Source of the DNA: Nitrospirota bacterium
Lineage (GTDB): Bacteria; Nitrospirota; Thermodesulfovibrionia; Thermodesulfovibrionales; Dissulfurispiraceae
Assembly: GCA_040754455.1 (NCBI GenBank)
Contig: JBFMCP010000009.1
Location: 22,337 to 86,336, forward strand
Length of the DNA stretch: 64,000 nt
Direction: 5' to 3'
Shown: positions 1 through 64,000 of the stretch, one piece after another
Layout of the letters: each line of letters starts with the position of its first letter
Numbering within the stretch: position 1 is the stretch's first letter
Translations under genes and position numbers: made by a program
Notes under the pieces: generated by a model
Told to the model about the DNA's origin: nothing
What the model saw: only the letters and a program-made list of their open reading frames with translations
Database searches by the model: none

Positions 1-1533
1 CGGATATTCGAGAATTCATCCTGGAGCTGCATCCACGGTGTGGAGCGGTGGCGCACCGATTGCGGCTGCAATTCGGGCATGCACCCGGCATGGCACCAGA
101 AGTGGCGGAAACCGCTACGCGAAGCGTTCGACAAACTGCGGGATGTGCTCATCCCCGCCTATCAGCATGAGGCATCCAGGTATCTCAAAGACCCATGGGC
201 TGCCCGAGATGAGTATATTGAGGTAATGCTCGACCGGTCAGTGGAAAATGTCGAGCGTTTTCTCAGTCGGCACGCATCGAGAGATCTCTCACAGGAGGAG
301 AAGGAGCGGGTACTCAAGCTCCTCGAAGTTCAGCGCCATGCCATGCTGATGTATACGAGCTGCGGCTGGTTTTTCGATGAAATCTCGGGCATCGAGACCA
401 TCCAGGTCATCGAATACGCAGCAAAGGCCATCCAGCGTGCAGAGGAGGTGCTCAACCTCTCCCTGGAACGTCAGTTCATCGAGGATCTGCAGCTGGCGCC
501 GAGCAATGTCCTCTCGACCGGTGCGGAGGCATATAAAAAATACGTTATTCCGACCCGGATCGACTTTACCAGGATTGCGGCTCACTATGCCATATCCTCT
601 CTCTTCGAGGAGTATCCCGAATCCATGAATATTTTCAATTATACGGTGACCAGTGATAACTACGAGAAGGTCAAGGCAGGTAAATTCACCCTTGCTACAG
701 GCAAGGCGAGGATACATTCTGATTTTACCTGGGATGAGCAGGTGAAGACCTTTGCGGTGCTCCACCTCGGCGATCATAACGCAAACGGCGGCATCAGGGA
801 TTTCATCAGCGATGAAGTGTTTTCCACGATGCAGAGAGAGCTCCGAGAGGCCTTCGACCGCGGTGATGCCACCGAGATGATCCTGCTCATCGATAAACAC
901 TTCGGGACCAACACCTATTCGCTCTGGCACCTGTTCCGAGACGAGCAGCGGAAGATCATTAACAAGATACTCGAATCAACGCATGCAGGCATTGAGACAT
1001 CGTACCGTCAGATCTACGAGCTCAATAATCCGGTCATGAGCTTTCTCAGCTCGATCAATATTCCCCTTCCCACATCTATTGTCCTCGCTTCGGAATACAT
1101 TGTAAATCTCGATCTGAGAAGGCTTTTCGAAACAGAAGAGATCGACATGGAAAAGCTCGAGCGATTGATCCTCGAGACACAGCGTTGGTCGCTCGATATC
1201 GATAAACCGATGCTGGAGTATGTTATTTCCTCCTGGGCAAGCGCATTCATGGACAGGATAGTCCGGGACCCGCATAACCTGAAGCTCTTGGAGGAAATGA
1301 CGAACGTCCTCAAGCTCATCCTTCCCCTGTCACTCGACCTCAAATTGTGGAAGGCGCAGAACACCTTCTATTCTCTGAGAGAGCGCCTCTTTGAGGATAT
1401 GATGGAGCGAGCGCGGAACGGCGATGAGTCTGCACAGCGCTGGGGGAAGGCATTCTGCGAGTTGAGTGATCACCTGCGCATCAAATGTACGTTTGAAATG
1501 GCAGAGCCGTCGCCCACCCCGGCGATAGCATGA
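1..1533 (+). CDS. DUF3536-containing glycoside hydrolase family 57 protein (5' end outside window)
   Basis: Frame open from base 1 (RIFENSSWSCIHGVERWRTDCGC); MYTSCGWFFDEISGIE motif; closely similar to the downstream paralog. Confidence 0.88.
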   Translation, partial: RIFENSSWSCIHGVERWRTDCGCNSGMHPAWHQKWRKPLREAFDKLRDVLIPAYQHEASRYLKDPWAARDEYIEVMLDRSVENVERFLSRHASRDLSQEEKERVLKLLEVQRHAMLMYTSCGWFFDEISGIETIQVIEYAAKAIQRAEEVLNLSLERQFIEDLQLAPSNVLSTGAEAYKKYVIPTRIDFTRIAAHYAISSLFEEYPESMNIFNYTVTSDNYEKVKAGKFTLATGKARIHSDFTWDEQVKTFAVLHLGDHNANGGIRDFISDEVFSTMQRELREAFDRGDATEMILLIDKHFGTNTYSLWHLFRDEQRKIINKILESTHAGIETSYRQIYELNNPVMSFLSSINIPLPTSIVLASEYIVNLDLRRLFETEEIDMEKLERLILETQRWSLDIDKPMLEYVISSWASAFMDRIVRDPHNLKLLEEMTNVLKLILPLSLDLKLWKAQNTFYSLRERLFEDMMERARNGDESAQRWGKAFCELSDHLRIKCTFEMAEPSPTPAIA

Positions 1534-1546
1534 TCCCGGAGCGCGT

Positions 1547-3940
1547 ATGGTGAGGTACGTGTGCATTCACGGGCATTTCTATCAGCCGCCGAGGGAGAAC
1601 CCCTGGCTCGAAGAGGTGGAAGTGCAGGATTCCGCCTATCCGTACCACGATTGGAACGAGCGCATCACCGCTGAATGCTACCTGCCCAATGCAGCCTCGC
1701 GGCTCCTCGGCCCCGGCGGGAAGATCATCGGTATCTTCAATAATTACGCTCATATGAGCTTCGACTTCGGGCCTCCCCTCCTGTCCTGGATGGAAAAGAA
1801 CAAACCCGATGCGTACCGCCGCATCATCGAATCAGACCGCCTCAGTGCGGAAAGGTTCTCCGGACACGGCTCAGCGCTCGCTCAATGCTATAACCATATG
1901 ATCATGCCCCTCGCCAACACGCGGGATAAACGGACACAGGTCATCTGGGGCATCAGAGATTTTCAGAAGAGGTTCGGCAGAGACCCCGAGGGAATGTGGC
2001 TGCCGGAATGTGCTGTTGACTCAGAGACCCTCGATATCCTTGCAGAGCACGGCATTAAATTCACCATCCTCGCGCCCTGGCAGGTGACCCATATCAGAAA
2101 GATGGAAGAGAGGGCTGTATGGCAGGAGCTCGAATGGGGCGCTATCGATACGACGATGGCATACCGCTGCAATCTGCCCTCAGGCAGATCGATCAATCTC
2201 TTTTTTTACGAGGGCGCCACTGCCTACGCCATTGCATCGGCAGGATTGCTTAAAAGCGGCGACGTCTTTGTCCGGAGATTGCTGGACATTTTCAGAGATA
2301 AGGACGGCCATCCTCAGCTTGCGCATATAGCGAATGACGGCGAGTCTTACGGGCACCACCACAGACACGGCGATATGGCCCTCGCCTACTGCCTTCATAC
2401 CATAGCCTCACAAGGGCTTGCAACGCTCACCAATTACGGAGAATTCCTTGAACGGCATCCTCCAACCCATGAAATAAAAATACGGGAGAACTCATCATGG
2501 AGCTGCATCCACGGCGTCGAGCGGTGGCGGAGCGACTGCGGCTGCAATTCCGGGCAGTTCCCGCACTGGAACCAGAAATGGCGGAAACCGCTGCGCGATG
2601 CCCTTGACGAACTGCGCGACGAGTTGGCCCCCGCCTATGAGCACGATATGCGCGACTATGTAAAAGACCCGTGGGCGATGCGGGATGGCCTGATCACCTG
2701 TATCCTCGACCGCTCCTCTGAAAATATGGAGCGGTTCCTGAAGCAGCATGCCCTGCGGGAACTGTCTCCTGAGGAGAAGACCAGAGTCCTGAAGCTGCTC
2801 GAATCGCAGCGGCATGCCATGGCAATGTATACCAGCTGCGGCTGGTTCTATGATGAGATCTCGGGCATCGAGACCGTGCAGGTGATGAAGTATGCAGCCC
2901 GTGCCATTCAGCAGGCATATGAGGTTTTCGGCTATTCGCTGGAGCAGAACCTTCTCGCTGACCTTGAAAAAGCACCCAGCAACTACGATGCCCATGGGGC
3001 GGAGACCTATAAACGGCTGGTCATTCCCTCCAAGATAGATCTAACCCGTGTTGCAGCACACTACGCCATAGCATCTCTTTTCAGAGATGATCCATCGCAT
3101 ATGAACATCTATAATTTCAACGTCGAAAGCAGCCCCTACCAGAGGGTAAAGACCGGCAAGTTCACATTCGCCGCCGGCGTTGCCCGAGCCGCTGACGATT
3201 TTACCTGGGAGCAAACGGTGAAATGCTTTGCCGTGCTGCATCTCGGTGACCATAATTTCAAGGCCGGTGTGCGAGATTTCACGACAGAAGAGGACTTTGC
3301 TCGGATGAGCAGCGCCCTGCTATCCGCCTTCGAGACAGGGGCCGCGACCGAGGTCATGCGCCTTATCGAGAAGCACTTCGGTCCCGCCCGTTACTCCCTT
3401 GTGGACCTTTTCAGGGACGAACAGCGGAAGGTCATCGATAGCGTTCTCGCATCGACGCACGCGGGCATAGAGGCGGAATTCAGAGAAATCTACGAGCGCT
3501 ACAATCCCATTATGAATTTTCTCAGCTCCCTCGGCATCTCCCTCCCCCAGACCGTGCGCATTGCAGCGGAGCATGTTATCAATCTCGATTTAAAAAGGAT
3601 TTTTGATGAAGAAATGGTTGATACCGCCGAGCTCGATCGATTGATAAAGGAGGTTTTGAAGTGGAACATTCCTCTCGACAAAGCGGGAATCGCCTATATA
3701 ATACCCCGATGGCTGTTTTCAGCAATGAACCATATAGGACACAATGCCCGCCGTGATACAGTGCTTCTCGAAAACATCACTGCAGTGATCGCCCTGCTCG
3801 AACCGCTCGCCCTTGATATGAACCTCTGGATGCCACAAAATAAATACATCTCTCTCAAAGAGTCCTTCTATTCCGAAGTAGGGGAGAGCGCAGGTGCGTT
3901 CCGAACACTGGGTGACTATTTGAACATAGAAGTGCTGTAA
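1547..3940 (+). CDS. DUF3536-containing glycoside hydrolase family 57 protein
   Basis: HGHFYQPPRENPW, GMWLPE and DGESYGHH motifs; 797 aa. Confidence 0.9.
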   Translation: MVRYVCIHGHFYQPPRENPWLEEVEVQDSAYPYHDWNERITAECYLPNAASRLLGPGGKIIGIFNNYAHMSFDFGPPLLSWMEKNKPDAYRRIIESDRLSAERFSGHGSALAQCYNHMIMPLANTRDKRTQVIWGIRDFQKRFGRDPEGMWLPECAVDSETLDILAEHGIKFTILAPWQVTHIRKMEERAVWQELEWGAIDTTMAYRCNLPSGRSINLFFYEGATAYAIASAGLLKSGDVFVRRLLDIFRDKDGHPQLAHIANDGESYGHHHRHGDMALAYCLHTIASQGLATLTNYGEFLERHPPTHEIKIRENSSWSCIHGVERWRSDCGCNSGQFPHWNQKWRKPLRDALDELRDELAPAYEHDMRDYVKDPWAMRDGLITCILDRSSENMERFLKQHALRELSPEEKTRVLKLLESQRHAMAMYTSCGWFYDEISGIETVQVMKYAARAIQQAYEVFGYSLEQNLLADLEKAPSNYDAHGAETYKRLVIPSKIDLTRVAAHYAIASLFRDDPSHMNIYNFNVESSPYQRVKTGKFTFAAGVARAADDFTWEQTVKCFAVLHLGDHNFKAGVRDFTTEEDFARMSSALLSAFETGAATEVMRLIEKHFGPARYSLVDLFRDEQRKVIDSVLASTHAGIEAEFREIYERYNPIMNFLSSLGISLPQTVRIAAEHVINLDLKRIFDEEMVDTAELDRLIKEVLKWNIPLDKAGIAYIIPRWLFSAMNHIGHNARRDTVLLENITAVIALLEPLALDMNLWMPQNKYISLKESFYSEVGESAGAFRTLGDYLNIEVL

Positions 3941-4032
3941 AAAAGGCCGAGGTTGAGGATATAACGATGAAAAGAGCAAAAATAAAAATCAAGGACTCCT
4001 ATTTTTTCATTTTGCACTTTGCATTTTGATTT

Positions 4033-6189
4033 TTATTTTATGACCAGTACCTCGATATCGCCGGTTTTTCTCACGATCTCGACGCTGACGTTAAAGCGGT
4101 GGCGGCGGAGCACAAAATCGATCTCTCCCTCTTTGATCTTGAGCTTGGCCAGATGCACTTCCTTGAGAAAGTCGGGAAGTACCGGGTGCCTGAAAACGAC
4201 ACGGTTGGGTTGCTCGAGCGTGAGCCCGAGGCAGGCCTGCAACAGCATAAATACGGTGCCCGATGCCCAGGCTTGGGGCATGCACGCAACAGGATAGAGT
4301 GTCGGCCCGTCGCCGGCGCGGCGGTGAAAGCCGCAGAACAGCTCGGGAAGACGGTACTGATCGAAATATTTCGATGCATCAAAAATGCCGGTGAATACCT
4401 TGAGCAGGGCATCCATTAAACCGTATTTGGCAAATCCCAGTGCAATAAGGGCGTTATCATGAGGCCATATCGATCCGTTATGATATGACATGGGGTTGTA
4501 CTTGGCCTCGGAGCTCGCAACGGTGCGGATGCCCCATCCTGAAAAGAATTCGTCGGAGATGAGCGTCTCTGTAAGGCGATAGACCCGCTCTTCAGAGGCG
4601 ATGCCGGTGAAGATGCAGTGCCCTGCATTCGATGTTCTGACCCTGCAGGGCTGTTTCTTGCCGTCGAGAGCGATAGCGTAAAAACCGAGGTCATCGACCC
4701 AGAAGGTCGTTTCGAACCGATCCCTCAATATCTCGGCTGCCTGCTTTAAATGGCGCGAAAGTTCGCGCTCGCCAAGCAGATCGGCGAGCATGGCCGCTTC
4801 GGTCTTGGCTGCATAGACATAGCCCTGGACCTCGCAGAGGGCAATGGGGCCTTCGGCCAGCCTTCCATCCGAATGGAATACCGAGTCTTTGGAGTCCTTC
4901 CAGCCTTGGTTGATGAGCCCTCTTTCCGATCGACGGCCATACTCGATGAAGCCGTCACCGTCGATATCCCCGTACTCATCGATCCATTGCAGCGCCCTTT
5001 TCAGATGAGGCCAGATCGTCTTTATGAACTCCAGGTCGCCGCTCCTCCGATAGTAGGCGCCGGCGAGATAAATAAAGAGCGGAGTGGAGTCCACGCTGCC
5101 GTAATATTTTCCGAAAGGGATCTCTCCCAGGGCCGCCATTTCACCGAACCGCACCTCATGGATGATCTTGCCCGGTTCGGCATCGCTCTCCGGATTGAGG
5201 GTCTCGGCCTGCGTTGCCGAGAGATACGAGAGCACATCACGCGCGATCTGCGGTTCGAACCACAGGCACTCAAGGGCAGTGATGATGCCGTCACGGCCGA
5301 AGGCGGCATTGAACCAGGGGACGCCCGCATAGGGATAACTGCCATGGCGGGTATCGGTAAGCATCATATGGATATCGGAAAGAGATGTGGAGAACCATGC
5401 ATTGAACTGCTCGTTGGTCGTGCAGATCTGGCAGGCACTGTCCCTCATGGTCTTATACTTCTCGTCAGCGAGGACCAGGGCGTGCTTCCAGTAGACATCC
5501 TCTCTCCTGTCGAACTGCATGGTAATGCGGAACGCCTCGCGGCATTTCGGGATCAATTTGAATTCGAATATCGCCGCTTCGTTATCAAGGGAAACGGGAG
5601 GCACGGAAAAGACGAGCCTCGTGGTGCGCTTTTGATTGTCGAGACCCTGGTACCCGAGCGTAATGTCCTGTTTGCCGATCTCGGGAGGAAGATACTCGCC
5701 GCGCCGCTCCCTTTTAATCCCTCTTACTTCAAAAACGTCTTCGAAATCGGCTTCGAAGAAAAGATGGAGCCTGATCACGACCGGATCGATGCCGAAATTG
5801 ATGAGATAAATGCTCTCGAAGCAGTTCCCCTCCCAAATGAATTTGGAGCGATGGCAGTGAATGGTGTCCCGGGGGATGAAGGTGCCGTTGCCGTCGATGA
5901 GGATATCGGGATTGGTAAGGTCTGCTGAAAGGATATTGCTCTCCCTTTTCATGCCTGAGCTCAGAAAGAGCGGCCGTTTCCCTTCGAGCCGGAGTTCCCA
6001 CTTGCTCAGATGGCGGGTGCCCTGATGGTAGATACCCTGCTCCTCCATACCCAGCTTGAGGATATCACCCATGCGGGCAAAGACACCGAAGGTCTCATTG
6101 TGTTTGAGGGTCAGCGTCTTGAGATCGACACGGCCCGAGGTCGCGAGGATATAGTATTCGTCCTTCACATGAGAAGTAGTGTCCATCAT
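4033..6189 (-). CDS. amylo-alpha-1,6-glucosidase / glycogen debranching enzyme family protein
   Basis: AGVPWF..FGRD, EPGKIIHE, NQGWKDS, YHNGSIWPHDN motifs. Confidence 0.9.
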   Translation of the reverse strand: MMDTTSHVKDEYYILATSGRVDLKTLTLKHNETFGVFARMGDILKLGMEEQGIYHQGTRHLSKWELRLEGKRPLFLSSGMKRESNILSADLTNPDILIDGNGTFIPRDTIHCHRSKFIWEGNCFESIYLINFGIDPVVIRLHLFFEADFEDVFEVRGIKRERRGEYLPPEIGKQDITLGYQGLDNQKRTTRLVFSVPPVSLDNEAAIFEFKLIPKCREAFRITMQFDRREDVYWKHALVLADEKYKTMRDSACQICTTNEQFNAWFSTSLSDIHMMLTDTRHGSYPYAGVPWFNAAFGRDGIITALECLWFEPQIARDVLSYLSATQAETLNPESDAEPGKIIHEVRFGEMAALGEIPFGKYYGSVDSTPLFIYLAGAYYRRSGDLEFIKTIWPHLKRALQWIDEYGDIDGDGFIEYGRRSERGLINQGWKDSKDSVFHSDGRLAEGPIALCEVQGYVYAAKTEAAMLADLLGERELSRHLKQAAEILRDRFETTFWVDDLGFYAIALDGKKQPCRVRTSNAGHCIFTGIASEERVYRLTETLISDEFFSGWGIRTVASSEAKYNPMSYHNGSIWPHDNALIALGFAKYGLMDALLKVFTGIFDASKYFDQYRLPELFCGFHRRAGDGPTLYPVACMPQAWASGTVFMLLQACLGLTLEQPNRVVFRHPVLPDFLKEVHLAKLKIKEGEIDFVLRRHRFNVSVEIVRKTGDIEVLVIK

Positions 6190-6192
6190 AGC

Positions 6193-7248
6193 TTATGCAA
6201 TGCGTCGTGAGCTGGATGTTTGTACTTTTTTTAAAAGGTTCTCGTAGACCGCGCTGTAATCCAACGCCATTCTTTCTGCGGAAAAGCGCCGTTTGAATTC
6301 TTTGCGGATATTGAGTCTGCTCAATGTTCCTGCTGCCTTTACCGCCGCTACCGCTCCGGGAATGTCATCAAAGATGAATCCCGTTACGCCGTCCTCAACG
6401 ATTTCAGGAATGCTGCCGCGCCGCCGTGCGATGACCGGCGTGCCGCAGGCCATTGCTTCGATCATCGCGAGCCCGAAGGGTTCCGGCCAGTCGACGGGGA
6501 AGATGAACGCATAGGCATTGCCGAGCAGCTCCTGTTTGTCCTTTTCCCCCACCTCGCCGATGAACTCTATGAGCGGATGCTTCAGGAGCGGCTTTATGAC
6601 TGCGGAAAAATACGCCTCTTCCGTCTTATCGACTTTCGCCGCTATCTTGAGCGGAATATCGGTCCGCTTCGCAATTTCTATGGCGTCGATGACCCGCTTT
6701 TCCGGTGAGACGCGGCCGATGAATACAAGGTATTCTCCGGGAGACTTGCTGAGTTGATACAGGTTGCGCGGCAGGCCGTGATACACGGTCGCCTGCCAGT
6801 TGGCCCAGAATATCGGCGCCCTCTGCGCATCGGAAATCGAGACCAACGGGATATCGTCGAACTCTTTATAGAGGGGCGCCAGCTCCGGCAGATCGAGGCG
6901 GCCGTGCAGCGTCGTCACAAAGGGCTTGCCGAGTCTTCGTAACAGAGAGAAATGCAGGTAGTCGGTATGAAAATGAATGATGTCGAATTCTGCGGCACTC
7001 TGTGCAACCCGCTCGATCATCAGCATGTGATAGGCGATCGGGTCCAGACACCGCCTGTCCGAACGCAACGAGGAAGGACATATCGGCACCAGCTTCGCTT
7101 TTGTCGAGGAGTCGCCGCTTGCAAACAGGGTTACCTTATGCCCGAGGCCCACAAGCTCCTCGGTGAGATATGAAACCACACGCTCGGTCCCGCCATACCC
7201 TGCAGGGGGGACCGATTCATAAAGAGGAGAGACCTGTGCGATTCTCAT
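6193..7248 (-). CDS. glycosyltransferase family 4 protein
   Basis: YGGTERVV N-terminus, EPFGLAMIEAMACGTPV motif; 3 nt upstream of the debranching gene. Confidence 0.92.
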   Translation of the reverse strand: MRIAQVSPLYESVPPAGYGGTERVVSYLTEELVGLGHKVTLFASGDSSTKAKLVPICPSSLRSDRRCLDPIAYHMLMIERVAQSAAEFDIIHFHTDYLHFSLLRRLGKPFVTTLHGRLDLPELAPLYKEFDDIPLVSISDAQRAPIFWANWQATVYHGLPRNLYQLSKSPGEYLVFIGRVSPEKRVIDAIEIAKRTDIPLKIAAKVDKTEEAYFSAVIKPLLKHPLIEFIGEVGEKDKQELLGNAYAFIFPVDWPEPFGLAMIEAMACGTPVIARRRGSIPEIVEDGVTGFIFDDIPGAVAAVKAAGTLSRLNIRKEFKRRFSAERMALDYSAVYENLLKKVQTSSSRRIA

Positions 7249-7375
7249 AATGGTATCCTTGAATAGATTTGAGGGGTTTATAAGAGGGAGTGCTTACTTT
7301 AAAAATAGCATACAAACAGAGAGCTGTCAACGAAATGACACGTTCGGTTGCGCATCGTGTTTAGGTGCCAACTGC

Positions 7376-7963
7376 TTATTGAGCGACTTTGGACGAGGGG
7401 GTGAGTAATTTATTCTTGATGAGCAATGTCCTCAGCTTCTGAAAATCACGGATAAATTCCTCTTTTGTTTCAGGAAAACGGAGTGCGGCAGCGGGATGAA
7501 AGGTGATGAAGTACAATCTCCCTTCCTGATCGATGACTGTTCCGTGCTCTTTGGTGATCGGCACCGTGCGGCCGAGGACCGCAAAGCAGGCGATGCTCCC
7601 CAGGAGAACAAGCAACCGTGGGTTAATAATATCGAGTTGTTTCAAAAAATGGGTACGGCTGTGGGCGATGTTGCCCTTTGAAGGGGTGCCCTTTTTCGGA
7701 AGATACTTTACGGTGTTGGTGATATATACATTTTCCTCTCTGAGTCCGATATCGCGTATCATTGTACGCAGGATGCTGCCCGATCTGCCGACAAAAGGCC
7801 GCCCGGTCTTCGACTCTTCTATCCCCGGAGCTTCACCGATAAACATAATCTTCGCATCGGGATTCCCCTCACCGGGCACCGCCTTCCCCAAACCCCACTC
7901 CTTACAAAGTGAGCAAGCTTCGATCTCCCTGGCTATCTTCAAAAGCTCTTTGCCCTTGTCCAT
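7376..7963 (-). CDS. uracil-DNA glycosylase family 4-like
   Basis: GEAPG..E, GRPFVGRSG, TFHPAAALR motifs. Confidence 0.88.
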   Translation of the reverse strand: MDKGKELLKIAREIEACSLCKEWGLGKAVPGEGNPDAKIMFIGEAPGIEESKTGRPFVGRSGSILRTMIRDIGLREENVYITNTVKYLPKKGTPSKGNIAHSRTHFLKQLDIINPRLLVLLGSIACFAVLGRTVPITKEHGTVIDQEGRLYFITFHPAAALRFPETKEEFIRDFQKLRTLLIKNKLLTPSSKVAQ

Positions 7964-8057
7964 TCCATCGTCTCTCTATCGAAGATACGACAGTCCTATG
8001 AACGCAGCTTACGTTGCTCTTCTTTAATGGTAAGGTATTGGGTAGGCATGTCAAGAC

Positions 8058-8203
8058 AAATCCGAAATTCGAAGCCCGAAATCCTAAACAAACTTCCGAT
8101 TTCGAATAATCCGAATTTGTTTAGGATTGAGATAGTGAACCTCCCCGCGGCAAGCCGACGGGGAACTCTGCAAAGCTTTCGTCAGAATTTCGAATTTGGG
8201 ATT
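8058..8203. repeat. imperfect palindromic intergenic repeat interrupted by a 50-bp element
   Basis: AAATCCGAAATTCGAA..AATCCTAAACAAA arms mirrored by TTTGTTTAGGATT..TTCGAATTTGGGATTT. Confidence 0.6.
8133..8182. repeat. 50-bp hairpin element, copy 1
   Basis: TAGTGAACCTCCCCGCGGCAAGCCGACGGGGAACTCTGCAAAGCTTTCGT identical to 28311..28360. Confidence 0.9.
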
Positions 8204-8210
8204 TTAGTGA

Positions 8211-8693
8211 TCAGACTTTATCGTCTTCGCTGCCGTCTTTCTCCTGCTCTTCGATAAATCTGAAGAGTTTTTCCATGGCATCGATCTGCTGCAGCCGCTT
8301 GTTTCTACCGGAAAGCTTGACCAGGTCTTCGATAAAATCAGGGGATTCGGGCAGCTCCGCATTATAAACACCGCGTTTGGTCACCTTGTAGGCTTCAATC
8401 TCCGTGGTGAGGCTGTTCGCTGATGCGAGGACCTTCCGCACAGCGATATACCCGTTCTTCACATTCAGCAGGCCGATCGCCGAGCGCAGGTAGGTGATCG
8501 CCTCATTCCAGCTCTCGAGGGAGAACTCGATCTCGGAGTGGATCAATACTTCGCTTTCCCTGTTGATATCGATGGCGCTGACCGCAATATCTCTTGAGAG
8601 GTTCCAAAGACCGTCGATGATATCCTGACTGACTTTTCGATACGGGTACGGCAGCTTTATATAGAATGCTCTTATTTCTCGGTACAACTCCAT
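8211..8693 (-). CDS. hypothetical protein
   Basis: 160-aa ATG ORF filling the gap; no recognisable motif. Confidence 0.65.
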   Translation of the reverse strand: MELYREIRAFYIKLPYPYRKVSQDIIDGLWNLSRDIAVSAIDINRESEVLIHSEIEFSLESWNEAITYLRSAIGLLNVKNGYIAVRKVLASANSLTTEIEAYKVTKRGVYNAELPESPDFIEDLVKLSGRNKRLQQIDAMEKLFRFIEEQEKDGSEDDKV

Positions 8694-8896
8694 TGCTCAT
8701 TATAGCACTATCATCTCGTGAAAAGGCAATCGCAAATCATAACTCTATAAAATTAAAATGCTAAATCGATCACACATGAAATAAAGATTCTAAAGCGACC
8801 TAATGTTTCGAAGTTTAGCAACGAACAAACCTTGACTAAAGCTACTTACATATTATAAAGTTACTCTCAAAAATCTTTTCACAGGGGGTAGTATTT

Positions 8897-10474
8897 ATGA
8901 GAAAGTTTGTTGTAGCACTCCTTTCCCTCGCTCTTCTGCTCCCTCTCTCCGCATTCGCTGCCGACCAGGGCGACCTTCTCCAGAAGATCGAAGCGCTCTC
9001 CAGAGAGCTCGAGTCCCTGAAGGCACAGATGCACGAGATGCAGAAGAAAGAGACCGTAAAGGAAGAAAGAATCACGATGGTGGAGAAGAAGGCCGAGGCA
9101 GCAGAAGCGCCTTCCTGGTTCAAGATCGGCGGCGACTACCGGGCCAGGTTCGACTCCCTGAGAGGCGAAAGCAAAGCAGCATTCGTACTGTTTGCTCCCA
9201 CCCCGCAGGATGTCTTCGCCAAGCAAACGGTCGATAATGAAACGCTTCTGACCAACCGTTTCGGGCTGAACATGGAAGCAAAGGCAATGGAAGACATCAC
9301 GGTCAAGGCAAGACTCCTCATGTACAAGGTTTGGGGACATGAGACAGAGGAGCCTATCGGTGGCTCAAGCAATGGCTTCTTTGCCGATCGCTTCTTCCTT
9401 TTTGATGGCAATGTCGGCCATGTCCCATCAGATAATACGCTGAGAGTCGACCAGGCTTATGCGACCTGGAGCAATGTGTTCAACCAGCCTGTCTGGTTCT
9501 CTGTAGGTAGGAGGCCTTCCACCGGCGGCGTTCCGACCAATATCAGGCAGAACGTCGAGAAGGTCGGCAACGCGGGTGTTCCTGGTTTGTTGATCGACTA
9601 TGCCTTTGACGGTCTGACCCTCGGATATGCACCTGATATCGATGCCCTCCCCGGCGCCTATGCGAAGTTCTGCTACGGCAGGGGCTTCGACAGCGGCTAT
9701 AAGACAGCAGCAAATGGCATGGATGATGTCGATTTCATCGGGATCAACGTCGTTCCTTACGACACCGATACGCTCCATCTCGAATTCCAGTACAGCAGGG
9801 CATTCAATATCTTTGCTTTCCCTGAGTCAAACGGAATGCTCGCCGGTTTTATGGTCGATCCTGCAGATCCAACAGGGACCAATGTTATTCCTGTTACCGT
9901 TGCTAATACCAACGTTGGAGATATCGACCAGTATGGCATGGTAGCGATGGGCAAGATCGAGAAGGTCGGCCCGGGCGACCTGAATCTCTTCCTCTCTGCG
10001 GCTTTGAGCGTAACACATCCTAACGAAAACACCTTAAACCTCGGTCCCGGCGTGAGTTTCGGACTGCTTGGAAACGCGAATCCTTCGAGCAAGACCGGCT
10101 GGTCGGCCTATGTCGGCGGCAGATACGATATCGCTAAGACAGGGACGAAGATCGGCTTGGAATACAATTACGGCTCTAAGAACTGGATTACGTTTACGCC
10201 TGCTGCCGACGATATCTGGACCGGAAAGCTCGGCACAAGAGGCAGCGTTTATGAAGCATACATAATCCAGGAGCTCAACAAGAAGCCTATCGCGAAGAGA
10301 GGAAAGGCGTTCTTCAGGCTCGGCTATCAGTACTACGACTTCGATTACACCGGCAGCAACAACTGGATGGGCGCTCCGGTAGATATGGACGATGTAATAG
10401 CCAACACGCCGCTGTTCTTCGCTCCGCTCAAGAACGCTCACGACATCTACTTAACTTTCGACGTAATGTTCTAA
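8897..10474 (+). CDS. DUF3373-family outer-membrane beta-barrel protein
   Basis: Signal peptide, N-terminal coiled coil, GGDYRARFD, GRRPSTGG, C-terminal Phe. Confidence 0.8.
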   Translation: MRKFVVALLSLALLLPLSAFAADQGDLLQKIEALSRELESLKAQMHEMQKKETVKEERITMVEKKAEAAEAPSWFKIGGDYRARFDSLRGESKAAFVLFAPTPQDVFAKQTVDNETLLTNRFGLNMEAKAMEDITVKARLLMYKVWGHETEEPIGGSSNGFFADRFFLFDGNVGHVPSDNTLRVDQAYATWSNVFNQPVWFSVGRRPSTGGVPTNIRQNVEKVGNAGVPGLLIDYAFDGLTLGYAPDIDALPGAYAKFCYGRGFDSGYKTAANGMDDVDFIGINVVPYDTDTLHLEFQYSRAFNIFAFPESNGMLAGFMVDPADPTGTNVIPVTVANTNVGDIDQYGMVAMGKIEKVGPGDLNLFLSAALSVTHPNENTLNLGPGVSFGLLGNANPSSKTGWSAYVGGRYDIAKTGTKIGLEYNYGSKNWITFTPAADDIWTGKLGTRGSVYEAYIIQELNKKPIAKRGKAFFRLGYQYYDFDYTGSNNWMGAPVDMDDVIANTPLFFAPLKNAHDIYLTFDVMF

Positions 10475-10480
10475 CACCCT

Positions 10481-10511
10481 AAGGGAAGGGGCAACAGCCC
10501 CTTCCCTTTTT
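10481..10511 (+). terminator. intrinsic terminator
   Basis: AAGGGAAGGGGC-AACA-GCCCCTTCCCTT followed by a T run just after the stop. Confidence 0.85.
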
Positions 10512-10533
10512 ACTCCTTCCTTGTGCTGCGGTC

Positions 10534-10561
10534 TCCTTTAATTTCCTCTTTCCAGCGTGTT
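10534..10561 (+). repeat. 28-bp direct repeat, left copy
   Basis: TCCTTTAATTTCCTCTTTCCAGCGTGTT, identical at 11708..11735. Confidence 0.9.
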
Positions 10562-10644
10562 GAATTATGTTGATAGAAGACAGGCAAATGGGGTTAGACT
10601 TGACTATTGACATTTCCTTATGGGGACGTAAATAGGGACGAAAG

Positions 10645-10698
10645 ATGGGTATCCCTCATCATGTAACACGGAGAGGGAATTACCGTCAAGCAGTGTAA
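10645..10698 (+). pseudogene. remnant of an IS200-like/RAYT tyrosine transposase N-terminus
   Basis: Translates MGIPHHVTRRGNYRQAV*, resembling the G.PHHVTQRGN.RQ.VF start of RAYT proteins. Confidence 0.55.
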
Positions 10699-10854
10699 GG
10701 AGTAGAGAGCTTATCTTGATGGGAACATTGGAAGCGATGAGGGCGAAGGTCAGTCGAAAATTATGCTGGAAGATCAAGGCAGTGTGGACTGGTATGAGGC
10801 CTTTGCGATGGAGTCGGGCAACGATCTGTCTTTCTAGAAATAAGTCTTGACATC

Positions 10855-10883
10855 TTGACAATACACCTCCCTCTGCATATACT
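10855..10883 (+). promoter_or_regulatory. sigma70-type promoter of the TA operon
   Basis: TTGACA-17 nt-TATACT, overlapped by an inverted repeat extending to the RBS. Confidence 0.75.
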
Positions 10884-10910
10884 TTATGATGCAAAAGGAG
10901 GTGTTGTATT

Positions 10911-11156
10911 ATGAAGAAGAAAATCGGGACTATTCTTGAGGAAGACCTCATCTTCAAGGCCAAGCGCATTGCGCTCTCTCAAAAAAAGTCGCTGAACTCC
11001 CTCTTTGAGGACGCACTCGTTACCTATTTTAAGGTTCTCGAAGAAAGCGGAAAAAGAAAGGAGAAAAATATAGTCCGGAGTACGCGCGGAGTAATGAAAA
11101 TCCAGAAGTCCACCCTTGGAAAAATCCTGGAGGAAGAGGAGTTCTATGAGTCTTGA
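10911..11156 (+). CDS. putative antitoxin (ribbon-helix-helix-like)
   Basis: 81 aa, strong AAGGAGG RBS, overlaps the start of the PIN gene. Confidence 0.75.
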   Translation: MKKKIGTILEEDLIFKAKRIALSQKKSLNSLFEDALVTYFKVLEESGKRKEKNIVRSTRGVMKIQKSTLGKILEEEEFYES

Positions 11157-11646
11157 CCGCATTGCGCCGGGCTCGCGCGTATTTATCGACGCCAATGTCT
11201 TCATTTATCATTTTACCGGCGCATCGGACGAATGCAGCGCCCTTCTCGAACGATGTGAGCAGGGAGACCTCCTGGGCATAACATCGGCTAACGTGATCCT
11301 TGAGGTGCTCCATAAGCTGATGATGGTCGAAGCGGTCAACAAGGGACTTGTTTCCCCGCCTAACATTGTAGGAAAACTCCAAAAGCAACCACAAACAATT
11401 AAGCAACTCAGTGAATATTTCACCAATGCCCAAAAGATAGAACAGATGGGCATCGATATCAAACCGATTTCCGCGCTCACGATCCTTAAGAGCCAGCCTT
11501 TCAGATTGCGTTACGGCCTGATGACCAATAACTCCCTCATCGCCACCATAATGGAAGAGGAAGGGATTACGGTTCTGGCAACAAACGACGGCGCTTTTTC
11601 AGTTATCGAGGGAATAGATGTGGTTAGTCCTGAAGATGTCGCATAG
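11146..11646 (+). CDS. PIN-domain (VapC-like) toxin
   Basis: VFIDANVFIY, LATND motifs; ATG at 11146 overlapping the antitoxin end. Confidence 0.88.
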   Translation: MSLDRIAPGSRVFIDANVFIYHFTGASDECSALLERCEQGDLLGITSANVILEVLHKLMMVEAVNKGLVSPPNIVGKLQKQPQTIKQLSEYFTNAQKIEQMGIDIKPISALTILKSQPFRLRYGLMTNNSLIATIMEEEGITVLATNDGAFSVIEGIDVVSPEDVA

Positions 11647-11707
11647 GTGCTCGCAGATTAACAGGTTATTTTGATTTCTCTTTGCTCAATAGGGGACAGC
11701 CTGGTCT

Positions 11708-11735
11708 TCCTTTAATTTCCTCTTTCCAGCGTGTT
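11708..11735 (+). repeat. 28-bp direct repeat, right copy
   Basis: Identical to 10534..10561. Confidence 0.9.
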
Positions 11736-11824
11736 AGAATTATTCAGAAGCTTTTTCGTGTAGAGGAAAGTAATGAATGAAATTATCTTTGTTTTAGAAG
11801 AGGACCCTGAAGGAGAGTTTAATT

Positions 11825-12337
11825 ATGAAGCAGTTTCGTTTATTGGCAGCAAGTCTTTTCTTCGCAGCATTCATTTTGTGTAGTGCCTCCTTTGTATCTG
11901 CAGCCAATCCCGGCTCGCCTGCTCCTGCTTTCACGCTCACCGATATAAGCGGCAAGAAAATTTCCCTTTCAGAGCTTAAAGGAAAAGTTGTCCTCCTCAA
12001 CTTCTGGGCCACCTGGTGCGGCCCCTGCAAAGCCGAGATGCCCGCGCTGAATAGGCTGTATATCGAGCTCAAGGACAAAGGATTCGTTATTCTCGCGGTC
12101 TCGCTGGATACTGCGGAGAAACCGGTGAAATCTTTCATCGCTGAAAAGAAGCTCGCCTTTCCCGTGCTCATGGACAGCGACAAGGAGCTGTCCTTTGATC
12201 TTTATGCTGTTATGGGATTGCCGACGACTTTTATCATAGATAAAAAAGGAATCATTGTCGAGCGGATTCTGGGCGACAGAGAGTGGGATGCGCCACAAAT
12301 GAAAGATAAGATACTGAAACTCTTGTCGGGGAGGTAA
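11825..12337 (+). CDS. TlpA/ResA-family thiol-disulfide oxidoreductase
   Basis: Signal peptide, NFWATWCGPC, GLPTTF. Confidence 0.9.
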   Translation: MKQFRLLAASLFFAAFILCSASFVSAANPGSPAPAFTLTDISGKKISLSELKGKVVLLNFWATWCGPCKAEMPALNRLYIELKDKGFVILAVSLDTAEKPVKSFIAEKKLAFPVLMDSDKELSFDLYAVMGLPTTFIIDKKGIIVERILGDREWDAPQMKDKILKLLSGR

Positions 12338-12341
12338 CAAC

Positions 12342-12704
12342 ATGAAGATACGGGGGACTTTAAAGGCGCTGTTCATTATGGTGGGAATACTTACCCTTCT
12401 TGGTGGCTGTGCTTCGAATACTTTTGTCGTCACCAAAGACGGGAAGAGCTATTTCTTCGGAAGCAAGCAGGAGGGGTTTTACAAGCTGCTCTGCGAAACA
12501 GGAGATTTACAGAAGATACTCGCTGACACGCACCTCGCTCAGGAATCAAAGGATAAATTGTATACGTATAATTGTGTCGATCGTTCAAAGGATGCAAAGG
12601 AGAAAGTACGGGAAGCGTATGTAGCGCTCACCCCCGAGCAGCGGCGGGAGCTGCGGCTCACGTTCCAGCTGCACGGGTATGATATCAACTATATGGAATG
12701 TTGA
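12342..12704 (+). CDS. hypothetical lipoprotein
   Basis: LLGGC lipobox; GGAGG RBS. Confidence 0.75.
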   Translation: MKIRGTLKALFIMVGILTLLGGCASNTFVVTKDGKSYFFGSKQEGFYKLLCETGDLQKILADTHLAQESKDKLYTYNCVDRSKDAKEKVREAYVALTPEQRRELRLTFQLHGYDINYMEC

Positions 12705-12766
12705 GGGGACAAGATTCCCGTATCCGGTCGGATACAATAACAAGCTTACGAGCAGGGATAACGATA

Positions 12767-12921
12767 GGCAGGAACGGGTACTACAAGGAGCTTTCTCATG
12801 CGCAATTTATTAGAACTGATCTGCAACACTTCTCCAATAAAAGAATTGTTATTAAAGAGTTTGAAGCCTTATGGAAGTATAAGGAAGCGCGATTAAGCTC
12901 CTTTCCGCACCCGTTCCTGCC
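12767..12921 (+). repeat. ~155-bp structured dispersed repeat (MITE-like or ncRNA), copy 1
   Basis: 13-bp terminal inverted repeat GGCAGGAACGGGT/ACCCGTTCCTGCC, inner AAGGAGCTT/AAGCTCCTT; homologous to 25848, 28269, 62068. Confidence 0.8.
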
Positions 12922-13045
12922 GGAGCCACGTTACTCTTGAATAGATGAGATATTGGATCCCGACTTTTGGAAACGGTTCATTACCTTTTTTCTGACTGCT
13001 TGGTATATAATAGTCAAACTTTTCATATTGTAGAGGAAACCATCT

Positions 13046-13888
13046 ATGACGACATTGACGCAAACCCGCGATATCGAATCTCTGGTCCGGCAGGCCCGGA
13101 AGGTCAGGATCGAGATTCTGAAAATGCTCACCGAATCAGGGTCCGGACACACCGGAGGCTCGCTCTCGGCAGCAGACCTGGTGACCGCACTCTACTTTTA
13201 TAAAATGAAACACCGGCCTCAGGAGCCGAACTGGCCAGGCCGTGACCGGTTTATTCTCTCAAAAGGCCATGCAGCGCCGCTTCTCTATACAGCGCTTGCC
13301 CTGTCGGGTTATTTTGATCCAGCCCTTCTGAAGGATTTAAGAAAAATAGGCTGTCCGCTCCAGGGGCACCCCTCATCAAAGCTCCTCCAGGGCGTCGAGG
13401 TATCCACCGGCTCCCTCGGGCAGGGCCTTTCCATTGCCAACGGCATTGCACTGGGACTGCGCCTCGACAGGAATCCGGCCCGCGTCTATTGCCTCCTCGG
13501 CGACGGCGAGATCCAGGAAGGGCAGGTGTGGGAGGCTGCCATGTCGGCAGGCCACTATATGCTCGATAACCTCTGCGCCATTGTCGATGTCAACGAACTC
13601 CAGATCGACGGCAGGTGCGAGGATGTGATGAAGGTCGAACCGATTGCAGGAAAGTGGAAGGCCTTTAACTGGCATATCTTTGAGATAAACGGCCATAGTA
13701 TGGAAGAGATCGTGCAGTCCCTCGATGAGGCGGAAAAGATCAAGGGCAAGCCCTCGGTTATCCTTGCCCGGACAGTAAAAAGCAAGGGGGTGTCCTTCTT
13801 TGAGGGCAAGGCCGAATACCACGGCGTCACCCCGACGCGGGAAGAGCTCGAAAAAGCACTGAAGGAGTTGAGCGACAATGGGAAGTAG
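13046..13888 (+). CDS. transketolase, N-terminal (TPP-binding) subunit
   Basis: GHTGGSLS, LSKGH, STGSLGQG, GDGEIQEG. Confidence 0.93.
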   Translation: MTTLTQTRDIESLVRQARKVRIEILKMLTESGSGHTGGSLSAADLVTALYFYKMKHRPQEPNWPGRDRFILSKGHAAPLLYTALALSGYFDPALLKDLRKIGCPLQGHPSSKLLQGVEVSTGSLGQGLSIANGIALGLRLDRNPARVYCLLGDGEIQEGQVWEAAMSAGHYMLDNLCAIVDVNELQIDGRCEDVMKVEPIAGKWKAFNWHIFEINGHSMEEIVQSLDEAEKIKGKPSVILARTVKSKGVSFFEGKAEYHGVTPTREELEKALKELSDNGK

Positions 13889-14876
13889 AGAAGAGCAGTC
13901 AGCGGTCAGCGGTCAGCAGTCAGCAGCGCAAACCTTCGCGGGGCAGGCGGTCGCCACACGCGATGCCTATGGCGCCGCACTGCTGGAGTTGGGAAAAAGA
14001 AACAGTAAGGTCGTCGTCCTCGATGCCGACCTCTCGGGCTCGACGAAGACAGTGAAGTTTGCGAAAGCCTTTCCCGAGCGTTTCTTCAACATGGGCATTG
14101 CCGAACAGGACCTCGTTGGCACCGCAGCCGGCCTGTCGCTGACCGGAAAGATCCCTTATGCTTCTACCTTCGCCGTATTCGAGACAGGAAGGGCCTGGGA
14201 GCAGGTGCGGCAGACCCTCTGCTACTCCCATCTCAACGTAAAGCTCGTCGCGACCCATGCCGGCATCACCGTCGGTGAGGACGGCGCCTCCCATCAGGCG
14301 CTTGAGGATATTGCATTGATGCGGGTCATTCCGCAGATGACCGTGATCGTGCCTGCCGACGGCTTCGAGACACAACAGGTCATCGATGCGGTTGCCGAGT
14401 ACGAACATCCCGTGTATGTGCGGTTGGGGAGGGCAAAGGTCCCAGCTGTCATGCCCGCGGATTATAAATTCACCATCGGGAAAGCATACACCTTTGCTCT
14501 CGGCAAGGATGTAAATATAATTGCTACGGGCATCATGGTCGCCAAGGCACTGGAAGCACGGGAGATACTCTCGAAGAAGGGCATCGATGCCGGCGTGATC
14601 AACATGTCGACCGTCAAACCCCTCGATACTGCCGCGATCCTCGAGGCGGCAAAGAGATCGAAGCGCATCATCACTGCTGAGGAGCATTCCGTTATTGGCG
14701 GCCTCGGTGGAGCGGTTGCCGAAGTGCTGTCAGAGCAGTATCCGGTTCCTCTGAGAAGGATCGGGACAAAGGACACCTTCGGCTGCTCCGGATCTCCCGA
14801 CGAGCTGTTGAAACTCTTCGGCCTCACCGCCGAAGCAATCGCTGCTGCTGCAACAGAGCTGATGAACGCCGGTTAA
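13878..14876 (+). CDS. transketolase, C-terminal subunit
   Basis: GIAEQD, GEDGASHQ, EEHSVIGGLG. Confidence 0.93.
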   Translation: MGSREEQSAVSGQQSAAQTFAGQAVATRDAYGAALLELGKRNSKVVVLDADLSGSTKTVKFAKAFPERFFNMGIAEQDLVGTAAGLSLTGKIPYASTFAVFETGRAWEQVRQTLCYSHLNVKLVATHAGITVGEDGASHQALEDIALMRVIPQMTVIVPADGFETQQVIDAVAEYEHPVYVRLGRAKVPAVMPADYKFTIGKAYTFALGKDVNIIATGIMVAKALEAREILSKKGIDAGVINMSTVKPLDTAAILEAAKRSKRIITAEEHSVIGGLGGAVAEVLSEQYPVPLRRIGTKDTFGCSGSPDELLKLFGLTAEAIAAAATELMNAG

Positions 14877-14906
14877 TGGCAATGGCGTAAAGAAGCAGAT
14901 GCTGTA

Positions 14907-15569
14907 ATGATAACGTTTCAGAACGTCTCGAAATATTACGACCACGACACCGCGCTCAGGGGGCTCTCCTTTACCATAGAGAAAGGCGAGATGGCCTTTA
15001 TCACCGGGCCGAGCGGCGCCGGCAAATCGACCCTTCTCAAGCTCATGTATCTATCCGAGTGGCCTGATGAGGGAGAAATTACCATAGGCGACTTCACGCT
15101 TGCCTCACTGAAGCGCCACGATATCCCGCTCCTGAGGAGAGACATCGGCGTCGTCTTTCAGGATTTCAAGCTCATCAACAATCTTACCATCCACGACAAT
15201 GTAGCCCTTGCGCTGAGAATCAGGGGCGTCGGCGAAAAGGACATCAAGACCCGCGTTTCCGAAGCATTGAAAAAGGTCTATCTCCGGCATAAAGCAGACA
15301 GTTACCCGCGGAAGCTCTCCGGAGGAGAACAGCAGCGGGTCGTTATCGCCCGCGCTATCGTCGCAGAGCCGTCGCTCATCCTCGCCGATGAACCGACCGG
15401 GAACCTTGATCCGAACACGGCGCTGGATATTATCCACCTGTTCCGTGATATCAACATCCACGGCACCACTGTGCTGATCGCGACGCATAACAGAGAGCTT
15501 TTCAGGCACACCGGCGCGCGCGTACTCAAGCTCGACAACGGCGCCATCGTAGGAGAGGAGCGGGGCTGA
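14907..15569 (+). CDS. ftsE: cell division ATP-binding protein FtsE
   Basis: [33 protein letters not shown]; upstream of ftsX. Confidence 0.92.
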
Positions 15570-16444
15570 TGGCACTGCACTATTCATTCAAATCGGCACT
15601 GCAGAGTCTCTGGAGAGAGAAGTGGATCAATATACTTTCCATGCTCACCGTCGCCTCGAGCCTCCTGATCGCGACGCTCACCGTTTTTACGCTCTACAAT
15701 GTCGAACTGGTGACCAATCACCTCCCCGAACGGTTTTCGATGCTGGTGTATCTGAAAGACCAGCTCTCCCCGGAGGAGACCCAGAACGTGGTCGCTGCGA
15801 TCCGGAAGAGAGCGGAAGTGGCGCAGGCAACGTACATATCCAAAGAGCAGGCGCTCAACGAGCTGAAGCAGACCTTCAAGGATACCCATTCCCTCCTCGA
15901 GGGGCTGGAGGAAAATCCCCTCGCCTCTTCGGTCGAAGTCAGGCTCCGCAAGGATTTCGTCGCAGCTGCAGCGACCTCGAAGATCGCTGAAGAAATTAAA
16001 AAGATCCCCGGCGTCGACAATGTCTACTACGGGGAAAAAGTCGCCGAAGCGATCTACCTGATGAAGAAATCCGTGCAGAATATCAGTGTCATCATTTTCC
16101 TGACGGTCTCGCTGGGGGTCATTTTCGTTACCTACAGCACGGTAAAAATCCTCTTCTACCGCAGGAACGAGGAGATCGATATCCTGAAGCTCCTCGGTGC
16201 GACCAGGGGCTTTATCCGGGCGCCCTTCCTGATCGAGGGCAGCATCATTGGGTTGAGCGGCGGGATTCTGGGAATCATCGGCGCTTTCATTTTTTATATT
16301 GCCGTTACCTATCGGTTGAGTGCAATCATCCCCATATTGAAAACGCTGGTCTTCCCAGCAGGCATTATCGTCGCTCTCCCCTTTGTCGGCATTGTGCTGG
16401 GACTCATCGGCTCCGCAATCGCCCTGGGGAGACTAAAACTCTAA
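15569..16444 (+). CDS. ftsX: cell division permease FtsX
   Basis: ENPL motif, [17 protein letters not shown], four TM segments. Confidence 0.9.
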
Positions 16445-16460
16445 CAGTGAAGAGTAAAAA

Positions 16461-17699
16461 GTGAAAAGTGAAAAGTTGAGGAGCTTTACATCTTTCACCG
16501 TTTTCATCTTCTTTCTACTGTTCTTTTTTCACTTTTCTCTTTTTACTCTTCACTCTTCACTTCCTGAATCCTTCGCCGGGCATCCCCAGGAAGAATACCG
16601 GCGCCTGCAGAAAGACCTGAAGACACAGAAGAAGAAGCTCGAATCGGTGAGGAGGATAGAGCAGACGGTCCTGGAGGAGCTGAGGAAGACAACCAATGAG
16701 CTCCATGATATCGAGAAGCAGCTCGGCAATCAGAGGGAAAAGATCAGGACGATCCAGCACAATATCGCCGACCTCCAGGAAGAGATCAGGGCCGACAGCG
16801 CCGCGCTCCAGGCCCATAAGAGCCGCTTGAGAAAACGGCTGAGGGCACTCCTTTCCCTCAACTTCGACCGGGATGCCATGCTCGCTCTCATAAGCGGAGA
16901 AGATATCTCCCAAACCTTGCGCATCATGCGGTATCTCAAGGATGTCTCTGCCTATGACTATCGTCTCATACAGAAATACCGGGACGATCTTCGCATTCTG
17001 GCTGAAAAGGAAACGGGATTGAAACGGCTCCATGCCTCGCTCAAGACCGAAGAGAAGAAACTGGCAGGACTGGAGTCATCCCTCAAAGGCAAGAAAAAAG
17101 AGCGTGAAACCCTTCTCGCCAGTGTCAGAAAAGAGAAGGGTATCTACGAGAACATGATCAGGGAGCTGAAAGAGTCATCCAACAGACTCCTGCGGATCAT
17201 ACAGGAATCGGAGCGGCAGGAGCGCGAGGCGAAGAAGAAGCGGAGTGCAAAGGGACGATCCGGGGCAAAGGATGAAGAGCCTGATGAAGACAGCGGGTTC
17301 CTCAGACACAAGGGAAAGCTTCCCTGGCCGGCACAGGGAGAGCTTGCAGTGCAGTATGGGTCGCAGGTCGACCCCCTGTTCAACCTTCCGGTCTTCAGGA
17401 GCGGCATCCATATAAAGACCGATAATGGCTCGCCGGTACGGGCGGTCTACGGCGGCAAGGTCGTTTTCGCCGACGAGTTCAAAGGATACGGCCAGCTGGT
17501 CATCGTCAGCCACGGGAGCGGATACCACACCCTCTACGGGAATCTGGCAAAGATTTTTTCAAAAAATGGCGCTATAATAAAAGAGCATCAAACTATTGGA
17601 GAAGTTGGGGAATCGAGCACTCTGGGAGCTCCCGGTCTCTACTTCGAGATACGGTACAAGGGCAAACCCCTTGACCCGCAGCAGTGGCTGAGAAGATAA
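16461..17699 (+). CDS. envC: murein hydrolase activator EnvC family (coiled coil plus M23)
   Basis: Long coiled coil, KGKLPWP, LYFEIR; follows ftsEX. Confidence 0.85.
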   Translation: MKSEKLRSFTSFTVFIFFLLFFFHFSLFTLHSSLPESFAGHPQEEYRRLQKDLKTQKKKLESVRRIEQTVLEELRKTTNELHDIEKQLGNQREKIRTIQHNIADLQEEIRADSAALQAHKSRLRKRLRALLSLNFDRDAMLALISGEDISQTLRIMRYLKDVSAYDYRLIQKYRDDLRILAEKETGLKRLHASLKTEEKKLAGLESSLKGKKKERETLLASVRKEKGIYENMIRELKESSNRLLRIIQESERQEREAKKKRSAKGRSGAKDEEPDEDSGFLRHKGKLPWPAQGELAVQYGSQVDPLFNLPVFRSGIHIKTDNGSPVRAVYGGKVVFADEFKGYGQLVIVSHGSGYHTLYGNLAKIFSKNGAIIKEHQTIGEVGESSTLGAPGLYFEIRYKGKPLDPQQWLRR

Positions 17700-17801
17700 C
17701 GCGTTATAGTGTTTATTGCGTTCAGCGTTATAACGTTAAAAAATCCTACGCTATAATTCTATAAACGCGTAGCGCGATAAACGCTGATGTTGGAGGAGAA
17801 G

Positions 17802-19100
17802 ATGCTTTCAAAGAGGATGTGGCTGCTGGTGCCCCTGTTCCTGATCATCGCTGTTATCGGTATTATTGTGGGGAGATGGTCGGTCGACACGGTGAGCGCA
17901 GAGAGCAGTTATGAAGAGCTGAGGACCTTTGTCGAGGTCCTTACCCTGGTGAAGAAAAACTATGTCGACGACGTCACAACAAAGGAGCTGGTTACCGGTG
18001 CCATTAAAGGGATGGTGGCGTCTCTTGACCCTCATTCAGGGTACATGACGCCCGAATCCTTCAAAGAGCTTCAGGTAGAGACAAAAGGAGAATTCGGCGG
18101 ATTGGGCATACAGATAGGAGTGAAAGACGCGGTCCTCACCGTCATCGCCCCTATAGAGGATACGCCGGCCTTCAAAGCGGGCATCAAGGCGGGAGACAAG
18201 ATCATCAAGATCGCGGGAGAATCGACAAAGAACATGGCGATCACCGATGCCGTCACCAAGATGAGGGGCGCGAAGGGGACTTCCATTGTCTTGACCATCA
18301 TCAGGGAGGGATGGAAAGAGCCGAAGGACTTCACCCTCGTCAGAGATGTGATCAAGATAAAGAGCGTCAAGGCAAAGATGCTGGAGCCTGCCATCGGATA
18401 TATAAAGATCACCCAATTCCAGGAGACAACGGCCTCCGACCTGTCGAGTGCATTAAAGAGACTGAAAAAAGAGGGTATGACCTCGCTCATCCTCGACCTC
18501 AGGAACGACCCGGGCGGGCTGCTCAACAGCGCCGTCGAAGTGGTTGACCAATTCCTCCCTGCCAAAAAACTCGTGGTCTATATAAAAGGAAGGGACGGCG
18601 AGAAGATCGAGTACCATACCGAAGGCCGTGAGGTGATATATCCCGACATGCCGATGGTGGTCCTCGTCAATCAGGGCAGTGCGAGTGCGGCCGAGATTGT
18701 AGCAGGAGCTCTAAAAGATTGGAACAGGGCAATTATCATCGGGGTACAGACCTTCGGCAAGGGCTCGGTGCAGAGTCTGGTGCCACTCAGCGACGGTTCC
18801 GGACTCCGGCTTACGACAGCGAAATACTATACCCCAAAGGGAACGAGCATACAGGGAGTCGGCATTACGCCCGATATCGTCGTCAAGCTCGAGGTAAAGG
18901 ACGGAAAGGCAAGCCATGAGATCATCAGGGAGCGCGATCTGGAACGTCACCTCAAAAACGACGACCAGCAGGAGCTCCCGGAGGAAAAAGAGATGGCTCC
19001 CCTCGAGGTTGACGAGAAAGACGATCTCCAGCTGCAGCGGGGAATCGATACGCTCAAGACCTGGTCTGTTTTCGAAAAGATGCTCAAGAAGGCAGCGTAG
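17802..19100 (+). CDS. ctpA: S41 carboxyl-terminal processing protease
   Basis: PDZ domain, DLRNDPGG, SASAAEI, TFGKGSVQ; GGAGG RBS before ATG at 17802. Confidence 0.9.
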   Translation: MLSKRMWLLVPLFLIIAVIGIIVGRWSVDTVSAESSYEELRTFVEVLTLVKKNYVDDVTTKELVTGAIKGMVASLDPHSGYMTPESFKELQVETKGEFGGLGIQIGVKDAVLTVIAPIEDTPAFKAGIKAGDKIIKIAGESTKNMAITDAVTKMRGAKGTSIVLTIIREGWKEPKDFTLVRDVIKIKSVKAKMLEPAIGYIKITQFQETTASDLSSALKRLKKEGMTSLILDLRNDPGGLLNSAVEVVDQFLPAKKLVVYIKGRDGEKIEYHTEGREVIYPDMPMVVLVNQGSASAAEIVAGALKDWNRAIIIGVQTFGKGSVQSLVPLSDGSGLRLTTAKYYTPKGTSIQGVGITPDIVVKLEVKDGKASHEIIRERDLERHLKNDDQQELPEEKEMAPLEVDEKDDLQLQRGIDTLKTWSVFEKMLKKAA

Positions 19101-19184
19101 GCGCTATAGCGCAAAAGGCATGGTAAAAAGCCCTGGTTGTTTTTTTTCGCTATAACGCCGTACGCTTAACTCTATAGCCCTCGT

Positions 19185-19868
19185 ATGAGTCGCGTTATCT
19201 TCGATATAGAGACGGTAGGAATGGATTTCGATTCCCTCGATCCCTCCACGCAGGAATACCTGCTCAAATGGACGGAAACCGAAGAAGAGAGGGCGCGCGT
19301 TAAAGAGAGCCTCTCTTTTTATCCGCTCACCGGTGAGGTCATTACCATTGGGATGCTCAATCCCGATTCGAACAAAGGCGCTGTCTTTTTCCAGACACCG
19401 GGAGAGCCGGTCCCCCCCTTTGAGGAGGACGGCATCAAATATGAGGGAGGTACGGAGAAAGATATCCTCGAAAAATTCTGGAACACCGTCAAAGCCTACG
19501 ACCAATTCATCACCTTCAACGGCAGGGTCTTCGATTGCCCCTTCCTCATCATCCGCTCAGCAGCCCACAGGATTAAGCCCCTCCGCGACCTGATGCCGAA
19601 CAGATACAACGGCGCCCATATCGACCTCCTCGATCAACTCTCTTTCTACGGCGCCTCGAAGCGGCGGTTCAGCCTCGATATGTGGTGCAAAACCTTTAAC
19701 ATCAAAAGCCCGAAGGCAGACGGCATTACGGGATATCAGGTCAAAGATCTTTTCACCGCAGGCCGGCATGTCGATATCGCGAAATACTGTGCCGGCGACC
19801 TGAGGGCCACGCGGGAGCTGCTTTTCATCTGGGAAAATTATATCAGGTTTTACGGAGAGCGCTGCTGA
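19185..19868 (+). CDS. DEDD 3'-5' exonuclease (RNase H-like)
   Basis: FDIET, FNGRVFD, YCAGD motifs. Confidence 0.8.
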   Translation: MSRVIFDIETVGMDFDSLDPSTQEYLLKWTETEEERARVKESLSFYPLTGEVITIGMLNPDSNKGAVFFQTPGEPVPPFEEDGIKYEGGTEKDILEKFWNTVKAYDQFITFNGRVFDCPFLIIRSAAHRIKPLRDLMPNRYNGAHIDLLDQLSFYGASKRRFSLDMWCKTFNIKSPKADGITGYQVKDLFTAGRHVDIAKYCAGDLRATRELLFIWENYIRFYGERC

Positions 19869-19926
19869 TCTGCGTAATTCATGGATCAGAGGGGCTCGGG
19901 AGTGCCAAGCTCCGGTGCCGGCCTAT

Positions 19927-20964
19927 CTATAAGTAATCATTAACCTTCCGTACTTCGAACCTGTCCGACAGCAGAACGTTGTTCACAAAATTGAAGATTT
20001 TCTTCCGGGCATCTCCGCTCACATCAGGGTAGAAGACAGGATTCGCCACCACCGCCCCCCTGAAGGCAAAGAAGGGTGCAAGGACCTCGTAGATCTCTGT
20101 ATCGCCCGACAATCTCACATACTCATTGAAGAAAAGCTCCAATGCCTCATAGTAGGGTCCCGTTACCTGTCCGTGAGCAATGAGTGAAAAGAAAATGTAG
20201 TTGATCGTCAGCGCCGTAACATCATCCGCAGGGTCTCCCCAGGGCCCGCGGCTCCGATCAAGGAGAATAAAATCATTCGTTGTGAACCATATATTCCCCG
20301 GGTGAAAATCGCCGTGGATCTGTGCAAGGCGGTGTATCTTCGGCTTCAGCCGTACGCGCCAATCAATACACCGCTTCTCTATCTCGGCCATCTCCTCGTA
20401 GCTCAAGGTCCCGTCCGGATAGAGATCGAACACCCCCATCAGGCACTCTCCATGCCCTATGGTATCCCGTATCTTTCTCCAGTAGAGAGAACGGGATTCC
20501 TTTTTCTTCGCATGGATATCGGCGAGATATGAGGTCATCTGCCGTATCTTTTCAATATCATCTCTATCCAGTCTGTCTTTTCGGGAGAAATCCTTCAGAT
20601 CGGTAAAGTAATCCCTTCCCTCTCCCCGCTCCATCAGAAGATAGTATTCTTTGCCGCCGCCGATCGATTTCACGGTACCGTCCTCCAGCTCTGCGAGCAC
20701 ATCGATCGCTTTGACGTGCTGGGGGAGATTCTTGTACTCATCGAGATCAAGGAGAAACACCGCTGCCCTGTCCGAAGGATAGTCATGGCCCAGGCCTTCG
20801 GGAATGAGCGTCTTTACAACATACGACCTCGTCCCTTCCGGCATCGCCATTTCAATAAGAAAGCCCGCCCCTTGGACCCCGGAGCCGAGCTTCCTGATAG
20901 TGATAGCTCCGCTACTGCTGAATTCTTTTCTAAGATAGGCCTTCAGAGCATCTTCATTGAGCAT
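19927..20964 (-). CDS. aminoglycoside phosphotransferase (APH)-like kinase
   Basis: HGDFHPGN catalytic loop; start set at 20964 because the longer ORF runs through a heptamer repeat tract. Confidence 0.8.
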   Translation of the reverse strand: MLNEDALKAYLRKEFSSSGAITIRKLGSGVQGAGFLIEMAMPEGTRSYVVKTLIPEGLGHDYPSDRAAVFLLDLDEYKNLPQHVKAIDVLAELEDGTVKSIGGGKEYYLLMERGEGRDYFTDLKDFSRKDRLDRDDIEKIRQMTSYLADIHAKKKESRSLYWRKIRDTIGHGECLMGVFDLYPDGTLSYEEMAEIEKRCIDWRVRLKPKIHRLAQIHGDFHPGNIWFTTNDFILLDRSRGPWGDPADDVTALTINYIFFSLIAHGQVTGPYYEALELFFNEYVRLSGDTEIYEVLAPFFAFRGAVVANPVFYPDVSGDARKKIFNFVNNVLLSDRFEVRKVNDYL

Positions 20965-20983
20965 GGGAACCTCTCTTACTTTA

Positions 20984-21122
20984 AGAATACAGGAGCCAGG
21001 AGCCAGAATCCAGAACAAGATATCAAGAGTCAGAATCCAGAATACAGGAGCCAGGAGAAAAGCATGCAACAAGGGTTTTATTTTTTATTGTTTTTATTCT
21101 GGGTTCTGGCTCCTGTATTCTG
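20984..21122. repeat. heptamer tandem repeats in inverted arrangement
   Basis: CAGGAGC/CAGAATC units mirrored by ATTCTGG/CTCCTG units. Confidence 0.8.
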
Positions 21123-21125
21123 TTT

Positions 21126-22058
21126 TTAGAGCTCCCCGAAATTGCTTTTATAGCGCTCTAGAAATTCCTCATAGGTATAGCTGTGCTCCTGGGTGCCGTA
21201 ATGTTCGACGGCATAGGCTGCGGCAACGGCCCCCAACTTCGCGGCGGTCTCGATATCTTTGCCGAGGGCAAGCCCTTTGAGCAGGCCCGACCGGTAGGCA
21301 TCTCCTGCGCCCGTCGGGTCGACAATAGAGGTAATGGCTGCTGCCGGCACCTTGCTTTCTCCTTCAGAGGTGCTGATAAGCGAGCCTTTCTCGCCGAGGG
21401 TCGTTATAATGGTCCGGGTCATTCCGAGAAGCTCTTTCTTATTTTTACCCGTCATTTTCATGATTAACTCGAGTTCGTAATCATTGGAGATCAGGATGGA
21501 CGAGCCGGTAATCCATTCGATCAGGTCATCTCTGTTCCAGGCAGTCAGTGACTGTCCCGGGTCGCAGATGTAGCGCACGTTCCTGCTTTTGTAGATCTTC
21601 GCATACTCTTTCATGTCCGTGAGATTCCCCGGGCCGATCAAGCCGATGGCGGTCGATGCGTCGAGGCTTTTGAAACGGTATTCGGAGGGGTGCTTCATTG
21701 CCCCGGGATTGAATCCCGTTATCTGGTTGTCCGATTTGTCGGTGGTGATGTAAGCCCCTGCCGTAAATTCCTCGTTGATCACTTTTATTCCCTCAACAGA
21801 GAGCTTATTTTTGTTCAGCCAATCGAAATAGCTCCGGTAGTCCTTGCCTATGGTCGCCAGAATCACCGGCCGCTCTTTCAGGAGGCTTAATGAATAAGCA
21901 ATATTGCCGGCAGTGCCGCCGAATTTTTCTATCATGCCGTTGACCGTAAAGCAGACGTTCAGGATGTGGATCTTGTCGGGTAGAATATGATCTGAAAACT
22001 TTCCCGGAAAGTCCATGATCCGGTCATACGCCAGAGAGCCCGAAATATAAATGTTCAT
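21126..22058 (-). CDS. PfkB-family carbohydrate/nucleoside kinase
   Basis: GGTAGN, DPGQ, DPTGAGDAY. Confidence 0.9.
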   Translation of the reverse strand: MNIYISGSLAYDRIMDFPGKFSDHILPDKIHILNVCFTVNGMIEKFGGTAGNIAYSLSLLKERPVILATIGKDYRSYFDWLNKNKLSVEGIKVINEEFTAGAYITTDKSDNQITGFNPGAMKHPSEYRFKSLDASTAIGLIGPGNLTDMKEYAKIYKSRNVRYICDPGQSLTAWNRDDLIEWITGSSILISNDYELELIMKMTGKNKKELLGMTRTIITTLGEKGSLISTSEGESKVPAAAITSIVDPTGAGDAYRSGLLKGLALGKDIETAAKLGAVAAAYAVEHYGTQEHSYTYEEFLERYKSNFGEL

Positions 22059-22107
22059 GCCAGCCCCTTTGAGGTAAAATTAAAAATTGTGGAATTCATT
22101 CTTTTTT

Positions 22108-23931
22108 TCAATTTTGCTCTTTATTGAGCTCCTCGAGCAGCTTTTCGGCTGTCTTTCTATTGAAGCCCTTTATCTTCATGATCTCATCGACAGAGGACTT
22201 CCTCATCTCTTCTATGCTGCCGAAATGGCGCAAGAGATCGAGCCTGCGCTTTTTGCCGATGCCGGGAATGCGGGTGAGGGGCGACTCCAATGACCTCTTG
22301 TCCCGCAGCTTCCGGTGAAAGCTGATGGCAAACCGATGGACTTCGTCCCTGATTCTCTTCAGGAGTAATGATGTCTTATTCCCGTCCTCAAGGTCAATGA
22401 ATTCGCCGCTCAGCAGCACCGCCCTGTCCGGGTTCTTGGCAACACCGATGATGTCCGTCAAGACGCCGGCCTCTGCCATTGCTTCACGCGCCACCTCGAG
22501 CTGCCCTTTGCCGCCGTCGATGATAATGAGATCAGGGAGTGCCTCATCTATTTTGCTCAGCGTCCTTTTGACAATTTCCTTCATCATGGCGTAGTCGTCC
22601 ATGCCCTGCACCTCTTTGATCTTGAGGTGGCGATAATGGTGCTTTCTGAATTCGCCCTTCTCCCAGTAGATAAAGGCACCGACCGATTCGCTCCCCTGGA
22701 TAGTCGAGACATCGAAGGCGCCGATCGAGACCGGCGGCTTGCTCAGATGCAACCGCTCTCTGAGTGCTTCGAGGATCTCGCTTTCCGATGGCTTTCTCCT
22801 CGCTTTGAAGTGGAGCCGTGCGTTCTCAACCGCCATTCTGAGAAGCTCACGTTTTTTCTCACGCCTGGGCACCGTGATCTCAACGTTCCCTCCTCTCTTT
22901 TCTTTGAGCCAGGCGGTCAGCTCATCGAGGTCGTCAGGCAGGGCATTAACCAGGACGGTTGCAGGAGGAATAATCTCTTTTGCATAGAAGAGCTCAAGGA
23001 AGCTGCGCATGATCTCCGACCCCTCGGAAGTAATCGACCGTTCTACGAGAAAATCCCGTGACCCGATCAGAATGCCGTTTCTCACAAAGAGCACATTCAC
23101 CGCGATGTCCTCGCCCTCACGGTAGTAGCCGATCACATCGAGGTCACCAAGTTCCGGTGCAAGCACCTTCTGCGATTCGAATGCCCGCTGGAGTCTGAAA
23201 ATACTGTCCCTCACCTGCGCCGCTTCCTCGTAGCGTAGCTGATCCGAGAGCACCTGCATCTTATGCTCAAGGGTTTCGAGCAGCTCCTGCTTTTTCCCTG
23301 ACAGGAAGAGTCTGACGTCCTCGACGATCTCCCGGTATTCCTCTTTCGTCGTCAGGCCTGCACAGGGCGCCGGACACTTCTTCATCTGGTGCTGAATGCA
23401 GGGGCGCATCGGCTTGTCCAGTGTATAGTTGCAGGGCCTGACAGGAAAGTTCCTCCGGATAAAGGCGATCGCCTCCCACATGGCCTGGGCAGGAATATAG
23501 GGGCCGAAGTAGAGATCGCCGTCCCGCTTAATGCCCCGCACCACTTCGACGCGCGGCCATTCCTCGGTGATCGTCAGTTTGATGTAAGGGTAATTCTTAT
23601 CATCTCTCAGGATGATATTGAAGTTCGGCTTGTACTGCTTGATGAGGTTCGCCTCCAGGATAAGGGCCTCCAGCTCGTTGTCCGTAACGATATAGGAGAA
23701 GTCCCTGATCATCCTGACCATGGCGATCTTTCGGGGCTCCAGATTCGCGGATTCCTGGAAATAGCTCCTCAGCCGGTTTCTCAGGACCTTGGCTTTTCCC
23801 ACATAGAGCACTTTGTCCTTGTGATTTTTAAAGATATAGACGCCGGGACGCTTCGGGACTTCGGAGATCTTTTCTGTCAGCGCTTTTTGCGACGAATCGG
23901 GAGATGCTTTCGTTGATGCATTTGAAATCAT
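22108..23931 (-). CDS. uvrC: excinuclease ABC subunit C
   Basis: GIY-YIG PGVY..LYVGKA, LRDDKNYPY, IDGGKGQ, RDEVHRFA, HhH. Confidence 0.95.
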   Translation of the reverse strand: MISNASTKASPDSSQKALTEKISEVPKRPGVYIFKNHKDKVLYVGKAKVLRNRLRSYFQESANLEPRKIAMVRMIRDFSYIVTDNELEALILEANLIKQYKPNFNIILRDDKNYPYIKLTITEEWPRVEVVRGIKRDGDLYFGPYIPAQAMWEAIAFIRRNFPVRPCNYTLDKPMRPCIQHQMKKCPAPCAGLTTKEEYREIVEDVRLFLSGKKQELLETLEHKMQVLSDQLRYEEAAQVRDSIFRLQRAFESQKVLAPELGDLDVIGYYREGEDIAVNVLFVRNGILIGSRDFLVERSITSEGSEIMRSFLELFYAKEIIPPATVLVNALPDDLDELTAWLKEKRGGNVEITVPRREKKRELLRMAVENARLHFKARRKPSESEILEALRERLHLSKPPVSIGAFDVSTIQGSESVGAFIYWEKGEFRKHHYRHLKIKEVQGMDDYAMMKEIVKRTLSKIDEALPDLIIIDGGKGQLEVAREAMAEAGVLTDIIGVAKNPDRAVLLSGEFIDLEDGNKTSLLLKRIRDEVHRFAISFHRKLRDKRSLESPLTRIPGIGKKRRLDLLRHFGSIEEMRKSSVDEIMKIKGFNRKTAEKLLEELNKEQN

Positions 23932-24024
23932 AGAGATACTATATCACATTCATTGACAGCGCAAGAAGGAGTGCAACAGCTACTTAACACCTGCAGCAGC
24001 TTACTGCTATAATAGGCCCAAAGT

Positions 24025-25806
24025 ATGTTGTCGTTTAACTGGAAAAAGCTGCTCATCCTTCCTTTTTTCGCGATCTGCTCCGGCGCGCTCATCGGCCTCC
24101 TGTACTGGAGCCTTTCGGACCTCCCTGAAGTGAAAACCCTCGAAGGCTACACACCGCTCGAATCTTCCTTTGTCTATTCTTCCGACGGCGCCGTGCTTGC
24201 AGAGCTCTATATGGAGCGGAGGAGCTACATTCCCCATCACCAGATCCCCGACCACATAAAGAAGGCCTTTATCGCCATCGAAGACCAACGCTTCTATTCC
24301 CACCCGGGAGTGGACCTGATCGGCATTCTTCGCGCCCTTTACAAGGACATCATGGCCCACAGTATTGTCGAAGGCGGGAGCACGATAACGCAGCAGCTGA
24401 CGAAGATGCTCTTCCTCAAGCCTGAAAAAAGTCTTTCCCGGAAGATCAAGGAAGCGATCATCTCGATTCAGATAGAAAAACGGTATACAAAAGACGAGAT
24501 ATTGGGCATGTACCTGAACAAATCCTACTTCGGCACAAGGGCATACGGCATCGCGGCAGCCGCCCAGACTTACTTCGGCAAATCGGTAGAAGAATTATCG
24601 GTAGCGGAGGCAGCCATGCTGGCCGGCCTGCAGAAAGCACCCACAATGTATTCACCCTTTAAGAATCCCGACAGGACGCTGGCCCGGCGGCAGCTGGTGC
24701 TCAAGAAGATGCTCAAGAGCGGATTCATAACTGCCGAAGAATATGAGCGCGCCAATGCCGAGCCTCTCCCCTCTGCTCCCCACTACCGGCGCTACGAGGC
24801 GCCTTATTTTGTCGAGTTCCTGAGACAGCAGCTCGAGGCCCGCTACAGTGACAAGATATACACCTCCGGGCTCAGGGTCTATTCGACGATTGATTATACG
24901 ATGCAGAAGATTGCCGAGGAGGCGGTCAGAAACGGTATCGCTGCACTCGAACGAAGAGTAAAGCCCGGCGTCCAGGCAGCGCTGGTCGCCGTTGATCCCA
25001 GGACAGGACATATAAAGGCAATGGTCGGCGGCACCGACTTCTGGGAGACCCAGTTCAACAGGGCGACACAGGCATTGCGCCAGCCCGGCTCGGCCTTTAA
25101 ACCCTTCGTCTATGCGGCAGCTGTTGAAAGCGGCATGTCCGCAGATGATGAAGTGCTCGACGAGCCCGTATCCTTTGCAGGGGCAAAGCCGAACAGTACA
25201 TGGTCCCCGAAGAACTACGATGGCAAGTACCATGGTCATATCTCTTTGAAGAAAGCCCTTGCCCTTTCATTAAATACCGCAACGGTCCGGCTTGCCAATG
25301 ATGTCGGGCTCAAGGAGGTCATCGCCCTCGCGAAGAAGAGCGGCATAAGGAGCGAGCTGCAGCCCTACCTTCCCATTGCCCTGGGCGCATCGGATGTGAC
25401 ATTGCTCGAAATCACCTCTGCCTACGGCGTGTTTGCGACAGGCAGACGCGTCGACCCCGTTGCCTATGAGCGTATACTCAACCGGGATGGAGTGCCCCTT
25501 GAAGAGATCATCGCATCGACCGAGGAGGTGCTCTCACAGGAAGCAACAGAGAAGATGAAAGAACTCCTCCGGGGGGTTGTTGAGAGCGGCACGGCAGTGA
25601 AGGCGAAAGAGTTGCACGACGTCGTCTACGGCAAGACCGGAACGACCAACGACTACTCCGATGCCTGGTTTATCGGCTTCAATGACCGGCTGGTGGTCGG
25701 CGTCTGGGTGGGAAGGGACAGCCACAAGCCCCTCGGCCCGAAAGAGACCGGAGCGCAGGCCGCCCTGCCGATCTGGATGGAGTTCATGAAGAATATACAG
25801 CAGTAG
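24025..25806 (+). CDS. class A penicillin-binding protein (PBP1A family)
   Basis: EDQRF, GGSTITQQ, RQPGSAFK, SLN, GKTGT. Confidence 0.93.
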   Translation: MLSFNWKKLLILPFFAICSGALIGLLYWSLSDLPEVKTLEGYTPLESSFVYSSDGAVLAELYMERRSYIPHHQIPDHIKKAFIAIEDQRFYSHPGVDLIGILRALYKDIMAHSIVEGGSTITQQLTKMLFLKPEKSLSRKIKEAIISIQIEKRYTKDEILGMYLNKSYFGTRAYGIAAAAQTYFGKSVEELSVAEAAMLAGLQKAPTMYSPFKNPDRTLARRQLVLKKMLKSGFITAEEYERANAEPLPSAPHYRRYEAPYFVEFLRQQLEARYSDKIYTSGLRVYSTIDYTMQKIAEEAVRNGIAALERRVKPGVQAALVAVDPRTGHIKAMVGGTDFWETQFNRATQALRQPGSAFKPFVYAAAVESGMSADDEVLDEPVSFAGAKPNSTWSPKNYDGKYHGHISLKKALALSLNTATVRLANDVGLKEVIALAKKSGIRSELQPYLPIALGASDVTLLEITSAYGVFATGRRVDPVAYERILNRDGVPLEEIIASTEEVLSQEATEKMKELLRGVVESGTAVKAKELHDVVYGKTGTTNDYSDAWFIGFNDRLVVGVWVGRDSHKPLGPKETGAQAALPIWMEFMKNIQQ

Positions 25807-25847
25807 AAACCACAAGAAAAGACCGAGGCTTACACGTTTGCGCTACA

Positions 25848-25904
25848 GCAGGGAGGGGCACTACAAGGAAGCGCTATAAACCTCCTTTCTGCACCCCTCC
25901 CTGC
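25848..25904 (+). repeat. internally deleted copy 2 of the structured repeat
   Basis: GCAGGGAGGGG..CCCCTCCCTGC ends joined at the shared AAGGA. Confidence 0.75.
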
Positions 25905-25989
25905 CTTCTCCTTCGTATATGCTTGTTTGATGCGTTTGCATTGACAACGAATAGTAATAACGTTTCTGAAAATGATACAATGAGTACTT

Positions 25990-26769
25990 ATGGGAAAAAC
26001 GATAGTTGTTGCAAATCAGAAGGGCGGCGTCGGAAAAACGACGACCGCAGTGAACCTTTCCGCCTCCCTTGCCCTTGCTGAAAAAGATATCCTGGTCATC
26101 GATACCGACCCGCAGGGCAACCTGACCAGCGGCCTCGGCATAAGCAGGGAGAATGTGGAGCGGAGCCTCTATGATGTCTATACGGGAAGGTTTCCGCTCG
26201 AAGAGGTCATTGCCGGGACAGCAATCCCTCACCTGTTTATCGTTCCCTCGACGATTGATCTCCTTGGTGTCGAAGTGGAACTCGTCCAGAGGGAGGGAAG
26301 AGAGCGGATCCTCCTCAAAGAGATCGCCACGATCAAGGACAACTACCGCTATATCTTCATTGATTGTCCTCCTTCACTCGGCTTGCTTACCCTGAACGGA
26401 CTCGTTGCCGCGGATTCCGTTCTCATTCCGGTGCAGTGCGAATACTATTCGCTCGAGGGGCTCAGTCTTCTGTCGAGGACGCTCACGCTGGTGCGGGGCT
26501 CCTTCAATCCCGATCTCGATATCGAGGGAATTCTCCTCACCATGTACGATGCCCGGAACAGCCTGTCCCATCAGGTCGAAGCAGAGGTCAGAAAGTTCTT
26601 CAAAGAGAAGGTGTACCAGACCATGATCCCGAGGAATGTGACGCTGGGAGAGGCTCCGAGCCACGGAAAACCGGCCATCCTCTATGATGCCCGTTCAAAA
26701 GGGGCGCAGAGTTATTTATCCCTTGCAAAGGAGATGCTACATGAAAACGGCACTAGGCAAAGGGCTTGA
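25990..26769 (+). CDS. parA: chromosome partitioning ATPase ParA/Soj
   Basis: KGGVGKTT, DPQGN, DCPPSLG. Confidence 0.95.
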   Translation: MGKTIVVANQKGGVGKTTTAVNLSASLALAEKDILVIDTDPQGNLTSGLGISRENVERSLYDVYTGRFPLEEVIAGTAIPHLFIVPSTIDLLGVEVELVQREGRERILLKEIATIKDNYRYIFIDCPPSLGLLTLNGLVAADSVLIPVQCEYYSLEGLSLLSRTLTLVRGSFNPDLDIEGILLTMYDARNSLSHQVEAEVRKFFKEKVYQTMIPRNVTLGEAPSHGKPAILYDARSKGAQSYLSLAKEMLHENGTRQRA

Positions 26770-27574
26770 GGCATTACTCCCCGAAAAAGGGGATGAGGTT
26801 ATCAAGATCGATATCGGGAAGATCCTTCCCAACGAATACCAGCCGCGAAAGGTATTCAGGGATGAAGCGCTGAAAGACCTTGCCGATTCGATAAAGGAGA
26901 AGGGCGTACTCCAGCCGGTGATCGTATCGCGGGCAGGGGACGGCACCTTCAGGCTTATTGCCGGCGAGCGGAGATGGAGGGCCTCACATCTCGCGGGGCT
27001 CACCAAGATCCCCGCGCTCATCAAGGATGTCTCCTCCCAGGATGCCATCGAAATCGCGCTCATCGAAAATATCCAGCGTGAAGAGCTGAATCCCTTAGAA
27101 ACCGCCGAGGCGCTGCAGCGGCTCCTCAAGGAATTCAACCTTACTCAGGAGGCGCTGTCACAGAGAGTAAGCAAAGATAGGGCGACGATCGCAAACTACC
27201 TACGCATCCTCAAATTGCCCGACGAGATCAAGACGATGGTGAACAATATGACGCTCTCCCTCGGCCACGCAAAGGCGCTCCTCTCCATCGAGACCAAGCA
27301 GAAGCAGATCGAGGCGGCACGGGAGATCATAAAACAGGGGCTGAGCGTCAGGGCTGCAGAGGCATTATGCAAGCGGCTGAGCGAGACTTCTCCGGCAAAG
27401 ACAAAAAAGAAAAAAGAGAAGCTCCCCGAGGTGGCCGATCTCGAAGCCAAGCTCTCGCGCTCGCTGGGGACAAAGGTAAAGATCCACCACAAGGATAAGC
27501 GGGGAAAAATAGAGATCGAGTACTATTCGCTCGATGAGCTCGACCGCCTGCTCGAAGTCCTGCTCCAGGAATAG
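26741..27574 (+). CDS. parB: chromosome partitioning protein ParB/Spo0J
   Basis: QPR, AGERRWRA, ENIQRE; ATG at 26741 after AAGGAG. Confidence 0.95.
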   Translation: MKTALGKGLEALLPEKGDEVIKIDIGKILPNEYQPRKVFRDEALKDLADSIKEKGVLQPVIVSRAGDGTFRLIAGERRWRASHLAGLTKIPALIKDVSSQDAIEIALIENIQREELNPLETAEALQRLLKEFNLTQEALSQRVSKDRATIANYLRILKLPDEIKTMVNNMTLSLGHAKALLSIETKQKQIEAAREIIKQGLSVRAAEALCKRLSETSPAKTKKKKEKLPEVADLEAKLSRSLGTKVKIHHKDKRGKIEIEYYSLDELDRLLEVLLQE

Positions 27575-27582
27575 TTCTTCAT

Positions 27583-27697
27583 CGTTATCAGGTTATTGAT
27601 AGTTATTCGTAGTTATTGATGGTTATAAGGTAAGCTCTTTCAACTTATCTCTTCGCCATAAATAACCTGATAACAACAAATAACTATGAATAACTAA
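27583..27697. repeat. short GTTAT/ATAAC tandem repeats in inverted arrangement
   Basis: GTTATCAGGTTAT..ATAACCTGATAAC between convergent genes. Confidence 0.6.
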
Positions 27698-28214
27698 GGA
27701 ACTCATCCACCGCTTTTGACCATACTTCATAGCCCCGGTCGCTCAGGTGGACGCCGTCATCGAGGAGGCAGGAGGCATCGGGATTGCCGTTCTCATCCAC
27801 AAAGAGCTGGTACACATCGAGATACACACCGCCGGAGGCTTCCGCGATCTTTTTGAGATCGCTGTTGATGCCCTTGATCACGCCATTATCGATCCACGGC
27901 AAGAGCACCGGCAGGATGCTCTGCACCACGATCACCGATCCCTTCAGCCATTCGGACAATCTTTTAACAATCTCTCTGTACGTATCCGCAATATCATAAT
28001 CATCCATGGCGATATTGTTGATACCGGTCATGACGAAGACGACATCAGGGTTTTGCATGCGGGAGAGCTCCCAGTTCAGACGGTTCAGGAGACCCTCGGC
28101 AGGCTCTCCTGCGATACCGAGATTTTTTACCCGGTGCTCAGGAAATCGCTGCTGCCAATCGTAGTACTCGGTGAGGGAATCGCCTATGAAGACAAGCGAA
28201 CGAGGGGTGTTCAT
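27684..28214 (-). CDS. SGNH/GDSL hydrolase
   Basis: FIGDSLT, GINN, DGVH. Confidence 0.88.
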   Translation of the reverse strand: MNTPRSLVFIGDSLTEYYDWQQRFPEHRVKNLGIAGEPAEGLLNRLNWELSRMQNPDVVFVMTGINNIAMDDYDIADTYREIVKRLSEWLKGSVIVVQSILPVLLPWIDNGVIKGINSDLKKIAEASGGVYLDVYQLFVDENGNPDASCLLDDGVHLSDRGYEVWSKAVDEFLSYS

Positions 28215-28268
28215 GAAGATTATCTTATATAAAATCGAATGAAAGGGCAAACGTATCACAATGGGTAA

Positions 28269-28472
28269 AGGCAGGGAGGGGCACTACAAGAAGCTTTATA
28301 ATGCGCGATTTAGTGAACCTCCCCGCGGCAAGCCGACGGGGAACTCTGCAAAGCTTTCGTTAGAATAGATCTGCATCACTTCTCTGTTTAAACACAGGTA
28401 ATATCAGAGTTTGTTTCGCTTGTGGAAACTAAGGAAGCGCTATGAACCTCTTTTCCTCACCCCTCCCTGCCT
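28269..28472 (+). repeat. copy 3 of the structured repeat, carrying the 50-bp element at 28311..28360
   Basis: AGGCAGGGAGGGG/CCCCTCCCTGCCT ends; interior homologous to copy 1. Confidence 0.8.
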
Positions 28473-28590
28473 CAATTATGCATGCCCTTTTGATGGCAAT
28501 CTCCATTGCATCGTCCTTTCAAAAGGGTATAATTATGGTAAGGAGAAAGTCGCTTCTGCGTTTAAATACTGGTATAAACAGGAGATCATC

Positions 28591-29124
28591 ATGGCTACTT
28601 TCAAAGATCGTATGGTCAGTGCCGCCAAGCTGAATGTGAATCTCTACGAGGAGGTCGAGGCGGATACCTCTGCGATGAACCAGGCACTTCTCGTGGTCGT
28701 GCTCTCCAGTTTTGCCGCAGGGATCGGCGCCTTTGAGCGGGGCGGCATCACGGGCATCATTCTGGGGACCGGCACCGCCCTTGCAGGGTGGTTCATCTGG
28801 GCCTATCTCACCTATATTATCGGCACAAAACTGTTGCCCGAACCACAGACCTCGGCAACGCTCGGCGAATTGCTGCGCACGATCGGCTTCTCAAGCTCGC
28901 CCGGGCTCATTCGTATCGCAGGCATCATACCAGGTCTGACCGGCATCGTCTTTTTCATCGCCTCTGTCTGGATGTTCGTCGCCATGGTCATCGGCGTGCG
29001 GCAGGCGCTCGACTATACGAGCACGCTCCGTGCGGTAGGCGTCTGTCTCATCGGCTGGATCGTCCAGATACTCCTCATCGCCCTTCTCTTATTCCTTATC
29101 GGCACCCCGCTGAGAGATATATGA
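28591..29124 (+). CDS. YIP1-family membrane protein
   Basis: YEEVEAD, LLRTIGF, VRQALDY; multiple TM segments; AGGAG RBS. Confidence 0.75.
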   Translation: MATFKDRMVSAAKLNVNLYEEVEADTSAMNQALLVVVLSSFAAGIGAFERGGITGIILGTGTALAGWFIWAYLTYIIGTKLLPEPQTSATLGELLRTIGFSSSPGLIRIAGIIPGLTGIVFFIASVWMFVAMVIGVRQALDYTSTLRAVGVCLIGWIVQILLIALLLFLIGTPLRDI

Positions 29125-29231
29125 TGCTTTCTCTCTATGGACAGATGCGCGCTCTTGCACAAAATGCTGCGTAAAGGTACTGTAACCATACATCCTCGTT
29201 CCCCTACTGCCTACGATGCTATGGTGAGGAA

Positions 29232-30659
29232 ATGAAGGTCCTGATCATAAATACCAATCGTCATACCCTTCCGGTGCCGGTCATGCCGGTCGGCGCCTGC
29301 ATGGTCGCCGATGCTGCCGCGCATGCAGGGCATGAGGTGAGCTTTCTCGACCTTGCCTTTGAAAAAGATCACCTTAGCGCGCTCGCGCAGGAGCTCCGGA
29401 GGAGCAGCCCTGATGTGGTCGGGCTTTCGATACGGAACATCGACAACAACGACATGCACAATCCCGTCTGCTTTATCAAAGGGCTGCGCTCTCTGATCAT
29501 TACCATCAGGGATATGACAAAGGCGCGCATCGTGCTCGGCGGCGCTGCGGTTTCGGTAATGCCGGATGAAATTATGCGCTACACCGGCGTGCACCTTGCC
29601 GTGATCGGAGACGGCGAGGTCGTTTTTCCGAAGCTGCTGAGCGCCCTCGACACCCCCTCGGAGCTGTACCGCCTCCCCGGCATTGCCTGGATAGAAAAGA
29701 GCCGCTTTAGAAAAAATCCCCGCCTCTCCCCATTTCCTTCAGAGAGCTGTTCCGCCCCCGACTTTCATCGATGGATAAAGATAAAGAACTACATCTCTCA
29801 CCTGGCCACCGTGCCGCTCCAGACAAAACTCGGCTGCCAGTTCAACTGCATCTATTGCACCTACAATAAGATCGAGGGATCTTCGTATCGCCTCTTCAGT
29901 CCCGAGAGCGTCGTGGATGCGGTCCGCAAGTTTGCTTCCCTCGGCTTCCGCGATATTGAATTCGTCGACAATGTTTTCAACGCTCCCTACACGCATGCCC
30001 TCTCGGTCTGTGAGGCCCTCTCCCGCTCCCGGCACCGCATGCGGCTCCAGAGCCTGGAGCTGAACCCTCTCTTCATTGATGACGCGCTCATCACCGGTCT
30101 GGAGCGTGCCGGTTTTACCGGCGCCGGCATCACGGTCGAAAGTGCATCAGACACCGTACTCGCCGGCCTCGGAAAAAATTTCACTACGCAGCATGTCTAT
30201 CATGCAGCAGAAGTAATGCGCCGCCACCGTCTGCCCTGCCTCTGGATATTCATGCTCGGAGGTCCGGGCGAAACAGCGGCGACCGTACGCGAGACGATCC
30301 GTTTTGCCGAAACCGCCATCCGGCCTCAGGACAGCGCCTTTTTCAATATAGGTATCCGCATCTATCCCGGCACCGACCTTGAGTCGCTGGCGCGAAAACA
30401 GGGACTCCTCTCCCTCTCTCCCCTGGATATGCTCGAGTCGGTCTTTTACACGTCTCCTGACGTGCCGTATCACCAGATTGTGACCCAGGTCCAGCACTCC
30501 ATGAATACCCATATGAACTTCATCTGCTCTGATTCGATCGGCATGCCTCTCCTCTCCTCGCTTCATCGCTGGGGCTACCGTTTGGGAATACGGCCCCCGC
30601 TCTGGCGGTACACACCCCTTATCCGGAGAGGGCTTCGCTCGATGGGGATGCGTGTATGA
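29232..30659 (+). CDS. cobalamin-binding radical SAM protein
   Basis: N-terminal B12-binding domain (SIRNIDN, LGG, GDGE), CQFNCIYC. Confidence 0.9.
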   Translation: MKVLIINTNRHTLPVPVMPVGACMVADAAAHAGHEVSFLDLAFEKDHLSALAQELRRSSPDVVGLSIRNIDNNDMHNPVCFIKGLRSLIITIRDMTKARIVLGGAAVSVMPDEIMRYTGVHLAVIGDGEVVFPKLLSALDTPSELYRLPGIAWIEKSRFRKNPRLSPFPSESCSAPDFHRWIKIKNYISHLATVPLQTKLGCQFNCIYCTYNKIEGSSYRLFSPESVVDAVRKFASLGFRDIEFVDNVFNAPYTHALSVCEALSRSRHRMRLQSLELNPLFIDDALITGLERAGFTGAGITVESASDTVLAGLGKNFTTQHVYHAAEVMRRHRLPCLWIFMLGGPGETAATVRETIRFAETAIRPQDSAFFNIGIRIYPGTDLESLARKQGLLSLSPLDMLESVFYTSPDVPYHQIVTQVQHSMNTHMNFICSDSIGMPLLSSLHRWGYRLGIRPPLWRYTPLIRRGLRSMGMRV

Positions 30660-31750
30660 CCCGGCCATCGTCCGGCGCTGCGTCCGCTGCTCATCCGGCC
30701 GCCGCAGCGCACATTGCAGCGGTCGAGACCGCTGTACCCGAATACACGGCAACGCAGGAGCAGGCGAGGGACTTCCTCATCAACCATTACGGCAGCAGGC
30801 TTAGCCCGCGCTCGCGTTCCATAGTGCACAAGCTCTTCTCTCATCCGGGCATCCGGAAGCGGCACTTTGCCTTTGATGCTCCCGACTGCCTCATCAATGA
30901 GGACCCGGATCAAAGGATCAGGCGGTTCACCAATAAAGCGGTAGAGCTCTCCTCCCGCGCCATTATGCATGCCCTCTCGCGTGCAGGCATTTCACCTGCT
31001 GAAGTAAACGGGCTCATCGTGAACACCTGTACCGGCTATATCTGTCCTGGGATATCGACCTATCTCATCGAGATGCTGAATCTGCCCCGCACTGTCCAGG
31101 CCTATGATCTGGTCGGGAGCGGCTGTGGCGGAGCGCTTCCCAACCTCAGGGTCGCCGAATCGCTCTTGAAGGGAGAGGCTTCAGGGGTCGTGGTGAGCGC
31201 TTCGGTAGAGATCTGCAGCGCCACCTTTCAGATGGAAGACGACCTGAGCCTGATCGTCTCAAATGCGCTCTTTGCCGACGGTGCTGCAGCTGCGGTGCTC
31301 TGGAACAGGCCCGAAGGGTTCGAATTGGTAGCTTCAGCGAGCTACTATGTCCCGGAGCATCGGGACGACATTCGTTATGTGCACCGGAACGGACAGCTCT
31401 TTAATCAAATCTCGAGCACGCTTTCCCATGCGGTTAAAAAAGCGGCTGCCCGTGTCGTGGACGATCTTTTGAAACCGAGAGGTCTTTCGATAGGCAATAT
31501 CAGGCACTGGGCGCTCCATAACGGCGGAGAAAAGATCATCGCTGCCATAAAATCAGAGATAGGTCTCTCCGAAGAACAACTCAGGGCAACACGCGCCATC
31601 CTCGCCGGCTACGGAAACATGTCATCACCGACGGTCTGGTTTGTGCTCCGGAATATTATTGAGAACGGAATCGAGCCGGGCGAATGGTGTGTCATGCTCG
31701 CCTTCGGCGCAGGTCTTTCGGCGCACGGCTATCTGTTGAGGAAAAAGTAA
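30656..31750 (+). CDS. type III polyketide synthase
   Basis: Cys-His-Asn triad: GSGCGG, WALHNGG, YGNMSS; LFADGAAA; ATGA overlap with the upstream gene. Confidence 0.9.
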   Translation: MTRPSSGAASAAHPAAAAHIAAVETAVPEYTATQEQARDFLINHYGSRLSPRSRSIVHKLFSHPGIRKRHFAFDAPDCLINEDPDQRIRRFTNKAVELSSRAIMHALSRAGISPAEVNGLIVNTCTGYICPGISTYLIEMLNLPRTVQAYDLVGSGCGGALPNLRVAESLLKGEASGVVVSASVEICSATFQMEDDLSLIVSNALFADGAAAAVLWNRPEGFELVASASYYVPEHRDDIRYVHRNGQLFNQISSTLSHAVKKAAARVVDDLLKPRGLSIGNIRHWALHNGGEKIIAAIKSEIGLSEEQLRATRAILAGYGNMSSPTVWFVLRNIIENGIEPGEWCVMLAFGAGLSAHGYLLRKK

Positions 31751-31763
31751 TTTACTGAGCGTA

Positions 31764-32000
31764 TCAGACAAACTTATCGATCGTTCGCCGGACTTCGGAC
31801 GTCCCCTCTTTCTTCTGGACCTCAACCACGTGTCTTACCGATGCATCGCCGTTGTCTTTTTCTTTGGCGGCAGGATGTGACGCTCCTGCGGATGCCGCCC
31901 TCCTCACGTTGTCATCTTGATCGCCATTGTTGTACGTCTTTTTCAGTCTCTCCTGCGCTACCTCAGATGATGCAGTGTTCTGTATCGGAATAATGGGCAT
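31764..32000 (-). CDS. hypothetical protein
   Basis: GAGGAGGAG RBS before ATG; 78 aa. Confidence 0.55.
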   Translation of the reverse strand: MPIIPIQNTASSEVAQERLKKTYNNGDQDDNVRRAASAGASHPAAKEKDNGDASVRHVVEVQKKEGTSEVRRTIDKFV

Positions 32001-32147
32001 CGTCTCCTCCTCGCGTCGCGGGCTGCCTTTCTTTACCTATCGGGTGTCTGCGGATGATCTTAATGCCCGTTCGCGCATTTTTCGGCCAAACTGCACCCTT
32101 TGTGACATCAATCACATCGAGCGCCCATTCTGGAGGAAAATATACGC

Positions 32148-32381
32148 TTATCTCTCGTATCTCTTCACCCTGTCTTTCAGACTGCTGAAGGACTCCTTTG
32201 CCCTTTCAGCCTGTCCCTTTGTCTTCTCCATCTCCTCGGTATCCCTCCGCCACTTGCACCAGCCGGCATGTCCCTCGAGCCTCCCGCCGATTTCCTCCTC
32301 CGTCTTTCTACAGTAGACACATACATATTTTTCATTCACCTTCTCTTTGAGGTACTCGGTATATTTTTCCTGCTCGGACAT
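32148..32381 (-). CDS. small hypothetical protein with CxxC..H...C
   Basis: AGGGAG RBS; CVYC and GHAGWC. Confidence 0.6.
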   Translation of the reverse strand: MSEQEKYTEYLKEKVNEKYVCVYCRKTEEEIGGRLEGHAGWCKWRRDTEEMEKTKGQAERAKESFSSLKDRVKRYER

Positions 32382-32582
32382 GATTATCTCCTTATTACAT
32401 AGTATTGTTGAAGCAGCGACGAATCGATTCTGTACAGCGGTACTTAATAAGGACGGTAAAAACCTTTTATAAATGATAGCACCTTTTTGTGAGGAAGCAA
32501 CTCACATACTATCTTTCAGGATAAAAGAGTACGCTTTACGAAAGATGAAAAGATATTACAGGCGCTATCGTATCACTGCAAA

Positions 32583-34951
<2,369 letters not shown>

Positions 34952-35044
34952 AACTTTTTTTATGATAACATACTAAGGCTCTTCGCCGGAAAAAGCAAAG
35001 AATGTACGTTGCAGTGTTACAGTTCCAAAAGCGCTGCTAGAATT

Positions 35045-36586
35045 ATGCATAAACTGAAAACAAAATTCAATCAATGGTACGGCCCTGCTCTGATATCGGG
35101 GTTTTTACTGTATTGCTCTTTTCCCGAGATCGATCTCTTTCCGCTCGCCTGGATCGCCCTCGTCCCGTTATTCACCTTTTTGTATGATAAAAATGAGATC
35201 GAGGCGTTCAAGGCAGGGTTCCTGACCGGCCTTGTCTATTTCTTCGGCACCACCTACTGGGTCTACCACTCGATCAACAAATATGGCGGTATTCCGCTTG
35301 TCCCGAGTCTTCTTCTGGTGCTCATCATGTGCATGTACCTGAGCCTGTACCCCGCCGTTTTCTCCTGCATCTATTCGTCCTATGTTCGAAGGACCGATCT
35401 CCCCTCGCTCTTTGTCGCTCCCGTATTCTGGACAACATTGGAGTTTTTGCGTTCCTATGCGTTGAGCGGTTTTCCCTGGTCAAGCCTCGGCTACAGCCAG
35501 TACCGTTTTTTGCCGGCGATACAGATCGCGGATATCACCGGCGTCTACGGCATCTCTTTCCTGATCGTCGCGGTGAACGGAGCGATCACCGATATACTTC
35601 TCAACAAGCGGCGGCGCATCGAGCGGCCGCTTGCCTCGATCTTTCCCCTCGTGAGTGGTTTCGCTGCCCTAGCCCTCGCCATCGTCCTTACCTTCTCCTA
35701 CGGCTTTTACCGCATGTACCAGACCCCGAGCGGCCATACAGTCAATGTTGCCGTTGTCCAGGGGAACATAGAGCAGGACGTAAAGTGGGATCCTGCCTAC
35801 CAGCAGGCAGTGCTCGCCACGTATAAAAACCTCTCTTTCAGCGCTGCACAGAAGTCGCCAGACCTGATTGTCTGGCCCGAGACTTCGCTGCCTTTTTACT
35901 TCAGGACCGACAAGGCGCTGACAGACGACCTCATCGCCTTTCACCAGCAGCAGAATTCCTATCTCCTCTTCGGCAGCATCCTCCAGAAGCGGGGAGAGGA
36001 GGGTACGGTAAAGGGGTATGCCAACAGTGCCGTACTACTTGATAAATATGGAAATATAACTTACATTTATGATAAAATACATTTGGTTCCCTTCGGGGAG
36101 TATGTCCCGTTCCGGTGGCTCTTTTCCTTTCTTGATCTGACCGGCTCAATAGGTGACTTTGTTCCCGGAGAGAGCTATATAAAGGCAGTGACCCCTTTCG
36201 GCAGTTTCGGCACGCTCATCTGCTATGAAATTATATTCCCCGGTCTCGTCAGGAAATTTTATGTCAAAGGGGGGGACTTTATCGTGAACATCACCAACGA
36301 TGCCTGGTTCGGCAGTACGCACGGGCCGCACCAGCACTTCAGTATGGCGGTGTTCAGGGCGATAGAGAACAGAAAGCCGGTGGTACGTGCCGCCAACACC
36401 GGCATATCGGGCTTTATCGACAGCAGCGGGAGGATCCTCGCGACAACGGGTCTGTTCAAAAGAACCGTCATCGTCTCTCCGGTAAAGACCGACGCGACAT
36501 TGTCGAAGTATACGAAATACGGCGACATCTTCTCGTATATGTGCATTGTCTGCTCGCTGCTGATCCTTGTCGGAAGAAGACGATAG
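35045..36586 (+). CDS. lnt: apolipoprotein N-acyltransferase
   Basis: GFPW, QGNI, WPET, HLVPFGEY, ICYE, TNDAWF. Confidence 0.95.
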   Translation: MHKLKTKFNQWYGPALISGFLLYCSFPEIDLFPLAWIALVPLFTFLYDKNEIEAFKAGFLTGLVYFFGTTYWVYHSINKYGGIPLVPSLLLVLIMCMYLSLYPAVFSCIYSSYVRRTDLPSLFVAPVFWTTLEFLRSYALSGFPWSSLGYSQYRFLPAIQIADITGVYGISFLIVAVNGAITDILLNKRRRIERPLASIFPLVSGFAALALAIVLTFSYGFYRMYQTPSGHTVNVAVVQGNIEQDVKWDPAYQQAVLATYKNLSFSAAQKSPDLIVWPETSLPFYFRTDKALTDDLIAFHQQQNSYLLFGSILQKRGEEGTVKGYANSAVLLDKYGNITYIYDKIHLVPFGEYVPFRWLFSFLDLTGSIGDFVPGESYIKAVTPFGSFGTLICYEIIFPGLVRKFYVKGGDFIVNITNDAWFGSTHGPHQHFSMAVFRAIENRKPVVRAANTGISGFIDSSGRILATTGLFKRTVIVSPVKTDATLSKYTKYGDIFSYMCIVCSLLILVGRRR

Positions 36587-36610
36587 ATTTCATTACGGAG
36601 GTTAACGAAC

Positions 36611-37736
36611 ATGTTGCTGCAAAATGAGCTTAAAGAAGATATCGCAAAACTTAAGGAGAAGACACTCTCCCTGAGAGGTTATCTTTGATGTCGACAAACT
36701 GCAGTCCGAACTTTCTGAAATAGATAGAGAACTTTCCTCTGAAGCAGTATGGGCCTCCCCTGAAAAACTCAGGGAGCTGAACAAGAAAAAGACCGATATC
36801 CTGGAAACCCTCCAGCCCGTCGAAGCAGTGCTCGGCAAAGTACTCTACCTCGAGGAGTCTCTCGCCATACTCAATGAAGAGGAAGGGGAGATATTCCTTG
36901 CCGATCTGAAAAAAGAGATCGAAGGCGTCAAAAAGGAAATCGAAGATATCGAGATCAAGGTGCTCCTTTCCGGAGAGCTCGACAGGAACAACGCGATCGT
37001 CACGATCCATCCGGGCGCCGGCGGCCTCGAGAGCCAGGACTGGGCCCAGATGCTCATGCGCATGTATCTGCGGTGGGCCGAGCGCCGCGGCTTTAAAACA
37101 GAGATGGCGGACTACCAGCCCGGAGAGGAGGCGGGGATCAAGAGCGTCACCTTTACGGTCGAAGGTCCCTATGCCTACGGCTACATGAAGGCAGAGGCAG
37201 GGATCCACCGGCTGGTCCGGATTTCGCCTTTTGACCAGGCAAAAAGAAGGCATACCTCCTTCTCGGCGGTGCTGGTCTATCCCGAAATCAAAGAGGATAT
37301 TGTGGTTGATATACGGGATGAAGACCTCAAGATCGACACCTTCAGGGCATCGGGCGCCGGAGGCCAGCATGTGAACAAGGTCTCCTCGGCTGTAAGAATT
37401 ACCCATATCCCGACAGGGTTCATCGTCTCGTGCCAGAGCGAACGTTCACAGCTTAGGAACAAGGAGATGGCAATGAAAATACTGAAGGCACGGCTCTATG
37501 ATCTTTCTTTAAAAGAGAAAGAGAAGAAGATGGACGATATCATCGGTGACAAGAAAGGCATTTCCTGGGGTAACCAGATCAGGTCGTATGTGCTTCAGCC
37601 GTACCGTATGGTAAAGGACCATAGGACCAACTTAGAGGTCGGTGATGTGGATGCAGTGCTCGACGGCGATATCGATGTCTTTATTAGGGGGTTCTTGAAC
37701 TATGCTTCATCACAGAGGGACGGTAATGGCGGATAA
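36611..37736 (+). CDS. prfB: peptide chain release factor 2 (programmed +1 frameshift at 36683..36689)
   Basis: ORF0 MLLQ..LRGYL then CTT TGA T; +1 frame continues to SPF and GGQ motifs. Confidence 0.95.
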
Positions 37737-38070
37737 CCCTACTATCTTTATTTATATACGTAAAAGGTAGTAGTAGCAATAGGCGCTGTGGAATTGTTGG
37801 TATAGCAGGTAAATGCTTAATAATCAATAAGTTGTTTGAATTATAACTTTTGCGTTAGCTTACCATTTCTTCCGGAGGACCGGCAGGAGGGCGTTGTTAA
37901 CAAAAGCGCCAACAATTTATTGCCCTCCTTTTCACATATAGGATATAATGTGGGTGCTTAAAAAGGACCTAGTTATTAACAATTGTCAATATTATGTTAA
38001 TAATTTACTGATTTGTAATGAGAGAACGGCGCGCAGCCGTCGTACTGCCAAAAGAGACACACTACCGCTC
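37737..38070. other. putative replication origin oriC
   Basis: AT-rich non-coding region directly upstream of dnaA with DnaA-box-like 9-mers at 37787, 37894, 37928, 37973, 37995. Confidence 0.6.
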
Positions 38071-38095
38071 ATCGTCGGGGGGGGGGATTACAGCA

Positions 38096-39430
38096 GTGAA
38101 CAGCGAAGATATATGGAATAAGAGTCTTTCTAAAATTGCAGAAAGGGTGGGGGAGAATCTCTATGAGCTGTGGTTCAAACCGATGAAGCTCCTCAGCCTG
38201 AAAGACCAGACGCTCACCCTCGGCATCCCGAACCGGTTTTTCAGGGAATGGATCGAAGATTACTATCCCTCGATCATCACCGAGGTGGCAGAGGGGATGC
38301 TCGGCGCTCCGGTCACAGTAAAATATAAGATCATAGAGAAAGAGGACGCGGCCCTCAAGAAGCTCGATACCAAGCTCGAAAACAGGAGGAACAAGCTCGC
38401 GAGCAGAGGTATCTACCTCAGCCCGAAATATACGTTCGACACCTTTGTGGTCGGTCCGTCGAACCAGTTCGCCCATGCCGCCTCGCGGAGGGTTGCCGAA
38501 AACCCCGGCTTTGCCTACAACCCGCTCTTTATCTACGGTGGCGTCGGTCTCGGCAAAACGCACTTGATGAATGCGATCGGCAATGCCATTGCCGACCACT
38601 ATCCGGACAAAACGATCTGCTATGTATCGGCCGAGCAGTTCACCAACGAGGTGATCTCCGCGCTGCGCCACGAGAAGATGGCTGAGTTTAAAGAGAAATA
38701 CCGGAACGTGGATGTCATGCTGATCGACGACATACAGTTCATCGCGAACAAGACGACAACCCAGGAGGAATTTTTCCATACGTTCAACTCCCTCTACGAA
38801 AAGCAGCGCCAGATCGTGGTCTCGAGCGACCGGGCGCCGATGGAGATACCGGACATCACCGACCGGCTCAGATCGCGGTTCAGCATGGGGCTCATCGCCG
38901 ACATACAGGCACCCGAAGTCGAGACCAAGGTCGCCATCATCTATAAAAAGGCCGAGAAGGAGAAGCTGGCGATACCGGAGGACGTGGCCTACTTTATCGC
39001 CACGAGGGTGAAGTCGAACATCAGGGAGCTCGAAGGCTGCCTGATCAAGCTCGGCGCCCACGCCTCGCTCACCGGCATGCCCATCGATACCGCCATGGCA
39101 AAGACGGTGTTGAAGGACCTGATTGCCGATGAAGAGCGGCCCGTCACCGTTGACGCGATACAGAAAGCGGTCTGCGAATACTTCGGTGTGAAGATCCAGG
39201 ACTTGAAGGCGAGGAAGCGGACCAAGGAGATCGCGAACGCGCGCCAGATCGCCATGTACCTGTCGAAGCAGCATACCGGCCTCTCGCTCAGCGAGATAGG
39301 AAAATTTTTCGGGGGTAAAGACCACGCCACCGTAATCTACGCCTGCAAGCAGATCGAGGAGAAGCGGTCCAAGGACGAGCATCTCAACCGGAGCATCGAG
39401 CAGGTCGCGCGGCGCATCACAGGAATATAA
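38096..39430 (+). CDS. dnaA: chromosomal replication initiator DnaA
   Basis: YNPLFIYGGVGLGKTHL, DDIQF, QEEFFHTFN, SNIRELEG; probable GTG start at 38096 (ATG 38018 is an alternative). Confidence 0.96.
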   Translation: MNSEDIWNKSLSKIAERVGENLYELWFKPMKLLSLKDQTLTLGIPNRFFREWIEDYYPSIITEVAEGMLGAPVTVKYKIIEKEDAALKKLDTKLENRRNKLASRGIYLSPKYTFDTFVVGPSNQFAHAASRRVAENPGFAYNPLFIYGGVGLGKTHLMNAIGNAIADHYPDKTICYVSAEQFTNEVISALRHEKMAEFKEKYRNVDVMLIDDIQFIANKTTTQEEFFHTFNSLYEKQRQIVVSSDRAPMEIPDITDRLRSRFSMGLIADIQAPEVETKVAIIYKKAEKEKLAIPEDVAYFIATRVKSNIRELEGCLIKLGAHASLTGMPIDTAMAKTVLKDLIADEERPVTVDAIQKAVCEYFGVKIQDLKARKRTKEIANARQIAMYLSKQHTGLSLSEIGKFFGGKDHATVIYACKQIEEKRSKDEHLNRSIEQVARRITGI

Positions 39431-39469
39431 GACGTCCCGCAGCTATAGATTTATGAACGGAGGACAGCA

Positions 39470-40579
39470 ATGAAGGTAACCGTAGAAAGAAACGAATTGC
39501 AGAAGAAACTCTCGGACATCCAGAACATCGTGGAGAAGAAGAATACCATGCCGATCCTGAGCCACTTCCTCCTCGTTGCAGAGAAAGGAGGGGCCCATAT
39601 CACCGCGACCGACCTCGAGACCGCCTTCAAAGAGCCGATCACCCTCACTGTCGCGGAAGAAGGCAGCATGTGTATTCCTGCGAAGAAGCTCTTCGAGATC
39701 GTCCGGGAGATGGATGACGAGATCACGCTCGAATCTGCGGATACCAAATGGCTGAAGGTCAAGTCCGGAAAGTCCAGCTTCCGCCTTGCCTGCCTCTCCT
39801 CAGAGGAGTTCCCGGTCTGGCCCTCGCTGGGGGGCTCGGATGTCGTGGAAGAGATGGAGATCGACGCCGCGCTGCTGCTCGAAATGATCGACAAGACGCT
39901 CTATGCTGCCGGCGAATCGGACACGCGCTATGTGCTGAACGGACTGCTCTTCAACATAAAGCCGGACGGGACGCTCACGGTCGTCGGGACCGACGGCCAC
40001 CGGCTCGCGCTCTCGAGGAAGACCGTCGAGTCGACGCCCAAGCAGGAGAAGCGGGTCATCTTTTCGAGAAAGTCCCTCTCCGAGCTGAGGAAATTCCTCT
40101 CCGACAGCGAAAAGAAGGTGAAGCTGACGATCGGGAAAAACCATATTCTCTTCACCATAGGAGACATCCAGTTCCTCACGCGGCTGATCGAGGGGACCTA
40201 CCCCAACTACGAGCAGGTGATCCCTGCCAGCAGCGACAAGACGATGCTCGTTGATAAGCTGCTTCTCATGAAGTCCTTGCGACGGGTCTCGATCATGAGC
40301 AAGGAGCGGTCGAGCGCTGTCAAGGTCGATATCGAAGCGAACAATATGGGCATCTCTGCTTCGAACCCTGACCTTGGCGAGGCAAAAGACGAATTCAGCG
40401 TCGAATACACCGGCGAACCGATCACCATCGCCTTCAATGCGAAGTATCTGCTCGACGCACTGGCGGTCATGGATTCCGAAAAAATAGTATTGAAACTCAA
40501 CGAGCCCCTGAGCCCGACCCTTGTCATGGAGCAGGACAGGGATGATTATAAATACGTAGTAATGCCGATGAGGCTGTAA
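39470..40579 (+). CDS. dnaN: DNA polymerase III beta clamp
   Basis: TDLE, TDGHRL, YPNYEQVIP, MPMRL C-terminus. Confidence 0.96.
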   Translation: MKVTVERNELQKKLSDIQNIVEKKNTMPILSHFLLVAEKGGAHITATDLETAFKEPITLTVAEEGSMCIPAKKLFEIVREMDDEITLESADTKWLKVKSGKSSFRLACLSSEEFPVWPSLGGSDVVEEMEIDAALLLEMIDKTLYAAGESDTRYVLNGLLFNIKPDGTLTVVGTDGHRLALSRKTVESTPKQEKRVIFSRKSLSELRKFLSDSEKKVKLTIGKNHILFTIGDIQFLTRLIEGTYPNYEQVIPASSDKTMLVDKLLLMKSLRRVSIMSKERSSAVKVDIEANNMGISASNPDLGEAKDEFSVEYTGEPITIAFNAKYLLDALAVMDSEKIVLKLNEPLSPTLVMEQDRDDYKYVVMPMRL

Positions 40580-43132
<2,553 letters not shown>

Positions 43133-43169
43133 TCGACAAAATTTGTTGTCGGTTTACACATAAAACGCT

Positions 43170-43205
43170 AAAAAGGCTATCTTAAAGTTTAAGATAGCCT
43201 TTTAT
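43170..43205 (+). terminator. intrinsic terminator after gyrB
   Basis: AAAAGGCTATCTTAAA-G-TTTAAGATAGCCTTTT palindrome. Confidence 0.7.
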
Positions 43206-43326
43206 TTGAGGGAGAAAGGAAAAACTATTCCTAGCCAGCGTAACAATTACTCATCTGATGAATTAGTAATACCTTATATTGAAAGGACGATTCTTTAGAA
43301 GATTAGAAATCATTGCCTCTTTCGAT

Positions 43327-43640
43327 GGGAGTGTCCGCGCGGGCGAACTGGGACACCCTCACGACCTTCTTCCGCTACCCGGTGGAGATCCGGAAGGTCA
43401 TGTACACCACAAACATCATCGAAAGCGTTAACAGCAAGTTCAGGAAGGTCACAGATGCCCGCCAGGTCTTCCCCTCGGACGAGGCGGTGCTGAAGTCCCT
43501 CTACATGGCTGCGCTTGAGCTTGAAAGGAAATGGAGCAAACCTATCAAGGATTGGGCTATAATCTATGCACAGCCCGTCGTCCTCTTCGAAGACAGGCTG
43601 TTATGAGGAAACTGATTTACACAGTTGGCGAGACAGTCCC
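43327..43640 (+). mobile_element. internally deleted IS256-family element
   Basis: Transposase C-terminus (YTTNIIESVN, FPSDEAVLK) between GGGAGTGTC and TTTACACAG..GACAGTCCC ends. Confidence 0.8.
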
Positions 43641-43698
43641 GATTCAAGACCTGACCCCGTTGTTGTGCTATACTGTTGAAGGAGTATTTTCGAACCGG

Positions 43699-45315
43699 TT
43701 ACTCCAGGTTGAGCAGCCGGCCGATCTCTTTGAAGAGTTCCTGCATGCGGTAGGGTTTTCTGATATAGCCGTCGGCTCCGGCGTCGATGGCTTCTTGTCT
43801 TCTGTCCTCGAAGACACTCGCGGTCACCATGATCACCGGCGTTGTCCGGCCTTCTTCGAGAGACTTGAGCGCACGGGTGGCCTCTATGCCGTCCATTTCC
43901 GGCATCCTGCGGTCCATCAGGACCAGATCGGGGCGCCACTGTTGAAACGCCGCGAGCGCCTCCCTGCCGTTTATTGCCTCATGAACGATGAAGCCGACTC
44001 GTTCGAGCATCTCACGCACGACTTCCCGGTTGGTGTCCGTATCGTCCACCACAAGCACTTTGGGCGGCGCCTGGTGCATACCGAAAAATCCGATTACCTT
44101 CCGGTCACAGGATTTCGGCTCCTGCTGCTGCAGAGAGGCCGGAAGCTTCGCCCGGAAGACAAACCGGAATGTCGTGCCCTTTCCCTCCTCGCTCCGCACC
44201 GTGATGTCGCCCCCCATCATCTGCGCATACCGGCGGCTGATCGCCATGCCGAGTCCTGTTCCTTTGTTTACCGCCTTCACGTTCTCTGCCTGCTCGAAAA
44301 TTTCGAACACCTTGCCTATCTCATCAGCAGGAATGCCGTATCCGGTATCTTCGACCTCAATGCCGACAAGACAGTCCTGCGTGCCTCCGCACTCCGCATC
44401 GAGACGGAGCGCGATACCGCCTTCGACAGTAAACTTGAGCGCATTGCCGAGCATATTGATAAGCACCTGACGTACTTTCCCCTCATCGCTGTTGAGGCAC
44501 TGCGGGACGTTCTCGAGTCCTTCGAGCCTGAATGCGAGGCCTTTTTCTTCGGTGCGGGGTCGGAACATCGTGTCGAGATCCCGGATAAGGGCGTGCAAGT
44601 CAAAATCGGCATTCGCGACACTGATGCGTCCCGCCTCGATCTTGGACATCTCCAGGATGTCGTTGATGAGGGAAAGGAGATGCTCTCCATTGGCACAGAT
44701 AGCGTCAAGGTATTTTCTTTGTGCGGCCGTCAGACCGGATTCGCTGTTTAAAAGCTGGGCGAATCCCAGCACGGCATTCATCGGAGTCCGTATCTCATGG
44801 CTCATATTGGCCAGGAACTGGCTCTTTGCGCGATTGGCTGCTTCGGCCTTTTCTTTGGCCCGCACCAGATCCTCCTCCATTGCCTTTCGCTGTGATATGT
44901 CCTGGATCATCCATATCACCCCTTTGCTGAGGTCGTCCCGATCTATGGCACTGCCCGAGAGCTCGCACCAGAAGGTGCTTCCATCCTTCCGTTTGAGTTC
45001 GTACTCCGTAACGACAACGCCGCCTGAGGTCTTTTCATAAAACAGGCGTCCAAACTCCTCACAAGCCTCTCGGGATCGATGCACAATCTGTGCATGTTGC
45101 CCACGCAGCTCATCGGCCGTGTACCCGAACATTCTGCAAACGCAGGGGTTCACTTCCGTAATGATCCTTTCGCCGGTCACGACGAGGATGCCGATCGAGC
45201 TGTTATTGAGGATGGATTCTTTCCAGGCCAATGACTTCTGGAGCAAAGCTTCCCTTTTTTGCCTATTCATTCCATCAGCGAGTGAGTCGCTTGTGTTATG
45301 TTTGCTGTTATTCAT
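43699..45315 (-). CDS. PAS-domain hybrid histidine kinase/response regulator
   Basis: PAS, MSHEIRTPMN, GNALKFT, DTGYGI, GTGLGM, receiver VVDD..LMD..KP. Confidence 0.92.
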   Translation of the reverse strand: MNNSKHNTSDSLADGMNRQKREALLQKSLAWKESILNNSSIGILVVTGERIITEVNPCVCRMFGYTADELRGQHAQIVHRSREACEEFGRLFYEKTSGGVVVTEYELKRKDGSTFWCELSGSAIDRDDLSKGVIWMIQDISQRKAMEEDLVRAKEKAEAANRAKSQFLANMSHEIRTPMNAVLGFAQLLNSESGLTAAQRKYLDAICANGEHLLSLINDILEMSKIEAGRISVANADFDLHALIRDLDTMFRPRTEEKGLAFRLEGLENVPQCLNSDEGKVRQVLINMLGNALKFTVEGGIALRLDAECGGTQDCLVGIEVEDTGYGIPADEIGKVFEIFEQAENVKAVNKGTGLGMAISRRYAQMMGGDITVRSEEGKGTTFRFVFRAKLPASLQQQEPKSCDRKVIGFFGMHQAPPKVLVVDDTDTNREVVREMLERVGFIVHEAINGREALAAFQQWRPDLVLMDRRMPEMDGIEATRALKSLEEGRTTPVIMVTASVFEDRRQEAIDAGADGYIRKPYRMQELFKEIGRLLNLE

Positions 45316-45505
45316 TATTCTACTGGTGATATGATTATCGACCACCGGCCTCTTTCCCTTGAGCGCAGGGAAAGAAGCAGCTGCAGGACCGGAGGTGTAA
45401 GTGGTGAGCGTCGGGACAGGGGAGGGCATCGCCCAAGCGCACGGGGCTTGCGCTTCTCCCGACCTACGTTATTCGGCAGAGAAAGTTGTGACTGGGACGG
45501 CACGC

Positions 45506-46045
45506 TTAGGTGTTACGCGGAATCAGCGCTATGAGATCGCCGCGACGGACATGTTCACCGTCCTCGGCGATGATAAAAGCGCCGACAGGCAGGAGATACC
45601 GTGCCGGACGGTGCTTTTCGAGCTTTATTGTCTTCCCACGCTCATCCCTTATCTCTATCCGGGGACGCGCATTCTGGACCGAAATCACCATTCTGTGCTC
45701 GACCTCCGGGAGTCTATCTTTGTCCACGACGACCGTCGTGCCGTCGATGATATCATTATAGGCGACTCTTCCCTGCGCCTTGGCAAAAACAGGGATAAGG
45801 GGATACCACTGCGCCAGCTTCTGCCCCCTGTCGACACTGAGATCGTGGTCGACAAAGAGTTTTGCCCCCCTGGCGATCGGATGGCGCTCGAGGACCGCTC
45901 CATCAGCGCAGCAGATTTCAATCTTGGCGGCATCGTTCATCACATACAGTTCGCCCCGGTAGCTCTTCATTATTTCAGCATCGGCAAGTCTGATGACGCC
46001 CTCTTTTGACGAAAAAAGCTCCCACACTGCTCTCTCTTTGAACAT
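45506..46045 (-). CDS. stand-alone homolog of the RNA polymerase beta-prime SI3 (beta'i6) insertion, two SBHM repeats
   Basis: Collinear with E. coli RpoC ~943-1130 as recalled (ERHPIARGAKL, GQKLAQW, GRVAYNDIIDG, RPRIEI, ARYLLP, DGEHVRRGDLIALIP); GAGGT RBS before ATG 46045 (alternative start 46084). Confidence 0.8.
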   Translation of the reverse strand: MFKERAVWELFSSKEGVIRLADAEIMKSYRGELYVMNDAAKIEICCADGAVLERHPIARGAKLFVDHDLSVDRGQKLAQWYPLIPVFAKAQGRVAYNDIIDGTTVVVDKDRLPEVEHRMVISVQNARPRIEIRDERGKTIKLEKHRPARYLLPVGAFIIAEDGEHVRRGDLIALIPRNT

Positions 46046-46440
46046 AGAAGACCTCGATATTTTTTTATTCGACACTTTTTTCATAACCTTATTTTAACTA
46101 TAGCGCCTTTTTTAAGAAGGTTCATCTATTTTTAGGAGCGGAGGGAAAAGAAAAAGACGCCGGCACCCGGTATGATGTCCTGCGTTTGCGGGCCGGACAA
46201 GCGCGTGCGGAGCGTCCCTCTTTCTTTTTCTTCTTGAAAGAGGAGCCATTCAGATGTCACCCGGAGTGCAGGAAAGAGCATACAATCCGCAAACAGTGTT
46301 TATACTCCGTATGCTCGATGCTTGTTCCCGCTGTGGCCTTTCCCGCTGTAGGGAAAACCGTACAAAGGTGCCGTTCAGCAGCAGTACGCCTGCGGCTGTT
46401 TCCCTTGTATGGTCAACCGGTTTGTGCAACAGTGTTGTTC

Positions 46441-46456
46441 TGGCATATCCCTTGCT
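46441..46456 (+). promoter_or_regulatory. sigma54 -24/-12 promoter
   Basis: TGGCATATCCCTTGCT (GG-N10-GC). Confidence 0.7.
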
Positions 46457-46512
46457 CATTACAAGGTGATGTGTCCCACTTTTATCGAGGAAAGGAGCAT
46501 ATTGGAGAGGAG

Positions 46513-46971
46513 ATGCAACCCGCCAATATGGCAAAAGGTATGGTCCGCAAAGAATATGATGTACGCGATCTGCAGGAAGAAAAATCAGGGAAGAAAGAGG
46601 AGCCGGGGCTATCGAAAAAACAGCACCAACGCAACGTAGTGGGGACAACGTATTTTCCTCAGTACAAGGACCACATATGGCGCTGTGATGTCGAGATGGT
46701 GCAGACTGCTGACTGCAGCTCGGTGCGGAGACTGAATATCTTTGATGAATATACACGGGAATGTTTGCGCGTTGTGGTGAGCTTTCGTATCAGCTCCCAG
46801 GACGTGATGAATCAATTGTTCAATCTTTTTCTTTCCCGGGGTGTCCCGAAGTATATTCGTACTGCCGGCGGGCTTGAGGCCACTGCAAACGCGCTCCGCG
46901 GATGGCTCTATGATCTCGGGATCAAGGTCCGGCTTATCGGGCCGGGTATGCACAGGTCCGCCAAGGGATGA
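46513..46971 (+). CDS. degenerate IS3-family integrase-core (rve)-like protein
   Basis: HIWRCD, LNIFDEYTRECL, RGVPKYIRT; DNG replaced by AGG; GAGGAG RBS. Confidence 0.65.
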   Translation: MQPANMAKGMVRKEYDVRDLQEEKSGKKEEPGLSKKQHQRNVVGTTYFPQYKDHIWRCDVEMVQTADCSSVRRLNIFDEYTRECLRVVVSFRISSQDVMNQLFNLFLSRGVPKYIRTAGGLEATANALRGWLYDLGIKVRLIGPGMHRSAKG

Positions 46972-47019
46972 TGGTGCATTTTTGTTTCAGTTATGGTCGT
47001 TCAGAGAGACGGTGAGGAG

Positions 47020-47343
47020 ATGACGGATTTCAGATTCGAGAAATCGGGCAACTACGGTATTCTCAGCCTTGCCGGAGAATTGACGTCCGGTTGCTCCGGC
47101 AGACTGAAAGAGGCATTGATGGTCTCACTCGAAAATGCGGAGCATGTCGTGGTTAATCTGAAAAAGGTGACCAAGATAGACGCCCTCTGTGTCCACGTGT
47201 TTGCCCTTGCCTGCAGAAAGGCAAGGCAGCTCAAGAAGCAGCTCATATTGACTGGTATACAGCCGGAGGCACATACCGTGAAGAGGCTGGCAGCGCTTCT
47301 TCTTCCGTCTCAGGGAGGAACCCGTTTCACAAACGGATGGTAG
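47020..47343 (+). CDS. STAS-domain protein
   Basis: LAGELT, VVNLKKVTKID; GAGGAG RBS. Confidence 0.75.
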   Translation: MTDFRFEKSGNYGILSLAGELTSGCSGRLKEALMVSLENAEHVVVNLKKVTKIDALCVHVFALACRKARQLKKQLILTGIQPEAHTVKRLAALLLPSQGGTRFTNGW

Positions 47344-47508
47344 TCCCTTAGCCCTGGAAAAGCTGGCATCGAAATAAGATTCAAACTCCTTTCCATTACT
47401 ACCATCCCGTATTTGTGTTCCGAACAAAATAGCAGTATAGTTGGAAAAGAAGATGAAGTCGCGTATGCGAGGTGTCTCATAACGAGATTGAGCAAAAGGA
47501 TCCCGACA

Positions 47509-48894
47509 GTGAGCATCTTTTCTGCCACCGTTATGCTTTTTCTCCTGCTTGCCGCATCCGGGTGTGCGACATTCCCCGATGCGGCGGAACTCTTCGATCA
47601 GCTTCCCGAGTCCGGAGACCTGCCGCTCATCGTCGGTGCACAACGTCCCTTGTCCCCGCACGAAAGGAGGACCGCGCTACAGCGGCTCAGGGAGCAGGCC
47701 GGACCGACCGATATCCTGGAGCGGCATACCAGGGTAATGGAACTGGTGAGCGGAAGACCGCTCATCAGCGGCAACAAGGCGACCCTGCTGAAAGACGGTC
47801 CTGCCATCTTTTCTGCAATGAAGGACGCCATGCGTACTGCAAGCGACCATATCAATCTCGAGACCTTTATATTCAAGGACGATAGGGTCGGCAGCGAGTT
47901 CGCCGACCTCATGCTCGAAAAACAGGCCGAAGGCGTTCAGGTGAATGTTATTTACGACGGTCTCGGCTCCCTCAAAACCTCTTCCGGCTTTTTCGAGCGG
48001 CTGCGCGATGCCGGAGTGAAAACGCTCGAGTTCAATCCGGTCAGCCTTCGCAATCCCCTGGGGCTTTTGCGGATCAGTCATCGAGATCACCGCAAGATCC
48101 TCGTTGTCGACGGATCCGTCGCCTTTACCGGCGGTGTCAATATCGTGGACATCTATGCAAAGCCGTCGTTTGTGCTGGGCCTCGGCCGCACCGACGAGAC
48201 GCTCAAATGGCGCGATACGAGTGTCCGGGTGGAGGGACCGGCTGTCGCCGAATTCCAGAAGCTCTTTCTCGGTAATTGGCATCAGCATAATGGCCCGGAA
48301 TTGGCACCGCGGCGCTATTTCCCTCCCTTGCAACCACGGGGAAACGCCCTGGTCCGGGTGATCGGCAGCTCGCCCCAGATGAAAGGGTACGGTGTCGCAT
48401 ACCTTTTATATCTGTCCGCCATTGAGCATGCGGCATCGTATATCCATATCACCAACTCCTATTTTGTTCCCGACCGGCAGATGCTGACCGCGCTCAAGGA
48501 TGCTGCAGCGCGTGGAGTGGATGTCAGGCTCATTGTGCCCGGCATCACCGACCACATGATCGCAATGTACGCAGGGAGGTACCATTACAGGGACCTTCTG
48601 GAGGCAGGAATCAAAATCTATGAGCGGCAGGGCATGATCTTGCATGCAAAGACCGCGGTCATCGATAAGGTATGGTCAACGGTAGGATCGACCAATCTGG
48701 ATTACTTCAGCTTTGTGAAAGGAGACGAGGTGAACGCGGTGATACTCTGCCGTGAGTTCGGGGCTGAAATGGAGGCGATGTTCGAGGATGACCTCAGGGA
48801 ATCCAAGCAGATACTCCTTGAGGAGTGGAAAGAGCGCCCGCTTCTCCCCCGGCTGGTGGAGTGGCTCAGCCATCTCTTCCGGTACTGGCTGTAG
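47509..48894 (+). CDS. cls: cardiolipin synthase (phospholipase D family)
   Basis: Two HKD motifs HRKILVVD and HAKTAVID; start uncertain. Confidence 0.88.
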   Translation: MSIFSATVMLFLLLAASGCATFPDAAELFDQLPESGDLPLIVGAQRPLSPHERRTALQRLREQAGPTDILERHTRVMELVSGRPLISGNKATLLKDGPAIFSAMKDAMRTASDHINLETFIFKDDRVGSEFADLMLEKQAEGVQVNVIYDGLGSLKTSSGFFERLRDAGVKTLEFNPVSLRNPLGLLRISHRDHRKILVVDGSVAFTGGVNIVDIYAKPSFVLGLGRTDETLKWRDTSVRVEGPAVAEFQKLFLGNWHQHNGPELAPRRYFPPLQPRGNALVRVIGSSPQMKGYGVAYLLYLSAIEHAASYIHITNSYFVPDRQMLTALKDAAARGVDVRLIVPGITDHMIAMYAGRYHYRDLLEAGIKIYERQGMILHAKTAVIDKVWSTVGSTNLDYFSFVKGDEVNAVILCREFGAEMEAMFEDDLRESKQILLEEWKERPLLPRLVEWLSHLFRYWL

Positions 48895-49001
48895 GGGGTG
48901 CGCCGGCAACTTCTGGGGACAGCAAGTACAAAACACAGGTGATATAATAAAATCGATGGCTTGAGTACTTCAGGTCATATTTCACACGGGAGGTTTTCAC
49001 T

Positions 49002-49547
49002 ATGTTGAACAAAGCGAGGATCTTTGAAGAGGTTCCTGGCTTATATAAAATCGTTCCCCTCAACGTCTTCCGTCGCACGCCGGGCGTATTCTTCGATAAC
49101 GTGCCCACAGGGGCGTTCAGGAGTATCGATGCGATTGACCGTGTGGTCCACGTAAGCAATGCGACCTCGCCCGGTCCGGTAGGCGAGGTGAAGCGGCCCT
49201 GGTACATGCATCCTCATCAGGACGACAACCTGATCGTGACCAGCGGGGTGCGGCATGTCGAGCTCTTTACCAAACAGCACGGCAGGATCGAAAGCTTCGA
49301 AGTCGGTCCGGAATTCATCAAGAAAGGCGACAAGGTCGTCTATGAGGGCGCTGCAATGCTCTGCTGGCCCCGCGCAGTCTTCCACAGGGTCCAGAGCTAT
49401 GAGCAGGGCTCTGTGGCGATCAATTTCGCGGTGCATTATGAAGGGATCGACATACGCACGAATTTCAATATCTACGGTGTCGACCTCGATACCGGAAAAT
49501 TCCGTGTGATCCGGGAGGCCTATCTCGACCAGCCGGAAGAGGAATAG
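49002..49547 (+). CDS. conserved hypothetical protein, cupin-like
   Basis: WYMHPHQDDNL..G.R and PRAVFH; GGAGG RBS. Confidence 0.7.
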   Translation: MLNKARIFEEVPGLYKIVPLNVFRRTPGVFFDNVPTGAFRSIDAIDRVVHVSNATSPGPVGEVKRPWYMHPHQDDNLIVTSGVRHVELFTKQHGRIESFEVGPEFIKKGDKVVYEGAAMLCWPRAVFHRVQSYEQGSVAINFAVHYEGIDIRTNFNIYGVDLDTGKFRVIREAYLDQPEEE

Positions 49548-49785
49548 CACGGAAGGTGCCGGCAACGTGACAAGATGAGGCGTCCCTTATAGCATGCTGG
49601 GTTGTTATTCGCTGTACGGCCACCTGCCTGGGGTCCCGCCTCAGTACCTAAGAAACAGACTGCTGTGCAGTCTGCCGGGAAACGGGCACCAGTCGGCTAA
49701 AGTGCAAAGGCACCGCATCGATATTATATGCGTAGTATCCATACATTACCGCTCTATGAGAGCAGGTGAGAGGGGAAGGGGAAAG

Positions 49786-50157
49786 ATGCCGACCATTTTA
49801 TTTGTTGATGATGAAGAGAACATTCTGAGATTGTGCAAAGAGGAATTTGAGGAAGCGGGGTATGACGTTATCACCGCATCCAGAGGCGGAGCGGCGATCG
49901 AGGATATCATCAAGGACGTCACCGAGGGAAGATACCATATCGACCTTGTGGTGCTTGATATCAATATGCCAGGCATCGACGGCAAAAGGGTCCTCAAAGT
50001 ACTCAAGGACGTTGCGCCGTCCCTCCCGGTCATCGTCCATACTGCCTACGATTACCGCAAAGATGATTTTATTATGTTCGGATCCGACGAGTATATCACC
50101 AAATCGAGCGATCTTACGAAGCTGAAAAACACTGTACGCTACCTTTTGCAGAGATAA
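49786..50157 (+). CDS. single-domain response regulator
   Basis: ILFVDDE, LDINMPGIDG, HTAY, ITK. Confidence 0.88.
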   Translation: MPTILFVDDEENILRLCKEEFEEAGYDVITASRGGAAIEDIIKDVTEGRYHIDLVVLDINMPGIDGKRVLKVLKDVAPSLPVIVHTAYDYRKDDFIMFGSDEYITKSSDLTKLKNTVRYLLQR

Positions 50158-50230
50158 AAAGGGCTCTCCTCATTCTTTCCAAAACATCAGGCTCTTACAA
50201 CTGTCGTTCAGACAGAATGGAATCCGTTGT

Positions 50231-51592
50231 CTATGGGCAGATTGCTGCTTTGCGTTTCGATAGGGGAATGTACTTTGGCCTTCCTTTCAGTGACGAAACA
50301 TAGGAAGGCCGTATAATCCTTCCCTGAATGATCTCCTCGATCCGGTGAGCAGACCAGCCCGCGACCCTCGCCATGGCAAAGATCGGGGTGAAGAGCTCCT
50401 TCGGTATGCCCATGCACTGGTAGACGAACCCTGAGTAGAAATCGACGTTGGTGCAGACGATCTTTCCTTTTTTCTCTTTGACAAGCTTTGGCGCGATCCG
50501 GGCGATTCTCTTATAGAGTGAAAATTCTTTCTCTTTACCTGCCATTCTGGCGAGCTCCTCGGCCTTTGTCTCGAGAAATACCGCCCTCGGATCAGACACG
50601 GTGTAGACGGCATGACCCATGCCGTAAATCTTCCCTGTTTTATCGCCGGCCTTCTTGTCGAGCAGCATCTCGAGGTACCCGGCGACTTCCGCATCACTCT
50701 CCCAATCCTTCACTTTCCGCTTGATGTCGCTGATCATCTTGACCACGGCTTCGTTGGCGCCGCCGTGGAGGTGGCCGGAGAGCGAGCCGATGCCGGCACA
50801 GAGTGCCATATAGGTGTTCGCGCCGGAAGAAGAGACGCAGCGGGTCGAAAAGGTCGAGTTATTACCGCCGCCGTGTTCGGCATGAAAGATCAACATCGTG
50901 TCGAACAGTTCCGAAGTGAACCTGTCAGGGACTTCGCAAAAAAGCAGGTAGAGAAAATTTTCAGCGATGCTCAGCTCCGGGTCAGGGTCCAGCAGCTTTT
51001 TTGCATCCTTTTTCTGCATCAGGTTTCTCTGATAGTTGTAGGCGATGATGGTCGGGAATTTCGCGATCAGATCGATGCACTGCCGCGTGACATCCCGTAT
51101 GTCCGTTGAGTTCGGGTTTTTGTCGAAGAGGTGCATCGCCGATACGATGGTATGGAGCGAGCCCATCTGGTCTTCGTGCTGCGGCCTGCTGAGGATCATC
51201 TCTTTCACTTCTTTGGGAAGCGACCGCCGCTTTGCGAGCTCGCGCGAAAAACTCTCCAGATCTTTTTCAGCAGGAAGCTCGCCGGTAAGGAGCAGGTAGA
51301 TGGTCTCTTCGAAACCGAACCGCCCTTCCTCTTCCTTTCCCGCTACCAGGTCTTCGACATCGTAGCCGCAGTAGTAGAGCTTTCCCGGTATCGGTTTGAC
51401 CTTTTCGGTACCGTCGGCGCTGAATATCTTTTCATACCCGATCACCTGCCCTTTGCTGGTTATGCCTACAAAGACCCCGGTGCCGTCCTCGTTCCTCAGC
51501 CCGAGCTTGATGTTCTTCTCTTTGACGACCTTGGGATCGAGCTTGTCATGCTGCAGAGCAAGCGTTTCAACCTTTTTCAGTACATTATCCAT
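50231..51592 (-). CDS. gltA: citrate synthase
   Basis: HAEHGGGNNSTF, GHLHGGAN, GMGHAVY..DPR, NVDFYSG. Confidence 0.92.
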   Translation of the reverse strand: MDNVLKKVETLALQHDKLDPKVVKEKNIKLGLRNEDGTGVFVGITSKGQVIGYEKIFSADGTEKVKPIPGKLYYCGYDVEDLVAGKEEEGRFGFEETIYLLLTGELPAEKDLESFSRELAKRRSLPKEVKEMILSRPQHEDQMGSLHTIVSAMHLFDKNPNSTDIRDVTRQCIDLIAKFPTIIAYNYQRNLMQKKDAKKLLDPDPELSIAENFLYLLFCEVPDRFTSELFDTMLIFHAEHGGGNNSTFSTRCVSSSGANTYMALCAGIGSLSGHLHGGANEAVVKMISDIKRKVKDWESDAEVAGYLEMLLDKKAGDKTGKIYGMGHAVYTVSDPRAVFLETKAEELARMAGKEKEFSLYKRIARIAPKLVKEKKGKIVCTNVDFYSGFVYQCMGIPKELFTPIFAMARVAGWSAHRIEEIIQGRIIRPSYVSSLKGRPKYIPLSKRKAAICP

Positions 51593-51827
51593 GTGCTTTT
51601 ACCCCTGGCATAATTTATTACGGTACAAACGTGCGAATCAGATATTATAAAGGAAGAGACAGGTATTTAACTATAGGGGCCGGGGCAAACGCATCAAAAC
51701 AAGGAGCACGCGTATATGGGGAAGGGCAGAGCGGGTTGACAAAAGCGCTGAAAATAGCTTACATTTTAATGCCTTTCGACTCGGGTTCAAACATCGGTCA
51801 TAATGAGAAGCAGGGGGGATACGAACA

Positions 51828-52163
51828 ATGGACTACAGCTGTCCGCTCTTCAACTACGACTATTACGGCACGTGCATTGCGCACGATACCTACATCCCGA
51901 GTGTTACCGAAAGAAAGAGATACTGCTTCACCGATCAGTTCAGGTCCTGTCCGATGCACAATGTCAAAGAGGCAAAAAAAATACGGGTCATCTTTCACAA
52001 CGACCGCGGGGGCGTGGTCGACAAGGAACACCTTGACCGCCTGTTGTGGGAAGAGAAGATCAAGGAGTTCTATCGCTCCGACGGTTGGGTCGTCGTCGGC
52101 TGCGACCCCGTACGGATCAGGAAACAGTACTACAACGGCCCCGAGAGGAGAAAGCTCCTTTAA
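51828..52163 (+). CDS. GSU3473-like protein with a Cys-rich N-terminal extension
   Basis: FYRSDGWVVVGCDPVR..YNGPERR C-terminal motif. Confidence 0.65.
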   Translation: MDYSCPLFNYDYYGTCIAHDTYIPSVTERKRYCFTDQFRSCPMHNVKEAKKIRVIFHNDRGGVVDKEHLDRLLWEEKIKEFYRSDGWVVVGCDPVRIRKQYYNGPERRKLL

Positions 52164-52193
52164 TCCGCCCTTCCCTCCGGCATTCAGCGCGAG

Positions 52194-52382
52194 TTACACA
52201 TGCGGCTCTATATTGAAGGTTGCGACCTCCTTTATGCCTGGTAGATACTCGCCCACCGGCACCAGCCGCTTTCCTTCACTGACGCAGCCGATAATGATCG
52301 TCCACAGCTGATTCAGCTCTTCCTTCTCCCTGTTATTTTCCGGGTACATTTTGATTAGGGTGCCTTCAAGCTCGATTCTCAT
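52194..52382 (-). CDS. small hypothetical protein
   Basis: GGAGG RBS, 62 aa. Confidence 0.7.
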   Translation of the reverse strand: MRIELEGTLIKMYPENNREKEELNQLWTIIIGCVSEGKRLVPVGEYLPGIKEVATFNIEPHV

Positions 52383-52632
52383 AACTCATCCTCCGGGTTC
52401 ACGTAGTGTAAGGCTACCCAAATTATATCCCAAATTTTGCACTCCCGGTATGGGGGGACTAACGAATTTTTCAAAAGGAGCACCCGCACGGCACGGCTCT
52501 TTTGACGGAATCCGGGAGTTTAAGATAAACTGCTAGCTTGGGGGAACTTTCCATGACAAAGAATGCGCGGAATATCATGATCCTTTCGGGGATAAGCTGC
52601 GTTTCCCCGCTGTAAATAACCAGGCCGTTAAA

Positions 52633-52974
52633 CTATATATACATGAGCCCGACGTGGTAGTGGCTGTCTTCCTGCGCTACCCATCGTACGGTCGCCTTTT
52701 TCGGCACCGGCTGGTTGATCTCGACAAGAAAGCCTTTCTCCAGCGGGATGGATGTTTTAATGCGCATGCCGCTGCAGCACTCATCAATCAGGTGTCCCTG
52801 CCCATAGACTTTGGAGCTGAATTTCGGCAGTTGCCACTCGCCTCCTGCAGGATGATCACTATCGGGAGCTTCGTAGGTTCCCCAATACGTTTTAAACGTC
52901 ACAATACCGGATGCATGCTGCCGCGGGTGCACCCGTCTTTCCCGTATTGAGTCGGTATGCTGCTGCTCGTGCAA
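52633..52974 (-). CDS. PilZ-domain protein
   Basis: ERRVHPR (RxxxR), D..CSG, VRW, HVGL. Confidence 0.65.
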   Translation of the reverse strand: MHEQQHTDSIRERRVHPRQHASGIVTFKTYWGTYEAPDSDHPAGGEWQLPKFSSKVYGQGHLIDECCSGMRIKTSIPLEKGFLVEINQPVPKKATVRWVAQEDSHYHVGLMYI

Positions 52975-53010
52975 AGAGAACTCCTCGCATCATGAAGTGA
53001 TGCTTCGAAT

Positions 53011-53026
53011 TGCAAGATCGATACCA
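53011..53026 (-). promoter_or_regulatory. sigma54 -24/-12 promoter
   Basis: Minus strand TGGTATCGATCTTGCA upstream of the PilZ gene. Confidence 0.6.
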
Positions 53027-53244
53027 GAAGCCAGGGGTATTGAATTTACAATAAAATTATTGCAAAGCCCCTGAACAATGGTATTGATTTCACCCAATAT
53101 CAGGGTCATAGCTCCACAACTATAATAAATAAACATCCCCAGACTCACGTCCGTGGGTTTTCAGTGGTTGAACTAAAAGTAGTTACACTTGTAGGTAGGC
53201 ATTGCGCAAAAAGATACCGCTGTCGGCGTGGAATATCTCCCGGG

Positions 53245-53625
53245 CTATTTTACGGGGATGTTTGCTACGTTGAAGACGACCCACTCGCCCTGCCGATCGC
53301 TCTTTTCGCGTATTCTTACGGTAGCATTGGTGAAGGTCTGTTCTCCGGCTGCCCCCCTGGTCCCCTCTGCTGCTGCAAGCGTGATGGACTTCACTTCAAC
53401 AGAGAATCCGGGCGTGCCGCCGAATACCCGGTCACCAATGGGGATTCGCTCTATGCTGCCAAGCTCAAGAACACGCACCTCATATCCGAGTTTTTCATAG
53501 TAGTCGATGATCGAGGCTTGCGCCTCTTCGTGAGTGGGAGCTACGACCAGTCCGGCGACTGCAGGTGCGGCAATGAGCAGTAGCGCACAGAAGACAAGAC
53601 ATGCAGAACGAAGCGATGGTTTCAT
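53245..53625 (-). CDS. hypothetical exported protein
   Basis: Signal peptide; GGAGG RBS. Confidence 0.7.
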   Translation of the reverse strand: MKPSLRSACLVFCALLLIAAPAVAGLVVAPTHEEAQASIIDYYEKLGYEVRVLELGSIERIPIGDRVFGGTPGFSVEVKSITLAAAEGTRGAAGEQTFTNATVRIREKSDRQGEWVVFNVANIPVK

Positions 53626-53733
53626 CCTTCCTCCCTTTATACCAAAAGTATATCAGAGAAAAGGCTTGTGCACCACGGTTGAAAAGCGGAAGCTCTGTTG
53701 CGTAAGATAGAGGATCAGCAAACGGAGGTTGGT

Positions 53734-54069
53734 ATGTTTCAGCTGGTCAATTACATTCGTTACTATCACTATATGGCCATTGTGCTCGAAGGCCAGATGG
53801 CTGACCCACTCTGCGGCAAGTGCAAAGCGCTGGCGAATACCGCTGCCAGGACTGAAGAGGGGCTGGCGGAACTTGAGAGCGGCCACGCCGGTGAGATAAA
53901 AGATCTCCCCGGTGATATACGGCATCTGCTCGCCGAGGCGCGGTCCAAATTGGCGACGTTGAAGGTGCCTGAGACCATCACCGGTCAGAAAAAGGCAGGC
54001 AACTGTAAAATGCCCGACGGCGTCTGCTTTGTGAAGGCCTCGAAGGCGATCCTGGAACGAATCTATTAA
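53734..54069 (+). CDS. hypothetical Cys-containing protein
   Basis: GGAGG RBS; CGKC and CKMPDGVC. Confidence 0.7.
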   Translation: MFQLVNYIRYYHYMAIVLEGQMADPLCGKCKALANTAARTEEGLAELESGHAGEIKDLPGDIRHLLAEARSKLATLKVPETITGQKKAGNCKMPDGVCFVKASKAILERIY

Positions 54070-54111
54070 ACCGGCAGACTGTCACGAATTCTGATGCATC
54101 TGTATGCGGTG

Positions 54112-54135
54112 GTCATCCCGGCTTGTCCGGGATCC
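54112..54135. repeat. REP-like hairpin
   Basis: GTCATCCCGGCTTGTCCGGGATCC. Confidence 0.45.
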
Positions 54136-54245
54136 TTCCTCTTTCTCTCCACGACTTTCGCAGCCTTGCGAGTTCCTGAATGCTCTTTTGCAATTGTGCA
54201 AAAATGTATTGCAGGATTTTCCTTACCTTTCAATAATTTATATAC

Positions 54246-54261
54246 TGGCACGGAAAATGCT
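54246..54261 (+). promoter_or_regulatory. sigma54 -24/-12 promoter
   Basis: TGGCACGGAAAATGCT. Confidence 0.7.
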
Positions 54262-54299
54262 CTTTAATTGTCAAGAACAGCGAAAGGAGGAACACAACA

Positions 54300-54626
54300 A
54301 TGAAAACCAACACAAAGACATGGGCAAAGAAAGGCTTATATATTGGTGCGGGCGCAGGGTTGACCGCGTTCGCCGTCGCAGGTCTCCTCTACGGATCCTT
54401 TATCGGCGGTGTCATCGGGCTTAACATCGCGGGGAGCATTTTCGGGTTGCCGCTGACGGTGTCGCTCCTTCCGCGGCTGGTAGTCGGCGCCTCAATGGTG
54501 CTGGGGATCATCATTGCGGGAACGCTCTCTGTTACAGGCTTTTCGTTGATCGGCTGGCTTGCAGGAAGTGTGGCGGATGTTGCAGGGCAGGGCAGAGCCG
54601 TAGCAGCAACGGCAAAAGGCAAGTAA
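54300..54626 (+). CDS. small Gly-rich membrane protein
   Basis: AGGAGG RBS; hydrophobic; similar to the next gene. Confidence 0.8.
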   Translation: MKTNTKTWAKKGLYIGAGAGLTAFAVAGLLYGSFIGGVIGLNIAGSIFGLPLTVSLLPRLVVGASMVLGIIIAGTLSVTGFSLIGWLAGSVADVAGQGRAVAATAKGK

Positions 54627-54693
54627 TCGGCAACTATGACACGGAACTATACACTCGGAACGTGAAACGTGAAACCAAAAAGGGAGGTGTATC

Positions 54694-55029
54694 ATGAAAG
54701 CAAGAAAAGAAATGGTAAGGATGGGAACAAAGGTCGGTGCGGCACTCGGTGGTATCGTATTCCTGGTCTTCGGTCTGGTACCGGGCTTTTACTTCGGAAG
54801 CTATGGGGCGTTGATGGTGGTTAAGCATTTGATGGGAGGGCCGGTGGAGCCTACCGTTATCGTAAGGGCGATCATCGCTGTAGGAATCCTGCTCGGCATC
54901 GTCTGCATTGCATCCGTGAGCATCGTTATCGGCTCGATCATCGGGACCGTTCTCGGCTATGTTGTAGAGGCACTTACTTCCCCGAAAGAGGCCAAAGAGA
55001 TTGCGGACGCAAAAGCAAAAGTACACTAA
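54694..55029 (+). CDS. small Gly-rich membrane protein
   Basis: GGAGG RBS; hydrophobic; similar to the previous gene. Confidence 0.8.
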   Translation: MKARKEMVRMGTKVGAALGGIVFLVFGLVPGFYFGSYGALMVVKHLMGGPVEPTVIVRAIIAVGILLGIVCIASVSIVIGSIIGTVLGYVVEALTSPKEAKEIADAKAKVH

Positions 55030-55045
55030 GAGCACTACTTCTCAC

Positions 55046-55077
55046 AAAAAGGCCATCCTTTCCTGGATGGCCTTTTT
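55046..55077. terminator. bidirectional intrinsic terminator
   Basis: AAAAAGGCCATCC-TTTCCT-GGATGGCCTTTTT between convergent genes. Confidence 0.85.
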
Positions 55078-55098
55078 ATTGATGGCTGGAATCACCTC

Positions 55099-55503
55099 TT
55101 AAATGCTTTTAACGGGTACTTCTGCAAGACGTGGCCGCACCTCGATGCCGTTCTTGAGCATTTTGTGGATGGGGCAGTGGTAGGAGACCTTGAAGAGCCG
55201 TTCACGATCAGCGGCAGAGAGGTTGCCGCTCACTTGGATGGAAAGATCGATATGCTCTTTCGGTTCGCTCAGGTACTGCAACTCTATCTCCACCCCGCTC
55301 ACTTCCATATCATGGTGCCTGGAGTATGTGTTGAGGAGGAGCGCTGTACAGGCGCCAAGGCTTGCGAGCAGCATGCCATAGGGCGTCAGCTCATCGAGGT
55401 GCTCGATCTTGTGGGGCTCTGCCCGGCCAGGCTCATCAGGGTACTGTGCCCTGTAGCTTGTCTCGAAATCTTTATCCTGAAATACGATCACCTTTTCGGC
55501 CAT
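55099..55503 (-). CDS. OsmC-family protein
   Basis: TPYGMLLASLGAC..CPIHKML. Confidence 0.82.
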   Translation of the reverse strand: MAEKVIVFQDKDFETSYRAQYPDEPGRAEPHKIEHLDELTPYGMLLASLGACTALLLNTYSRHHDMEVSGVEIELQYLSEPKEHIDLSIQVSGNLSAADRERLFKVSYHCPIHKMLKNGIEVRPRLAEVPVKSI

Positions 55504-55856
55504 AGTACTATCCCCAGGCCCTCAAAGAGAAATCCCGGCACCCCTCCGGAAAAGCCGTTGATGGAGAGAAAGCCATAAGCGAAAAAAGATGAGAGATTCC
55601 CGAGCATTCGTAACCCCTCCCTTATAACCATTTAGCAGCATTTCACTGGTATGTCAAGAAGATACTCGGAGAGCAATTGTAGGGAGCGAGGAACGTGCCG
55701 GATACCGAACCTCGTGAAATCGCTTCCATAGGTGTGTTGTATTCGTTTGATCACCGCTTCTCTCATAAATGTGTATCTTGATATGAAGGTGAAGCACTGA
55801 GAAAAGCGCTGTTGCTGTTGTGTCGACTACCGGTCTTCCGTGCAGTAATCAGAGCC

Positions 55857-56255
55857 TCAGCGCTGTCGCGCGGTCCGGCGCTGTGGTGCTTTTGGAGCAG
55901 CATTGTTATATTGTATGGCGATTTTGTAGTCGATCCGTGTGTGGTCGTCTCCATGACAGACGAGCTCGCCTTTGCTTGAGGCCTTATGACCCTTTAGCAT
56001 GGTGCGGATAACGGGTTCCAGATCAAAGCCGCCATGGACACAGCCGTGCTTCATGCATTCCATATGAAAATAAGCCGCACTGCCGGGGAAAAAATTGACC
56101 GTGCGCTGCATGAATGACAGCCCTGAGTCTTCATAATAGTAGTCCATGGAGATGACAATAGTTGCAACATCAGGGAAACGGGAGGACATCAGACCTGCAT
56201 CAAGCTTCTGCTGCTTTCTCTCGAACTTTTCGGCATTTCTCTGCCTGCTGAGCAT
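55857..56255 (-). CDS. hypothetical protein downstream of the cold-shock gene
   Basis: AGGAGG RBS; CMKHGCVHGGFDL. Confidence 0.7.
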   Translation of the reverse strand: MLSRQRNAEKFERKQQKLDAGLMSSRFPDVATIVISMDYYYEDSGLSFMQRTVNFFPGSAAYFHMECMKHGCVHGGFDLEPVIRTMLKGHKASSKGELVCHGDDHTRIDYKIAIQYNNAAPKAPQRRTARQR

Positions 56256-56307
56256 GTGGTTCCTCCTTAAAGAAGAGCCCCCTGCATGTTGCAGGGGGCC
56301 TTTCTCT

Positions 56308-56508
56308 TTACTGTTTTACAACGTTGACTGCCTTGGGGCCCTTAGGGCCCTTCTCGACGTCAAAGCTGACTTTGTCTCCCTCGGCAAGGGTTTTGAAGCC
56401 ATTGCTCTGGATGGACGTGTGGTGGACAAATACATCGGTGTCGTCATTACTGGTGATAAAGCCGAAACCTTTGGAATCATTGAACCACTTTACTGTTCCT
56501 TCAGTCAT
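56308..56508 (-). CDS. cold-shock protein
   Basis: VKWFN, KGFGFI, VFVH. Confidence 0.96.
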
Positions 56509-56554
56509 TGTGTTCCTCCTTACTGGTTAGTTGAACTTTCAGAAGGGCACAAAT

Positions 56555-56586
56555 AAAAAAGCCACAAAGCTAAAAGTCTTTGCGGC
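56555..56586 (-). terminator. terminator-like hairpin in the csp leader
   Basis: GCCGCAAAG-8 nt-CTTTGTGGC-TTTTTT on the minus strand. Confidence 0.65.
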
Positions 56587-56622
56587 CGTGAATGGGCTAA
56601 AAACTTCTGAAACTCTATTTAT

Positions 56623-56651
56623 ATATTACCACATCGGCGGGTAATAAGCAA
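56623..56651 (-). promoter_or_regulatory. sigma70-type promoter of csp
   Basis: TTGCTT-17 nt-TAATAT. Confidence 0.55.
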
Positions 56652-56695
56652 TTAAATTAAGAGGTTTCCAGCAGGACCGCCTATGGCGCCTGCTA

Positions 56696-57940
56696 CTACG
56701 CCTTATTTTTGCGTACGAGATGCGACTGCCCGGCGTTCCTCTGAGAGGTGAAGGAGGTGCGTCTCGGTGCGGGGCGTTGCTGCGGACGCGCTGCCCCGCT
56801 GCCTTTATGGGCTGAGGCAGCGCCGTAATCGAAGCCGTCCACTGTCCGGCGCTCAATGGTGCTGCCGATGACCTGTTCGATAGCGCGCACCATATCTTTA
56901 TCCTCTTTGGTCACCAGCGTATACGCATCACCGTTCCTTGAGGCGCGGCCGGTCCTGCCGATACGATGAATGTAGGCCTCGGTAGTGCCGGGGATATCAT
57001 AATTGATGACATGCGAGACCTGGTTCACATCGATCCCGCGCGCAGCGATATCGGTCGCCACCAGGATCTGGACCGTGCCGTTACGGAAACCGTTCATCGC
57101 TTCCTGCCGCCGCGTCTGCGAGAGATTGCCCTGGAGCGAAGCAGTACGGTACCCGGTCCTTGCCAGATGCTCTGCCAGACGCGTCGCCCGATGTTTTGTG
57201 CGGGTGAAGATAAGTACCGACCTGGTATCGGTATGGCGCAGCAATTTGACCAGCAGCGGCGTCTTCAGATGTTGTTCAACGGGATAGAGCGCATGACTGA
57301 CCGTCTCTGCCGGTGCAGCAGTGTCCACCCGGAGCGTGATCGGATCGTTAAGCACATCGTGGGCCAGATGCCGGATCTCTTCGGGCATCGTGGCTGAAAA
57401 GAGCAGCGTCTGCCGCTGCTGCGGAAGATGTTGCAGGATCTTCCGGATATCAGGGAAAAACCCCATGTCGAACATGTGATCGGCTTCATCAAGCACAAGC
57501 GCTTCGAGCCGTGATAGATCGATCGTCTTCTGGTCGATATGGTCAAGAAGCCTTCCCGGGCAGGCAACGACTATTTCGGCACCGCGCCTCAGCTTATCAA
57601 CCTGGGGAGTAAAGCCTACGCCGCCATAGATCGTCACACTCCTGAGGCCGGTTTTCCTTCCCATCGTACTGATTGATGTATGTATCTGCTCTGCGAGTTC
57701 GCGCGTAGGAGCGATAACGAGTGCTCGCACGTGCTTGCGCCCGCCGTGGATCAGGCGATGCAGAATAGGCAGCACAAAAGCAGCGGTCTTACCTGTGCCG
57801 GTCTGCGCCAGACCCATTACATCGCGCCCCTGCATAACTGACGGGATCGCCTGCACCTGGATCGGCGTCGGTGTGGTATAGCCTGCAGCTGTAACTCCTG
57901 CAGCCACATGAGGATGCAAATCAAATTTCTGAAATTCCAT
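56696..57940 (-). CDS. DEAD-box RNA helicase (RhlE-like)
   Basis: AQTGTGKT, PTRELA, DEAD, SAT, HRIGRTGR. Confidence 0.95.
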   Translation of the reverse strand: MEFQKFDLHPHVAAGVTAAGYTTPTPIQVQAIPSVMQGRDVMGLAQTGTGKTAAFVLPILHRLIHGGRKHVRALVIAPTRELAEQIHTSISTMGRKTGLRSVTIYGGVGFTPQVDKLRRGAEIVVACPGRLLDHIDQKTIDLSRLEALVLDEADHMFDMGFFPDIRKILQHLPQQRQTLLFSATMPEEIRHLAHDVLNDPITLRVDTAAPAETVSHALYPVEQHLKTPLLVKLLRHTDTRSVLIFTRTKHRATRLAEHLARTGYRTASLQGNLSQTRRQEAMNGFRNGTVQILVATDIAARGIDVNQVSHVINYDIPGTTEAYIHRIGRTGRASRNGDAYTLVTKEDKDMVRAIEQVIGSTIERRTVDGFDYGAASAHKGSGAARPQQRPAPRRTSFTSQRNAGQSHLVRKNKA

Positions 57941-57972
57941 AAGTCTCCTTTATTATCTGCGTTCGGGGAAAC

Positions 57973-58001
57973 AAAAAAAGCCCCGGTGTATTCCGGGGCT
58001 T
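57973..58001 (-). terminator. terminator in the helicase leader
   Basis: AAGCCCCGG-AATACA-CCGGGGCTT-TTTTT on the minus strand, ~30 nt before the ATG. Confidence 0.7.
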
Positions 58002-58047
58002 ACTATGGCGAGTTAGTTTGGTCCGGTAATAGCAGTAGTTGCTATTA

Positions 58048-58077
58048 ACCATAGCAGTTTTGGAGGTGTGCTGTCAA
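58048..58077 (-). promoter_or_regulatory. sigma70-type promoter of the helicase
   Basis: TTGACA-18 nt-TATGGT with extended TG. Confidence 0.55.
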
Positions 58078-58476
58078 GGAATAAAGTTAAGGTGCCTTCG
58101 TCACTTTAAAGCTGGTGAGCACCTTTTCGAAGGTGGCGATGTCCTTATCAAAGTAATATCGCTGGGCAGCGGCATAAAAGACATTCCGTGCTCTATAAAA
58201 AGAGATAAAGGGGACAGGAGTCATGGTCGTCAATCGCAGAACGTCCTATTTACCAAACCGTTCGATCACCTGCCTGACGAACAGTTGCCGTTCTGCATCG
58301 TGGAAGCTCCTGAGCAATGATCTCTCTTTCTGGCAGCGCTCGTGATGAGGGCGTCGAAGGAGACCAGTGAGAATAAAGAATTGAAGCTCCGCCTCCATCC
58401 TGCTATAGTTTAAAAAAGCACCGGACACTAACCATTCCGAGGTAAACCCTTATCACAGCTCTCAAGAGGTGATAAT

Positions 58477-59970
58477 ATGAATACTGCTTCTTTTTGGAAA
58501 GGCACGGCGCAGGAGGTCAGCTTTTCTTCGCTCTCTCAGGACCTGGACACTGATGTGGCCATCATCGGCGGCGGGATCACCGGGATCACCGCAGCTCACC
58601 TGTTAGCACAAGCCGGAAAGAGCGTGGTGGTCCTTGAGGCAATGAAGGTGGGATTGGGCACGACCGGCCACTCGACCGGTAACCTCCATGTTACCGTCGA
58701 TCAGAGCTTGTCTGCGATCAGAAACACGTGGGACCAGAAGACGGCAACGGCGGTGGCGAGGTCACGCAGCGAAACAATCGATGCCATCGAACGCGTTGTT
58801 GCCGAATACAATATCCCCTGCAATTTCTTCCGCCGCCCTCATTATATCTTCCCCACCGACAGCTCCCAGGTGCCGCAGATGGAGCAGGAGTATCGGACGC
58901 TCAGGGATGCCGGGGTGGATGCAACTATTATCCGTGAGGTCCCGCTTCCCTTCCGGGTCGAACAGGCACTCAGGATAGAGCACCAGGCGCAGTTCCATCC
59001 GCTGATGTATGTGCGTATGCTGGCGAAAGCGATTGCGACGGACCGCTGCAGGATCTTTGAGGATTCCAAAGTCATCGAGATCGATGATGACAGGATGACT
59101 GTTTCAACTGCCCATGGCAAGGTGCGTGCCGAAGCTATCATCATGGCCATGCATACTCCTAAAGGATTCAACGTCCTCCAGACAGAGCTCGGCCCCTATC
59201 GCGAGTACGGCATAGCGGCCCGGTTGACTGATGACCGCTATCCCGAAGGACTTTTCTGAAGCCTGGAAGAGCCGAGCCACTCTATTCGTTCCTATGAGAT
59301 GAACGGAACGAACTATCTGATCGTGATCGGCGAAGAACATAAGGTCGGCCAGCAGGACAACAAAGAGGACTACTTCCGCAAGGTGGAGGATTTCACCAGG
59401 GCACATTTCAATGGGACAACGATCGAATACCGCTGGTCGGCACAGAACTACCGCCCGGCTGACGGTCTGCCTTTCATCGGCAGATCGGTGGGCTCGGATC
59501 ACGTATATATCGCCACCGGATTTGCGACCAACGGACTGCTCTACGGCCCGCTGGCAGCAGCGATCATTACAGACGAAATCCTGGGGCGTACCAACCCATG
59601 GGAACACACCTACACGTCAAAGCGCTTCACCCCGGCCAAGTCAGCCAAAGGGTTCGTGACAGAGAACGTGAATGTCGCGAAGCAATACATCAAGGATTAT
59701 CTGACCCATAGGCATGTCATGAAATTGCGGGAAGTGACGCCCGACGAAGGAGGGCTTGTCGACGTAAAAGGCGAAAAGCTGGCGGTGTATCATGACGTGA
59801 ACGGTCAGAGGACCGCGGTTTCGCCCACCTGTACGCACCTCGGATGCATTGTCCATTGGAACCGGATGGAAAAGAGCTGGGATTGCCCCTGCCACGGCAG
59901 CCGCTTCAGCTCGGACGGTGAAGTGATCGAGGGACCAGCGATTGCTCCCTTGGAAAGAAAGCGCATATAG
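58477..59970 (+). pseudogene. FAD-dependent oxidoreductase with C-terminal Rieske domain (YhfW-like), in-frame TGA at 59257..59259
   Basis: GGGITG, CTHLGC, CPCHGS; the two ORFs share one frame separated by a single TGA. Confidence 0.8.
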
Positions 59971-60360
59971 GAAAACTTTTTTCTTGTCCCTCCATCTGAA
60001 ATGGAGGATGACCCCGGCGGCGAGCCAGAGCACCACAGGACGCTGCAGTCGTGCAATGGACCGTTCCCACTTTTTCTCTTTTCTCATAGATGCACCTCCT
60101 AGTGGTATGCGCCTATGCCGCCGGCAATGGTTCACTGTAGTGGAGTGCAGGGTAAGTACCATTTTTATCGTTATGAAAAAGCAGATACTTGCCGTCGGGC
60201 ATGAAGGGAAAACCCTACATCCCCTGCTGTTTTGCGTGTAGGACAAAGCCTACGGCGTGCCATTCGATAATCCCCTTTGCCTCATGGTATACTGAAAAGC
60301 TCAGCTGTTTTAATGTGCTGAGCGCATAATACCGCATAAAGAAGAAAGGTTGTACCTGCA

Positions 60361-62046
60361 ATGAGTAATGAGCCGAATAAAGTGATCTACTCCATGATCG
60401 GAGTAAGCAAGTACTATGACAAGAAACCGGTGCTGAAAGACATTTCTCTCTCTTATTTCTATGGGGCGAAGATCGGTGTCATCGGTCTGAACGGGTCGGG
60501 GAAAAGCTCCCTGCTCCGTATACTCGCAGGAAAAGACAAGGAATTCAACGGCGAGATCGCCCTTTCTCCCGGCTATACCGTCGGCCTCCTCGAACAGGAG
60601 CCGCAGCTGGATGACAGCAAAACGGTGAGACAGATCGTGGAAGAGGGCGTGCAGGAGATCGTTGATACGCTCAATGAATACAATACCATCAACGAAAAGT
60701 TAGCCGAGCCCATGTCGGATGATGAGGTGAGCAAGCTCATCGAGCGGCAGGGCAAGGTGCAGGAAAAGCTCGATGCGCTGGATGCCTGGGACCTGGATTC
60801 GAAACTCGAAATGGCGATGGATGCCCTGCGCTGCCCGCCGGGTGATACGCCGGTGAAGGTGCTCTCTGGAGGTGAGCGGCGCCGTGTGGCCCTCTGCAGG
60901 CTCCTCCTTCAGAAGCCTGATATCCTGCTTCTTGATGAGCCGACGAACCACCTTGATGCCGAGACCGTTGCCTGGCTTGAACACCATCTGCAGAATTACG
61001 CCGGCACGATCATCGCTGTGACACATGACCGCTATTTCCTCGATAACGTCGCTGGATGGATACTTGAGCTTGACCGGGGACAGGGGATCCCCTGGAAGGG
61101 GAACTATTCTTCATGGCTGGAACAGAAAAAAAACCGCTTGCAGCAGGAGGAGAAGGCAGAGAGCGAGCGGCAGAAGACGCTGCAGCGCGAGCTCGAATGG
61201 ATACGGATGTCGCCCAAGGGACGTCATGCAAAATCAAAGGCGCGCATCAATTCTTACGAGCAGCTTCTCAGCCAGGACGTCGATAAGCAGGCAAAAGAGC
61301 TCGAAATCTACATCCCGCCCGGACCGCGCCTCGGCAATGTCGTTGTCGAGGCCGAGAATGTGACAAAGGCATACGGCGACAACATCCTCATGGAGGGAAT
61401 GACCTTTTCCCTGCCGCCGGGCGGCATTATCGGCGTAATCGGCCCTAACGGAGCGGGGAAAACCACGCTCTTCAGGATGATCACCGGACAGGAGCAGCCC
61501 GATTCGGGAACTTTTAAAATAGGAGAAACGGTCAAGCTCGGCTACGTTGACCAAAGCCGGAGCACACTCGATCCGGACAGGACGATCTGGGAGGTAATCT
61601 CCGGCGGTGAAGACATGATCCAGCTCGGCAAGCGCGAGGTCAGCTCACGCGCCTATGTGGCGCGCTTCAATTTCTCGGGAAGCGATCAGCAGAAAAGGGT
61701 CTCGATGCTCTCCGGCGGCGAGCGGAACCGTGTTCATCTCGCCCGCATGCTGCGGGAAGGGGCCAACGTCATCCTGCTCGACGAACCGACAAACGACCTG
61801 GACGTGAACACTATGCGCGCGCTCGAAGAGGCGCTGGAGAATTTCGCCGGCTGCGCTGTGGTCATCAGCCACGACCGCTGGTTCCTCGACCGTATCGCGA
61901 CGCATATCCTCGCCTTTGAGGGCGACAGCAAGGTGGTGTGGTTCGATGGAAATTATTCGGAATACGAGGCTGACCGGAAGGCCCGCCTCGGCGCTGCCGC
62001 TGACCAGCCTCACCGTATCAAATATCGTCATCTGACGAGAGGGTAA
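60361..62046 (+). CDS. ettA: energy-dependent translational throttle protein EttA
   Basis: Tandem ABC domains without TMs, [35 protein letters not shown] end. Confidence 0.93.
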
Positions 62047-62067
62047 CCCCACTCCGCACTCCCCTAT

Positions 62068-62221
62068 GGGTGGCGGGAAGGGGCACTCCAAGGAGCTTTC
62101 TCAATACGCATTCATTGGAATTGATCTGCCCACACTTTTCTCCATTAAAGAGATGGCATGAAGAGAGTTTGAGTCATTTATGGGAGCTAAGGAGGCACTC
62201 TAAAGCTCCTTCCCGCCACCC
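62068..62221 (+). repeat. copy 4 of the structured repeat
   Basis: GGGTGGCGGGAAGG/CCTTCCCGCCACCC, AAGGAGCTTT/AAAGCTCCTT, shared GATCTGC..CACTT and GAGTTTG blocks. Confidence 0.75.
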
Positions 62222-62341
62222 CTTTTGATGCGATTGCCCTGTCCCAGAGCCGCTGTGCGCTGTGGCAGGAAAATGCCAAGTAGGGTATACTTAACTGGGG
62301 TGTTTTACTTAAAAAATAAAGCAGCACGGGGGGTGGCACCT

Positions 62342-62833
62342 ATGGAATTCAGCATCCGACGGGTAAGGGAATCCGACGGTAGCAAGATCATCGGTATCTT
62401 CAATTATCATGCAGGAAATAGTCTTGCCGCGTATCCGGTCGAAACAGCGACCCTACATCTCTTCGATCAGCTCAGGGAGACGACCTGCGGCACGTCCTTT
62501 TATGTCATCGAAAAGGATCAGAGTGAAGTGGTCGGTTTCGGCCTGCTGAAAGAGCACCATCCTTCAGCGGCATTCTGCAGGACTGCGGATTTGGCGTACC
62601 TCATCTCCCCTGGATTTCGAAACCAGGGGTTGGGGTCAATGCTCTTCGATGTCCTGATCAATGATGCAAAAAAGATGAAGATCGTGACGCTGCTTGCGGG
62701 CATCTCCTCTCTGGACGAGGAGAGTATCACCTTTCACCGGAAAAAGGGGTTCGGAGAATGCGGGCGCTTCAAGAAAGTCGGCATCAAGCACGGGAAAGAG
62801 TTCGATGTCGTCTGGATGCAGAAATTCATCTGA
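62342..62833 (+). CDS. GNAT N-acetyltransferase (phosphinothricin acetyltransferase-like), copy 1
   Basis: RNQGLGS, SITFHRKKGF, FDVVWMQK. Confidence 0.85.
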   Translation: MEFSIRRVRESDGSKIIGIFNYHAGNSLAAYPVETATLHLFDQLRETTCGTSFYVIEKDQSEVVGFGLLKEHHPSAAFCRTADLAYLISPGFRNQGLGSMLFDVLINDAKKMKIVTLLAGISSLDEESITFHRKKGFGECGRFKKVGIKHGKEFDVVWMQKFI

Positions 62834-62896
62834 GCAGGCACAATTGACAGAGACAGCGTTATTTATTACACTCTGGTAGATGCGGGGGAGGACGTC

Positions 62897-63151
62897 ATGT
62901 TTGCATTGCTGCTTTTGCTGATCATCGTGCTGCTCGTCGCCATCTTTTCGATCCAGAACGCGGCGCCGGTCATCATTACCTTTTTCTTGTGGAGGTTCGA
63001 GGCCTCTCTTGCCATAGTCATCTTTCTTTCGGTGCTCACCGGAGTCCTGATCATGATGATCATACACTCCTCACGAGCGATCAGCAGGCGCTTCAAACAG
63101 CAGAAGACACCGGTCCCGCAGGAACGGCCGGACAACAAAGAAGTGCAATAA
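62897..63151 (+). CDS. LapA-family membrane protein
   Basis: FSIQNAAPVIITFFLW..SLAIVI. Confidence 0.75.
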   Translation: MFALLLLLIIVLLVAIFSIQNAAPVIITFFLWRFEASLAIVIFLSVLTGVLIMMIIHSSRAISRRFKQQKTPVPQERPDNKEVQ

Positions 63152-63273
63152 TCACTACCCCGTACTCCTGAGCATCCGGCACCTCCTTCGAACAAAACAA
63201 ACACAAAAAGATAGAATAAATAATATGTTATTCGTTGTGTAGTGTACGTACGAACCATTCCACGCCGGAAGCA

Positions 63274-63754
63274 ATGGCAGAGTTCAGCATTCACCGGGTC
63301 CGCGAATCTGACGGCATCAAGATCTTCAACCACTATGTGGAGCACAGCTTTTCCGCCTCTCTGGTGGGGATGACGACTCTTCTCTTTTTCGACAAGCTCA
63401 GAAATATGACCTGCGGATCGTCCTTTTACATTATCGAGAAGAATGCTGCCGAGGTGACCGGTTTCGGCCTGCTGAAAGAGCACCACCATGCAGCGGCATT
63501 TTCCAAAACCGCGGAGGTGGCGCACTTGATCGCCCCCGAGTATCTGCACCGCGAGTTGGGGACCATGCTTATGGACACCTGATCGAGGACGCACGGAACA
63601 TGAATAGCACCACCCTGTTCGCCAGTATCTGTTCACATGACGAGGACATCATTGAGTCCCATAAGCGCAGGGGGGGTGGAGAGCGCGTTTCAAAAAAGGC
63701 GGTGTCAAGTTCGGGAAAGAGTTCGATGTCGTCTGGATGCAGAAATTCATCTGA
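63274..63754 (+). pseudogene. frameshifted GNAT copy 2
   Basis: MAEFSIHRVRESDG start and TGGATGCAGAAATTCATCTGA end as in copy 1; frame breaks near 63575 and further downstream. Confidence 0.8.
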
Positions 63755-63834
63755 GCGCCGGGAAGAGCGGGAGAAATATCCGCCAGGAGTGGGGTATACT
63801 ATAAGACCACATCTTATTGTAGATAGGAGCATCG

Positions 63835-64000
63835 ATGGAATTCAGCATTCGACGGGTACGGGAGTCCGACGGCAGCAAGATCGTCGGCATATTTAATCAC
63901 TACGTAAAGAACAGTTTCGCCGCTCATCCGGTCGAAACAGCGACCTTACATCTCTTCGACCAGCTCAGGGAGATGACCTGCGGCACGTCCTTTTATGTCA
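63835..64000 (+). CDS. GNAT copy 3 (3' end outside window)
   Basis: MEFSIRRVRESDGSKIVGIFNHY, nearly identical to copy 1; AGGAG RBS. Confidence 0.8.
   Translation, partial: MEFSIRRVRESDGSKIVGIFNHYVKNSFAAHPVETATLHLFDQLREMTCGTSFYV

Follow-up and report, generated by a model that had tools for sequence, protein, structure and literature searches.

A free-standing gene for the SI3 domain of RNA polymerase in a genus of Nitrospirota

To our knowledge, work on SI3 has so far dealt with it solely as a mobile element tethered within the RNA polymerase (RNAP) trigger loop, where it adjusts pausing and traffic through the secondary channel. That beta' sequence can sit in separate genes is familiar from the naturally split rpoC of cyanobacteria and plastids, as well as from beta' subunits that have been split experimentally. 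In E. coli, a residue in the globular domain of TraR and its phage homologues contacts beta' Si3, according to the accessible text of PMC9239242. The integrated-decoy concept, developed for plant NLR-ID proteins, has been proposed for the bacterial protein bNACHT11, with a copy of a host target domain serving as bait for pathogen proteins (available portions of PMC11702601). Finally, a survey of RNAP insertion domains reports that BEAN domains occur in non-RNAP proteins, and the text consulted does not mention free-occurring HABAS domains, which are of the sandwich-barrel hybrid motif (SBHM) type (PMC11515920).

Here, we describe a gene in the window, that is, the whole 64,000-nucleotide stretch of Nitrospirota DNA that was analyzed, whose entire product is, judged by homology, a copy of SI3, the two-SBHM domain normally inserted in the beta' trigger loop. 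With the SI3 of RpoC (beta'i6 or G/G' insert; PDB entries 2AUK and 4IQZ) it shares whole-domain homology and a predicted two-SBHM fold. It differs in being encoded by a separate gene with its own Shine-Dalgarno sequence and no other beta' sequence, in its roughly fivefold faster evolution, and in the loss of the aspartate of a WDP motif and of a loop TG. Whereas a split rpoC supplies the only beta' there is, with its pieces joining in the enzyme, the free SI3 gene coexists with a complete rpoC. Full-text literature searches turned up neither an account of a free-standing SI3 nor one of the TIR-SI3 fusion proteins considered below, in keeping with an initial sequence-only reading of this DNA, to which no described stand-alone SI3 was known. 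At this locus, a familiar domain takes a genetic form that is both new and independent.

An SI3-only gene in addition to a complete rpoC

The longest open reading frame at the locus (45506..46084, minus strand) encodes 192 aa from its first ATG. Translation likely starts at the ATG at 46045-46043, yielding a 179-aa product from a coding sequence at 45506..46045 (minus strand; stop codon 45506-45508), because the orthologue in the sister species begins level with 46045 in the alignment, a Shine-Dalgarno-like GAGG (46052..46055, minus strand) lies six nucleotides 5' of this ATG, and the public protein collection contains the 179-aa form (P0002). This sister species is the sole same-genus genome among the 61 related genomes used here, and GGGAG stands at the same place upstream of its orthologue. 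The segment at 46046..46084 (minus strand) is a probable 5' leader; if the ATG at 46084 were used, it would instead encode a 13-codon N-terminal extension, which is not kept in the sister species. Further upstream, the alignment of the two species contains an identical, promoter-like 16-nt block, GCGCTATAGTTAAAAT (46091..46106, minus strand), with -10-like hexamers (TATAGT / TAAAAT). We infer its promoter role ourselves, since a consensus promoter and terminator scan flagged nothing at the gene, this block included. The GC and GC3 contents of the gene are ordinary for the genome. Taken together, the gene is an intact frame of about 179 aa with its own ribosome-binding site and stop, as had been read from the sequence alone. 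An antisense open frame of 202 aa (45401-46009, plus strand) overlaps the SI3 gene; it was considered as a gene in its own right and is treated as a shadow ORF, because both homology and the substitution pattern favor the minus strand.

We used several comparisons to assign the product. A phmmer search against all PDB chains returned 42 sequences at E ≤ 1, all of them RpoC, the similarity to PDB chains reaching E values of 4e-16 to 1e-13, well outside what chance would give; the 41 matches with a scoring stretch aligned to the SI3 region, and the remaining one (8gzg, E 0.74) had no scoring stretch. Residues 15-188 of the 190 in 2auk_A, the crystal chain of the isolated E. coli domain, were covered by query residues 27-191 (E 1e-13), and the NCBIfam rpoBC model matched at E 6e-19, while Pfam RPOC_hybrid stayed below threshold (17.3 bits vs. 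a cut-off of 27) and matched the last barrel only. An end-to-end alignment with SI3 had been proposed by eye, and it holds: the strings RPRIEIRDERG, ARYLLP and GDLIALIPRNT are present, and HMMER pairs them with the E. coli SI3 strings named as their counterparts. The AF2 model is all-beta (mean pLDDT 91.7), and its best Foldseek matches were 2AUK and 4IQZ (TM 0.80-0.85, with 0.85 to 2AUK; rmsd 2.4-3.0); the SI3 region of many RNAP structures came next. Since cis SI3 makes up most rows of the underlying alignment (the two free proteins, 17 SI3 segments from rpoC of related genomes and 13 RpoC pieces from metagenomes), the model indicates fold compatibility and is not independent of the homology. 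Within these bounds, both sandwich-barrel hybrid motifs are predicted to be present.

The insertion in a trigger loop between trigger helices, which defines SI3 in the polymerase, is absent. Neither RTFH nor DITGGLPRV occurs in the free ORF, and the genome's own rpoC has both, one on either side of SI3, consistent with the earlier view that the frame begins and ends at the domain boundaries. No other rpo sequence had been noticed nearby, and a tblastn search of the window with the genome's own RpoC agrees: RpoC residues 939-1111 (SI3) matched at 46018-45509 (E 6e-28) and every other match had E > 1. As only the SI3 region is found, the flanks contain no decayed rpoC. Cut at the domain borders and lacking the trigger helices, the product cannot join the catalytic cycle and has to work as a soluble domain in its own right. 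Net charge and pI gave no signature that would distinguish free, cis and TIR-linked SI3.

The genome's own rpoC is intact on contig C37, where a 1371-aa frame includes both trigger helices and SI3; this cis SI3 is 37-38% identical to the free protein. Whether rpoC retains its SI3 had been named as a check, and given a complete rpoC on another contig, the free gene is an additional copy; it is not a part of the sole beta' that has moved elsewhere. Separately, we observed a second long rpoC-like frame (1319-1407 aa) in five genomes of the same family, with SI3 regions (G010:C18:61159-61629, G002:C98:55300-55755, G025:C195:2645-3106, G029:C18:41700-42179 and G004:C70:9400-9852) that are 27-39% identical to the free protein; these may represent a second rpoC paralogue, or else contamination of the bins. 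Two matches each were also seen in six genomes (G334, G338, G137, G195, G292 and G311) of a 401-genome phylum sample.

We next consider how widely the free form is distributed. A word-indexed search of 5.8 billion proteins recovered two clusters of similar length, the protein's own and that of a 180-aa "hypothetical protein" from a Nitrospirota MAG, which is the sister-species orthologue and 71% identical to free SI3; each cluster comprised one further single-residue variant. An exhaustive HMMER search of 1.84 billion representatives gave 512 matches at E ≤ 0.001, with the own cluster alone below 1e-30, and most of the 16 examined among the 150 matches listed were RpoC fragments with trigger-helix residues. 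The nearest clusters in the ESM Atlas were RpoC fragments as well. A short SI3 frame was present in the window genome and the sister species only, both among the 61 related genomes and, at matches stronger than E 3.7e-33, among the 401 phylum-wide genomes; the other 148 matches listed in the latter search were long rpoC frames (143 of at least 1211 aa and five of 465-913 aa), and a further 229 matches were weaker than the 150 listed. Pattern scans with both free proteins across genome and metagenome contigs found no further relatives. The search for other SI3-only proteins of 170-200 aa suggested by the sequence-only reading thus yielded the 180-aa orthologue and no other close relative among the 1.84 billion representatives or the 401 genomes. 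As far as these data go, the family is confined to one genus.

Two other proteins were encountered along the way. P0145, a singleton in the 5.8-billion-protein collection encoded on a 9.6-kb Logan contig, is SI3-only (165 aa), starts with M, ends at the SI3 border (…RYPN) and is about 30% identical to free SI3. In P0043 (234 aa, from a 975-bp ENA contig), a Ser/Thr-kinase-like N-lobe, called by eye from a glycine loop and a VAIK motif, is followed directly by an SI3 domain; the protein could be a further fusion or an artefactual join made during assembly.

Both species carry the gene within a syntenic block in the order gyrB...SI3...cupin...citrate-synthase. In the window, a hybrid histidine kinase with PAS, HisKA, HATPase and REC domains lies downstream of SI3, and a STAS gene and a cardiolipin-synthase-like gene are found between SI3 and cupin. 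In the sister species, the cupin gene is adjacent and divergent, and genes for a multihaem cytochrome and an HD-GYP-type protein follow. No conserved partner gene was found among the immediate neighbors in the two genomes and the strain contigs. The kinase-SI3 pair is flanked by IS fragments, namely the C-terminal fragment of a Mutator-family transposase (43313-43606, plus strand) and an rve integrase-core fragment (46186-46971, plus strand), and a strain contig from metagenome run X5 leaves the window sequence at 45476, 30 nt past the SI3 stop codon. The bracketing fragments and this contig break mark the site as a rearrangement hot spot.

Selection and residues changed in the free copy

We then compared the free gene between the two species with their cis SI3 and whole rpoC. 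The free gene gave dN 0.172, dS 1.16 and dN/dS 0.148 (71% aa identity), with dN/dS of 0.129 and 0.153 in its two halves; the corresponding values were dN 0.034, dS 0.967 and dN/dS 0.035 (93% aa identity) for cis SI3, and dN 0.036, dS 1.004 and dN/dS 0.035 (94% aa identity) for whole rpoC. By dN, the free protein evolves about five times faster than cis SI3 (0.172 vs. 0.034). Over 178 codons, pN was 0.154 and pS 0.590, with dS near saturation. Strain contigs from four metagenome runs, representing four studies, added 13 variant sites in 12 codons, seven of them synonymous and five non-synonymous (I175V, N97G, Q91L, K89E and A39T), and no indels or stops were found in the strain contigs covering the ORF. 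None of the sequencing runs listed for the locus was an RNA run.

Because the family is known from two species plus strains only, the selection estimate consists of one pairwise comparison together with strain polymorphism. On these sequence data, the free gene is under purifying selection, with constraint that is relaxed or different compared with cis SI3. The usual marks of a pseudogene, that is, frameshifts or stops, a dN/dS near 1 and loss in close relatives, are all absent. The initial reading had proposed a selected RNAP-domain mimic acting in trans rather than random debris and had pointed to dN/dS as a check. The value obtained lies well below 1, and the exact borders, the predicted SI3 fold, the syntenic orthologue at dN/dS 0.15 and the absence of frameshifts in the strains all argue for a selected gene; the mimic acting in trans is a candidate role, taken up below.

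Of the SI3 columns that are invariant or nearly so, 20 in all, 16 are preserved in the free protein of the window genome and 17 in that of the sister species. The glycine, proline and aromatic core is retained, as are motifs such as RPRI..I.D and ARYLLP. Changed in the free proteins of both species are D81Y, which turns WDP into WYP, and T113P with G114E, which turn TG into PE. By the numbering of the phmmer alignment, the lost TG corresponds to E. coli beta' residues 1054-1055, within the beta-ribbon loop of residues 1046-1061; in E. coli, the docking site of this loop is between SI1 and the rim helices (as given in the accessible text of preprint 10.1101/2021.01.27.428476). AF2 confidence dips at the loop with the changed TG (block means 84 and 73). 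We infer from these changes that constraint tied to the docking of a tethered SI3 has been lifted or replaced in the free copy.

TIR-SI3 fusion proteins and the origin of the free copy

A weaker match among the 61 related genomes uncovered a second form of excised SI3. P0155 (413 aa), from a genome of the same family, combines a TIR domain, a helical linker and a complete SI3, with no trigger helix. Its residues 1-188 match the PADLOC TIR-TM model (PDLC03016) at 4.8e-64, Pfam TIR_2 scores 36.9 bits (cut-off 28), and the C-terminal border of its SI3 coincides with that of the free protein. Ten full-length clusters cover 98-100% of P0155 at 45-100% identity, and many more match the TIR half only; the full proteins are approximately 410-455 aa long with a linker of about 100 residues. 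In an AF2 model of P0155 built from 10 rows (mean pLDDT 60.3), the SI3 part, at roughly 70-90, is the sole moderately confident part.

Among species-representative genomes, we located three full-length TIR-SI3 loci, all in Nitrospirae MAGs: the P0155 gene itself (L023:3409-4650, plus strand, equal to L026:8001-9239; genome G005, contig C43), L027:8001-9239, and L028:4826-6071, which is split by a frameshift. The fusion occurred in two of the 401 genomes of the phylum sample, one copy being split into two frames. P0058, at first a candidate for another TIR-less SI3 protein, was rejected as such, since it proved to be the second of the two frames of this split copy. The fusion genes are single and their contexts unrelated: one lies between glyQ and glyS, one next to secA, and one next to an integrase and an IS200-type transposase. 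These proteins look like immune sensors with an RNAP-derived bait.

The two forms are alike in that SI3 was excised at the same C-terminal border, without a trigger helix and, for the three genome loci found, within the same phylum. They differ in that the TIR domain, the helical linker of some 100 residues and a 12-residue insert in SI3 belong to the fusions and are absent from the free protein; cis SI3 is also without the insert. The TIR-linked domain is closer to the local RpoC SI3 (45-54% identity to that of the window genome) than to the free protein (30-37%). Neither Pfam nor PADLOC detected a TIR domain within the free SI3 ORF, and PADLOC models gave zero families at E ≤ 1 for P0002. 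The window genome contains no TIR_2 domain, and no TIR of the P0155 type was found in it or in the sister species.

Phylogenetic placement of the free pair depended on the tree. A first quick tree of 89 rows did not place it: the pair formed a long branch next to P0015, itself a long-branch row. A second quick tree (92 rows, TIR-SI3 added) put it beside TIR-SI3 and inside the rpoC clade of the order. We set this latter placement aside after an AU test, in which a tree with the free pair outside the order's rpoC clade had a log-likelihood 33 higher (p-AU 0.92); the existence of a better tree that excludes the pair from this clade shows the quick search to be unreliable. A careful tree of 50 rows joined the free and TIR-linked domains with moderate support (88/80), and united the two with rpoC of the order at 94/92. 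Shared characters were counted as well: free SI3 agreed with TIR-SI3 and not cis SI3 in two columns, and with cis SI3 and not TIR-SI3 in four, which lends no support to either derivation. Our best guess, from the sequences, is that the free copy arose locally from an rpoC of Nitrospirota, perhaps with an origin common to it and the TIR-SI3 lineage; the grouping may also reflect long-branch attraction.

Candidate roles of a free SI3

Our leading proposal, which we put forward as tentative, is that free SI3 may act in trans as a protein-binding module, a decoy or sponge of the polymerase SI3 for an SI3-docking factor. It would bind a factor that normally touches SI3, for example a secondary-channel regulator of the DksA/TraR type, and would thereby buffer or sense the bound factor; alternatively, its target could be a protein from a phage or another mobile element. 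This proposal draws on the docking surface of E. coli SI3, on the TIR-SI3 architecture in Nitrospirota, and on six ORFs of the window genome with a DksA/TraR-type C4 zinc finger above the Pfam cut-off (contigs C48, C43, C19, C7, C24 and C53). For a genome of 3.3 Mb, six such ORFs are an unusually large set of candidate secondary-channel factors. The likeness to integrated-decoy immune sensors is one of concept and not of homology, and the free protein carries no signalling domain.

Several observations count against the decoy proposal. The loss of WDP and TG argues against a simple mimic, as a faithful one would be expected to keep both. Given an identity of at most 37% and the missing 12-residue insert, what holds for TIR-SI3 may fail to carry over to the free protein. 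We also counted against it that there is no conserved partner gene, no TIR_2 domain in the window genome, no P0155-type TIR in either genome of the genus and no PADLOC match.

A broader extension of the decoy proposal, which we regard as doubtful, would make excised SI3 copies an unrecognised class of host-target mimics in Nitrospirota, with TIR-SI3 as the integrated decoy and free SI3 as an effector-less sponge or guard bait. The SI3 copy of the fusion would then sense phage or plasmid proteins aimed at SI3 or the secondary channel and switch on the TIR effector, and the free protein would protect RNAP as a sponge or be a guard bait, perhaps stemming from the same excision event as TIR-SI3.

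Among the alternatives to a decoy, the one that survives best is exaptation to a non-transcription job, in which SI3's generic SBHM protein-binding fold was kept and the RNAP-related surfaces were not; we consider it a possible, though somewhat improbable, account. The divergence of the free protein fits it well: identity to the local cis SI3 is 37-38%, compared with 93% between the two cis copies, the free pair sits on a long branch in every tree, and three residues that hardly vary in cis SI3 are gone. The variable neighbors, moreover, are signalling and redox genes and not transcription genes. However, the locus offers no pointer to another specific function, the glycine/proline/aromatic core and the RPRI..I.D and ARYLLP motifs are retained, and the parallel TIR-SI3 family shows a reuse of excised SI3 that is best explained by its identity as a part of RNAP.

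Less likely still, in our judgement, is that free SI3 binds RNAP itself, at the jaw, the rim helices, the beta lobe/SI1 or the cis SI3, and so shifts trigger-loop folding, pausing or secondary-channel access. The protein has the SI3 fold and most of the conserved SI3 core, and SI3 of E. coli docks at defined places, on the jaw as well as between SI1 and the rim helices, with restricted movement altering elongation and pausing (available text of preprint 10.1101/2021.01.27.428476). A tethered cis SI3 would, however, outcompete a free copy, and the conserved TG is gone from the loop used for docking in the closed state. The same text describes the Phe-pocket contact with the jaw as specific to gamma-proteobacteria, so E. 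coli contacts are not simply transferable to this lineage and should not be assumed. A complex prediction of free SI3 with the C-terminal 261 residues of beta' (the jaw region) returned a score of 0.00, which we take as evidence neither way.

The reading least compatible with the selection data is that of a functionless, decaying relic with little or no translation, left by a partial rpoC duplication or by a TIR-SI3 gene that lost its TIR; the flanking IS fragments, the moderately supported sister relationship to TIR-SI3 domains (88/80) and the L028 gene split into TIR and linker-SI3 frames, which illustrates a route by which an SI3-only remnant could arise, would suit it, yet with pN well below pS at near-saturated dS, a frame that is unbroken in both species and in all strain contigs covering it, a conserved start, Shine-Dalgarno sequence and upstream block, and exact borders with no leftover linker or trigger-helix sequence, we judge it very improbable.

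Returning to the gene itself, a separately encoded and selected SI3 alongside a complete rpoC implies that this domain has a use apart from catalysis, and the free protein is a natural reagent for asking what binds SI3 outside E. coli. If it is true that TIR-SI3 proteins sense attackers of RNAP, they would be a clear bacterial example of an integrated decoy built from the core transcription enzyme, and would predict unknown phage inhibitors that target SI3. Should the function of the free domain prove unrelated to RNAP, the locus would still document a polymerase insertion domain that has been excised again and reused.
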